Assembly (NCBI RefSeq): GCF_902652985.1
Contig: NC_047020.1
Location: forward strand, 12,400,001-12,464,000
DNA: 64,000 bases
DNA from: Pecten maximus
Taxonomy: Eukaryota
Reading direction: 5' to 3'
Each line of letters begins with the position of its first letter. The first letter of the stretch is position 1. A program made the position numbers and the translations under genes. The notes beneath the pieces are model-generated. The model worked only from the letters and a program-made list of their open reading frames with translations. It had not been told where the DNA came from and searched no databases. Positions 1-64,000 of this stretch are shown piece after piece.

Positions 1-361
1 CTGACCGGACATGCCACGTGCTTGAGACTCGGGGTAAACTACATTTATTTCATTTATATGGTTAGTTGTGATTAAACGATGGTTGGCGTATGTTTTAGGC
101 TAGACGTATATAACTGCAAACTCCTCACTGTGTCTCACGGGTATTATTTTGGTACTTTATTTTTACACATGTTAATAAATTGTTGAACTTTATATGACGA
201 GTCTATTTTCCTTCTCACCAGTTTACTAAATACTGTCTATTACTTGAAAATTCATTTGTATTTGGAATCTGCAAGCGAAAGCGGCAGTCGAACCCTGGGC
301 AAAAACTTGGTAGCAGTTCGACACACGTGGCACCCCTGCGGTACACGTGCTGCGCGTTACA
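1..361 (+). repeat. 5' LTR (3' part only) of the SGNH-carrying element
   Basis: About 98% identical to 7517-7880; ends ...GCGTTACA; contains AATAAA near 174. Confidence 0.85.
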
Positions 362-363
362 AT

Positions 364-381
364 TGGAACCTCCGGCGGGAC
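364..381 (+). promoter_or_regulatory. Putative primer-binding site TGGAACCTCCGGCGGGAC
   Basis: Starts with TGG (complement of tRNA CCA) 2 nt after the LTR end. The cognate tRNA was not identified; it loosely resembles an Arg-type PBS. Confidence 0.55.
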
Positions 382-878
382 CCGTTTATTTTTGTGATAT
401 TGCGGTCTCCGTTTTGTAAAGTAAAACAGTAGTTTTTTATTAAGGAATAAATTTGGATGTAATATTGAGCTTGCAGGGATAACTTTGGTTAAAAAAACCC
501 TGGTGAGAATGGAAGGTTCTGAAAGGATGGGCGACGGATTTATCGAGGGGAAGGCACTGGTTAGTAGGGGGATGGGGGTAATAGATAATCCTTTGGAACT
601 TAAACCGGAGTTTGAATTTATTGGGATGCCCAGCCCCTCGGGCCGGGGGACGTCATAGGCGTCCGCCGACTGGATGAGGTCGGGGGCCTATGACCTCACC
701 TTATTAGAATTTTCACTTCCTGTAGTGTAGGATATTTATGGTATGATAATGTTAGTCATAATTATATAGCTAATAGGTTATTTTTTTTGTTTACTTTCAT
801 GTAAAATCCTGTGTTGCTGGCGCCCCCTCTAACCTGGGGGAGGGAACCACGGAAGAGGACCCAGGCCCCTGTAACCAT

Positions 879-1358
879 ATGGAGCTCCAACAAATGACCA
901 CGCGTGGTAGACCTGCCCGGACATAGACACTCGGCTTCCAGAGGTACCATGATCATGACCTTAGACAGCACATGCATATGGCGTTTGATCAACTGATGGT
1001 GCATGTGAAACAAAACCACATAGGAACTGCATACAAACTTTTGCAAAATACCTTGAATGGCCGCCAGGGTTGAGCTGTATGGTGGTGGATGTGAACACAG
1101 GACATTGGGGTAGTCAACTTTGCCCCCTGGTTGACCGTGACCCCCAACCGCGCAGTGCTTTATATATATATGTGACTGGAAGGTCCATCCGAAGACGTCT
1201 GGAGGAACTTTCATAAAAATATAACGGGTACAGTTGTTCTAATACATGTGGTGGTTGAGTGAAGTTGTTCGCACGGGCAGGCAACATGGGCAGGGGCCTG
1301 GAGGACACTGGAGTCGACCCCTGGAATTCCTTCCCTTCCCCAGGAGGTGTGCCAGTGA
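879..1358 (+). pseudogene. Decayed ~160-codon ORF of unknown function inside the LTR element
   Basis: One frame reads MELQQMTTRG...QEVCQ* with 4 internal TGA and 1 TAG, each a single C>T step from CGA/CAG. The in-register antisense frame is open over 762-1214. Confidence 0.4.
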
Positions 1359-1489
1359 CACTTTAGTGACAGTAATACCATGGATGGTAATTATAGTTGT
1401 ATTAATCTGGATGTGAGGAGTATGGTAATGTATTGAGGTGAATTGTAACAATTCTTTTCTTCTTTTTTTTATTGTAGGTACAATTAAAC

Positions 1490-2061
1490 ATGGATAGACA
1501 GGTAACAGGCAAGGTGGCCCTTGTGGGGCATAGTTTTGTCAACCGGGTGGGGGGTTTGATAAAGACTAACAGGGGTGGGCATTATAGGGAGAATTTCGGA
1601 TTGAGGGAAGTGGAGGTTAGGATGTATGGCAGGTCCGGGGGGAGGATATGGGACGTAGTCGGGTTATATTTTTAGTGGACACTATGATTGGGGAGGGATT
1701 TCGGCCAGGGGTGGTTATTCTACAAATTGGGGGGAACGACCTAGATTCACGGGGGGAGGGGTGGAAGCAGTTTATGGGGGTACTGCGAATGGTTTTAGAT
1801 AAGTTGGATAGGTGGGGGGTGGCCCGTGTTGCGAGGGAATACCCTCATACCCGGTTTCGGGCAGTAACTGGGGCGCGCCGGGCGCGTCTCAACTTTGCCA
1901 TGTCCCTTGAGCTCAGGGACCGTGGGCAAAGTTGGGTCGCCCGGAGGCGCCTCATGTCCCCTCGATTGCTGGCCGATGGGGTTCACCTGAACCCAACCGG
2001 CATGAGGAGATACTACCATGAGCTGCAGCACGTGGCCATCAGGGAGTTGAGAAAGATTTAG
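1490..2061 (+). pseudogene. SGNH/GDSL hydrolase (esterase) of about 190 aa, split by one frameshift near the T-run at 1669-1673
   Basis: Block I VALVGHSF and block II GRSGG lie in ORF 1490-1675. Block III LQIGGND and block V DGVH lie in ORF 1648-2061. Adding one T to the T-run joins them. Confidence 0.85.
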
Positions 2062-4012
2062 TTTAGGGGGGGTTCTGAAGTAGGTAGAATGGGAGTGGGG
2101 GGTTAGACATAAACTGGATACTGGAGGGGGGAGGGGGAAAGAATTTTTCAATAGTTGGGTGTATGGAGTCACTTTATTTGTAGTATTGTGTAAGTGATCA
2201 CTAAATGTATTATTTACTAGATATTGGGGCTCAATCAGAGATGACGGGGGGGGGGGGGGTGTTCAGTAAGGGTATTGTAGATTTTTTTTCTTAGCTGGGA
2301 GGTCACCGGTTTGGGGTTGTCCCTTCCGTGGCTAGAGTTGATATGACCAACACAGGGTATGGGCGACTGCATGGTTATAGATAGGTTGGGTGGGTATAGG
2401 CTGCTACTGCGTCAACTCTGATCGGGCAAGATATTTAGTTCAAGGAGGAAGTTAAGATTGTTTTAGAATGTCTATAGTGGTTAATTATGTATAATGGGAG
2501 TGGCTTCCCCAAATTTAGTCAGGGTGGGGGTTAAGTGCTGACACCGGACAAAAGTCCATGTTTTTTTTTCATTTTTGGGTTTAATTTTTATGTTTGAATT
2601 GTAGTGTGTAATGTTATTTTTTTGGTGTAATATTTAGTTATGGAGGTGAACTACAGCTAAATCCCTGCAAACTAACAGTTGTTGCTGGACCCCTGACCAA
2701 TGTGCTTACTCTACATGTGCGAAATTTATAAATAAATTACATCCTTGAGGTTTCTCTCCAGTTAAATTTAAGGTCATTAACTGTTCTATAAGGAACACCT
2801 AGTTCTCCTAAAATTGATATTTGGCCACAGGGTTCCTGTAAGAAATTACCAGTTATACCTAGAATTTGCTCTCTACTAATGAAATAAGACACTTGTCTAC
2901 ATATTATTGAGTATAACCCAGCATCAACTGTGAAAGTCTAGGTTTTTTTTATTGTGTTAAGTTTGGTTGCACAGTGGAAAGTAACATGTGCAATTTGTTA
3001 ATGTTATGTGTAACCTTATTTTTTTTTATGTGACTAGATGTTATATGGTTACTATATCCCTATTGAAGAACAGGCTGGAAAATAGAAAAGAAATGTCAAT
3101 ATTCATTTTTGGAATTTGAAATACTTATGTGCTCAGGAGTGAATCAAAATGCTCAAGGGTCAAATATTCAATGCTCAAAAAGCTCAAGGCCCAAATATTG
3201 AATCTCAAAATGCTGAAAGCCAAATGTCAATGCTCAAGGCTTAAATACTAAACATATACTTTGTTTATACTTGAATCTCAATATGCTTGAGATCCAGAAC
3301 TTGAATGGAAATGCTCAAGGTCTAAATATTCCATGCTCAGAGTGCTTGAGGCCTAATTATCAATGCTAAACACATTTATGCATTGTTTTATACTGGGCCA
3401 AAGAAATGCTGCCAGGAAAAAAACAAAACAAAAATATTGTTTTATATTATTACGAAATGCTGAATCATGTAAACTGGCAAATACAATAGGCAAGCATGGT
3501 TTATATTAGGCATAGGAAATGCTGAATCCTGTAAACTGGCAACTATAATGGGCGAGCATCTCTGATGTAAAATCATAATTTGGAAGGAAATTTATGTGAA
3601 AACATACAAGGATGTTGAGTATGTCCACTATACAGAATTGTGTAATCCGAAATGACACCTTGAACTAGATTATTCCCAGGAGCTTGAAAGAAACACTGTA
3701 TAAGAAGCAGTTGAACTTTTACAATTTAACATTCTCTGAATAGACATTTTATGGGAAGTTTGTCATTTTGACAATTTTTGATGATCATGACTTAGGGTGC
3801 TATATGATCACCCCTGTACTAATTGCCTGTAAAACTAACTTTGTCCTTGTAGATTGACAATACAAAGGAAATATAGGTGTAATTATTGATCATGAATTGA
3901 TATTGTGTTAACTACAATGCATAAGAATCTAATTTAAATGATACAAATGTATATGTGTTGATATAACTAAAATTGTGTGATTGTAAAACCTGATTGCAGG
4001 GAGTCGCCTCCA

Positions 4013-5030
4013 TTTTTAGCTCACCTGGTCCGAAGGACCAAGGTGAGCTTATGCCATACCGTGGCGTCCGTCCGTCTGTCGTCCGTCCGTCAACAATTGA
4101 CTGACTTGACTTCTTCTTCATAACCGCTGATCAGAATTTCACTAAATTTGGTCAGAAGCATCCTTATGGGTAGGGGACTCAAAATTGTACAAATGATGGG
4201 GCTGACCCCCAGGGGGCCTCTGGGGCGGGGCCAAAAGGGGTCTATTTAGCTATTTTGATATAAACGACTTCTTCTCTGAAACCGAGCAATGGATATCTCT
4301 CATATTTGCCTGGTAGCATCACTACTGAGTGGGGACTCAAAATTGTACAAATGGTGGGGCTGACCCCCCGGGGCGCTGAGGGGCGGGACCAAACAGGGTC
4401 AATTTGGCTAAATTGATATAAACAACTTCTCCTCTGAAACTAAGCAATGGATATCTCACGTATTTGCCTTGTAGCACCTACTTGGGGTAGGAATTCAAAA
4501 TTGTACAAATGGTGGGGCTAACCCCCAGGGTGTCTTAGGGGCGGGGCCAAAAAGGGCCAGTTTGGCTAGATTGATATAAACCGACTTCTCCTCTGAAACT
4601 AAGCAATGGATATCTCACATATTTGACTGGTAATATCCCCTTGGGGTAGGGATTCAAAATTGTACAAATGATAGGGCTGACCCCCCTGAGGGCTGAGGGG
4701 CGGGCCAGAAGGGATTAATTTGCCTAAATTGATATAAACAACTTCTTCTCTGAAACTAAGCAATGGATATATATATATCGCTCATATTCGCCTTGTAGCA
4801 TCCCCTTGGGGTAGAGATTCAAAATTGTGACAATTGGTGGGGCTGCCCCCTGGGGAGCTGAGGGGCGGGGCCAAAAGGGATCAATTTGGCTAAATTGACA
4901 TTTTTAGAATTACAATAAAAACAATGTTCATGTAACCATATAAAATGCCTATGATATATTGACATAGCAATACCAGTGGCAAATATCTCATGAAACCAGG
5001 TGAGCGATACAGGCCTCTGGGCCTCTTGTT
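4013..5030 (+). mobile_element. Helentron-type non-autonomous element (HINE/DINE-1-like), copy 1, about 5 internal ~158-bp repeats
   Basis: 5' hairpin AGCTCACCT-GGTCCgaaGGACC-a-AGGTGAGCT; (GTCC)n-type microsatellite; tandem ~158-bp units; 3' subterminal IR CCAGGTGAGC; 3' stem-loop AGGCC...GGCCT; T-rich flanks. Confidence 0.8.
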
Positions 5031-5270
5031 ATATGTTGTACCAGAACGTTGTTATCTGGTGTATTTTTGTGAAAAATGAAATGTATCGTGGGCCAGTGAG
5101 GAACTTCTTCTCTTGTGAACTTAATTCTTTTTTTTTTCTCCTGGTAAGCAGTTAGGTAACATGTTGATGTGGCAACTGATGTCCAGCTTTTTCACCTAGA
5201 TTATCTCCCTTTGGCTGTTTGTAAATTATCTCCCCTTTGACTGTTACCGGATACGGGTCGTAGCCTATTC

Positions 5271-5286
5271 AGGTGGTTGGGGGGTA
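5271..5286 (+). promoter_or_regulatory. Polypurine-tract-like sequence
   Basis: AGGTGGTTGGGGGGTA directly precedes the 3' LTR start TGTAACGC. Confidence 0.6.
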
Positions 5287-7880
5287 TGTAACGCAGTTGC
5301 GTTCCGCTCGTTTATTTTTGGACTCATTCCGGAAAATTGTAACATCCGGTCACGTAAGATACCCGTGCTGCTGTGGGGTCAATCACTTTTCGTTCGGGTG
5401 TCAGCAGGGTAAGTGGTGTTGACTTTTAATATGTGAAATTAATTAAATAACCGTCGCCCATCCTTTCCTAAATTTCATATTAATTTGTCTGCTGGATATT
5501 ATTTGCCACTATCGTACATGTATTTTTAGCTCACCTGGTCCGAAGGACCAAGGTGAGCTTATGCCATACCGTTGCGTCCGTCGTCCGTCCGTCCGTCAAC
5601 AATTGACTTCTTCATAACCACACATCAGAATTTGACCCAAATTTGGTCAGAAGCATCCCTATGGGTAGGGGACTCAGAATTGTACAAATGATGGGGCTAA
5701 CCCCCTGGGGGCCTCTGGGGCGGGGCCAAAAGGGGTCATTTTTGCGCTATTGATATAAACGACTTCTTTTCTGAAACCAAGCTATGGCTATCACTCATAT
5801 TTGCCTGGTAGCATCACTATGGGGTGGGGATTCAAAATTGTACAAATCATGGGGCTGACTCCCCAGGGACCTGAGGGGCGGGGCCAAATGTGGTCAATCT
5901 GGCTATATTGATATAAACGACTTCCTCTCTGAAACCAAGCAATGGCTATCGCTCATATTTGGCTGGTAGCATCATTATGGGGTGGGGATTCAAAATTGTA
6001 CAAATGATGGGGCTGACCCCCCAGGGGCCTGAGGGGTGGGGCCGAATGTGGTCAATTTGGCTATATTGATATAAACGACTTCTTCTCTGAAACTGAGCAA
6101 TGCCTGTCACTCATATTTGCCTGGTAGCATCACTATGGGGTTGGGATTTAAAATTGTACAAATGATGGGACTGAACCACCAGGGGCCTGAGGGGCGGGCC
6201 AAATGTGGTCAATCGGGCTATATTCATATAATTGACTTCTTCTCTGGAACCAAACAATGGATATCTCATATTTCACTGGTAGCATCACCTTGGGGTAGGA
6301 ATTTGAAATTGTACAAATGACAGGGCTGACCCCCTGGGGTCTGAGGGGCGGGGCCAAAAGGGGTCAGTTTTACAGAATTGATATAAACGACTTCTGCTCT
6401 GAAACTAAGCAATGGATATCACTCATATTTACCTGGTAGCATCCCTATGGAGTTGGGATTCAAAAATTGTACAAATGGTGGGGCTGACCCCCAAGGGGTC
6501 TGAGGGGCTGGCCAAAAGGGGTCAATTTGGCTCTCTCAATATAAACGACTTCTTCTCTGAAACCAGGCAATGGATATCGCTCATATTTGCCTGGTAGCAT
6601 CACTATGGGGTGGGGATTAAAAATTGTACAAATGATGGAGCTGACCCCCCGGGGGCCTGAGGGGCGGGGCCAAATGTGGTCAATTGGGTTATATTGATAT
6701 TAGCGACTTCTTCTCTGAAACCAAGCAATGGATATTGCTCATATTTGCCAGGTAGCATCACTATTGGGTGGGCATTCAAAATTGTACAAATGGTGAGGCT
6801 GACCCCCCGGGGGCCTGAGGGGCGGGGCCAAGAGAGGTCAATTTGGCTGAATTGATATGAACAACTTCTCTGAAACTAAGCAAGAGATATTGCTCATATT
6901 TGCCTGGTAGCATCCTTTTGGGTAGGGATTCAAAATTTTATAAAGGAAGGAACTGACCCCCACTCTCCCCGGGGTGCAGAAGGCGGGGTCAAAAGGGGTC
7001 AATTGGTTTAAACAACTTCTTTTCTGAAACTAAGCAATGGATATCACTCACATTTGTGTGGTAGCATCCATATGGGGTTGTGCCAAAAGTTCATTTTATT
7101 TCATGGATTAATGTATTTTTTGACATCAAATCCTCACGTACCCATATAAGATGCCTATGATATATTGACATAGCAATACCAGTGACAAATATACTTAATC
7201 ATCATTCTTGTTTCATATCTCATGAAATCCAGGTGAGCGATACAGGCCCTCTGGGCCTCTTGTTATTTTCACGTGTAGTATTTTGATGTATTTTCGATGT
7301 ATAGAACTTTGTTTAATTTGAGTCTCGTGTGCCGGTGTTATGTCGGAAGTCAGGTTGTTGCTTGAAGGAATTATTCCATTTTGAGAGTACTCGCGGAGTG
7401 ACTAGTGAATATTTCCGCCTCTCGGGCTGTTTCTATACCGGTTAAGCGAGGGATGGTTGTTGGTAACCTCGTAAGTAGATACGGGAGAAAAGACGGGTGG
7501 TTAGCAAATGTGTATTCTGACCGGACATGCCACGTGCTTGAGACTCGGGGTAAACTACATTTATTTCATTTATATGGTTAGTTGTGATTAAACGATGGTT
7601 GGCGTATCTTTTAGGCTAGACGTATATAACTGTAAACTCCTCACTGTGTCTCGCGGGTATTATTTTGGTACTTTGTTATTTTTACACATGTTAATAAATT
7701 GTTGAACTTTATATGACGAATCTATTTTCCTTCTCACCAGTTTACTAAATACTGTCTATTACTTGAAAATTCATTTGTATTTGGAATCTGCAAGCGAAAG
7801 CGGCAGTCGAACCCTGGGCAAAAACTTGGTAGCAGTCCGACACACGTGGCACCCCTGCGGTACACGTGCTGCGCGTTACA
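5287..7880 (+). repeat. 3' LTR (about 850 bp net), interrupted by a HINE
   Basis: TGTAACGC...GCGTTACA termini; distal 364 bp match 1-361; 5523-7264 is an insertion. Confidence 0.75.
5523..7264 (+). mobile_element. Helentron-type non-autonomous element (HINE), copy 2, about 9 internal ~158-bp repeats
   Basis: Same 5' hairpin, microsatellite, repeat unit, 3' subterminal IR and 3' stem-loop as 4013-5030. Confidence 0.8.
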
Positions 7881-8779
7881 ATATTATATTTAATATTATT
7901 CCATATGAACATTGAAGCTCTAACATCGTGAGCAAGTCTGAGGATTATTTTCTTTACCAATTTGCGCCCCGTCTATTACAAATGTGTAAAGTAACTGATT
8001 TTAGAAATTTGAATGGTCGGACTCCAGGAATACTGCCAGTAATTTCACATTTTATAAAGCTTTAGGTTCCAATACTATAGACTATGTCCTTGCCAATAGA
8101 GGTCTTATGAATATTGTTAGAATGTTGAAAAACGCGTGTTTTCTTTTCGGCGGAAGTATATGATCTCGTTAAGTGACGAACCATATGGCCGATTCGGTTT
8201 TTTCGTATAATAAGTCAAGCATGATCATGTTTAAAAGTAACAGTCGAAACGAACAATGTTTTAACCCCGAAAATATCTACAAAAACAGCAAAGTTGATGG
8301 TATAAGCCCGTCCATCACTTTATAAAGGATATACCGGTATTTAATTATTTATAGTCCGAACTCTAAGGTAATAGTCGCTTTAGACATTTTAAAGCCACAC
8401 CTTTTTTTTTAATAAATATTCTGACATCTAGATCTCCATTCCTTTTAATCTTGAGTGCAGCCACCAGTAGCTGTAAGTGTTATGAAACAAGTAATACATT
8501 TCTGTATAGTCAGTTCTATGACATGGAAAGGTGAGATGCTAGGATGAATTCTGCCAAACGTGTTAATGAATATAAGGAATTAACTTTTAGGTCATTGAAT
8601 GAGTTAGCGAATACCAGAGACATATATATCTGTATATATGTCTCTGCGAATACCAAAGACAGCATTGATTCTTGTCTACATGTGTTGCTGAATAACGTCC
8701 ATTCTGTTTTTGATAAGTTTTGTTCAAAGGATAAAATTGTGGTTACGTGATTCTGTTTAAGATACTATATATGATTGAA

Positions 8780-8925
8780 TTATTATATTCTGTTTATCAT
8801 TAGCCCATTGCTAAATTTTGCATATGTATAATTGTATTACGGAGAGGACATTGATAACTTGTGATAACTTGCGTCCAATCCTTTGGTGTATTGTTAGCAA
8901 TAAACTTGACTTAAATTCAAATTCT
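8780..8925 (+). mobile_element. Possible 3' tail of a non-LTR retrotransposon (CR1/L2 group)
   Basis: GAGAGGAC...GCGTCCAATCC...AATAAACTTGACTT resembles LINE 3' UTR and tail layouts; no clear ORF upstream. Confidence 0.25.
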
Positions 8926-9693
8926 TGAAAAGTAAAATATGTTATGATATGTATATGTATTTAATGGTTATCACATGTTTCTCATCGTGAGCTCATGATC
9001 GCGCAGGTGGTCAATACATCTCCTCCGCGAGCGACCGATGAGAAAATTGTTCGAACGACAACTACTGAAATAACACACCAACAGCAACGAAGCACATGTT
9101 GATGTGATTATCGTCTTTCAATGTCAATGTTACATTCGAATGTCGGCGGAGTAATATGTAATGTTCAATGAATTTAATAAAACAAAACAAACAAAATAAG
9201 CTTAATGCCAATTTACTCTAAATATGCATACTAATGACTGAATTATGCTTCTGTTTCTAAATGATGCACTTGTTAATTGAAAAAAATAAATCTAAACGGA
9301 TTATTTTTTTCGGCGCAGTAGTACAACACTTTGTGTGTCTTACGACTCGCAGCTGGTACGATGGAAATGACCCCGATCAACAGACCCAAGTCAGCTAGCA
9401 ACTTACAATAAGAAAATGACATATTTTACACTACAATTTTAAATATCTATACGTCAGGTAATTTTCTCAAACTAATCTAGTCACTGTCAATCACACAAAT
9501 TCGTCTTTTCTTCGGCAGAAACGTCACAGCACGTGCAGTTTCCTACCAGAGGTTTTTCTCAAGTCGTTCTTGTTTTTATCAGAGGAAATAATGTATTTCT
9601 CATGTATTTAGTAGCTGGTATATTTTAGTATACAAATGATATATTATAATCCTATATATATTAGGTATATATGTATATATATATATTCCTATA

Positions 9694-9865
9694 GTGTCCA
9701 TGTGTACGACGCTACCGTGTCCATGTTTGTTACACTTCCGTGTCCATGTTTGTTACCTTTCGTGTCCGTGTTTGTTACCTTTCGTGTCCGTGTTTGTTAC
9801 ACTTCCGTGTCCATGTTTGTTACCTTTCGTGTCCGTGTTTGTTACGCTTCCGTGTCCATGTTTGC
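9694..9865. repeat. 22/23-bp minisatellite (CGTGTCCATGTTTGTTACACTTC), about 7 copies
   Basis: Direct tandem repetition; explains the overlapping low-complexity ORFs at 9636-9992. Confidence 0.9.
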
Positions 9866-12730
9866 GATTTTATACCGTGTCCCATATGTGTGGCGCTACC
9901 TTGTCAATATGTCTCCCACTGCCGTAATCTGCGAGGCTGTTGATAAAAAAAATAAACAAAAACGGACACAAAGGTACCAAATACAATTTTAAAAAAAACA
10001 TCTTGTGGAAAGTTAAAAGGACCTAAATAATTGGTGAAAATGTCGCCTACCAGACTGCCGCATGCTACCTAAATGTTCCTGTCGCAGACGATCTGTACAT
10101 GACGTAAAACACTCCTCCCTGCTTTATCAGCAGACCATACAGCCAGCGACAACATGTAAACATGCGATTTGTCAATGACCTGTCACCTACGTATGTCGAG
10201 GAAAATGTGATTTTAAAATATAAAGGCACAAAATAAAACCTAAGGTAGCACACCACAGTAAGACAGCCTGGCCATGGGCAATTTTTTTGTTAAGCAAATA
10301 ACTCCTGTATTATGATATGTATAAAAAATGAAAAAATAAATGTACACTATAATTGGTATATCCAGTATGAAGTAGTACATACAGGCTTCACATTTATTAA
10401 AACAAAAATCAATAAATTGGTTCCGGATTTTAAATATCCGGATTTTCCGAACGTGTGTTTACACAGGAAATTTAGTTTCGCCTACAGCGCAAAATGGAAG
10501 CCCACAGAAAAGGTAAGATAGCGGAAAAACTTAATTTACAACATATGTCCAAACAAGATTAATTCTGTCTTTGGGATAGAGATATTTAATTTTAAATAGG
10601 TTTCAGAAAAAAAATTGTGTAGAGAATTGTGCCATTTTGGGTCAAATATCATAATATTTTGCAATTTTTGAGAATTTTTTAAGCTGTTACCATGGTATTC
10701 ACAGCTCTAAAAATCACAGAAAATATCAGTTTACTTATCCTTCAGAGCTCTATTAAAATTGCAAATGTTGTACAGATTTCAAATATATATACTTTATTAG
10801 AGGTTATATGTAAGGTTAACTGGCAATGTTTACATATCTAAAGCATGTGCCATATTTTTCAGAATTTGGCATTTTTACTGTACACTGCTACCTTATAAGG
10901 GCTGAAAAATGTTATTTTTTGGAAATTGTGCTTAATTATGCTTGATTAAGCTTCATTTTAGTTCATTATTGCTCAAAAATGCATAAAAACAATTTAAAAC
11001 TTGTTTATTATCAGGCTTGTCATATTAGAGGAATCAAGGGAGGTAACTCGCATATTTACCCATTTTAAGGGTGGGTTAATTAAGCATAATGTTAATGAGT
11101 CAGTGTAAATTGAAAAGATATTCTATGTTTTATAACAAACCCAAAATAACTTATTGGGTATCTAACAAACCATATAGACCGAATTCTGGTTTGTTTTACC
11201 TGATTTATTACCCCGTATCCATGGAAACTATTGCAGTAAGTGTTATTTTTTGAAATATTTGGTGAAACCATTATTTTCAATTTATTTATACATTGGTAAG
11301 CATGTAATTTCAATTGATGGAGTGTACGGTTGATACAATATTGTCAATTATTGTCACTTCCTTCGGTAAAGCAGAAAAAATAGCATTTTCCGCATAAAAT
11401 GGGATCAGCGGACACTTTCATATGATCATTGGTACATATCTGAATTACCGGGGTGGAAACAGATGACTGTGATGTCATAGGCATGACATTTTGAAATCTT
11501 GGATGTCATGTCATGATTTATCAGTTAGAATATTGCATGTGTTGCTAAGCTGAGGTTTGGAAAGGAATTTGGTTATTTATTATGACACCATTGAGTATTT
11601 ATGACGTCATAGATACCATCTGATGACGTCATAGTTACTGATGACGTCATGGTAACTATGACGTCATATTACAAGGCTAAATTTGATAGTTGTATAGTAT
11701 TTTTTGCTTGATTACATGCACAGAGACTCAAAGTACCACATTCAACTCAAAACACAACTTTATTCAAGAGATATACAGAATTATGGGAGTTTTCATCTTT
11801 AAAATTACCTCCCCTTATTACTGGATTGGGAGAAAAAGTTGTCAAAATACACCTCTCAGGGAAATCAGCAATACTCGGTGACATCTAAAGCATGTGCCAT
11901 ATTTTTCAGAATTTGGCATTTTTACTGTACACTGCTACCTAAATGGCACAGCATGTCTAATGGAACTCGGTGCGAATATGATATCAAGTTATGTGCTGCT
12001 ATTGGAAAGTAACGTGGAGACCAGGGAACTTGATGGGAAGAAGGACACACCGACCCTCCGTAGGCATAACGCTCGGTGAATTATTGTATTAAGTATAATG
12101 ACTACTTTTTACAACAATTTCTCGCGAATATTCGTTAATGCAATGTTTCAATAATCCCAACACATCTTACCTGGTAACAACGTTAGAAGAAAAACCGGAA
12201 GCACATGTACACACTAGGCGTCCTTGAGATATTTTTGACACAGGAACATTGTTCACGGGAATTTCGCCCAAACACGGAAGAACATTGACCTGGAATATGT
12301 TTTCACACCACACACAGGATTGAGAAGAACAAAGATGACATTCCGCGCACGATCATGACCGCTTTCGTTTATCGGTTTGACCGATTGGACCACAGTTATT
12401 CGTTAACCTTCACAATATGAATAGAAACATGTATTACACGCAGAAAGATAACTTACTGAGGCGTACAGTTTCACGACATCCAGTTTCACATGCAATGTAG
12501 AAATATCTACACGTAATTATTAATCTGTTGCGGATTGCTTCAAAGGAGGTTTGGACGCATACCTGTGGTTTGGATTTCACGATTCACATCATCATAAAAT
12601 ATGATCTTTACCTAGGTACTATGTAATGTCTAACTGTAAGTATGGTACGGATCACCTAAAGACCACATATTAGACACAGGGCAATTACAGTTGTTTGGTA
12701 GTTGGTAGTTTACTTCGTAAACCTCTCAAA

Positions 12731-12933
12731 TATGGCGCGGGAAGAATGTCATAATTATATATTAATTATTGTTGCCTAGGCAATATTCGAAACAAAATCA
12801 TTTTTGCCTAGGCAGAAATAATTTTGCCTAGGCAAAAATCGAATATTGCCTAGGGTGAAATATTTTTGTTTAAGCAATATTCGATTTTTGCCTAGGAAAA
12901 ATTATTTAATTATGACATCCTTCCCGCGCCATA
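12731..12933. mobile_element. MITE with TATGG...CCATA termini and 6-bp TSD (IS3EU-like non-autonomous element)
   Basis: ~27-bp TIR TATGGCGCGGGAAGAATGTCATAATTA / TAATTATGACATCCTTCCCGCGCCATA; CTCAAA at 12725-12730 and 12934-12939; internal TTGCCTAGGCAA palindromes. Confidence 0.8.
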
Positions 12934-15930
12934 CTCAAACACAATTTATCACTGTATGTTATTCATTGTTTTTAACAATTTGACCTATAGCATACATCCT
13001 ACAATGCAGCTTTAATCAATCCGACCCACATACATGTAGTGTATAACTTAACAGATTTTAAAATTTGCAATAGATATATAATAATTTTAATAATAAAAAC
13101 TCATTTAAAATTAAGAAAAACAAACTAGTACACCTGTTCCTTTTACAATTATGTAAACAGGATACCAGGTAATTTGTTAACTGAAGTGAATCTTAATATT
13201 AAAATTACATTTTGTTTTTGAAGACCTCCCAGCTAAAACTCTTCATACGTCACTTCCGGTATATGCAAGGCTCATCACACTCCGTCCCTGTCAAACAAAT
13301 GTATTTCGCCAAATTGAGAGATATGACAATAAATGACAGGGTATATATACACGACTCGGTCAATCTAATCAAACACGGCACTGATTAGAGAGATGTTATT
13401 GGACCATCACTGGACATAACAGCTCCGGACGATGCTGCACTGATTAGAGAGATCATTACTGGACCATCACTGGACCATCACTGGACTTCATAGCTCCGCA
13501 CGATGCTGCACTGACCACGGGAAAGCAATAACTATCTTTGATGGTATAACATTTCCAACAGGGGAGCCTGTTCATCAGCAAATTGTTAATATATATCAAT
13601 TTTGGAAATATCGATATTCGCACTAAGGGGTGATATAGAGTGCTACAAATGTATACCATGAGGTAATATATTAATCAAACTCTCGGATATATATTAATTA
13701 GAGGTATTCCATTCTGTGTTTACCGCATGTATGTAGGTAGGCCTCACTGCCCGCCGCACAGAACTTGAAAAACACAATTATTGCATGGTATCCGATCCAT
13801 TACTGCCGACTGTTAGGCATATAGGGATCCATCTATCGATATTGCTAAAATGTGAAACATCGCGGCACATCTATAACAAACCCGCTGTTAAAGTGCATGG
13901 CTTTCATAATATCAATGTACTAAAGTTAGAATTACACGTTTTGTGTTCAAATCAGTAATGGACGAGTCAATACCTAAACAGCTTATAAGTATTATTTATC
14001 TGTGAATTGTTTTGTCAGGTTTTGTCTGCCTAAGTATCGTTTTATTTACTGGAATCCTACCTATTGGACGCCGTGCTAGATTAGACTATTTCGTGGCTAT
14101 AGAAAATCGAAGTTAGCTAAAAGACCCTTGGTATTTGTGAATGTTAGTGGGAAAATAACCTTTGTTGATCACTGAACTTAAAAATCATATATAACGAAGT
14201 TTGGAAAAATGTCAAGGTCTGATGAAAATACCACTTCTTATTAACAGGTGCGCCGTCAATAGCGGCAGAAACACCGACTGATAATTAGGGCATGTCGAGG
14301 GTCCATTAAGAGAAGAAAACAGTATCTGTGATGAGGTGAAAACAACATTCCTGACAGTCTTGGTACTTAGTTTTCTTTAAATATATTCCTACTCGATGTC
14401 TAACAGCTGATCTCGATTTAAATTTATTCTAGTGTGACGAGTTATTACCATCTATTAAAAGCTCCGCGAACAAAAATACCCCGCCGTAAAAAGATTTTTT
14501 ACAAATAAAGATAAAAAAAATCGATGAAAATGATATAATTTAACGTGCAGTAGCTAATGGCGGGGAAATCCTAGAACTGAAATCTCTACCCATCGCTGGT
14601 GTTTGGCTGTATGGGACGGTGATGATTATGTTTTCGTTACATGTTGGCTGGAAGGCCATGTGTGTTGAGCAATAAAAACGGGAAAATATACAGATTATTG
14701 ACTTTCGAACGAGAAACCATGGAAATAAAGTAGAATATTCAATATTGACATAATGTTCTGTAACTGATTTTATCGTTGATGAAACAGAAGGCGTTTACTC
14801 TCCCGGAATACCTGGTCAGATTGATATTTTTGTTTATGCTTTCGTTCTTATGTCGGTATTCATTTTACAAACACACACATGTAAACGAGAATTACTCGAG
14901 AATTATTGTTTAATGTTATACTATGTACAATACATTTCCGGCTCAATAACTAGACATATCAATGTGTTGGCAATTTCGGAATATTATATTTCAAATCAAG
15001 ATCTGATATCAACAAAAGGCCTTATAACAAAAGAATTACAAATATATAAAAAGTCAGTACCACTAATCGATACAGAAGTGTACATTGTATTTTACGGCAT
15101 TCAAACTATTCGCAACATCCAAGGTAAAATGGAAACGTGTGGCTTGGAGACACAGACTGGACAAATCACGACACACGAAGAAACGTCCAGAGTCATATGG
15201 AAACGTGTGGCCAGGGAACGTGTGGCCAGGAGACATAGACTGGGGAAAGGATCAGACAGGAAAAGAAGCATTAGATGAAGATCCGAAGTGTTGAGATCTG
15301 TGATTGACTCTCAATGTCTGTAAACAGCAGACCAATGTTTTCACTAGTCGCTCCCTACGGTCAACATACAACCTCATTCTCGATTTCCTCAATGTCTAAG
15401 AGACAATGGATAAAGACCTCCGATCCAGAAGGGAAGGTCTTCCGACATTTAGCGAGATACATCAGGTATACTCTGTTCCGTTCAAACACGGGTAAGATAT
15501 GCAAGTAAGTAAATACATTAACACATCGTTATATACAGCAATACAAGTAGTATCTTATAACCGGAGGCAAAACTGTAATGTAAACATCCGGTTTCTAAAA
15601 TTCGGCTAACTACATTGCAGTACGCTAATATCACAAAAGCTTGTTTTTGCACTTACTTGAAAACTACATCAAAGAAATGTTATACATACTTTATAACTAT
15701 TGTCTTTAAATGATGTGCTAGAGTAAGACATGTGTTATACAATCCATTGACTCGGTAACAAACGTCTGTGTTATCCAAAGTACCTTGTCATCATCAACTG
15801 GACTTGTCCTCGTTGGTTTTAATGAATATTTTCGCTCATAGCCTTTTGAATTCATTATAATGAAGTTTTGTTTTGCATGTGTTTAATTAAATAGCATTAA
15901 TCGAATAGTGTTGATGGTAAGCCTTTGTAT

Positions 15931-16206
15931 TCAGAGCCTTGTCCCTAAATACCACGACCAGTAGAATATGTGGAAGAGTCCGAAAGATCCCGGGAAAACA
16001 AGACGTGACGTCAGATCTATTTTACTGACACTGTTAAGATCAGAACGTCCAGACTTTTGGGCGCGGTACGATCCCACAATGCAACGCCAGAAATTCACCG
16101 GGCAATGATGGTGAGTTTTATTCTGGTAGCTAAAGATACTTGTTGTCACGCGTCCGTTTCCTTGGTGATCAGGAAGGATCAACCGATGTGGTGTCGTCAT
16201 CATATT
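15931..16206 (-). CDS. Receptor last coding exon: M3-M4 loop and M4 (NSVSKIDLTSRLVFPGSFGLFHIFYWSWYL...*)
   Basis: Acceptor CAG at 16207-16209; TGA at 15931-15933; typical SKID..SR..FP..F....YW..Y M4 signature. Confidence 0.92.
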   Translation of the reverse strand, partial: NMMTTPHRLILPDHQGNGRVTTSIFSYQNKTHHHCPVNFWRCIVGSYRAQKSGRSDLNSVSKIDLTSRLVFPGSFGLFHIFYWSWYLGTRL

Positions 16207-17957
16207 CTGTAATATAAAGCACATTAACTTATTACGTGTGACTCAGTATTTAAAAATAAAAATATAAAATCGGGTAAGAAGGAAGAGATACCAAGGGGAA
16301 CGATAACGTGTTTTTATGTCCACTGTGTATTTGATATTCTTTTGAAAAGATAGCATTGCAGACTAGTGTCGCCTCCTAGGCCACACTCATAACCCCTAAC
16401 ACTACCTGTATGACGCGGCTCATTTAAGTTTTAGCTCCTCTGTATTTAACTCTAAATTTGTATAGAAAGGTAACGTTACTAATAAGTTTTGTGTCTTTCC
16501 TAAACATCATTAACAAGAAACTTCATATATGCTTTATAAATTTTATATCTAATTCACCAGACTTCGGAAGATGAAGAAAAATGGTAAAATACAGCAATTT
16601 AGTTCATTCATACTTCACGCTTCGTAGAGTAGTTTTTTTTTCCGTGTTAACGCAGATGCATACTAAAGGGACGAGGTAATTGATACACAGTGTTCCTGTA
16701 TACAGCCGTACACCTTAAGGGAATCACTATAACCATGCCAAGATGTGTGTTTCATTGTTGGACTTTATCTCATTAAACGCTGTATATAATTTACAATGGG
16801 GTTATACGGGACGAAAAAACGTCAACCTGAATATCGAGTTGGTATCAATATGTACTCAAAATAGAAATCATATATTACTATGCTTCGCAAGCGTTGAGCA
16901 AATAGTTTCCTTTTGTTGACAAAAATGAATGCTTCCAAATAAAACCATCTTACACTCTGTGGCTAAATAATGCGATTGATTCAGATTGTCTCCGAAACTT
17001 TCTCCTGTACAATTTAAGTTTGAAATTGAAATGACAATTCAAAGGCAATTGGCAGTTTCATCACATTTCATTTTCACTATACTTCATAAAGTTACCCTAC
17101 ATTTCAATACCACAATACAATACAATGTCTGCCATCTTAAAACGACAGAATTCGAGGAAAATTAAAATTCCAAATGCGATATTGATTTTGACGTTTCTCC
17201 GTAGAGTACGTAGAAGCTATTTAAAACCAATTTCACAGAGATGATGGAGGCTACAAACATATACATTAAACACTATCGGATAAGGTATGGATAGCTACAG
17301 AATGGGGGATATACACAGGGCTGAGCTTTTTAATGTTATCTTAAAACATGTCTTTTTTCGATTTGATTGATTACAATTCTACTAATCAAAAATTACATTA
17401 AGGGGTGTAGAAAGTGACAAATACACGGTAAGGTGTTGACAACCAACGTACTCAATAAAACTATGGAAACCAGCACCGGTCTAAAAGACGGGTTTATATT
17501 TTGTTATGTCACAATCACAGCACTATTGATTTGTGATGTCACAATAGTGACCAGACCCTTGGGTCAGCTAAAATGCGATAGGTATGGGATACCCGGTATT
17601 TCACCTTGGTATAACGTTATCAGAAAATGGTAATTGGTTAGATCATGTTAATTATATCATAATTAAAGCTCCTAGCAAATTAAATATACTGCGATTACTC
17701 TAATTCAAATTAGATAGACGTTCTTTACAATAAATTTCGTTTATTCGCCCTATATTAGAGTATGCTGACGTCATCTGGGACTGTATCCCATACGAATATG
17801 TTAAAAGCTCGTATAAGTTGTACATATATTGTTAAATGGAAATTGACAATTGAAACACAATTTAAACTAACCCGGTATGACGGGTAATAAAGGTCTTTCA
17901 ACATTGCGACGAATTAAATCTAGCGCCACATGTGACAACAATCCAATGTATGAAAGA

Positions 17958-18042
17958 AAAACAACAACTAAACAACAACAACTAAACAAAACACAACAAA
18001 ACAAAAACAAAAACAAAGAAACAAAAACAAAACAAAAAACAA
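17958..18042. repeat. A-rich (CAA/CAAAAA)n microsatellite; a similar tract lies at 18518-18570
   Basis: Direct inspection. Confidence 0.8.
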
Positions 18043-20337
18043 TATTTTATATTGCAAAATCATGTTCGGCGGAATCTTATCTGATATGAACAGCCTTCCA
18101 ATTTTAAACGACTATTTCATGCTCGCAGTTCTCCATCCGAGAGCTAAATCGGTGCCACCGCCACCGTCTGTACTGCTGTTTCTAAATTGGCGAGTCCGCG
18201 ATCTTTAATTCAATCTACGGATATCCGAAGATTTGCAAATTGGATAGAAGGCACGGAATCTAATCAAATTCCGAGCATGGGAGGGAAAAGTAGAATAGCT
18301 GAATTCCTGGATTTCGTGCGGATAAGGTGACTTTTTACTATCAGAAAATTAAATTGTTCAACTTTTAAATTGAAACCAATGTTCAGGATGTAAAAGGAAA
18401 TGTGACCTTTATTTGGTATGATGAGAGTCGAGAAGTAGCGGATGTGTCATGCCAGTCATACAACAGACAGCATTTGTTTGAAGCCGGATATCTGATACAG
18501 ACCATACCCACGAGTGAGAAAAAAAAACAAAAACAAAAACAAAAACAAAAAACAAAAAACAAAAACGAAACTAATTACAAACACTAAAATGAGGACATAT
18601 GATTTGAACTTTCAAACATGCGCTAAGCCCACCCAAGCCAGCTAGAGTAGATCTCTATTGCAAAGCCTTTTCGACAGAAGCGTTTAGGGTCATTTGGGAT
18701 TGCATTAACGACTAAACTGGGATTTAGTATAAGAAATTCCAGCTGGAATAAATAAATAAAATATGGAACAGAGACTCCGTTGCTGCACTCTTTAACTATA
18801 AAAAATTGGTATTAGGACAGTAGAAATAATTCCTGGAGAAATCGGAGGAATCGATGAACTCTATCATCATGCTTTCTATTTTGTACTACCAGTGGGTTTA
18901 CGACTGTATTGAAGGACAGTTAACGATTTATAATAATAATACCGATTGTACAAATATGTAGCGATCTGATAGTTTTCATTTGCTCTGTGGTGTATTGTCA
19001 CTATAATATCCTCACGAAACAAAATGTTATCAGACAATAATTATCATACAATGCCCTTTGGTGTAGTGATATGATGAAAAGTAACCGTGACGTCGAGACG
19101 TTGTTTTGTATACCGTCACTATATTTTAAGTGTACTTTTGACGTCAAGAAAGTTCGTGCTACCGGATTAAAAAACCCCGATCGATCAATGCAACTTACAA
19201 ATATGTATGTAGTTATATATAGCAGGTGATTATGCTAACGGTGGAATATATTGATTATAATGTTGATATAAATTATCGGGAACGGTCACGTGTAGTCGTG
19301 ACGTCACAAAAATAGTTCTCACTGATAGCGCGAAATTTGATTTTGGAATTCGATAACACGGTTGTAGATGAAAAAAAAAAGAATAAAAACTTTAACTTGA
19401 AACGGAAATATGAGTTTAAAACTGCTTTCTTTGGAAAGGTAGTATCCTATTATCTCAGAGGGTTGCAGACAAATTAGCCATGACTCGCTAACGCGCTAAG
19501 TTATTCAATATGTCTGAAGTCCTGTGAGAATCATAAGACAATACTCCAAAGAAGTTTTATACTTATGATGAATAAGCGCCAAAATCAGAGTTTTAGTTTT
19601 AATAAATAGCTCATTTACAACACGCATTTTAATACTAAACATAGGATGCTCTTCACGTTGGAGTTTAATGATAGTGATAGGTTTATCTACTTTGTATGAC
19701 TGTACGAGGTAGATATGATGAAGCTCCAAAGTACTCAAGACGGCTAATGACAGTGACGGTACCAGTGACCACAACCATTTTAGTTATTGTAGCTTAAACT
19801 AGGCAAAAGGACTTAACGCTTGCCATAACACGGGGGGCTATTAGTTATAACACTAGGGCTGTATGAAACTCACATTCGTGTGCTGAACGTTATTTGGATG
19901 TTGGCATTATAAGCAGTCGAAGTACATCCATTTCGAAGTAGGTATGGCATCACTTTGGAGACTATTATTGATAAATAAGAAACTATAAAATGCAGAAAAA
20001 GAGTTAAATTAATTAACTTCTAAACCATTTTTAAACTGACAAACATTTCGACGATAACACGATCAATATCCAGCATGTGTTTGAGGATTTCGCATCATAA
20101 TCTCACGAATCAAGATGTACAACATACCACGGATAGAACATGTGAAGGTATCTATTTCATATTTACCTTCAATTCCTAGAATGCCTCAGTAATATTACTG
20201 TAGCATAGAAATGTCAAGGTTAGGATATGTTTTAATTGAATAAAAAGTATCCAGGTAGGGTTAGGTTATCGCCTAAATCAACACCAGAGGAGTAAAGAAC
20301 ATTGTACATGACATCTATACCGATAAGGACTCATTAC

Positions 20338-20549
20338 CTGTGTTTCTTCTTCCTTTCTCTCCTCGCGAGGCTTCGAGCTCACAATGATTTTGGTGAAGGA
20401 GTTGACGGCTGCGTACTGGATCATGGCGGCAAGATTGTACACTAAACACACGTACAGGTACACATCCAGGGCGGTAGCATACGGCACGCGCGGAAGTCCG
20501 TCACGCTGCAACATGCCAATAGCTGCCGTCGATAGGATTGTCGTCATTC
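20338..20549 (-). CDS. Receptor exon: M2-M3 (GMTTILSTAAIGMLQRDGLPRVPYATALDVY...QYAAVNSF...)
   Basis: Acceptor AG at 20550-20551; donor GT at 20336-20337; LPRVPYATALD M2-M3 linker. Confidence 0.93.
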
Positions 20550-20702
20550 CTACAAGGAAGATCATTGTATGATCATTGCTATTATGAAGACATCGAGACA
20601 CTGTAAAAAGAATTTTCCATTCCATTTTTAATTGCCTTATTTCATTACTTGGAGTTTCAATACACAATGCATTTAATATTACAAGCAATGGAAAGGGATC
20701 TC

Positions 20703-20777
20703 TTACCTACACGGGTGTTACAACGGAGCGGTCAACGATCCATGAACTGACCAAGCTCGACGCTGCTTAACTTCGGT
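20703..20777 (-). pseudogene. 5S rRNA-derived fragment (pseudogene or SINE3 head)
   Basis: The minus strand reads ACCGAAGTTAAGCAGCGTCGAGCTTGGTCAGTTCATGGATCGTTGACCGC, matching the box A / IE / box C region of animal 5S rRNA with mismatches. The 5' third is missing. Confidence 0.7.
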
Positions 20778-20849
20778 TCACACACACACGACATTCAACT
20801 GCGCAATTAAAAAAGCTAGATATTGGACTATGTAGTTGAAATGCCCATA

Positions 20850-22880
20850 TCCATGAACCATCGCATTGTCTAAGTAATCCATACATATGTCCTAATGTAA
20901 CCCGACCAAGACTAACTCTGTAAGCCTTTCAAACGTGGCTGGTGTGCAACACAAGCCAAATGACATCACCCGAAACTGAAACAAGCCCTTCCTGGTGGTA
21001 GAGGCTGTTTTTGGTCTGTCTCTCGGATTCATCGCAACCTGCCAATAGCCTGAGCAAAGGTCAAGTGTAGTGACAACCAGCTAGCTTATCAAGCGTGCCG
21101 TCAACGGTCACGTCATTTAGATGATGATAGTCGACGCAGAAACGAGTGGTGCCGTCTTTGTTTTTGAACAGTTCCACACCAGAGGAACATGGGCTGGTTG
21201 AGCGTTCAGTGATTTCCTTTGTCAACATATCCTCTACACGTTTGTCTTCTTACTCTGACTGATGGACAGGAATGCGTCTCATTGCTTGATAGGCCGTAAG
21301 GTGGCCGTGTCTATTTGTTGTTTAATTTCAATTCTTCCGAAGTCAGCATCTGTTGCGGTAAAAGCACCCTTGTACCGGAATAATAATTCTTCCGCTCGAT
21401 TTGCTTGTGCTTAAATGGATTTTTGATAGTTCCAGCAATTGCTTGATCTGTGGTCGTTCACCGTCCAGTTCCTCCGACTCTGTTTCCCGTTGTAAGCATT
21501 CTCCCTCTTGCAGCACAAGTACCAAGATAAATCGTATGTGGTGTATCAGCCGTATTCATTATACGGATCGGAACAGTAGTTTTGTGAGTGACCAGAGAAC
21601 TGGCTACCAGTGATCTATCCGACTTCAGGAAAACTTATGATGCCTCAAGTACGAGATCCGTTGTTCGTTCCAGCGTGCCAACAGGTACTATGATACGTCC
21701 AGGAATGATTAATTCGCTGCGGATGTAGAGCTCCACTTTAGAACTCACACTCACTCGGTAACACATTCTTTTCCTCGAAATTGGGCAGGCACAATAACGC
21801 CGTCCATCATCATCTGTCTCTTGTCCATGTCAACAATGCAGCGATTATCCACGAGAAAATCCAACCCTAGGATTCCATCAACGTTGATCTTGACTACAAC
21901 CGCCTTTGTGAACCTCTCATTATTGAGAATCTACCTTTGCTAATCTTTATCTAAAGGTTCTCCGCTACTGTATTGCTTGTCTGAGATACTTGGTGTAATG
22001 CTTGCCTAGTCGTCATTTTCTTATAAAGCCAGGCGGAGATCAGCGTAACTGTTGCCCCATTATTGAGCAGAAGATTACATTACTTGAATAGACACATGTA
22101 TGAACATTCCGCCTTCCTAGTACAGGAGGCAGCTCTAACTGGACGCGCATCGTCGCTAACACTGGTCGTTGTTGGGACCCGTTCATTTGTGTGCTTAATT
22201 GCGCTTGATATGCCCTTCCTTGTTGCAACAATAGCAACGGAATGTTTGGATGTCTAAACACCACTGTCCTCTTTCTTGGTTGCTGAAGCGGTGCCGGATT
22301 TCAAGTGAGAGATATCCCTCTGCAATGTTTCCATCTGCTCCGTCAATGCTTTTATCATGGATTTCAGCTTGCCACCAGCTGCACTGTCCCCATTCTCATT
22401 ATTTTCCGAAACGTTTTGGCACAGGAGACCAGTCCCATCATCCTTACGCTTTTCTGCGCGTTTAAATGTCTCTACCGCTAGATACACAGCTTCTTTCAAG
22501 GTCTTTGGTCTGCCACTTTATTCTGACACGCGTATCCACGTCATTTAAAGCATCAGTTAACTGCTTCTTGGCCAGTGTTTCACGCACCTCCTCCGATGCT
22601 GTAGGATACGCAAGTATCTTTAATCTCCGTAGTCATACCGTGGTGGAGGACATCCTGGATACATTTCCGTCTCACGCTGGCTAGCTCGAGCTCCATACCT
22701 ATCGTAACCTCTGAAATTCAGGCTACTATAGTAGTCGGTATAGGGGGTTCGTTACAAAGTCATGTTTTGGGATTCGAGATATTTTCTAAAAAACAAAACA
22801 AATGTAATGCCGCCGGGGCGTACAACAATAAGTAACACTTTATTTGGTGGTCGTCTGACCACTACGTAGCTATCTACATT
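20850..22880 (-). mobile_element. Decayed Ty3/Gypsy (LTR remnant, gag with zinc knuckle, protease, partial RT)
   Basis: Minus-strand fragments: LAYPTASEEVRETLAKKQL (gag), RCYCCNKEGHIKRN* (CCHC), DGILGLDFL (protease), KDGTTRFCVDY and TLDLCSGYWQV...SFGLCCTPATFERL...YLDN (RT). Many stops and frameshifts. Confidence 0.85.
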
Positions 22881-23016
22881 ACTGAACACAGGGATTCCGA
22901 CCACTGTGTATTGCAGCTCTGTTACTAGTAGTGCGGTAACGGTATTAGGAATCCCTGTTCATCCTCATTTCAAGGATAGTGTTTGTGTCACACGGCATGG
23001 CGCTAGTAGAACTTAC

Positions 23017-23169
23017 CAAGTAAAACCCTGGCCGGGGCAGCGTCTCTGTTGATCCAGAACGAAACCCAAGACAGACACACTATCAACGTGCAAGGGAGGT
23101 AAGTTTGCAGAATAAAAAAGCCCAGGTGCCGCTCCAAGTGAAAGTCAACAGCCAAAATTGAAAATTCGC
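23017..23169 (-). CDS. Receptor exon: loop C end, M1 and start of M2 ([52 protein letters not shown])
   Basis: 153 nt; acceptor at 23170-23171; donor GTAAG at 23016; QTYLPC and SWVSFW motifs. Confidence 0.95.
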
Positions 23170-24866
23170 CTATAAAGAAAACAATGGTCAATATATCATA
23201 TTATCAAATTAGGAGCATGCAGAAGTTTAGGTTTTGTTAAAGGAGACTTCAGTTGTTATTACGCGTAATTGATGATGTGTGTCTGTGTTTTCTTCTGATG
23301 ACACTAGATATATCTCTTGTCCCCAGGCGACTTCAATACTAAATACGTATTGTCTGCTGTCCCCGGGCGACTTCATTAGTGAATACGTATGGCCTCCACT
23401 AAACACACCAACATTACTGTTGAGTATCATACAACATTAGTACAGTTGTAACTATGATATAAGGCAATAACATGTCCTCATAAAATCACTACAATCGACG
23501 TGCGTGTTGAAACAGGATGCCTAATGGCCAATTATCTCCGTTTATAGGTTTAAACCGTAAGCCATTGACGTTAATTACGGCTACAGTGATTCCTCAGAAG
23601 AAATGTTACTTAATTTGTTTCCGAAGATGTTTAACGCCTCTATACATAGACCCCATGTCTCCCTTCGTTGTTTAATCATTTTGTCGCCATTCCAAGAGGG
23701 GATATGTTGCTACTTTTATTTACGATCGATTTAAATGAACAGATTTATTGACAAGAACACGTGTGCCACAGGGTGATTATTTAAACCTGCAGTACAGCTG
23801 CATAGTGTTTATAGACAAAAGTACAGTAAACCTATAAACCCAGCACGAGGAAACTCTGATTGACGTAATCGCCTGCTTGTCTATAAGGTATATTCCTCTT
23901 TGCCTGTATCTGTATAAAACCATAAAGCAAAATGACGTTTGAGCGAATTTTAATAGTTGTATATCACAGTATATTTAAGATTGACGATGTTGTATTTTTT
24001 TTTGTATTTTTTTTTGTATTTTGTGTTTAATGTGTTTAAAGGCAATACGAAAAAGGTTCATGGTAAAACGAAAACTATAATTAATTTAGACATTAACAAA
24101 TCTAACCCACATTACATATGAATATATTCTCATACTCTGAAACATCGCATTGGTAGGATATGGCTTGAAGAGTTTTAGATTAAATTGTTGAAAATAGTTG
24201 TATGCGAGTGTGGTTTCTTATCTTACTTTTTAAAAAATTCTATTCTGGAAATTAAGATTAGACACTTAAATAGAAAATGCGTACTAATGATTGAAAATTG
24301 TTACATTTTCTGAACATGAGGAAATGTTTCAGGAAAAAACAAGGCTGATTGAATTGTGCTACCCTTATTCTGTATATGAGAATGGACACAATCATGTATA
24401 CTTTGAATGAAGATGATCTCTAGAAACAAGTCTCGTTTTTCATGTTCCATTCTTGTCATCTAACGTTTTCACGACTTTAGAAAATTGCACAAAAACACTG
24501 AGGATACCGAAGTTAAAACCAAACCGTAGCTCTATATCAAAATCGACAAAATTAGGGTAAAATACCAACAAAAATATAGATTGGAATGGAGATCATTGAA
24601 ATGAAAATAAAGCCATGCATTCTGGAAGGCAAAGCGTCTTCTGCTTCCTCGATGACACCTTCCATGTACATCCAGGTCTAATTCCTGTCGTGAATCGTTC
24701 TCGAAATGGGAGCTAGGGTGATGACAACGGAACCATTATGCGAAGGTTAACAAGTATATCCGACACGTCTGACTTCATTTCCCAGAATTATAGTCTGACT
24801 TCATATCCCAGAATTATAAAATATTTTCGAATGATATAATAATACCAACCATAAATCTTTGCCAGA

Positions 24867-25317
24867 AAAGCCATTAACCTGCACCTCTCAAAATATAATA
24901 TCAGATAAAAGTCATTAACTTGCACCTCTCAAAACATAATATCAGATAAAAGTCATTAACCTGCACCTCTCAAAACATCATATCAGATATGTCATTAACT
25001 TGCACCTCTCAAAACATAATATCAGATAAAAGTCATTAACCTGCACCTCTCAAAACATAATATCAGATAAAAGTCATTAACCTGCACCTCTCAAAACATC
25101 ATATCAGATATAAGTCATTAACTTGCACCTCTCAAAACATCATATCAGATAAAAGTCATTAACCTGCACCTCTCAAAACATCATATCAGATATAAGTCAT
25201 TAACTTGCACCTCTCAAAACATCATATCAGATAAAAGTCATTAACCTGCACCTCTCAAAACATCATATCAGATAAAAGTCATTAACCTGCACCTCTCAAA
25301 ACATCATATCAGATAAA
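24867..25317. repeat. 41-bp minisatellite, about 11 copies
   Basis: Unit AAAAGTCATTAACCTGCACCTCTCAAAACATCATATCAGAT. Confidence 0.92.
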
Positions 25318-27725
25318 ATTCTGATGATACCCAGTGCTAAGATTTAGGTCGACGGATCAAATCGATTTTTACACAAATAACGACAGGAAACTCCTGCAGG
25401 ATATTGGTGGTACATCCACTACTAGTTAACTCGATAAGTACACCCATTTAAAATTTAATTAGTACCCAATATCAGTCAGACGTAACATGTACAATGTATG
25501 AACATATTATCCAAATCAAATTTTGTGTTTTAATCTTGTCGTTTAAATTGTTGGCGACATACCATCTATGAGATACTTGAGTTTTCAATATACAATCTTG
25601 CGAAGAACATTTTTCGTAAAGTGCACGAGACATAACTCACGTGACGTGACAGCATTGTCTACCCAGATCACGTGTGAGGGGATTACAGCAGTAATTTAGG
25701 TAATTTCACTAGACGTGATTTTGAACAGCCCGCACCTTGTCTGACTGGTGTAGTACGAACCGATATCCTCGACCGTCAAACTATATTAGATACAAAGAAA
25801 ACACTAAAGGGAAATTGTTTTCGTAATGGCGGACGCCATTTAAATTGCGTCGGTTGATTACACAGAGGGGATAAAGGAAGGTCAAGGGATTGGCGCGTTA
25901 CTAGTGTTAAAGTCAATCATATCAACTTTGTATGAAAACAAGTCTATGATGGGCAAATTGAGAATATTAAAAACAAGATTTTTTAAAAACCTCAAAACTC
26001 CTGAGAAATTATCAAAAAGGAAGTGTTCAGCGTATAAGCATGGGATGTAAGCTGTAGGTTTCGGATTAGAATATACTAAGGAGTAAAAACATGGCTATTT
26101 TAGAGTGTTCTTTTCATTTATAATTAGTTTTTATAGAGAATTTTAATTTTAGCCTTTTGTACGTGGCTGGACGTCCTCATTGAAACCAGACATGTTAGTA
26201 GTGTTGTCAATCGGAAACAAGCAGAGGAAACAAAATAGCACGAGAAGAAAGGACAGACAAGAAGGAAAGAAGATAATGATCCATAGTATTATGATGGGGC
26301 GGTAGATCAATTTTGACCATGTTCCCTACGCATAGGACACGGAAAGATATCACCGATCCTATATGGCCAACCCGGTAGAAACACGACATGTGTGATGTAG
26401 TCTTTCAGTTTATCATCACCCGAGTCGAGTTTTATTCTTATATTAGCAGATACATTGTATGCGTTCAGCTATGTGTTTAAATATACAGGCAAGGACATCA
26501 GAACACCTCTGCTGATCACGTCTAGCTGCCACGAGGAATTAACAAATAATTTCACATTTGTCGGAATAAAACAAATAATCCCTATCTAGATACAGAATTG
26601 AATAAAACATGCTTCACAGAGGAAATTAACCCCGATCTCTCTTAGAAACACACGACAGGCCCGGCACGACCCGTGCTTACAGAGACGTGGAACAACACGC
26701 CCTGTTCCGTGTAGCCCCTAATGGGTTGTCACGTGATCCATTGTACCATCGCAGAATGTTTAACACCGATTCTCACTATGATGTACTTTCTCGCCAGGAA
26801 TACAATGAATTCTGCTTATTGGTGATAAAGCTGGTTTTTCAGTGTTTGCCACCTATTGTAAAACGATTAACATTTGAAAAGCAATTTGAAAGTACAAACC
26901 ACTTGAATAAATGACATCAACTTGATCAATTCATATGTGACAAACATCGTCACCTGTATCACGCGATACATGCTGACTAGAGGAATGCAGCCTATCAGAT
27001 TAATCTCGTTTCCCTATCGTGTCATTCTTGTTGTTGTAGTTTCTAACATCCAGCAATACTCATTGATTCCATGAACCGACCCTTTCATTTTCGTTCCTTC
27101 GTGTTTTGTTTTGTATTTCGTGCCGCTATTGTTGTCAGTGATTGCATTCCATCATCGCAGAAGGTTTTGTTTCATCACCTACAATGTCGTTTTTCTGCCC
27201 AAGGCCCAGTTGTTTTAAGGGTTATTAGCTTAATCGTTTAATTACTAGGAATCTCATTTCTCCTTTACTTCAAAACGCGAAGGGTGTGTGTATTGTTTAA
27301 AATATGCAAGTAGAAAGAGACTGACGAATGCTGCAGTTTTTATAGAATTTTGAGTTAGTTTCACCATAATTGATTTTATCAAGATTTATCGTTGGGTATA
27401 GCGGAGATACAGACAGCAAGGTCCTGTGAGGACGTGTGTCATTGAGACACAGACAGCAAGGTCCTGTGAGGACGAGTGTCATGGAGACACCAACATCTAG
27501 GATAATATGAGGGCATGTGTCACGGAGACATCGAAAGGGGAAACAAATCTGAAAGGAAAAGCACGCAGGACAGGGAGGAACGTACACAATTCCAAAGTGT
27601 TAAGATAAGTTCTGCTGATATGTTTTTCCTCTTCATTGTCCCCATAGTAGGAACCACGGACAAGAAACTTTCGGTTCTTCTGAATAAACACTCAATATCG
27701 CCTTCTACGATCGACATTCAGTGGC

Positions 27726-27797
27726 TTACAGCAGACCTTGATCTTACAGCAGACCTTGATACAGCAGACCTTGATCTTACAGCAGACCTTGATCTTA
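27726..27797. repeat. 18-bp tandem repeat (TTACAGCAGACCTTGATC), about 4 copies; a ~39-bp duplication lies nearby at 27404-27488
   Basis: Direct inspection. Confidence 0.8.
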
Positions 27798-27959
27798 AGT
27801 GTTCTGATGTATCATCAACAGAAGGAAACACACCTTCGATCTGTCAAGAATTGATTGAATGCTGATTCCTTCAATTGCTCAATGCTAACAAAAATGATGA
27901 AACTTATTGTATATCAGTCCTCGCATGGTTTTGTGATTGGTACAAACCTATACGGAATT

Positions 27960-29290
27960 ATAGTAATGAACGGTAACAAACTGAGAACTTACAGAACTTT
28001 TAAATCGGAGTTATTACTAGATTCGTATGGAAAAGTCTTTAGGCAAAGGATCAAAGGAAGAGTACTTTTTTAATTTTAGTTGTGGTTATCTACCTCTAGC
28101 AGTGGAAACTGGCAGATACGCCAAACCTGTGATTCTATTAGAGGATCGTCTTTGTAAGATATGTATAAATGTAAATAATTGCATAGCGGATGAAAAACAC
28201 TTTTAAATTGAATGTAATGTACAGTCGAACCCACTTAATTTGAAATCGGATATATTGAAATATCGTTTAATTTGAAGTGAAATAAAATCCCCGTCCGAAT
28301 GCCTTCTTTGTCTTTGTATTGTTTCATCGGTTATTTTGAAATCGGTTTATTTGAAATATCGCTTTATTTGAAAGGAAATTATTGCCCCCGGCAATGCTAA
28401 ACCATTGTTTATGTATCGCTTAAATTGAAAGTCGCCACGACAGGCTTCGATTACCGGTCATTACGGTACGTGCGTCCGATCAAAAGACAGATAAAAATGA
28501 TATGCTGATTTACACAATACAAATAAATTGTGACTTTTAATTACTAAATGCGTTTGTTATGTGCATGAATCTTTATGTTTACGAGTATACCTTGAGGAAC
28601 ACAGCTTATTTTGGCTTCTGCTACATGTACAGTATACATCGAAATTGACTCTGATTTAACTACACGCGAGACAATTACAAATGACGAGGCCATTATTAAG
28701 GATTTGACAGACAATGCTAACAACGTAACCAGAATAGTGATATTGACAACAACCTCAAATAATTTGTGAAAATCCATCTATCACCGACGCACAGGTCCGA
28801 TTTCAGACGATAGTTCTCGGAAAGTAGCCCGGATGTACCGGAAACTTGTTCTCATGTGTGTCCGCGAACTCAACATAAACAAAAACAAGCAACAGTCGAA
28901 GACGCCTCCCGTCGAATTTAACATTATTTCTAATAAACCGTGAAACTACTATCATTTTGGAATCGATTGTTAATACTAAGTAAATGTTGATTAACTATAT
29001 TGAACAATGGTGTGTTGTTTGACGTAGCGCTGTACTGAAATATGTCGGTAAAAGGCTGGATCCCGGTTATATTGAAAACCGGTTAATTTGAAGTATTTTT
29101 CCATTCCCCGAGCATTTCAATATAACCGGGTTCGACTGTATATAATAACATTAGAACACCCTTGTTTAATAGCAAATAATATAATTAATTATTTTAGCAG
29201 TTTTGATAACACCGACAAGGTCATTTATATAACATGTACAGAAGACGTAGCAGCCTATGTGAATGATAATTTTAACCGTGTGTTGTAAGC
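27960..29290 (+). mobile_element. LINE ORF2 C-terminal remnant (CR1/L2 group), split by a MITE
   Basis: NKLRTYRTFKSE...CGYLPLAVETGRY...EDRLCKIC...DEKHF*IEC precedes the MITE; YNNIRTPLF...DKVIYI follows it. Confidence 0.7.
28222..29138. mobile_element. Tc1/mariner (pogo/Tigger-like) MITE, 917 bp
   Basis: CAGTCGAACCC...GGGTTCGACTG termini with TA on both sides; subterminal TTGAAAT repeats. Confidence 0.85.
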
Positions 29291-29830
29291 CATGTTTGGC
29301 TGAATATCACATATAATTACATTTTCTTCATTTATGAATTAGTTAAATATAACAACGGGGTAAATCCCCTTTTTTAGTTGATTAGTTAATTGTATCTAGC
29401 TTAGAGTGAATTAAGCAGACCTCGCTGGTAGGGCTCTCCCCAACCCATGGGAAAATAAATTTCACTACTATGCAGAGCAAGAAACTTACACTTATATATA
29501 TATTCACCATGCATATTTATTTATTTTATTCAATACTACTTTAAAAGACATAGTGTTTTAATGCATTAATTGTATAAATGTTGTTTAATCATTATATATA
29601 TGTAAGTCGATTTCAGAGAGTTTGGTAGATAGGGACTGTCCCAATCACATTCTCTCTGGATTGGAATGCGTGATTTTGTGATGGTTTTATTGATCTAACA
29701 AATAATTATTGTAACAGTTCTTTTTAGAATATCAATATTCTATATTTTAGTATGATTAAGATGACTGATCCCCGATAGTAGAGTATGTTTTATATATGCA
29801 TGTTTGTTATAGTCAATGTAGAATAAACAA

Positions 29831-29866
<36 letters not shown>
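29831..29866. repeat. (GATT)n microsatellite
   Basis: Direct inspection. Confidence 0.9.
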
Positions 29867-29867
<1 letters not shown>

Positions 29868-30367
29868 AAAAGTCCACAATGAATTTGTCCACAAATTTAA
29901 TGTTTCACTTTCTGATATGATAACATTCTGGATAGATGTCAGTGGATTATTGTCTATGGCCATCCTGTACACACGTACAAATACAGTACAATACGACAAT
30001 TTCTACCTCCTCTTTGTGTACAGGCGAACATATCTATTCTTTTTATTTTATAAATTTAATTTATTTATAATTTAATTGATGACCAGTCTGTGTCTTACAC
30101 ACTCGAACACTTGCAAAAACACAGGTTTTCTTTACAGATCTGCAAAACAATATCAAAGTGTTTTTATCGCACAAATCGCCATCTAAAATATACATTGTCA
30201 ATGTTTCAATGACTTCAGTTTCAGTGTGTCCTTGCCGTTTCCAATGATATTTCTATCTCAACAAGTCTTATAACACGGGGCGCAATAATACTCGTTATAC
30301 TCTGTTATTACTAAGTTATAAGTGGACATTTTGTCCAGTGTAAGAAAGAGAGATTCACTAAACTCAC

Positions 30368-30511
30368 CCATGTGGTTACTTTCTGTGAAGTTCATTGACT
30401 GAATGAAGTCCATGTCAAACTGTGACATTGTCAGATCGTTGTAGACCTCAACGGGTGAGGGGGCACTTCCGACCTTCCATATGTACAACACGTCCTTCGT
30501 CGTGTAGCCGT
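30368..30511 (-). CDS. Receptor exon: loop B end, loop F and loop C start (YGYTTKDVLYIW...SQFDM...SNHMG)
   Basis: 144 nt; acceptor at 30512-30513; donor GTGAG at 30367; phase-compatible with both neighbours. Confidence 0.93.
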
Positions 30512-31319
30512 CTGTAACGGAAAAACAGCAGTTAAAGTATGGTACCTTTCTCAGATTGATGATTAAAATGTTTATGTTAAAATGTACCCAACCGGTGCAT
30601 TTCTATTTATCTTTCGATTATTATTATTTTTACATGAAGTTCATGATGTTGCTATTGTTTGAAAACGAGGCAACCAGAGTGTATTCCGAGGTGAAACATT
30701 GTACAACAATTATGAGTCCTAGAGTTTATTTTATACATGCTTTGAATATTAAAATCGCGTATCTAGTAAAACCATAAATGATCATGTATGTAAATATGAA
30801 TAATGACATATCGACAGAAAAATATCTTATATTTATGATGTTTTTTCAATGAAGACAATGAAAGCCTTTACACAATATGTGATGGTGTTCTATTATAATA
30901 AACTTATTTGCAGAGTGTGTGAATAAGATATGGTTTTTGTTCATTTGGATATACAATGTATTTATATTCTGTGTTGCATTTGCCTATATGTCGTTAGTAA
31001 ACCAAATTGTATTCATGAGACTGTATACTACAATTAACAGTGATTCGGTCAGAGTAGGAATACAGCCCCAGGTGTTGCTGGTCAAAACAATGGCCGCCAA
31101 TTACTTTCGGCCTGTAGAGATTTTGAATGCTAGTATTTATAATCCACAACACAAAAAATAAAGCAACTTCACAAGTTATGAGAGTAATATTTTATAATTG
31201 AAACAAAATGTAGTCAACACAAAATAACTATAAGCGCCGTTCTTGATCTAGGATTTATCAAATTGTCAATGTCGTCACACTCACAGGGGCTCTTTTCCGA
31301 ATTATCAGAAATGTAAGAC

Positions 31320-31757
31320 ACGGCGGCACCGTAGGACCAGAGGAGATATGATTAACGTTTTTAAGATAGTAAATAACATATACGATAGTAGAATAACAAA
31401 AAACTTTTTCCAAATGGACAAGATGAGTAGAACCAGTGGTCACGATAAGAAAATATTCAAAAAGCGATGTCGTCTTGATGGAAGCAAACATTTTTTCAGT
31501 TACCGAGTTATTGATTTATGGAATAGCTTGCCACAAATTGTTGTCAATGCTGATTCTATCATAACATTTGAAATAATGTTAGATGATCATAGGAAAAATA
31601 ACCGTTTTTGTTCATGAATGTACAGGAACTAATATAAAGCCATTAATTACATAGGAAATATTTATATTATACTATGTATTGATATTGATATGGATATAGA
31701 GGCTACAAGCCTGCGTCCATTATTTATGATAATAAATGCTAATAAATGCTAATAAAC
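31320..31757 (+). mobile_element. CR1 LINE 3' fragment
   Basis: RRTRGDMINVFKIVNNIY...TSGHDKKIFKKRCRL...FFSYRVIDLWNSLP..VVNA is the CR1 ORF2 C-terminus; 3' UTR with an (AATAAATGCT)n tail. Confidence 0.85.
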
Positions 31758-32436
31758 ATTAAAAGTTCAGTATTTATAAAAAAAAATTAAAAAAAAAAAA
31801 ATCCTATGAAAAATCGGGAGCATCAACATGGTTTCCGGTTGTGTATGTATATTGGATTTTAGTTTTGTGGTTATTCACTGATGTTAAAGGCCTACCTTAC
31901 AAAATCGAGCCCCTGTGAAGTTGAAAATCGTCTGCTGAGATGCGACTGGTTAGACTTAGAATCAGTTTCAACGAAATATCTTTGGAATCGTTTTCACCTA
32001 CTGTCAAGACGACTTTCATTTAGAATTTAAGAACTGATATTCTTCTGAAAATAACGTAAATCCAGTCGATAGAAACTTGAGTATTTCCGAGGAATCGAGT
32101 CTGTCCTTTGCAATACCCGTTCAAAGCCGCATCACTTCTAAATGTTAACCGTATAGCATTGCGCCGAAAAACGGCTTGGATTTTAAACAATCAGACATTA
32201 TGCAACTGTGAATAACTTGACGATATCTACAAACGTTTATGAAATAGAAAATAAAGCCAAATTTGTCCAAAACCATTGTATGTGTTTGCTATTAATAACG
32301 ACATGAGGGACTATATTAATCCTTCTGGAAGTTTCGGCCGTTCCGGTATTTGAACCTGATGACGTCAGTGATAGGGGAAGCGGCAAATGTAAACGCGTCT
32401 TAAGCTACAGTAGATAAAAAAAAATGAATGTAAATA

Positions 32437-32589
32437 TAAGCAGTAGACTGTTACCAAATGGTAGTATACAGTCGATATGAATACAATTTGGGTGACAGAT
32501 AAATAGAATGTCGCCAGTTATTTATCTGCCACCCACATTGTATTCATATCGACTGTATATACTACCATTTGGTAACAGTTCAATGCTTA
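32437..32589. repeat. Near-perfect fold-back, arms about 70 bp (probably an internally deleted MITE)
   Basis: TAAGCA..ACTGTTACCAAATGGTAGTATACAGTCGATATGAATACAAT... is mirrored by ...ATTGTATTCATATCGACTGTATATACTACCATTTGGTAACAGT..TGCTTA. Confidence 0.85.
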
Positions 32590-33025
32590 AAAGAAATTCT
32601 CATTTCATCTCATATAACATTTCTCCTATGTTTGATACGTTTTGTACTTGTTTTAGCTTATATTTTTTAAGTCATGTAAAAGAATAGTTTCGGCTTTTGT
32701 TTTGTATTGTATGATAGCCGTTTCAGACGACATTAAGACGGTGTTATGTTTGGATGTTATAAGTTGTCATTCCAGAAGAAAATTAATTATCTTTATCAAG
32801 TACATAATTAATATTCTCGACCAGTGAATGATTGTTCGACCTCTGTATCTGGAACAGTATCCATAGCTCAAACGTAACATTTGCGTATCAAATGAGAAAA
32901 TTGTCTAGACTATTGGAGGTCGGAAGACACGTTACTACAACCGGTCACTGGGGATTCCTGGAGGACATCCTATTGCTCCTGTATATGGCATTTAACATCC
33001 GGGTCACTAAATATATCTTACTCAC

Positions 33026-33108
33026 ATCCGCCAATTATTAGAGGACACACAGGGCGGTCCATGGGGTAGTTCATCAACTTCATAGGACAGCTCGCTCGAA
33101 TTGTTATC
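33026..33108 (-). CDS. Receptor Cys-loop exon (ITIRASCPMKLMNYPMDRPVCPLIIGG)
   Basis: 83 nt; C-x13-C signature; acceptor TTTTTTGCAG, donor GTGAGT. Not in the supplied ORF track. Confidence 0.95.
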
Positions 33109-35491
33109 CTGCAAAAAAAGAGTGTATGTCTAAATGTACTAGTCTAATGGTTAACACGCTTCAGGAAAATCTGACTAAATATAATAGTACATTAAGCCTT
33201 ATTTAGATACTAATATTGTGTAATATAGCGCGTAATAATATTTGTGTTGGTAAAAACAACAATACCCACGTGGTCGTCCATATGATGACATTTTGTTTCA
33301 TGTCGAACCGGGAATCGTTTACCAAATAACGGAAACATCACACTGTCTTTAATTAGGCTGACTGAATTTGATTTGTATCGACCTTTTAGTATTTTTTGTA
33401 TATGTTTTTCATTGTCGACGACGTTAAAAGTAGCGATTTTTGCAGAACATCAACTCATTTGTTACCATAACTTTGGTATTCGTATTTCAAGATTGGAGGT
33501 TCCTACTTTGGTAGGATTTCTCTAACTGAATAACCTTGCTTTTAATCCAATATCTAGGAGAAAATGTGTTCCTCTCCATGAATAACAAGGTGTTGTGACC
33601 TTTTTAGACAAAAAACAATTAAAGGTTCACAACATCAGCGAGGATATTAATTAGCGGATATCGATGGTATAGCCTGTAATTCTGACGTTAAAGATTAGCA
33701 GTAACTATGATCGTCATTAGTAAGTTTATTTGTTTAATTATTTATTCATCTGTTTATTTTATTCATTTTATTTTTTTTAAGTATGAGTTGTATTCGGACA
33801 GCGATATAGGGATTTCTTGGTATTTATCGATAACTGAGAATCGTCTGTCGAAGTTAATATAGTTGATTTTATAAACAGATACTCGGCGAACAGACTGTAC
33901 CTTTGTCCCGAAATACGTGTATTATCAATTACACAAAACGCGTTCTTCGTGGAGCGTTACCTTGTCTTACCATCATATACACTACAAGCCTACCAAAGTC
34001 GTCCAAAACCGTGTACACAAGCAACTACAGCAGTTCCTTGGACTGTCGTCCCTACATAAGGTAATCCTGGGTAGTTACAAATGTACAATCGGCGTTGTAC
34101 TTAGTTTATAATCGTATATAAATGTTTATAGCACCAGAGAGTGATAAAGTCCACGCCTCTTAGATCACTTTGTTTGGGATTATTGGACATGGATAAAGTG
34201 ACCCCGACATCGTCTTCCAATAAAACATCAACAAAAACATATTGCTTTTATTATTCTCGACATGTCATGCATTCGTCTAGACAGACAAGCATATTAATTT
34301 CTCAGCATAAAAGGATTAAATGGCTGGATACGGTGCATGGTAAGGCTTAAACAACTCGAGACTTTCAAAGCAGTCTGACTTTTAAATTAATTATGTTTTT
34401 ATTCGGTGTAGTCTACAGACAGGAATATTACGTTACGATAAAACACGTCACTCCACTGTGCCAATGTCTTCCGCAACAGTAACCTGTGCAGGAGGGTCGG
34501 ATAAGCCAAGGGCACAGAGTCTGACAGCCGCATTGTTTACAAACGTATCTAATGGCAGGCTAAGTGTACCCAAAACAAAGATGGTCGTTGAGAAGTCGCG
34601 AAAGGCATTTCTACGAAGTCTGGTTACTTTGAGAAAATGATTTGTGATGCGGACTTTTCTTGATTACACGTGGTAGGAAGGTCCTGTCCAGACAGAGATG
34701 CTCTGTGTTATTACATCTTATACGCACGCGATCGCTGATTTCGTTTTCCCAGTGGTCGGTCATTTCATGGTAACGCGACTTATGTGTTCGGTTTGACGGC
34801 TGATTCCACCCATTCTTTCAAAAATCGATAGTAAAAAAATCAAAAAATGTCTTTTTGTCTAGATTTGTTCATACGTATATCATCTCATTCCGACACATAT
34901 CACCATACATGTTCTTTATGTAACATGGCTAATAGCACGTTGTCATTTTCCGATTGTATTGTCTGCCTTTGTTGTGTTTGTGACGTCAGAACGGTGAAAC
35001 AAAGCATGATGTGTAGGTTTCTCAAAACAATGGAATATCTGATTAAGATAAAACAAAAATACCAAGTTATATATAATCTTCAAAAATCAGAAGTATACTT
35101 TTATATTCATGAATAGAAAGGTATTTGGATTTCTATTACCAGCAATAAGGCTGTGTCACATGGTTTGGACATTCACGGTTAAATCGCCAAGAAAAACACT
35201 TTATAATTTGTCTTCAGTTTCCTGGTCTCGCTCTCATCTGAAGAAATACAGTATATTTCCTTGAAAGATCTGACCATTCAAATAGACAAGCATGTAGACA
35301 GGAGGCACGTGCAAAATGATTTCTCTAACCAAATTTCTCCATATCACACTTTTGGCGACTAGCGTCACTGACGTGTACGAGAGAATGAACTATCTCTCTG
35401 GTGTATGTTTATATCAATTTTAACATCAACTCTACATAATCTACTAGAAAAGTAAGATTTAAATGTGTTCTTCGCTTAGACATGTGTCTTT

Positions 35492-35620
35492 TGTAGGTAT
35501 GTTGTACAATTCATACATGTAGGTATGTTGTACAATTCATACATGTAGGTGTGTTGTACAATTCATACATGTAGGTGTGTTGTACAATTCATACATGTAG
35601 GTGTGTTGTACAATTCATAC
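35492..35620. repeat. 26-bp minisatellite, about 5 copies
   Basis: Unit TGTAGGTRTGTTGTACAATTCATACA. Confidence 0.9.
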
Positions 35621-37566
35621 GCTAATTCAATAGTTTCTTAATTCCTACCATAGTACATTTTATGTATATAGGGATATAACGGTTAAAAATGTGTCTGTAA
35701 TTTGTCAATAATCACTTTCCCTCCAGCTGTAGCAGAGTGATTTCTCGCCAAATGACAAACCATCATTCACAAGACAGTTTTTAAAGAGACGGCGCTCCTG
35801 TTATAGTGTTTCTTTGTCTACCACTCACCAGGACAACGGTCCCATCAGAGGCGATAAGCCACGTAATTAAGATTGATTTGGCTAAATCGCAACATCCGGT
35901 CAAGTGTGGTCATTGATTGGTCGACAATGGACTGGCGAGAACTGACGGACACTGACTAAATCCGTGGGGTCAACCGATCGAAGTTAATTTGGCCAACAGA
36001 CATACTGTTGTGTGGCTGTTTTGTGATATTACCGACATTTTAGTGCTTCGTTATGGCGATTGTACGACAATTTATAACACTTTACAGTAACTTATCTTAC
36101 AGAAATAGTGTATCTAGCATTACAGCATTAATAATGAAAATAAATATACAGCAATATATACATGGGACCTGCGTAATATGGACAGCATCAGGCGAAAACT
36201 TTAATGGATATATTGTAATGTTTAATTATACTGACCTGTTCGAACATTCAAATTCGATCTACTGCAAGATCATAGCCGTATGCTTTGATATCCAGAGATA
36301 AACTGTAAAACTGTATTCTGGAGATGGGAAACCATTATGCTTGTGTTTTTTGGAAAAACATGTATAACGGAAATCTGTATCTTGAAACTAAAGAACATCA
36401 CTCGGATCATTTCTGGGTATCGAGATGTTCAGTGATGTCGACTTGGCGTGGTGTAAAAGGTACAGGTATTTCTGGCTAGACAATTTGGTACTGTAAATCA
36501 GGATGTCGAGGCCGGGTCAGGACACGAGTAAAACATTGTCTTCCTTCGTCATAATGCGTTTCTATGTTTATGTTCAAATATAAAGATACAAACGGCTGGT
36601 GTACCTATCTTTTGAAAGAGAGCGAATGTCATGATGAAAGGTGAACGTTTTAATAGTAGATTTCCTATATATATATTGTTTACACCCCAAAATCATATCA
36701 CACAGGTGTCTAATTTGTGTAAGATATTCTATAATACAAGTCATGTTAAACACTACCGGGGATCTTTTCATGCATGTTTAACTAAATAACGATGAGTGTT
36801 GCTGCCCGTGTGTCTCTCTGTAGCAATATGAATCCTATATGGTCTCATTACCGCTCTGTTACTATTGGAAATTGCCTTAGACAGGTCGTTAATTCAGCGA
36901 AAAACATGTATTGTGATGGCGATAGAAATAAATTGGGAGTCATGGGGTTAATAGGATCTACCCTCGAAGGCGAAGTGGCGTCGGATACAATCGGGGACTT
37001 AATAACATCACTCATTTCGAATAAACCTTCGGCAATTCAACCTTTGGCGGTGACCAATGCAATACGGAATAGAAAACCTATATTTTTAAAGATGACGTAT
37101 CAAACTATGGCGTTTTGAGTATTTGAGATTTAAGTAACGTAAACAGTTCACGAACAATATATTTACAAACAGCGCAAATGGAACCGAAATGTATGGATTA
37201 AAAACAAGCTTGTTCGCGGCGATTCAGTGTATTTGACAAGGTCATCATGAGACATCTGACTTCAGGATCCAGTGTTGATATGTGAAGTATCGCGTGATCA
37301 GTAATTGAACGTTACTCAAGCATGCCAGTACTCATGCCCTTTCCGGAAGTCAAACAGCAGTTCTGACATGCGTAAGTTATGGCTCACCGGATATGTCATT
37401 ATCAAGAAAGCGACTTTCTGCCATCTTTACATGGAATGAGAAACCGGTTATGGTTGAAAAACAAAACTGGCATCGCCAATCCAGCATGCATCCATTTTAT
37501 AAACAAGCATATTATGTCATGTTTGAGGCAAGCAAGAGGTTTCGCAAGTGTAAACGAAACCGTATT

Positions 37567-37703
37567 NNNNNNNNNNNNNNNNNNNNNNNNNNNNNNNNNN
37601 NNNNNNNNNNNNNNNNNNNNNNNNNNNNNNNNNNNNNNNNNNNNNNNNNNNNNNNNNNNNNNNNNNNNNNNNNNNNNNNNNNNNNNNNNNNNNNNNNNNN
37701 NNN
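37567..37703. other. Assembly gap (137 N)
   Basis: Run of n. Confidence 1.
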
Positions 37704-38164
37704 TTGTGTTCATTTCGGAAATGGCTTTTTCGTCGCCATGTCGTAAGAGAAAGGCGTTTACACTTTAGACAAAATATCATATCAAATATCATATTAGTCA
37801 GGAAGTTGACGATGGAACTCGGACCAAAAGGACATTGAAGCGACTTTTGATATTCCAGCCACAATACTTAGTACCATTTAAAAAAATTGCATTGAAATTT
37901 TGAAACAATGCTCAGCCGAGAACACATCGCTAAGCTTCTAAGCGTTGTCCATGAACTTGTTGAAACGGTTCTTTACAAATGGTTTGTTGGAAAAAGGAAT
38001 CCGAAATCTCATTATCAAGGTCTATATTGTTGGTAAAATCTGACGAATTTTCAAAGCCAACACTGGCTGGTTGGACCGCTTCAAGACAAGACATGATATT
38101 GTGTGTCGCTCAGTTTGTTGGTGTTGATGTCAGTTCTGAAATAGAGGACGAGTGGCTAACCAAC

Positions 38165-39130
38165 ATACTAACGGGAGACAATTTGACCTTGGCAGAGTTT
38201 GTAAGTACATACTAACGGGAGACAATTTGACCTTGGCAGAGTTTGTAAGTATATACTAACGGGAGACAATTTGACCTTGGCAGAGTTTGTAAGTATATAC
38301 TAACCGGAGACAATTTGACCTTGGCAGAGTTTGTAAGTATATACTAACGGGAGACAATTTGACCTTGGCAGAGTTTGTAAGTACATGTATATACTAACGG
38401 GAGACAATTTGACCTTGGCAGAGTTTGTAAGTACATGTATATACTAACGGGAAACAATTTGACCTTGGCAGAGTTTGTAAGTATATACTAACCGGAGACA
38501 ATTTGACCTTGGCAGAGTTTGTAAGTATATACTAACGGGAGACAATTTGACCTTGGCAGAGTTTGTAAGTACATGTATATACTAACGGGAGACAATTTGA
38601 CCTTGACAGAGTTTGTAAGTACATGTATATACTAACGGGAAACAATTTGACCTTGGCAGAGTTTGTAAGTATATACTAACCGGAGACAATTTGACCTTGG
38701 CAGAGTTTGTAAGTATATACTAACGGGAGACAATTTGACCTTGGCAGAGTTTGTAAGTACATGTATATACTAACGGGAGACAATTTGACCTTGGCAGAGT
38801 TTGTAAGTACATGTATATACTAACGGGAAACAATTTGACCTTGGCAGAGTTTGTAAGTATATACTAACCGGAGACAATTTGACCTTGGCAGAGTTTGTAA
38901 GTATATACTAACGGGAGACAATTTGACCTTGGCAGAGTTTGTAAGTATATACTAACCGGAGACAATTTGACCTTGGCAGAGTTTGTAAGTATATACTAAC
39001 GGGAGACAATTTGACCTTGGCAGAGTTTGTAAGTACATGTATATACTAACGGGAGACAATTTGACCTTGACAGAGTTTGTAAGTATATACTAACGGGAGA
39101 CAATTTGACCTTGGCAGAGTTTGTAAGTAT
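38165..39130 (+). repeat. 44/50-bp minisatellite, about 21 copies, with a 188-bp higher-order repeat
   Basis: Unit TACTAACGGGAGACAATTTGACCTTGGCAGAGTTTGTAAGTA(CATGTA)TA; GTAAGT spacing includes a recurring 44,44,50,50 pattern. Confidence 0.93.
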
Positions 39131-39529
39131 TGATGTTGACCTTGTTAGTTAAACAGAAATGTCCGATTCCGACATTGTTGGTTCTGTACTTAACATAGAA
39201 GACGAAGGAGAGACAGCCGGCGGCGATGACCATGGCGACATGACGGGCTCTATAGTGTAACATAAGATTAGGAATATCTGACAAAACGACATGGGTTTAT
39301 TGAACAACAGTCAAATAGTCCTGTCTATGCTTTCAGGGTTTTCCATACAATTCAAACTGTTTTAAAACTATGTTTCAAAAAGTAAACGAAGGCAAAAAAG
39401 TGATTTATTTATATAACATCTTTGACTGAAGTGTATAGCTGTTTATTTCCACGTGTACTCTATCCAGAAATACGTCTGTCCATAGAAACATTTTATTGAT
39501 TTTTTCCAAACTTCCTAATTCACGTATAG

Positions 39530-39597
39530 CGAACTATGTTTATAACGAACTAATTTCCTTGGTCCCCTGACATTCGTTATCAATATGTTTTACTGTA
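39530..39597. mobile_element. Tigger/pogo-like MITE end
   Basis: TATAGCGAAC/TATAACGAAC subrepeats, GGTCCC core and a ...GTTTTACTG-TA terminus; the other end was not found. Confidence 0.45.
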
Positions 39598-41452
39598 TAG
39601 ATTTAACTTAAATCTATCTAAAATCTTACTAAAAAGTACACTGTGTATATGACAGTTTTTTCTCACATCTTGCTTCAAAGCATGGTCTGTGCGAAACGGT
39701 GATTGTAAACATGGCAGATTTTAAATATTCTCAATACCCATACAACAGCAGTAGAAGCGGGGAATTTCACCGAGATTAATCAATCATAATCGAGAAATCA
39801 ACACAACAGCGGTAACTGAGACACCGTGAACTTTAACAAGCATATTAAGTGGATACTCAGAAGCCTTTACGGGCATAATTAATATTTGTCCGAGATGTAG
39901 CACTTTATAGCGTTCCTTAACCTTAAGGAATTTCGCTATGTTGGGTAACTTGTTTTCCTTAACTTCTTCGAACATAGCAATTAAATTCTGTGAGCCGAAT
40001 CACTATGCGACAAAATATAGTTCGTAATCAAAGAAGTTTACCATCTACTTCAGATGTACAGCCGAGAGAAAGGGAGGCTCGATGTTTATGTTACGTCAAG
40101 ATGTCGCGACCATTTCTTTCAAATGACTACGATTAGGGACAGTGGCTCTACCATTTTGTCGTAAATTTGTGATTTGGGGTCCATTGCATATCGAGAAATA
40201 GGGACAGGGAGGTCAGTTGTGTTTGATATGTCTCACTTCCATGAGTATATTGCCATCGTCACATTCTACTCCATACTACGGTACTAAACCACAAATTATT
40301 CTATCTTTTCTCTCACCCAATGTCAACCGCCGACAAATCCGGAAAGTGTGGCCTTGTTGATGTTTTTGATCGACAGATGACAAAAAAGCGATAGTAGAAG
40401 GAGTTCGCATGATCAAAGGCCTGATGTTAGCCAATCAGAATTGCTGGAGGTCAGGAACGACCAATGTGAGGATTTGAAAGAGTTACAAACCGCGGTGTGT
40501 AAACAAAAACAATAACATACTGTTACGAAGATTATCCTGTGGTATATCAGGTGTAAAACAGGCGTAGTTATGGGATAAATAAGACACAGTAACTTACTAC
40601 TGTAACACTGGGAAGTTGTTGACTTGTATGACTTATAGTAGAGAGCGGTCACATTAATCGAACGTTACCACCATACATTTCATATAACCTAACGTGAAAA
40701 GTGTACATGTGTGTATTTATGTGGCCGCAAAGCATGACAATATCTTAAGAGTGCTCCTTTTTAGATTAACAATATTTCCAATTGTTCGATCTGATTTAAA
40801 CATATTGTTGCCGTTATAATAGCAAAGGAATTTAGGGAAAGTTTGAACAACAAATGTTTCTGATACATACAGCTACAAAGTCCTGTTCAAAAAGAAGAAA
40901 TATATGACTGTCAGATGCCCTTAGCTTCTTGTTGCTAATGAGAATTTAGAGAATATCTACACTTCTATGAATGTGTAGTAGGAGTTCTATCTGCTTTCAG
41001 ACAGTTCCGCACTTTCTCCCAGGAACTCCCTGACGTTTAGACGACACACAGATTTACGTCTGTACTTTTAGGATCGGTGTCGTACATGCGCTTTAATTTG
41101 CTCCTGGTTACAGCGGAAGTGAGAATAACGACCTGTTAAGTCACACAGGATTGCTTTCGGTCGTGATGAGTCGCTAGCTGGCCGTCTTTCCCGATGTTGG
41201 TAAAAATGTGAGTGATGCTGGCAATTTTTGACGTTGGTTAAATGATGTTACGGGTTTTCAAAGTGCTTTTGCTTGAAGCATGTGGACTAATTTCAGTTAA
41301 AAGATTGAGGACCCGTGCACTATTTAACAGACTCGCTAGCGGATAATTTGCAAGAAAATGAAAATGGTAAAAAAGGAAAGGAAAAGGAAAACAAAGACGA
41401 AAAAATAGAGCACATGCGATTTAAACTACATATATATTTGTACATATGTATA

Positions 41453-42512
41453 TGTCACAGGGTTATATTTTATGTAAAATCATTGTATGTTATATTTCAT
41501 GGAGTGTGCATCTTTAATGTACTGTTGGTATTTGTTTGGTGTGAGAAACCTTAATAGGAATGAAAGGAATGTGAGTATGTATGACATGTGACCTGACATG
41601 GACAATTTCATTGGACAGTTTTTACCTGTATTGCATGTTTTTAATCCTCTTAGTATTTCAAATCACTTCTCTTCTGGCGCTCTAGCTGAAAACAATCTGT
41701 AGAAGTCAGAGCCTAAATTATATTGAAGATCTGGTGAGTTTTTACTTTCATTTGATACTATTTTGTAACTAAGTATATATTAATGTTGTATTATAAAACA
41801 ACATGTAATATTGTGTTTTAATAAGTATTTTGAAAAGATCTGTGTAGAAAGCATATCTGGTACTTTGTCAGAAGTTATGTGCTTCATGTATGTTTAATTG
41901 GAATTGATAGATATCATAATACAATATATTTTGTATATGACGTTTTTATTTGTATATATATTAGACCAGATTATTCATTGATTACAGCTGGTGATTACTT
42001 GTGAATCTGGTTGGTGGTAATGAATAATGTTCCGGAAACCTCCGCATGATATGTGGGGTGAGTTGTAGTTCTGGTTGTTTTAATTGTATAGTACATTATG
42101 TACATGGTGATTTTGTCTGTAGGAAAATTACCAATGTTTTATATATATTAATAGTAATGTAAGTGATAAAGGTAGGGATAATTTCCTAATTTGATATTTG
42201 TATATCTATTGTGTCTAAATAGTGAATAACTAGTTTGATATATTCTAGTTATCGATATGTGTATTCTAAAAACATAAATGTATTAGTATTTGGTTCTGTT
42301 AACGTATTTATAACAGAAATTGTGCCATCTCTTTGTTATCGGTTCAAATATGTTACATGTAAGAGTTATGTCCCTTGATTGTCATGTCTGTAGTTTAGTA
42401 TGTATGTGTGTATGATTAGTATTTCTTGTAATTGTAGGGTTTTATTAATGGATAATAAAACTACCATGAACAACAAAGTGGCATTGGATTATATATACCC
42501 ACACCTGTAACA
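41453..42512 (+). repeat. 5' LTR
   Basis: No differences from 47125-48184 seen by eye; TG...CA ends; AATAAA at 42454. Confidence 0.95.
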
Positions 42513-42514
42513 AA

Positions 42515-42528
42515 TGGCGCCCAACGTG
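42515..42528 (+). promoter_or_regulatory. Primer-binding site complementary to tRNA-Lys(1,2)
   Basis: TGGCGCCCAACGTG equals the first 14 nt of the known Lys1,2 PBS TGGCGCCCAACGTGGGGC. Confidence 0.85.
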
Positions 42529-42820
42529 ATTAATTGGATTTTGTGATCACCGGTAGATGACGGGAGGAATATTCAATTACAAGCCCCTGTGTTCAATTAG
42601 CGGAAGTGATTTCCGGTCCCGAGAAAGTTTTCCATGATGACGACATGTACAGCCGACAGCGGTAAGCTGATTTGGTGACATTTCCCGTGACAAGTTATTT
42701 ATTTGAACTTGACATTTATATTTCTGTGTTCCTGATTCGATGTGTGTTTTGGTCGCGAATAGTCAACACCCATTTATCCTGTTTTGGTGAGGCACTTTAT
42801 ACATTTTATGTGATGGACAC

Positions 42821-45800
42821 ATGTGCCGACTGTTGCACTTGTGTGACAGTTCGTCATTGACCTTTCGCTATACCGGAAGTGTGCAGAGACTTTGTTACAA
42901 ATTATTTCTGAGACCTGTGTTGCCAAATCAGATATTGGACATTGAGTGTGCTGGTGGTACGTCATTGCCATATCTAGGATGTATTGAAGCTGATTTGGAG
43001 AGACTCCCAGGGCTTAGTGGTAAACCTCATCGATGTATTTTCTTAGTTATACCAGACAGTAATTACAACAAAGCCGTTCCTTTGCTGTTGGGGACTAACA
43101 TTCTTATAGAGGCTTTGAACGGAAGTAGACGTACTCATGGTGGACGTTTCTTACAAGACATGAAGATGGAAGCACCTTGGTATCTGACATTTCGTTGTCT
43201 GATGTTAAGGTCTAAGGAGCTTCGACGCAGAGAATTTTGCCTTGGTAAGGTGAAGCTGGCAGAGAAAGGAAACATCACGATTGCTTCAAACTCAAAGGTG
43301 ACTGTAACGGGGATGATTGACAAGCCAGTTAATTATATACCAACCTGTGCCCTTGTACAAGCTACCAAGTCAGATATTACTCAGGATTTGGACATTACAC
43401 CTGGATTGCTGCACTACGACTACAGAGAACTCGACTACAGAGTACCTGTCACTATCTCGAACATCAGCGTCCGGAGTATTACCATACCATCCAAGTCTGT
43501 TATAGCAGAACTACATCCTGTTTCAGTAGAGGGATCATTAGAAGATTATCATACTCCTGAGAAGGAATCAGACTTCAGGAATCTTCTTAACTTGGACCTA
43601 ACATCTCTAGATAGACATCAACAGATAAAGTTGGATAATCTTTTACAGGATTTTTCCGATGTTTTTTCGTCAGGGGATCTTGATCTGGGCCATTGTTCGG
43701 GTACTCAACATCATATCGAGTTAACAGATGATACCCCGTTCAGACAGAGATTCAGGAGGATACCCCCGGCCATGTTAGAAGAGGTTAGGGATCATCTCAG
43801 GCAGCTGTCAGCATGTGGAGTGATTCGTCGGTCTCACAGTCCATGGTCCTCATGCGTGGTATTAGCTAGGAAGAAGGATGGCACCCTGAGAATGTGTATT
43901 GACTATCGTCAACTCAACAACAGGACGATAAAAGATTCCTACGCTTTACCCAGGATAGAGGAGATCTTAGACTCGCTCCATGGCTCGAAGTATTTTACAG
44001 TTCTAGATATGAAGAGTGGATACCATCAGGTGGAAGTAACGGAGGAGCACAAACAGAGGACAGCATTTACTGTTGGACCTTTGGGACTATGGGAATATAA
44101 CAGAATGCCATTTGGACTTGTGAACGCTCCGGCTACTTACCAGAGATTAATGGAAGACTGTTTAGGAGACTATATTGGATCTATATGTTTTATATATCTG
44201 GATGATTTGATTATCTTTTCAAAGGATGTTGACACACATATGGATCGCCTGGCACTGGTATTTCAGCGGCTGAGGGAGAGCGGGATAAAGCTATCGCCGA
44301 AGAAGTGTTCACTGTTCCAGTCAAGGGTGAAATATTTAGGTTTTATTGTCTCTGAAGATGGTGTGGAAGCTGACCCTGACAAGATATCAAAGATTGCGGA
44401 ATGGAAACCACCGGAGAGTCCAGATGAACTTCGCAAATTCCTTGGCTTTGCAGGATACTATAGGAAATTTGTTAAGAATTTTTCTACCATCGCTAAGCCA
44501 TTGAATGACCTGCTCCCACCTACAGTAAAGAAGAAGATGAAACCTAGCAAGAAATCAATTCCGATTGATTGGACATGGGGTAACGAACAGCAGGAAGCTT
44601 TTGACAGGCTCAAGGAAATACTTACTACACCTCCTGTACTGGGATATCCAGATCTGACTTTACCCTTTGAGCTGCATACCGATGCTAGTGGACGAGGACT
44701 CGGGGCAATACTATACCAGACTCAGGATGGAAAGAAGAAGGTTATCAGTTATGCAAGTAGAGGTTTAAACAAGGCAGAAAGAAGATACCCTGCTCATAAA
44801 CTGGAATTTCTTGCGTTGAAGTGGGCTATAACTGACAAATTCTCTGATTACCTGTACGGAACAACGTTTTCTGTCTTAACAGATAACAATCCCTTAACGT
44901 ATGTCTTGACTACAGCTAAACTGGATGCCACAGGACACCGATGGTTAGCGGCTCTATCTAACTACAACTTCACGATTAGGTACACACCAGGTCGTACCAA
45001 CACAGACGCTGATGCTTTGTCTCGTCTGCCTGAGGAGTTGGATACGGAGTCGGTCAAGGCCATATGTGGAAGTTTGCAGGGAGATGGACGAGCTGATATT
45101 CTGTCAACAGCTGATACATGGGATGATGATCTTTGTGACTTGGAGCAGATGTCCAATAGGGATTGGAGACGTGTACAGTCAAGGGATCCAGTACTACAGC
45201 CATTCATCCATGCTGTTAGAGAAGGGAAGAAACCCAGTAGACAGAATTTGAGTCCGAAGCAGCTAATGCTCCTGCGTAACTTCAGTCATCTCACTCTAGA
45301 CAACAGTGTTTTGTACAGAGAGACACTTAAGCAGACTCAGAAGATTCGACAACTGGTTTTACCTACATCTATGATGAAGTGTACTCTGCAATACTTGCAT
45401 GATGACGTAGGACATCCAGGGAGAGACCGTACCCTTTCATTGGTCCAGGAGCGATTCTATTGGCCTGGAATGACCAGGGATGTCGAGGACTGGGTTTCTA
45501 ACTGTCAGCGTTGTACTTTGAGGAAAACTCCTACAACTCAGAGAGCACCTTTAGTCAACATCAGGACCTCTCAACCTCTTGAATTGGTTTGTGTTGATTT
45601 TCTGACACTAGAGATGTCCAAGGGTGGATTTCAACATTTACTGATACTTACGGATCATTTTACGCGGTACGCCCAGGCCTACCCTACCAGGAATATGACA
45701 GCCAGGACAACAGCGGAAGTGTTATACAACAACTTCTTCCTTCATTATGGTTTTCCTGTTAGGCTTCATTCAGACCAGGGACCAAACTTTGATGGAAAAT

Positions 45801-47002
45801 TGATCCATGAGCTGTGCCATGTTGCAGGAATCAGGAAATCAAGGACTTCACCCTACCATCCGAGCTGCAATGGGATGTGTGAACGGTTCAATAGAACTGT
45901 ACTGAACATGTTGGGAACATTGGATCCGGACCTGAAGGGTGATTGGAAGAAACATGTAGGACCCTTGGTACATGCTTACAACAGTACACGGCATGAACAG
46001 ACTGGCTATAGTCCATTCTACCTTATGTTTGGGAGGAGGCCACGGTTACCAGTGGACTTAGCTTTTGGGATTGAGAGAAAGGAGAAGAGTTCAAGCCCGT
46101 GTAAGTATGTGGATGAGCTGCGAACCAGACTAAAGTCTGCTTATGATGTTGCCACAAGGAGTGCAGATAAAGCTCGGGGGAGACAAAAGGAAAACTATGA
46201 CAGACGGATACGCGGTTCAAGCATATTGTGTGGTGATAGGGTGTTGGTTAAGAAGCTGGTACATGAAGGAAAGCATAAGCTTGACAACAAATGGGAAGAT
46301 ACAGTGTATGTAGTGGAAAAACAGGAGAACAACGAAATCCCGGTATTCACTGTCAGGCCGGAAACAGGAACAGGTCGTACCAGGAAGCTCCACAGGAACC
46401 TGCTACTACCAGTAGGGGAGTTATTCTCTCAGGAGAGCGGAGATGTGGACCCTGATCCTGTGATTCCGAAGCCAAGACTCAGACGGAACAGATCTAGGGA
46501 TACCGTGGAGAAGGTAGTCATCAATGGAGATGATCATGGTCCAGCAGCTGATCTAGTTAGCACTTCATCCAGTGCTGAGGGGGCTAGAGACGTTGGCATG
46601 GACACTGGAGTTTCTTCTGACGTGGATGACGACCCATTGCCAGATGAAACTGAGGGTGGCAGTGGTGCTGATGACGATCAGAACTCTACTGCAGAGGATC
46701 ACCAGATGTCGCCCAGGAGGGTCCTCAACTCTTCGGAGGGGGAGGAAGTGGCACCTGTCAGTGCCAAGCACCGAGGACCAGATCATGAGAGACCAGTACC
46801 TGTTCCCAGGAAAACTATCAGAAGACATCAACCCCCGACTTGGCAAACCTCGGGTGAATTTGCTATGCGCCAGACCACTGTGACACCAGATTGGATGTCA
46901 AGGGCAAGCTACCTGCAGGAATTGGCCAAGGAAGGGAATCTGGACAGAATGCCAGAGAGAATATTGGATTCTCTTTTGACCATTGTAAGTGGGTCAACAT
47001 GA
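42821..47002 (+). CDS. pol: Pol polyprotein: partial protease, RT, RNase H, integrase and an acidic C-terminal extension
   Basis: RT motifs LDMKSGYHQ, MPFGL and YLDD. RNase H motifs TDASG, LEFLALKWA and TDNNPL. Integrase HHCC (H..GH...C..C), D,D-35-E core (CVDF, HSDQG, NGMCER), and a GPY/F-like KLDNKWE. Confidence 0.95.
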   Translation: MCRLLHLCDSSSLTFRYTGSVQRLCYKLFLRPVLPNQILDIECAGGTSLPYLGCIEADLERLPGLSGKPHRCIFLVIPDSNYNKAVPLLLGTNILIEALNGSRRTHGGRFLQDMKMEAPWYLTFRCLMLRSKELRRREFCLGKVKLAEKGNITIASNSKVTVTGMIDKPVNYIPTCALVQATKSDITQDLDITPGLLHYDYRELDYRVPVTISNISVRSITIPSKSVIAELHPVSVEGSLEDYHTPEKESDFRNLLNLDLTSLDRHQQIKLDNLLQDFSDVFSSGDLDLGHCSGTQHHIELTDDTPFRQRFRRIPPAMLEEVRDHLRQLSACGVIRRSHSPWSSCVVLARKKDGTLRMCIDYRQLNNRTIKDSYALPRIEEILDSLHGSKYFTVLDMKSGYHQVEVTEEHKQRTAFTVGPLGLWEYNRMPFGLVNAPATYQRLMEDCLGDYIGSICFIYLDDLIIFSKDVDTHMDRLALVFQRLRESGIKLSPKKCSLFQSRVKYLGFIVSEDGVEADPDKISKIAEWKPPESPDELRKFLGFAGYYRKFVKNFSTIAKPLNDLLPPTVKKKMKPSKKSIPIDWTWGNEQQEAFDRLKEILTTPPVLGYPDLTLPFELHTDASGRGLGAILYQTQDGKKKVISYASRGLNKAERRYPAHKLEFLALKWAITDKFSDYLYGTTFSVLTDNNPLTYVLTTAKLDATGHRWLAALSNYNFTIRYTPGRTNTDADALSRLPEELDTESVKAICGSLQGDGRADILSTADTWDDDLCDLEQMSNRDWRRVQSRDPVLQPFIHAVREGKKPSRQNLSPKQLMLLRNFSHLTLDNSVLYRETLKQTQKIRQLVLPTSMMKCTLQYLHDDVGHPGRDRTLSLVQERFYWPGMTRDVEDWVSNCQRCTLRKTPTTQRAPLVNIRTSQPLELVCVDFLTLEMSKGGFQHLLILTDHFTRYAQAYPTRNMTARTTAEVLYNNFFLHYGFPVRLHSDQGPNFDGKLIHELCHVAGIRKSRTSPYHPSCNGMCERFNRTVLNMLGTLDPDLKGDWKKHVGPLVHAYNSTRHEQTGYSPFYLMFGRRPRLPVDLAFGIERKEKSSSPCKYVDELRTRLKSAYDVATRSADKARGRQKENYDRRIRGSSILCGDRVLVKKLVHEGKHKLDNKWEDTVYVVEKQENNEIPVFTVRPETGTGRTRKLHRNLLLPVGELFSQESGDVDPDPVIPKPRLRRNRSRDTVEKVVINGDDHGPAADLVSTSSSAEGARDVGMDTGVSSDVDDDPLPDETEGGSGADDDQNSTAEDHQMSPRRVLNSSEGEEVAPVSAKHRGPDHERPVPVPRKTIRRHQPPTWQTSGEFAMRQTTVTPDWMSRASYLQELAKEGNLDRMPERILDSLLTIVSGST

Positions 47003-47113
47003 TGTTTTATTTGTTATTTTAGTAGTACATGTATGTTGTTTTTATCCATTTTCTTGTAGGTGTGCAACATTGATATCTCCGTCACAACAATGACACGGAG
47101 GTCATTCATCTGT

Positions 47114-47124
47114 GAGGGGGAGTG
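47114..47124 (+). promoter_or_regulatory. Polypurine tract
   Basis: GAGGGGGAGTG immediately precedes the 3' LTR. Confidence 0.85.
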
Positions 47125-48184
47125 TGTCACAGGGTTATATTTTATGTAAAATCATTGTATGTTATATTTCATGGAGTGTGCATCTTTAATGTACTGTTGG
47201 TATTTGTTTGGTGTGAGAAACCTTAATAGGAATGAAAGGAATGTGAGTATGTATGACATGTGACCTGACATGGACAATTTCATTGGACAGTTTTTACCTG
47301 TATTGCATGTTTTTAATCCTCTTAGTATTTCAAATCACTTCTCTTCTGGCGCTCTAGCTGAAAACAATCTGTAGAAGTCAGAGCCTAAATTATATTGAAG
47401 ATCTGGTGAGTTTTTACTTTCATTTGATACTATTTTGTAACTAAGTATATATTAATGTTGTATTATAAAACAACATGTAATATTGTGTTTTAATAAGTAT
47501 TTTGAAAAGATCTGTGTAGAAAGCATATCTGGTACTTTGTCAGAAGTTATGTGCTTCATGTATGTTTAATTGGAATTGATAGATATCATAATACAATATA
47601 TTTTGTATATGACGTTTTTATTTGTATATATATTAGACCAGATTATTCATTGATTACAGCTGGTGATTACTTGTGAATCTGGTTGGTGGTAATGAATAAT
47701 GTTCCGGAAACCTCCGCATGATATGTGGGGTGAGTTGTAGTTCTGGTTGTTTTAATTGTATAGTACATTATGTACATGGTGATTTTGTCTGTAGGAAAAT
47801 TACCAATGTTTTATATATATTAATAGTAATGTAAGTGATAAAGGTAGGGATAATTTCCTAATTTGATATTTGTATATCTATTGTGTCTAAATAGTGAATA
47901 ACTAGTTTGATATATTCTAGTTATCGATATGTGTATTCTAAAAACATAAATGTATTAGTATTTGGTTCTGTTAACGTATTTATAACAGAAATTGTGCCAT
48001 CTCTTTGTTATCGGTTCAAATATGTTACATGTAAGAGTTATGTCCCTTGATTGTCATGTCTGTAGTTTAGTATGTATGTGTGTATGATTAGTATTTCTTG
48101 TAATTGTAGGGTTTTATTAATGGATAATAAAACTACCATGAACAACAAAGTGGCATTGGATTATATATACCCACACCTGTAACA
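47125..48184 (+). repeat. 3' LTR
   Basis: Same length and apparent sequence as the 5' LTR; followed by the TATA TSD. Confidence 0.95.
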
Positions 48185-48193
48185 TATATATTA

Positions 48194-48600
48194 GGAGGCA
48201 CTTTGGTCTAGTGATAGGACGCACGGCTGCGTGACCGATACCGAAGGGTCCTTGCTTTCAGTGCCGGTGTCACGTTGAAAATCGACATAGTATGGAAATT
48301 CCGGCTACGCATTCAACGTTTAAATCTGACCCCGGTTCTATTTTCAAAGAGGTCAATTTTCAACCTTATACCGGCACGGGTACTGTAATGTTGTATCCCA
48401 GAGCAATATACTGTTTCTATTCAGCTGTAAAGGAGTACGCGATAGGGCAATGCATGCAATGTGTGTAAGCTAGCTGTTGGCGCCTAAATGGTATCTACGA
48501 CAGTATGCTCACCTGGGAGTTGAAAAAGACATTGACAGGTTTCTAAAAGGCCCAATAACCACGGATGATAATTTTATGAACGCTTTAAGTCGACTTTATA
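48194..48600 (+). mobile_element. Decayed tRNA-derived SINE interrupted by a ~117-bp MITE (48261-48377)
   Basis: A-box-like TGGTCTAGTG at the 5' end; SINE-like body (CAGTATGCTC..CTGGGAGTTGA). The insert has imperfect TIRs GTGCCGGTGTCACGTTGAAAAT / ATTTTCAACCTTATACCGGCAC. Confidence 0.45.
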
Positions 48601-50186
48601 TTCCTGAGATACAATGATAAATAAAAACATATCGGTACTGTATGTCTATTATTTTTACACTATATAGCCATCCTGAACTCCTCAAGAAATCTACTGATAT
48701 CGTCTTTCGATGACAATACCCGATGATTTCAGGATGACTGGATTACCTGTTTTTCTACTCTCCGTTTGGCTCCGAAGCCTAGCGGAGAGAAATGGTACTA
48801 AAGCTGGTCATTCAGTCTAGTGTTCATATGAATGTGGTCGCTTTTGAGACAACGAGCCTCAGATCAACAAAACGTTTGAAATTATAACGGCATTTCCTGG
48901 TCAACGTGACGCTTGTATGGAAATAGAATTAGGTTTAATTATTATGTTACGTGTACACTAGGAAAGATCTGTCTGAAAGACAATTACTTTATAGCCAAGT
49001 TTACAAAGCCTTACAGAGACAAGTATATTAAACAGACATGAAAATCGACATCGTCTCCAACTTAATCTACAATACGTAAAAAAAACCAAATGCATTGCAA
49101 ACACCAGAAGGCAAGTTATATATCATTAAATAGTCTAGTTATAATATTATACCGAAATACAATGCATGATCGTCCAAATCCTTTGGGTGATTAAGATGTA
49201 TTCGTTAATTATCATTATCTCTCTCTCTCTATATATATTTATATATTGTATATATAACTTCATAAAAATAAACTTCATAGTTCGCAGGAATCTAACTTCA
49301 TTTGATATTTATCAAATCTGCTCAGTTGCGTCTATAATTCATAAGTTAAGTATGTAATATACATCTGAAAATAGAACGTGGACCAACACTGCACGCGCCG
49401 AGGTACATCCCCGGATGAGAAAGCACGGGTTTGTTTATCACATGCAGAGACATTTCACTGCCAATTGGTGGTGACTTTTCAGGTTTAACTCATCTTTCAT
49501 TTTTGACTTACAGACTTACGTTGACCTTGTAAGTAGTATATGCTGTTGCGATTTTGCCTATTCCTTTTATTTGTCTTCGCGGCAGAAACCAGTACGTCTG
49601 ATCGACGTTAGGCTACTTTGATCGCCAGTCCGCCATTCTTAAAAACAAACCAATTTGCACATGCCTGTATGGCATATTCCACGGCTCATCTACATATAGA
49701 GAGTGGAACACTGCATTAGAGATTCACGGTAATCAGTGGTTAGATCGCCGGTCTCAATTGCAAACATGAAAAACTACGGTATTAATTCTCACATTATTTC
49801 AGAGTGTAGTCATAAGATAAAAGTTTAGAGTCGAAAGATTGTAAAAAAGCAAACAAGGAAGATAGCGCCTTTAAATATGAATTAGTCCCGTGCACATCAA
49901 AATTGACGTTTACATTTTTATAGTATCGATAGCGAGCTGCATTGACCCCATGCTTTAATCGATTTCATAATGAAGGGTTAAAATACTCCTGCTGCTGTTT
50001 CCGAGTATACTACACGAATGGTTGTTGATTTATTGTCTTCTGTTGTGTCAGGGGAATTAAATCACGAAAAATGCATGTTATTTGCTTCAACCGTTTGATG
50101 AAACCGCAAAAAATTGTATTACCGAAAAAAAAAAAACAATCTCTACAGTAACTGGTCTACGCGTGACACGTGACAGTATAACTTAC

Positions 50187-50410
50187 CGTCGTGACATGTA
50201 GATAGATCCATCCGCGCTGATGCGTACGAATACATTCGGCGTAGTTATATTATGTTGAGTAGAACGTCTTCCATTCAGGAAATAAGTGTTAGGCTTCCAG
50301 ATGTACTTGAGGAAGGCTGTGCTGAGGGTAACCTTGGTGATATTCTCCAAGTTGAATTTAAGTCTTTCGTCATGCCATCTTTGTCGTAGATAACACTGCA
50401 TAGAGTACGA
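50187..50410 (-). CDS. Receptor exon: loops D, A and E (SYSMQCYLRQRWHDERLKF...IWKPNTYFLNG...HNITTPN...DGSIYMSRR)
   Basis: 224 nt; acceptor at 50411-50412; donor GTAAG at 50186; RQ.W.D.RL and IW.P..YF.NG motifs. Confidence 0.95.
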
Positions 50411-50901
50411 CTGTAGATAAAAATAGAATATATGTCGTAAACATAACTTTACAACTTCATTTACACTTCTACACACTGTCCCTTATGATATTTAAGAAGT
50501 TCGCCGTCAATATAACCCTTTGATAAATCTTTGTTTGCAATCGCGATGTTTTCCATCAAAATTATATTTCAATTTGAAACGATTTAAGACAGCATATTAT
50601 ACCATAAGATACTAATATCTTGAATAGATTCAAGATTTGTATTACTCTCTGACTTTATTACTCTCTGACTTTATTACTCTCTGACACACCTGAGTGTGTG
50701 TAACACGAGGTCAAACAAGTGCACAGCAATGTTACAACTACAGGGTACTAGGAAGTACTTCATACAGAAGTTAGTCAATATTAAATTATTACTCTGCATA
50801 TTTCTAAATCACTGATGCTGACTCTGGCTGCAAAAATAATTAAAATAACACACAGACGACAGCAACAGATAATTCCATTGTTCACCTGAACCATTACTTA
50901 C

Positions 50902-50969
50902 CATTTCTGTTTCCAACACTGGACCCATACTTCTGACCAGGATGTCCGTCTCGATTCGGAGTGGATCAC
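50902..50969 (-). CDS. Receptor exon (GDPLRIETDILVRSMGPVLETEM)
   Basis: 68 nt; acceptor at 50970-50971; donor GTAAG at 50901; similar to GABA-A alpha TDI.V.S.GPV...M. Confidence 0.92.
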
Positions 50970-51142
50970 CTTCAGCAGACAAAGAACACAAGCTAATGCC
51001 GTATGTATTAAGAGCAAATAACGACATATCAACAAAAGGTTATCGTGCCACAAAATGAAAATAGGTAAAGCTGCAAAACACAGGGCGGAAACATTGAAAG
51101 TGTGAAAAAGAACAGATTTAAGAGTTTTGTTATTCCCTTATC

Positions 51143-51679
51143 CTGCCCTGCAGGTAGGGCGTAAGAATTGTACCTGCTGCCCCCATTGTATGATCGTAAG
51201 AGGTGACTAAATTTGGGATCTTATCTTTTCTCTTCTTTCTTAACAACTTTCTTATTCCTAACGTCTCCCTTGACACTGCCTCACTTTTGGCCTTTAGTTG
51301 AGCGTTCGCCCCTGTGAGGAAGGCTTTGGGTTCTGTCCCCTAGCCGAGACATACCAGAGTCTTTAAAAATGGTAGTTGCTACTCCTGCTTAGCGCTCAGC
51401 ATATTTGGAGTGGGACGACTGATTGGCCCGTTGTCAGGATAATGTGACCGGGTGGGGTGTGCTGCTGGGTGTCTTCGGCAGTATGCTTCAGTGAGGTTGC
51501 ACTTTAAATCGGCAAAAGTTCCGGCCTATCACAAGGAGACTTAACACGAACATACCACAGCCTCCCAAAGCACACATACGCACTCACCCACGCATGCATG
51601 TCGCACGCACGGGAGGCCGTCCTTAAATGACCTTAGCTGTTAATAGGACGTTAAACTAAATAAACCAAACCAAACCAAA
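51143..51679 (+). mobile_element. Full-length composite SINE with a 12-bp TSD and an (ACCAA)n tail
   Basis: TATTCCCTTATC at 51131-51142 and 51680-51691; internal tRNA-like segment (TAGTTGAGCG...GGGTTCTGTCCC); 3' end GACCTTAGCTGTTAATAGGACGTTAAAC plus tail. Confidence 0.85.
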
Positions 51680-52017
51680 TATTCCCTTATCAATATGAAG
51701 GAAACATAAAAGAAACCCTGACTCCAAATCAATCCGAACCTTTCCAGCTACTAACTTACATTGTCGCCTCATAAGTATGATAGATGATTTTTAGCCAGGT
51801 TACTCTGTAAAACGGCATGAATAATCACACTGGAGCTAAAAGGTAAAACATGCAAAAATAGCAAATGAATCATGTTCTTTTTACCCCTTGGAGGACAACT
51901 AACTGTACACACGGATATCCAAAATGTTACTATGAGAGCAGCAGATCTAATTTTGGTCTATGTTAACATTAAAACATGAATATGCATATAAATAGAAACG
52001 AAACTAACAAATAGGAA

Positions 52018-52410
52018 GTTTGTTTAACGTCCTCGTTACATCCAGGGTCATATGAGGACGGTTGTCAAGGAGATACAAACAACCAGGGTCAAATGAGGAC
52101 GGATGTCAAGGAGATACCAACAGTCAGGGTCATATGAGGACGGATGTCAAGAAGATACCGACAGCCAGGGTCAAATGAGGACGGATGTCAAGGAGATACC
52201 AACAGTCAGGGTCATATGAGGACGGATGTCAAGGAGATACAGACAACCAGGGTCATATGAGGACGGATGTCAAGAAGATACCGACAGTCAGGGTCATATG
52301 AGGACGGATGTCAAGGAGATACAGACAACCAGGGTCATATGAGGACGGATGTCAAGAAGATACCAACAGTCAGGGTTAAATGAAAATTGGTGCCAAGGAG
52401 ATACCAACAA
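52018..52410. repeat. ~41-bp minisatellite, about 9 copies, grown from an inverted SINE 3' end
   Basis: GTTTAACGTCCTCGTTACATCCAGGGTCATATGAGGACGG resembles the reverse complement of the SINE tail at 51617-51657. The unit CAGGGTCATATGAGGACGGATGTCAAGGAGATACCAACAGT then repeats. Confidence 0.85.
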
Positions 52411-52554
52411 CAGAAAACAAAGCACATGATGACAGATCAGTGATGAAAAAAGAAAATAAGTTATTAATTGTAAATCCATCTTAAAGGAATCAATGGATTA
52501 AAACAAAATGTTACATTTTTTTCTGTTAAGATATAATCATGCATGGTCTATCAA

Positions 52555-53129
52555 TGATGTATATTGAGTCTATCTGACGACATACTGATGTATATTGAGT
52601 TTATCTGACGACATACTGATGTATATTGAGTTTATCTGACGACATACTGATGTATTTTGAGTCTATCTGACGATATACTGATGTATTTTGAGTCTATCTA
52701 ACGACATACTGATGTATATTGAGTCTATCTGACGACATACTGATGTATATTGAGTCTATCTGACGACATACTGATGTAAATTGAGTCTATCTGACGATAT
52801 AGTGATGTATATTGAGTCTATCTGACGATATACTGATGTATATCGAGTCTATCTGACGATATACTGATGTATATTGAGTCTATCTGACGACATACTGATG
52901 TATATTAAGTCTATCTGACGACATAGTGATGTATATTGAGTTTATCTGACGACATACTGATGTATATTGAGTCTATCTGACGACATACTGATGTATATTA
53001 AGTCTATCTGACGACATAGTGATGTATATTGAGTCTATCTGACGACATACTGATGTATATCGTGTCTATCTGACGATATACTGATGTATATTGAGTCTAT
53101 CTGACGATATGCTGATGTATATTGAGTCT
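52555..53129. repeat. 31-bp minisatellite, about 18 copies
   Basis: Unit CTGATGTATATTGAGTCTATCTGACGACATA. Confidence 0.93.
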
Positions 53130-53589
53130 GAATAAATCTGAATAAATACAAGTAGAATATGACCATGCTTTCCGAGTAAGAATCTTCTTCCTTATTGATG
53201 ATAGGCCTGTGTAGTGTGAATTTTGATATCCATCATAATTACGGCATATCATTTCATATAAATATCGACCGTATATGCAAGACTTTCCACTTTTCGATAA
53301 TCTTACTATAACTCAAGTCCAACATGTTTCCTTTAACGTGCCCTCGCCGCTTTCATTTAATCCTAGACCATTGGGAGGGGGAGGGGATGAAGGCACCGGC
53401 GCTTTTTCCTACCCGTGACCTTGGCATGCGTTCTATTGATTTATTAAGCTGGAGAATATTTGCCTTTTATAGGAAAGAAACGGATTTAGATCAGGCGAAC
53501 TACTCTTGAAACTATCTATTTCATCTGGAATATAATGCAGATTGATAGCTATGGTAGAACTATAGCTGACTGTTTAGTACCCAGCTGTT

Positions 53590-53613
53590 CACACACACAC
53601 ACACACACACACA
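53590..53613. repeat. (CA)n microsatellite
   Basis: Direct inspection. Confidence 0.9.
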
Positions 53614-53986
53614 GCTATCGCACTTAATCGCTATGCAATACACTCCGTAAAATGGAGACCGTATATAATTCTATAAAATGAATTCGGCTTTGGAGTATTT
53701 ACTTAGCATTCAATAGCGTTCTGTATTTTATCAAGATAAAACTCTTAGCATAGAGTATGAAGCGCATTTCTTTGTTTTTATTTGCTATTTATTTTATGTT
53801 TTGTTTGTGACAAATGTAAATCAATACATCATAAATGTTGGTAGATTAAAAGATTGTCAGTATAAATGTTCCCTGTATACGTATGTCCGAATTATCAAGG
53901 CATGTCTAACATTGCTCTGGGATCATTGATGAATCGGAAGACGCTTACTATGTCGGAACACCTGGTCCCTGTACTTTGTCGGAGGT

Positions 53987-54246
53987 CTTTGTACATATCT
54001 ATACTTTGTACATATCTATACTTTGTACATATTTATACTTTGTACATATCTATACTTTGTACATATCTATACTTTGTACATATTTATACTTTGTACATAT
54101 CTATACTTTATACATATCTATACTTTGTATATATCTATACTTTGTACATATCTATACTTTGTATATATCTATACTTTGTATATATCTATACTTTATACAT
54201 ATCTATACTTTGGACATATCTATACTTTGTACATATCTATCCTTGT
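53987..54246. repeat. 17-bp minisatellite, about 15 copies
   Basis: Unit CTTTGTACATATCTATA. Confidence 0.93.
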
Positions 54247-55214
54247 TCATATTTTGCCCTCGTTTTGGCGATTTTGAGTTGGATTATGGTTTCGTGATGA
54301 TGTCGGTATTTTTTTTAATTGTTGTTTAATAAAAACAATCAGATTATATATAAATATGCCGAATAATGGATATATAACCGCACCACGCAACTCATTTGGC
54401 CTCCGACTTATCGGTGATGCTAGGAGCCGAAACTGAACATTCTAAAGGAAAGCCAGAGAATCAAGAAAAGAGTCTTGATAGATATTTAAATATAGAACGG
54501 GAAATTCACCAGAAATAAAGGTGATAGCGTCGAGATAGGATTGACAGTGGTTAAGTGGGAGGCTCAGACAAAGTAGAGAATAATCGACATTTTAATACCC
54601 CGTGAAACTTAAACTACATAAAATCGCAATAGAATAGTATAGAACAAGTGATTGTGTATGCTGCTAAGGGAGAGGGAAAACGCCATCAGGGTTTCACGAG
54701 CAACTGATATCTCCAGAACAGCATTGCAGAAGTTTGTAGTTTTATTTGCTAAAATGTATCGTCTAACAGCGTGACAAGGGGATTTTGTGATGAAGGGAGT
54801 GAGGTTTACGTCGGCTTGTCGGATACCATACCATGACTGACAACATACAAATAAACCTGTACACGATTGATATTTGAAATGCATGAACCAGCATGGAAAT
54901 GAATCCACGGATAGAACACAGAATATATAAAAGCAATTTAGCATAGCTTCGTGTAGCCAAGGATATCTCTAGTTAAGACTTTCCGTTCCGATTTTGAAGC
55001 CCCAGGGATTAACCAATGGAATCGAAAAGTCAAATAAAAAGCTGCTATTCGCTCTTAATCTAATGGTATTGTTTCCCTTAAAGAGAATTGTTGGCTTTCG
55101 GTTAAAACTATAATTTCTAAAATGGATTTATACGGCGTAAGTTAAATTGGAAAACTCTTATTACAAATACTCAGTCCGATTAATGGCATATCGTAAAGGC
55201 AAGTCATCCGTCAA

Positions 55215-56470
55215 CCATAGCCAAGAAAACCATAGACATACTCAGCATCGTCACCCATAGCCTAAAACCCAGACATACTCATCACCGTCACACATAGCCG
55301 AGCAACCCATAGGTATACTCATCACCGTCACCCATAGCCTAGAACCCATAGGCATACTCATCACCGTCACCCATAGCCTAGAACCCATAGACATACTCAT
55401 CACCGTCACCCATAGCCTAGAACCAATAGGCATACTCATCACCGTCACCCATAGCCGAGCAACCTATAGGTATACTCATCACCGTCACCCATAGCCTAGA
55501 ACCCATAGGCATACTCATCACCGTCACCCATAGCCTAGAACCCATAGGCATACTCATCACCGTCACCCATAGCCTAGAACCCATAGACATACTCATCACC
55601 GTCATCCATAGCCTAGAACCCATAGGCATACTCATCACCGTCACCCATAGCCGAGCAACCAATAGGTATACTCATCACCGTCACCCATAGCCTAGAACCC
55701 ATAGGTATACTCATCACCGTCACCCATAGCCTAGAACCCATAGGTATACTCATCACCGTCACCCATAGCCTAGAACACATAGACATACTCATCACCGTCA
55801 TCCATAGCCTAGAACCCATAGACATCCTCATCACCGTCACCCATAGCCTAGAACCCATAGACATACTCATCACCGTCACCCATAGCCAAGAACCCATAGG
55901 CATACTCATCACCGTCACCCATAGTCAATAACCCATAGGCATACTCATCACCGTCACCCATAGCCTAGAACCCATAGACATACTCATCACCGTCATCCAT
56001 AGCCGAGCAACCCATAGGCATACTCATCACCGTCACCCATAGCCAAGCAACCCATAGACATACTCATCACCGTCACCCATAGCCTAAAACCCATAGACAT
56101 ACTCACCACCGTCACCCATAGCCAAGAACACATATGTATACTCATCACCGTCACCCATAGCCAAGAACCCATAGGCATACTCACCACCGTCACCCATAGC
56201 CAAGAACCCATAGGCATACTCACCACCGTCACCCATAGCCAAGAACCCATAGACATACTCATCACCGTCACCCATAGCCAAAAACCCATAGGCATACTCA
56301 CCACCGTCACCCATAGCCAAGAACCCATAGGCATACTCATCACCGTCACCCATAGCCAAGAACACATAGGTATACTCATCACCGTCACCCATAGTCTAGA
56401 ACACACATATATACTCATCATTTGTCAGCTATAGTTGAGAAACCCATAGACATACTGATCATCCGTCACC
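55215..56470. repeat. 39-bp minisatellite, about 32 copies
   Basis: Unit CCCATAGCCTAGAACCCATAGGCATACTCATCACCGTCA; the 13-codon period produces the repetitive ORFs. Confidence 0.93.
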
Positions 56471-57571
56471 AGCTACGGTAATAGTTCAGAAAATCAGCAA
56501 AACAGAATAACATACAACATCGCATTAAGACAATTTGAAGGCATGTCGATTCCCCGATCGGACCTGAAAAGGTATATTGTCACTTGTCCGACCACGTGGG
56601 CCTTCCCTGCTGCCTTATAGTAATTCCATACTCATATGTTGATCCACACAGTCATGTTTATACTTATTTTACTATTTCCTATCCACCTATACAGGTATTG
56701 GGTGTACTGTCCCAATACACAAAGGAAGCAGTATTTAGTAGGCGGTAACCACGTAACTAAACAGTGAAGGTCATCGCAAAAAAGTTCATCCGTCACTATA
56801 TCGACCTATATGTTAACTGTAAATATTCGTTTAATTTTCTAGACTATATTTAAGGGTCTCAAGTACCCTGTCAGAAAAATAACACAGCCAACGTGGAAGA
56901 TACAGCGGAGATGATATTCAATACAGCTCACCGCTTCATTGTCTCTTGATTACGTAATTATGTTCGACCAACCCAGGAAATATATCGTCGGTATCAAAAT
57001 GGAAGACAACAGTCAGTGTATACGGATCACTACCACGTCTGAAGCAGATAAAATATTTTCTGTATGTGTTGGTATCTTACCAATTCCAACTTTCTTTGTG
57101 AAATTGAACACGAGCGGTCCAAAAGGTCCTAGATTTTGAGTGTGCTACTAAAAGCACATTTTTACGACAACATAAGTTGCCGCATTGAAATTTTTTTTTA
57201 TATCTACATGTTACTGAGGTTCAATAATTATCACTGCCAACATGCATCCAATAGAAAATACGTTGATTTGCAATAAAATCTGTAATGGTCTCCATGCCGA
57301 CCGTATTACGCATGTAACTGTGACAGACTATTGGCCTGCGTTCAGTTAATATGACCTGATACGGCATTAAACGGCAGTATATATCTGGCAATAAAAATCA
57401 AAATAGATGTAAAAAGTTGAGAGAATGTTAAGGTTTCTTGTAAGGTCTAATGGCGACTTTCTGCGACTTTCATTAAAAAATTGTGATTTTATCCTGTATA
57501 ATTATTACATTGAATATCGTTTTATGTCTTAAATTGGTCTTGGCTTAAGGTGGCCTTTTTGATGAGTTAGA

Positions 57572-57800
57572 TACTGTAAACATATATGATTTAGCGGTTA
57601 CCATATTTTAGCGATTTTCGTGCTCAAGGCGTCCCCCTAAATTATGATTTCGCTAACTGGCCATTTGACGCTAATTAGGGTTTCTTTATATAGTTTTCTA
57701 AGGCAAGCAATGTGGATGCGAAGATTCTTTCTTAAGCTAACCTGCTTAAGCCGAGTTATGCGCTAAATTAAAGTGTGCTTAACTATGTAAGTGTACAATA
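57572..57800. mobile_element. Decayed TACTGTAAA-type MITE
   Basis: Left end TACTGTAAAC...TTTAGCG subrepeats; right side CGCTAAAT...GTACAATA. Confidence 0.35.
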
Positions 57801-59322
57801 TTTGATGTATTTGAACCCTCACATAGACTCGAGAAGGATGTCTTTATCAGTCGGGATGGTCACAGCGACAACTGTTTTCCGAGAGTAACGACTAAAACGT
57901 ACAGGAAAGCAGACGAATATAACTACCGATCTTTCCGAATAGTTCATTTCTCCGTCATATTTCCATAGATCAGAAAAGGCTAATGAAGACTAGAATTGTT
58001 CTTGGCAGAACAATGAAATTGGTCACCTTTCCCAAATAACCCTTGTCTGAAAATCTTCAATCACAATCGACGTTACGCAATCAGAGTATACACGAGAGAG
58101 AGTCTTGCCGGAATTGTCCATGCCTGCTTGTTGTCTTAAAGGTCAAACAGACGCAACAGCATACATAACTCTCCGACAGTCGTTCCGGAGTTCAAACAAT
58201 GAAAAATTCCATCAAAGTGGTAAAATAGCACTTGTATCGGGCAAGGGACGGTATAACATGTCCAGTACGACAAAAAAACCAATTGGATTACCCTTTCTTA
58301 AATGCCTCAAATAGACCAGAGAGTAATTCACTATTTCCTTATGATTGAAAGCCAATTTGATCCTTACAAAGCTAATGCCGATAGCTTCGCTGTGCCAATA
58401 TTGCTTCAAAGCTAGCGAAATTGAATTTACTGTAGTTTGCTTGGCAAATGACAAACCAGAACAGACCTAACTGAAGGAATACAGGATCCGGAGAAAGCTT
58501 GTGATGGATGGGCACATGCCAAGCAAGCGCTCTAACGACTGGTTGATGGCGTATGTAAATACCCTTGGAAACAAATAGATACATTTCCAGTGAAGGCTGG
58601 GTGATTTGGTAGGTCGAACATAACCACGAGACAGAGAGCCACGTTTGGGCCCATAAAAACAAGAATTACACAGTATTTTCTCTCTTTTTTTTATCGCAGA
58701 CTTTCAGAAAATAGATTATGTAAGGTTTCAATGAATGTTTAGTGACATCTCAGAGCATTTCTAAGACGTAACTACGGATTATTTCCATATTGGAAGTGAC
58801 ACATCATTAAAATTTCATCCCCCAGAAGTTGTCCGTGGGAGAGGCAGTTCTGTTCACTGTTCTGATTACACCCAAATACGTTACACAATTGAAAACTCCG
58901 AATTTGCTAGCACGGCGGTAATGCATTGTCACTTTTACATTAAATATTGGACAGAAATAAATGACTGAATACTTTCCATAGACAAAGAGGGAAAACGGCA
59001 GTAAATCTAATACGGTGGTGTGGTAAGATGGAAACAAATGGGCGGATAGAACGGAAATATACACACAAACGAGGAGTCTGTATACTTGTTGTGGCATACG
59101 ATATATGACATAATATATATGTATAGTGAAAGATACATAAAGGCAGGAGGCAAAACAGATACTCGTTCAGCTGGAGGTCAACATATATCCATTTTTACTG
59201 CCTGTCAATTTTTAAGTTATTATCACAGATTGTTACCAAATCCTACATGTGGTGAAGCCAGAATATATTCATATTGATGTACAGTACACAAACTTGATCT
59301 GGAACCGTGGCCAACAACGTAC

Positions 59323-59417
59323 CTCCAAATCCAGGGCGAACCTCTTTGTGATAATTTGTCAGCAGCTGGTTTAACAGGCGAGTGACGTTCTCCATCGGTG
59401 ACAATGACATCATCACA
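59323..59417 (-). CDS. Receptor exon: N-terminal helix (VMMSLSPMENVTRLLNQLLTNYHKEVRPGFG)
   Basis: 95 nt; strong acceptor T10-CAG at 59418-59430; donor GTACGT at 59322; matches the L..LL..Y....RPG.G motif. Read in a different frame from the supplied ORF. Confidence 0.9.
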
Positions 59418-60339
59418 CTGAAAAAAAAAATATAAAAATTGCAAAAATCAAGCTAACATTTTGCATTTTGCCATTCCATTTCAAACGCTAATGAAATGTA
59501 CACATCTCTTATTGCCAGGATGTTTTCTAGTGAATTTACTCGTATCAATGCAGCAGGTACCCAGACCTATTCAGCTGAAGAATCGTATTTCAGACCAACA
59601 TACCATGAGCTGTGAAGAGCACCATGGATACAGCAGTAAATTTCTCTCGTGTATTAATCAGGCTTGGAATGTTTTTTTCAAGGTATTTCCGGCCCAACAT
59701 CTTGTCTCGTCGACACTTTTACGAGGACACGAGAGAAAATCTTAATTAAAATTAACAATGTTTGAGAGAGTAAGGCATCCCTAATAGCCGATAGATGATT
59801 GGGTGTCACCTGGCAACCGTAGTCAGAAATGGGGTGTCGTGTATACTTTGACATTCCGTTGTTATATTCTGTAGAGTTGGGAAATAAGGAAATAATCTGA
59901 ATCATCAACACATCAAAAATAATTCAACCTTAAAGTCTTGGGGTAAAGCCAACAATAGGAAGCGAGCTGACATGGTACCGAGCATTGTAGTCTTAAATCC
60001 TATATCATTAAGTAGAGAACGAAACTCGTCATTGATATCATACACACATCACCAATCTCTGAAAGTACAAAGTCTAACCTTTACAATAAAAGGGAAGATG
60101 TGCGTTCAATCAGATGACTTATATTTTTAAGTTAACCCCGCCTTGATTAAAGCTCCATAAAGACTACTATACACTGTGTGTAGTATTATGGAGTAGACAT
60201 AACACTGCCTTCCTATGTTAGTTTTATCAAAATCTAGACTTAAACTTGAAAATATGCCACTTTTCAGAAAAAGCGATTAATTGAAAATGGGGAGGAAGTG
60301 TGGGACAAAATAACACAATTCTCTTCTCTATTATGCAAA

Positions 60340-60497
60340 TATATCCTGGGTGTCTGTGCAATAGTCCAGAATATTTGACAAGAGGTACTGGTAATCGACC
60401 AATGCCTTCAGCCTCGTCCTCGTGCAATAGAACATCGGTCGATTACCAGTACCTCTTGTGAAATATTCTGGACTATTGCACTGACACCCATGATATA
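60340..60497. repeat. Fold-back inverted repeat, arms about 60 bp (MITE-like)
   Basis: TGCAATAGTCCAGAATATTTGACAAGAGGTACTGGTAATCGACC is mirrored by GGTCGATTACCAGTACCTCTTGTGAAATATTCTGGACTATTGCA. Confidence 0.85.
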
Positions 60498-61305
60498 CTT
60501 GTTTTATTACATAAACACTAAAATCACTGTGCAATAGTGATTTTAGCCGTGCGGTAGTTCAAAATATACCTTATGTTTATAGTTAGGGAAAATCAAACGC
60601 ACTATGTAATAATATGATATAGCGTAATATCACCCTGGAAATAAACACAATGCAACTCATAATGGTGGCTTTATTGTTATCACATAAGGGGCGTTATCTC
60701 CTCGATTTCCTGGTATCGCAGCCCTATATGCCTCTTGACTACATAGGTATCAGGGGGAAGAATGAGGATAACAAGTTGCACTCAAACGTCGATCTGACGT
60801 TCGATTTGAAAAATTGTTCTGATAGTATTCAATGAGTGCCCTATATCTCATTAATTACGTACAGACAAAAAAATGCTAGTGAGGTACATTCACTTGAATA
60901 TTCGTTATCGAAATTATCTTACTCGGTCTGAGATAAATGTATTATCTAAATGCTATATTACCTGCTCCGAGATATAGGATCGGCCATTAGAGTCACCTCG
61001 CTAATGTAGAGTGGAAGTTGGCGAGAAAAAGTACAAAGATGTCAGCTATTTCAAAGTTTACATTTATATTGCTCGTGCATAATTGATATCCGGAGTACAG
61101 GAGTGACAATTTGCAATTGAGAAATAATGAAAATAAATTGAAAATCTATAAAAGTACATTTTAATGGTTTATTTTAACCTTACATGACCTACTTCCTTTG
61201 CCTGGTAGACTATATGTCGCCATAAGATGATGAAGGATAATTCGCCCCTCGTGCTAACATTTTGCTGAAATTATTGATACTACTAGTATTGAACATAATA
61301 AAAGG

Positions 61306-61549
61306 TATGGTGGCTCGTTAGGGACAAATATCAAAATCTCGCATTTTCGCTCTCTCGATCTGAGGTCGAAAACGCGAGAATGCGAAACCGCGACGGCGAA
61401 AACGTAAGATTAATCTCGCTCACTCGACGTCGCATTTTCACATTCTTGCGTTTTCGCTCTTTCGCATACTCGCGTTTTTGGCCCTCTCCGCCGGATTTTC
61501 GACCTGAGGTCGAGAGAGAGCGTGAATACAAGATATCTGGTCCTAACGA
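61306..61549. mobile_element. TATGG-ended MITE (IS3EU-like), right end truncated
   Basis: TATGGTGGCTCGTTAGGGACAAATATC ... GATATCTGGTCCTAACGA imperfect TIR; internal CGAAAACGCGAGAATGCGAAA-type repeats. Confidence 0.5.
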
Positions 61550-61680
61550 ATAAGAGTTGGCGAAAACTGCCGTTGTTTTTGGACATACACTCCTGCTTCA
61601 GTTCACCTTCAGCTTAGATTAGCTTATATATATATGTAACATAGTAACACAAATGACGAAGAAAGACAAGTTTATGACTC

Positions 61681-61767
61681 GTGCCCTGACCGGGCCTCGA
61701 ACTTATGATCTAGGGCACCCAATCACCTTACCAGAATACTCGCAGCTTATACCGCTGCGCCCCATCC
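61681..61767 (-). mobile_element. tRNA-derived SINE head or pseudo-tRNA, copy 1
   Basis: Minus strand has an A box GGCGCAGCGG and a B box GTTCGAGGCCC, with an over-long central region. Confidence 0.55.
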
Positions 61768-62050
61768 ACGTTTCGCTTCAACTTGCGCTGTTATTTTTTT
61801 AAACCCTTTATTTGACTATTTATTTATGCCATCTGTACACCACCTAAGATGTTTTTTAATAAATTACAATAGCCCTTCGGCGAATTAATTATTGACCAGA
61901 GGGATCATTATCACAAACATAACGATGTTGTTCGTTGTTTATCTACTAGTGTAGCTGTTTCGTGTTCTATGTCTATATGTAATCGTTTGGAATTTACTTG
62001 TCTCTTGATCAAGGGGCAGAATTTCTCGAAAAATCGATAAATTAATTGTC

Positions 62051-62136
62051 TGTACTGTCGGGCCTCGAGCTTACGATCTACGGCACCTAATCGCCTAGCT
62101 GTAAAACCCCGCAGCATATACCACTGCGCCACATCC
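62051..62136 (-). mobile_element. tRNA-derived SINE head or pseudo-tRNA, copy 2
   Basis: Minus strand GGATGTGGCGCAGTGGTATATGCTGCG...GCTCGAGGCCCG; homologous to 61681-61767. Confidence 0.55.
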
Positions 62137-62203
62137 ACGTTCTTAACGAAGTCAGTGTCCATAATAACTGAAAAAACATAAGGTGATCGTAAGTTAAGTA
62201 CAC

Positions 62204-62760
62204 TTCTCTCATCTATGGACTATAACGTAGACCCCGGTCTCCTGTTATATTCGGGACATTCTCTCATCTATGGACTATAACGTAGACCCCGGTCTCCTGT
62301 TATATTCGGGAGAATCTCTCAGTTGTGGACTTTAACGTAGACCCCGGTATCCTGCTATATTCGGGACATTCTCTCATCTTTGGACTATAACGTAGACCCC
62401 TGTCTCCTGCTATATTCGGGACATTCTCTCATCTATGGACTATAACGTAGACCCCGGTCTCCTGTTATATTCGGGACATTCTCTCATCTATGGACTATAA
62501 CGTAGACCCCTGTCTCCTGCTATATTCGGGACATTCTCTCATCTATGGACTATAACGTAGACCCCGGTCTCCTGCTATATTCGGGACATTCTCTCATCTT
62601 TGGACTATAACGTAGACCCCGGTCTCCTGCTATATTCGGGACATTCTCTCATCTTTGGACTATAACGTAGACCCCGGTCTCCTGCTATATTCGGGAGATT
62701 CTCTCATCTATGGACTATAACGTAGACCCTGGTCTCCTGTTATATTCGGGACATTCTCTC
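62204..62760. repeat. 55-bp minisatellite, about 10 copies
   Basis: Unit TTCTCTCATCTATGGACTATAACGTAGACCCCGGTCTCCTGYTATATTCGGGACA. Confidence 0.93.
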
Positions 62761-64000
62761 CCCTAGGCATTAAAAAAATGCTTCGTTGTTAATAGGTGAG
62801 GAAAACACAATGTTTTGTGTAGATTAGATTAGTTCATGTTTTAAATTCTCCTAATTCGCAGATAAGAGAAACGCGCAAAATATCCGATAAAAGACCCGAT
62901 TTGAAACAAAGCAGAAACATTAATTAATGACACCATTTCAAGTTATAAGACATGAAAAATGTCGTTATTTTTCCGAAAACAAAGCAAGCGAGTTAGAGAA
63001 ATAGACAAAATTAAGCAACTTCATTCCCAAGGTCAATAGATAACTGATACATGATCACATAGCTTGTCTATATCAACAGAACAGAGATAAAAGTCAAAGT
63101 ATTTTGTTGGAAAGAGGTCGCTTGAACAGGATATCCTTTTATCATTTCATTTTTTTTTTAAACCGCGGAATTTGATGCATGACTGTGCAAAGAAGTCCTA
63201 CAATATTCCCATGCCTCTTTGGAAAATTGGTTACCGGTTCAGCCTCATTCATCATATGTCGAATCAAATTTTAAAATCTGCCTTTGTAATGCTATGATTT
63301 GATTAAACTTGGAGCTGATTTTCTGATTTGGGGAATTTCTTCGTCATGTGAACTGTCGTCTTTGAAATATTGCCTCCCTGTAGAATCAGGAACTGACGCA
63401 ACATTCGAAAGGAAAATAAAAAAAAATTACGTATTTTATCTGCTTCCGCAGAAACACTGTGTTCATAGTTGCTTTTCCAATATTACATTTTGTTGCCGAT
63501 AATTGAAAAGCGAAAATAAAATAACTATCATCTGCCATGACAGTTCGCAAATTGGAAGGTTTCGCTATAATACCAGGGACCCTTCGATATGACACATGGA
63601 CTTTTTACTGTAAATGTGGAACGTACGATACAACGAAGCTAGAACGCCTGGTGTGTCTCGCGAGTGTTGTGATAGACGTCAGGCCACAAGACAATGTCTG
63701 CTATCTTATCTTGACCTGAAACTTCCAACAGGTTTAGGATAATTTTGATGGAGTTCTTCGATCAGTATGTCATTAAAAATAAGAGAGAGAAAACTTATGG
63801 CGGATTATGTGTTAAACCATGATGCTCTAATTCTAGTATAATATATTACTGTGTTTTCTGTTGTTCACCTATACAGTTTTGTGAAGTTTCAACTCCATTT
63901 TATCATTCATTATTATGGAACACCAAATTAACATACTCGTATATTCAATTAATTGAACCTATCTTCAACTACATTTGTATTTGAAGAAAGGTTCATTTAA

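Follow-up and report, generated by a model that had tools for sequence, protein, structure and literature searches.

Vesta LTR retrotransposons of bdelloid rotifers carry a GDSL/SGNH esterase gene as ORF3, according to the extracts of PMC5408684. The same extracts describe TelKA2n of Adineta vaga, which, like the element reported here, is non-autonomous, keeps ORF3, and lacks gag's C-terminal portion and the bulk of pol. SGNH hydrolases are also encoded by the ORF1 of ZfL2-1 (4C1B, PMC3905857) and by Ngaro elements (PMC9210276). As presented in the extracts of these two sources, they are non-LTR ORF1 or tyrosine-recombinase (YR) element genes, whereas the gene described here follows integrase and precedes the 3′ LTR, and its 193 residues include no coiled-coil partner domain. 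The extract of PMC6238403 mentions neither an esterase nor any primer-binding site (PBS); TRIMs, as outlined in the extract of PMC10886601, are not applicable as a comparison.

We analyzed an element at the start of a 64,000-nucleotide stretch of Pecten maximus DNA (the window). It derives from a Ty3/Gypsy family by deletion of gag-pol and is probably a dependent passenger, of a type already known, and not a new split system. The derivative exists in multiple copies and, probably, is copied in trans by full-length members of the family and recombines with them.

Structure of the element

The element lies on the + strand, as do all features given below, and starts outside the window. Its LTR is ~854 bp long and begins 493 bases upstream of the window, so that only the 3′ part of the 5′ LTR is contained (1..361, matching 7517-7880). 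The 3′ LTR (5287..7880) is in two pieces, 5287 to ~5526 and 7265-7880, with an insertion between them. The two LTRs are 98.8% alike, with mismatches at 10 of 849 sites, and have the termini TGTAACGC/GCGTTACA. The PBS (364..381) is complementary at 18 of 18 bases to the 3′ end of tRNA-Arg(CCT), as given by a genomic tRNA-Arg(CCT) with CCA added. The G-rich tract resembling a polypurine tract (PPT; 5272..5286) has purines at only 11 of 15 bases. A 4-bp target-site duplication (TSD), ATAT, is found at 7881..7884 and again upstream of the 5′ LTR. These values agree with the ~98% LTR identity, the termini, and the PBS- and PPT-like sites of the preliminary description, which had also proposed looking upstream for the ATAT. 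The structural features of Ty3/Gypsy elements, namely TG...CA LTRs, a tRNA PBS, a PPT-like tract, and a short TSD, are present. A Ngaro/DIRS tyrosine-recombinase element, which would have a YR gene, split or inverted repeats, and no TSD, was considered and rejected, as the parent has a DDE integrase and the element has true LTRs and a 4-bp TSD.

The interior includes a gag 5′ remnant and a pol 3′ remnant (509..704), joined in a G-rich stretch at ~567-583. It continues with a spacer also present in the parent (705..1444), the SGNH/GDSL esterase gene, which is ORF3 of the family (1490..2061; 193 aa in unbroken copies), and a non-coding 3′ region (2062..5271) common to all family forms. Two HINE-like elements, assigned with reference to the HINE description in the extract of PMC7492417, are nested in this framework. 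The first (4017..5029) interrupts the 3′ region, is absent from other copies, and contains a 5′ subTIR (4019-4029), an inner repeat (4041-4049), a 3′ subTIR (4995-5005), a GTCC microsatellite, and 158-bp units. The second (5527..7264) sits in the 3′ LTR, at a T-rich site. These HINE-like insertions, with their 158-bp units, add ~1.0 kb to the interior and 1.7 kb to the 3′ LTR.

The parent family and its deletion derivatives

Full-length relatives are present in the same genome. The parent copy is 10,333 bp long with the order LTR-gag(zf-CCHC)-PR-RT-RH-IN-SGNH-LTR, with 97% LTR identity and an identical PBS. Pfam matches on L079, L081, L059, and L023 confirm the pol order PR-RT-RH-IN after a zinc-knuckle gag. 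The full-length relatives share with the window element its LTR, its primer site, and its SGNH gene, which identifies the esterase as ORF3 of the parent. The pol-encoding partner with a common LTR and PBS that the preliminary description had proposed to search for therefore exists, and its placement of the SGNH gene in the env position is also correct, as the gene follows pol and precedes the 3′ LTR. Compared with the C3728 parent copy, the window element lacks ~4.5 kb of gag-pol. No RT, IN, or Gag motifs had been recognized in the element, and indeed tblastn with parent gag and pol finds no match in window positions 1-7880, but small pieces from the beginning of gag and the end of pol are kept.

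We based a copy census on the 30 exact PBS matches in the genome. Elements without gag-pol account for 23 of them: 9 pol-/SGNH+, 13 pol-/SGNH-, and 1 further deletion form. The other matches are 6 in 5 gag-pol places and 1 in an unrelated family, and the ratio of derivative to parent is ~4:1. One old deletion junction is common to 22 of the 23, and it is identical even in a pol- copy that is 15-24% diverged. Flanks and TSD differ from copy to copy, i.e. the insertion sites are separate. Among pol- copies with two LTRs, the 4-bp TSD is perfect in 13 of 14, and 4 have no LTR mismatches. The junction common to many copies rules out a one-off deletion, which had been named as a possible refutation: copies in which gag-pol separates PBS and SGNH gene do exist, but the deletion is a single old event that was amplified. 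The proposed multi-copy LTR family without gag-pol is thus real, and its mobilization in trans is likely. Loss of gag-pol or SGNH by splicing is ruled out, since GT-AG ends are missing at both junctions.

No family copy with unbroken gag-pol frames was found in the assembly. In the three whole copies listed, gag-pol is split into 4 to 6 pieces, two further copies are cut off, and the two gag-pol copies with measured LTR pairs (11 and 23 mismatches) are older than the youngest derivatives. The lack of an unbroken parent could point to its extinction, with the derivative now riding on a different Gypsy family primed by the same tRNA. Many other Gypsy families (37-43% identity) do have long open pol frames, and one unrelated LTR family, L170, has the same PBS. 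L170, however, has no LTR similarity, and parent copy L023 is only 0.2-1% from young derivatives over SGNH and spacer, so the parent lineage was recently active. We consider mobilization by another family very unlikely.

All four combinations of gag-pol and esterase are present. The esterase is absent from 14 of the 23 elements without gag-pol, and the pol+/SGNH- copies L034 and L036 have the same SGNH-loss allele as pol- copies; the esterase is therefore dispensable in cis. Among copies without gag-pol, those lacking SGNH outnumber the 9 carriers, which does not support the earlier idea that the element keeps only accessory genes. Neighbouring sites are less often incompatible than under permutation (0.24 vs 0.46 +/- 0.014 over 193 sites in 19 copies; 0 of 2000 permutations). 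The four combinations and the mosaic segments fit co-packaging with template switching. Gene conversion among inserted copies could account for part of the mosaicism.

The esterase gene and its history

The SGNH gene in the window is broken by a +8 frameshift and in-frame deletions of 6 and 12 bases, and the esterase cannot be made by this copy. The catalytic blocks noted in the preliminary description are in place (GHS at 1526, GGND at 1729, DGVH at 1975), but the gene itself is frameshifted. An unbroken copy matches Pfam Lipase_GDSL_2 (E 5e-9), blocks I, II, III, and V are conserved (S15, G47/G50, N80, D166, and H169; N80T in copy L021), and the predicted structure also has the SGNH fold (pLDDT 92.5). 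The protein is small and very basic (pI 11.5), with no signal peptide or transmembrane anchor by hydropathy (19-residue maximum 1.22). Its top profile match among sequences of solved structures is the ZfL2-1 ORF1 esterase 4C1B. A metagenome scan for SGNH homologs gave 4 weak loci from 108 candidates, without gag or pol match, and among 7997 scored sequences 5 weakly matched longer fused SGNH forms, none with a listed retroelement domain.

The SGNH gene shows a presence/absence boundary, and its relatives of 26-35% identity in the same genome lie in tyrosine-recombinase elements, as might be expected if it were a separately nested Ngaro/DIRS or LINE fragment. The SGNH-less allele, however, retains a remnant of the last ORF codons, clear in L039, and is therefore a loss; a post hoc tail test is significant in 4 of 5 (p <= 0.017), and comparison with the whole cassette is not (198-376 of 500 shuffles). 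Moreover, YR or RT remnants are missing beside the gene, and the protein groups with two outside proteins in a separate clade (support 100/100). A nested fragment, which the preliminary description had raised, can thus largely be set aside. Spread of the copies by segmental duplication has the same negligible probability, given the flanks and TSD particular to each copy.

Selection on the gene is evident between subfamilies, with dN/dS of 0.07-0.25 in all 10 comparisons above 4% divergence, which use one common reference and hence are not independent. The purifying selection anticipated earlier is confirmed at this level. SGNH is the only strongly constrained interior frame: none of the six frames of the spacer has comparable codon-level constraint, and hidden ORFs in the spacer and 3′ region were rejected, as no frame comes up to the signal of SGNH (0.39-0.5 in single windows, from few differences). 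In the SGNH tree, pol- copies pair with pol+ copies at three depths, and a pol- SGNH clade is rejected (p-AU 1.9e-5). As the esterases of copies without gag-pol form no clade, this selection is not assignable to the satellite.

Unbroken SGNH frames occur in 5 of 10 pol- copies examined and in none of the 4 pol+/SGNH+ copies. Together with the existence of pol+/SGNH- copies, this distribution would suit a complementing split, in which pol-/SGNH+ copies now supply the esterase to pol+ helpers without a working gene and copies lacking SGNH exploit the two. Young SGNH alleles have 0.4% diversity at 4-fold sites vs 2.4-3.3% in the flanks, suggesting recent spread of one allele, and wheat Quinta is a precedent of a contributing non-autonomous partner, as far as the extract of PMC11302176 goes. 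Against this, the breaks in pol+ copies L023 and L024 consist of one-base indels within runs of G, which may reflect faulty assembly or damage after insertion; pol+ and pol- alleles are mixed at every depth; the commoner pol- copies are SGNH-less (14 vs 9); and second codon positions of young copies vary no less than 4-fold sites. We believe such a split to be improbable. Similarly doubtful is a retrotransposon population of four forms with the esterase as common property, in which gag-pol and esterase recombine freely as modules, esterase carriers without gag-pol now provide the enzyme in trans to helpers lacking it, and double-deleted forms ride on both. The split system supplying an esterase envisaged in the preliminary description is not supported, as the parent itself carries a near-identical SGNH gene (0.2-0.3% from young derivatives). 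Nor is this an obligate bipartite retroelement: 4 of the 6 gag-pol copies spanning that region carry SGNH, though frameshifted in each.

Proposed mechanism and comparison with known systems

For a derivative copied in trans by its parent family, we propose that helper Gag would package its RNA alongside helper RNA, that tRNA-Arg would prime reverse transcription, in the course of which templates would be switched, and that helper integrase would insert the DNA. The esterase is likely translated from a spliced subgenomic RNA. A candidate donor-like GTGAGA (503..511) is located directly 5′ of the gag ATG (509), and an acceptor-like polypyrimidine tract with AG (1448..1477), which the old copies L037 and L038 have too, lies 12 bases 5′ of the SGNH ATG. 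Contigs of 8 runs (24 listed; 2 of the 8 on record as RNA) contain no such splice joint, and contigs cannot show its absence or level; those from the RNA libraries bridge the deletion junction. By analogy with the ZfL2-1 esterase, the predicted active enzyme may bind acidic lipids or membranes, and it probably aids particle assembly or transport in trans.

The family bears on why several retroelement classes keep an SGNH esterase, as a Gypsy element here has a small, predicted-active ORF3 esterase on which purifying selection is clear. Copies that naturally carry or lack the esterase, on both autonomous and non-autonomous backbones, allow expression and spread to be compared by haplotype, and an old deletion derivative outnumbers its parent while probably swapping segments with it.

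The comparisons below are with the systems as described in the extracts of the cited reports. The family resembles Vesta in its Gypsy-like gag-pol and its SGNH esterase as ORF3, with intact catalytic residues and without a transmembrane domain. The Vesta GDSL amplicons, however, are 1.3 kb vs the 0.58-kb ORF here, and within the genome they do not depart from neutrality (PMC5408684), in contrast to the constraint we find between subfamilies. The ORF3 of TelKA2n is env-like rather than an esterase, and the four-haplotype structure is not described for it (PMC5408684). RLG_Cereba and RLG_Quinta of wheat are likewise autonomous and non-autonomous Gypsy partners with common LTR motifs, PBS, and PPT and one protein gene kept, but the GAG kept by Quinta is diverged and its lineage is old and separate, whereas here ORF3 is kept and exchanged with the parent (PMC11302176). 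The Ty1 and ONSEN 'clans' also consist of mosaic copies from co-packaged autonomous and defective RNAs; there mosaicism was shown on new insertions, and here we infer it from standing copies (PMC6894440).

Structure of the window copy and its family

The LTR element at 1-7880 has a 5' LTR that starts 493 bases upstream of the window. Positions 1-361 differ from 7517-7880 by 5 substitutions and one 3-base indel, and between the complete LTRs 10 of 849 sites are mismatched. ATAT flanks both sides, so the ATAT at 7881 has its upstream counterpart. All 18 bases of the primer-binding site (PBS, 364-381) pair with the 3' end of a genomic tRNA-Arg(CCT), CCA included. These observations confirm the near-identical LTRs of the preliminary description. 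The SGNH/GDSL esterase gene, noted there for its four catalytic blocks, carries a +8 frameshift and has lost 6 and 12 bases in two deletions. Two insertions of 158-bp-unit elements (about 4017-5029 and 5527-7264) are missing from other family copies. Both contain subterminal inverted repeats, an inner repeat, a GTCC microsatellite and T-rich sites, matching features described for oyster Cg_HINE elements in excerpts of PMC7492417. A second young Gypsy, unrelated, lies at 41453-48187 (+), with 1063-bp LTRs 99.9% identical, TATA flanks and a different PBS. A single 1403-aa RT-RH-IN frame, which opens 275 bases past the LTR, makes up the 4.6-kb interior, and no gag or protease family matched there; the element is possibly a gag-less, pol-only form. 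A fragment of another Gypsy RT is found at 20853-21300 (-).

The DNA search of the genome scored the best 40 of 58 candidates, and exact PBS matches were therefore counted as well. The 30 matches comprise 9 open elements with SGNH and without gag-pol, 13 open elements with neither, 6 matches at 5 gag-pol places (with one contig doubled back upon itself), and one each in loci L171 and L170. L171 (412-4182, G000:C3670) is a third deletion form of about 3.8 kb, which keeps both LTRs and lacks gag-pol, the spacer between pol and SGNH, and SGNH itself. L170 (1282, G000:C14:10968282) belongs to an unrelated LTR family with the same tRNA-Arg(CCT) primer site. Three further gag-pol places have no exact PBS. 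There are 104 LTR-end matches. For 11 of 14 further LTR places retrieved, the sequence to both sides, as far as it was fetched, contains no interior. The parent copy on contig C3728 (10,333 bp) encodes gag with zf-CCHC, protease, RT and RNase H, plus integrase with its C-terminal domain, followed by spacer, SGNH, 3' region and LTR, all as in the window copy. Pol-encoding members of the family share this LTR and PBS. At L059 (2706-8614, G000:C3727), an LTR-gag-pol stretch ends within RNase H and is folded back onto an inverted LTR-leader-gag copy, as either an assembly artefact or a rearrangement. A family copy on contig C3 holds a nested second, distant SGNH frame (L057, 7769-8308, -) and a nested 983-aa MULE/OTU-like transposase frame (L083, 2157-5105, +). 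Matches of tRNA-Arg(CCT) type form arrays spaced about 2 kb on G000:C3559 and C3560; an ARAGORN check covered 5 of 27 such matches, all from other contigs.

The gag-pol deletion and its amplification

In gag-pol-less copies, gag is reduced to its ATG and a short remnant, which passes within a G-rich stretch into the last ~40 pol codons; about 4.5 kb is gone. The interior, first described as free of gag and pol, has indeed lost gag-pol, but these short remnants persist. The junction is common to young copies and to L038, whose interior is 15-24% diverged; L049 and L057 have the same 5' side and are interrupted at the junction. The sequences indicate that gag-pol loss in the family is one old deletion. 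Gag-pol does stand between PBS and SGNH in the C3728 parent, but the deletion is not a one-off, as its single old junction has been amplified. Perfect 4-bp TSDs are present in 13 of the 14 two-LTR gag-pol-less copies, and 4 of the 14 have identical LTR pairs, so they moved recently without enzymes of their own. We infer that they were mobilised in trans. No unbroken helper was found among the gag-pol copies of the family in the genome, and the parent LTR pairs measured, with 11 and 23 mismatches, predate the youngest derivatives.

Contigs of eight runs, two on record as RNA, cover the element. The deletion junction is bridged by records in contig sets X5, X6, X8 and X13, and one X8 record is continuous and unspliced over the acceptor-like site (a polypyrimidine tract and AG 12 bases before the SGNH ATG) and the entire SGNH frame; either kind of record may derive from carried-over DNA. 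No splice joint was seen in the contigs of these runs.

Constraint, probable loss and recombination of the esterase gene

With L041 as one shared reference, every one of the 10 copies whose divergence exceeds 4% gave an SGNH dN/dS of 0.07-0.25 (p <= 4e-5). Changes were too sparse for dN/dS in the 9 closer copies, one of which reached p = 0.045. When all six frames were scanned in 14 pooled copies, sustained constraint in the interior was confined to the SGNH frame (pN/pS 0.30-0.43). The 193-aa frame is unbroken in five gag-pol-less copies (one with N80T), while a sixth is short of three residues and no longer has the acceptor-like AG. Each of the four gag-pol copies that carry SGNH has a frameshifted gene, caused in two of them by single bases in G runs.

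The boundaries of an SGNH-less allele are identical in gag-pol-less copies and in two copies with gag-pol, L034 and L036, and the esterase is thus optional in cis. This qualifies the proposal of a trans-mobilised satellite, which otherwise agrees with a multi-copy, gag-pol-less element probably moved in trans. Complementation, by which gag-pol-less esterase carriers would supply the enzyme in trans to esterase-less helpers, seems improbable to us. The SGNH-less allele likely arose by loss of SGNH: in L039, an old copy, the upstream boundary is joined to the final codons of the SGNH ORF. Statistics back this ORF remnant weakly, since its homology did not reach significance against the whole cassette and a tail test devised post hoc gave p <= 0.017 for 4 of 5.

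The two single-origin deletions occur in all four combinations, which implies recombination in the family. Across 193 sites in 19 copies, site incompatibility climbs with distance from 0.17 (<100 bp) to 0.51 (>2 kb), and neighbouring-site incompatibility is 0.24 versus 0.46 in permutations (0 of 2000 as low). In the SGNH tree of 14 copies, copies with and without gag-pol pair at three depths, and a clade of gag-pol-less copies was rejected (p-AU 1.9e-5). The expected purifying selection is present, but it is not assignable to the gag-pol-less satellite, since SGNH alleles move between backbones. The four combinations and mosaic segments fit template switching between co-packaged RNAs, a process reviewed for Ty1 and ONSEN in excerpts of PMC6894440; the mosaicism may also come from gene conversion between inserted copies.

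Alongside the demonstrated anatomy, shared cis signals, amplification, mosaicism and SGNH constraint, we propose that helper Gag would package derivative and helper RNA together, that tRNA-Arg would prime reverse transcription, that RT would switch templates between the co-packaged RNAs, and that helper integrase would insert the derivative. We predict that the esterase is made from spliced RNA and that, like the ZfL2-1 esterase (PMC3905857, in part), it acts on or binds acidic membranes; the ZfL2-1 structure 4C1B is the top match among solved-structure sequences. The predicted structure has an SGNH fold (pLDDT 92.5), and the protein is basic (pI 11.5), with hydropathy below transmembrane level.

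Origin of the esterase and related elements

We fetched 18 distant SGNH loci (26-35% identity) and followed 12 of them further downstream: gag-like, RT and tyrosine-recombinase (YR) frames follow in 7 (RT by Pfam in 7/7; YR by Pfam in 3/3 tested, the rest by motif), a gag-like frame only in 1, and nothing recognised in 4. No Gypsy pol was found upstream on the same strand in the 6.5 kb fetched. The element's SGNH and two outside proteins (46-48% identity) form a separate long-branched clade. The SGNH profile gave 4 matches at E <= 1e-30 and 1440 at 1e-3 among 1.84 billion representatives, as protein matches without genomic context. The gene was likely captured long ago from the pool of SGNH genes carried by retroelements. 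Loci L151-L156 and L158 (e.g. G000:C5:29672000-29689899) represent several YR retrotransposon families in which an SGNH frame precedes gag-RT-YR by about 0.7-1.3 kb. In amphibian Ngaro, by contrast, SGNH follows YR (PMC9210276, excerpt); the upstream SGNH of these loci could be part of a circularly permuted or tandem layout.

The literature searched revealed neither a Gypsy element of molluscs whose ORF3 is an SGNH nor a non-autonomous family that retains an esterase; Repbase, subscription journals and supplements may hold such elements. The initial observation is confirmed, and its satellite reading is supported in part. SGNH as ORF3 of Gypsy-like elements has already been described (PMC5408684, partial text). 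The same text describes TelKA2n, a non-autonomous family keeping ORF3; that ORF3 is env-like, whereas ORF3 here is an SGNH esterase, and both are kept by non-autonomous forms. A non-autonomous partner that contributes a protein is described for Cereba/Quinta in extracts of PMC11302176.
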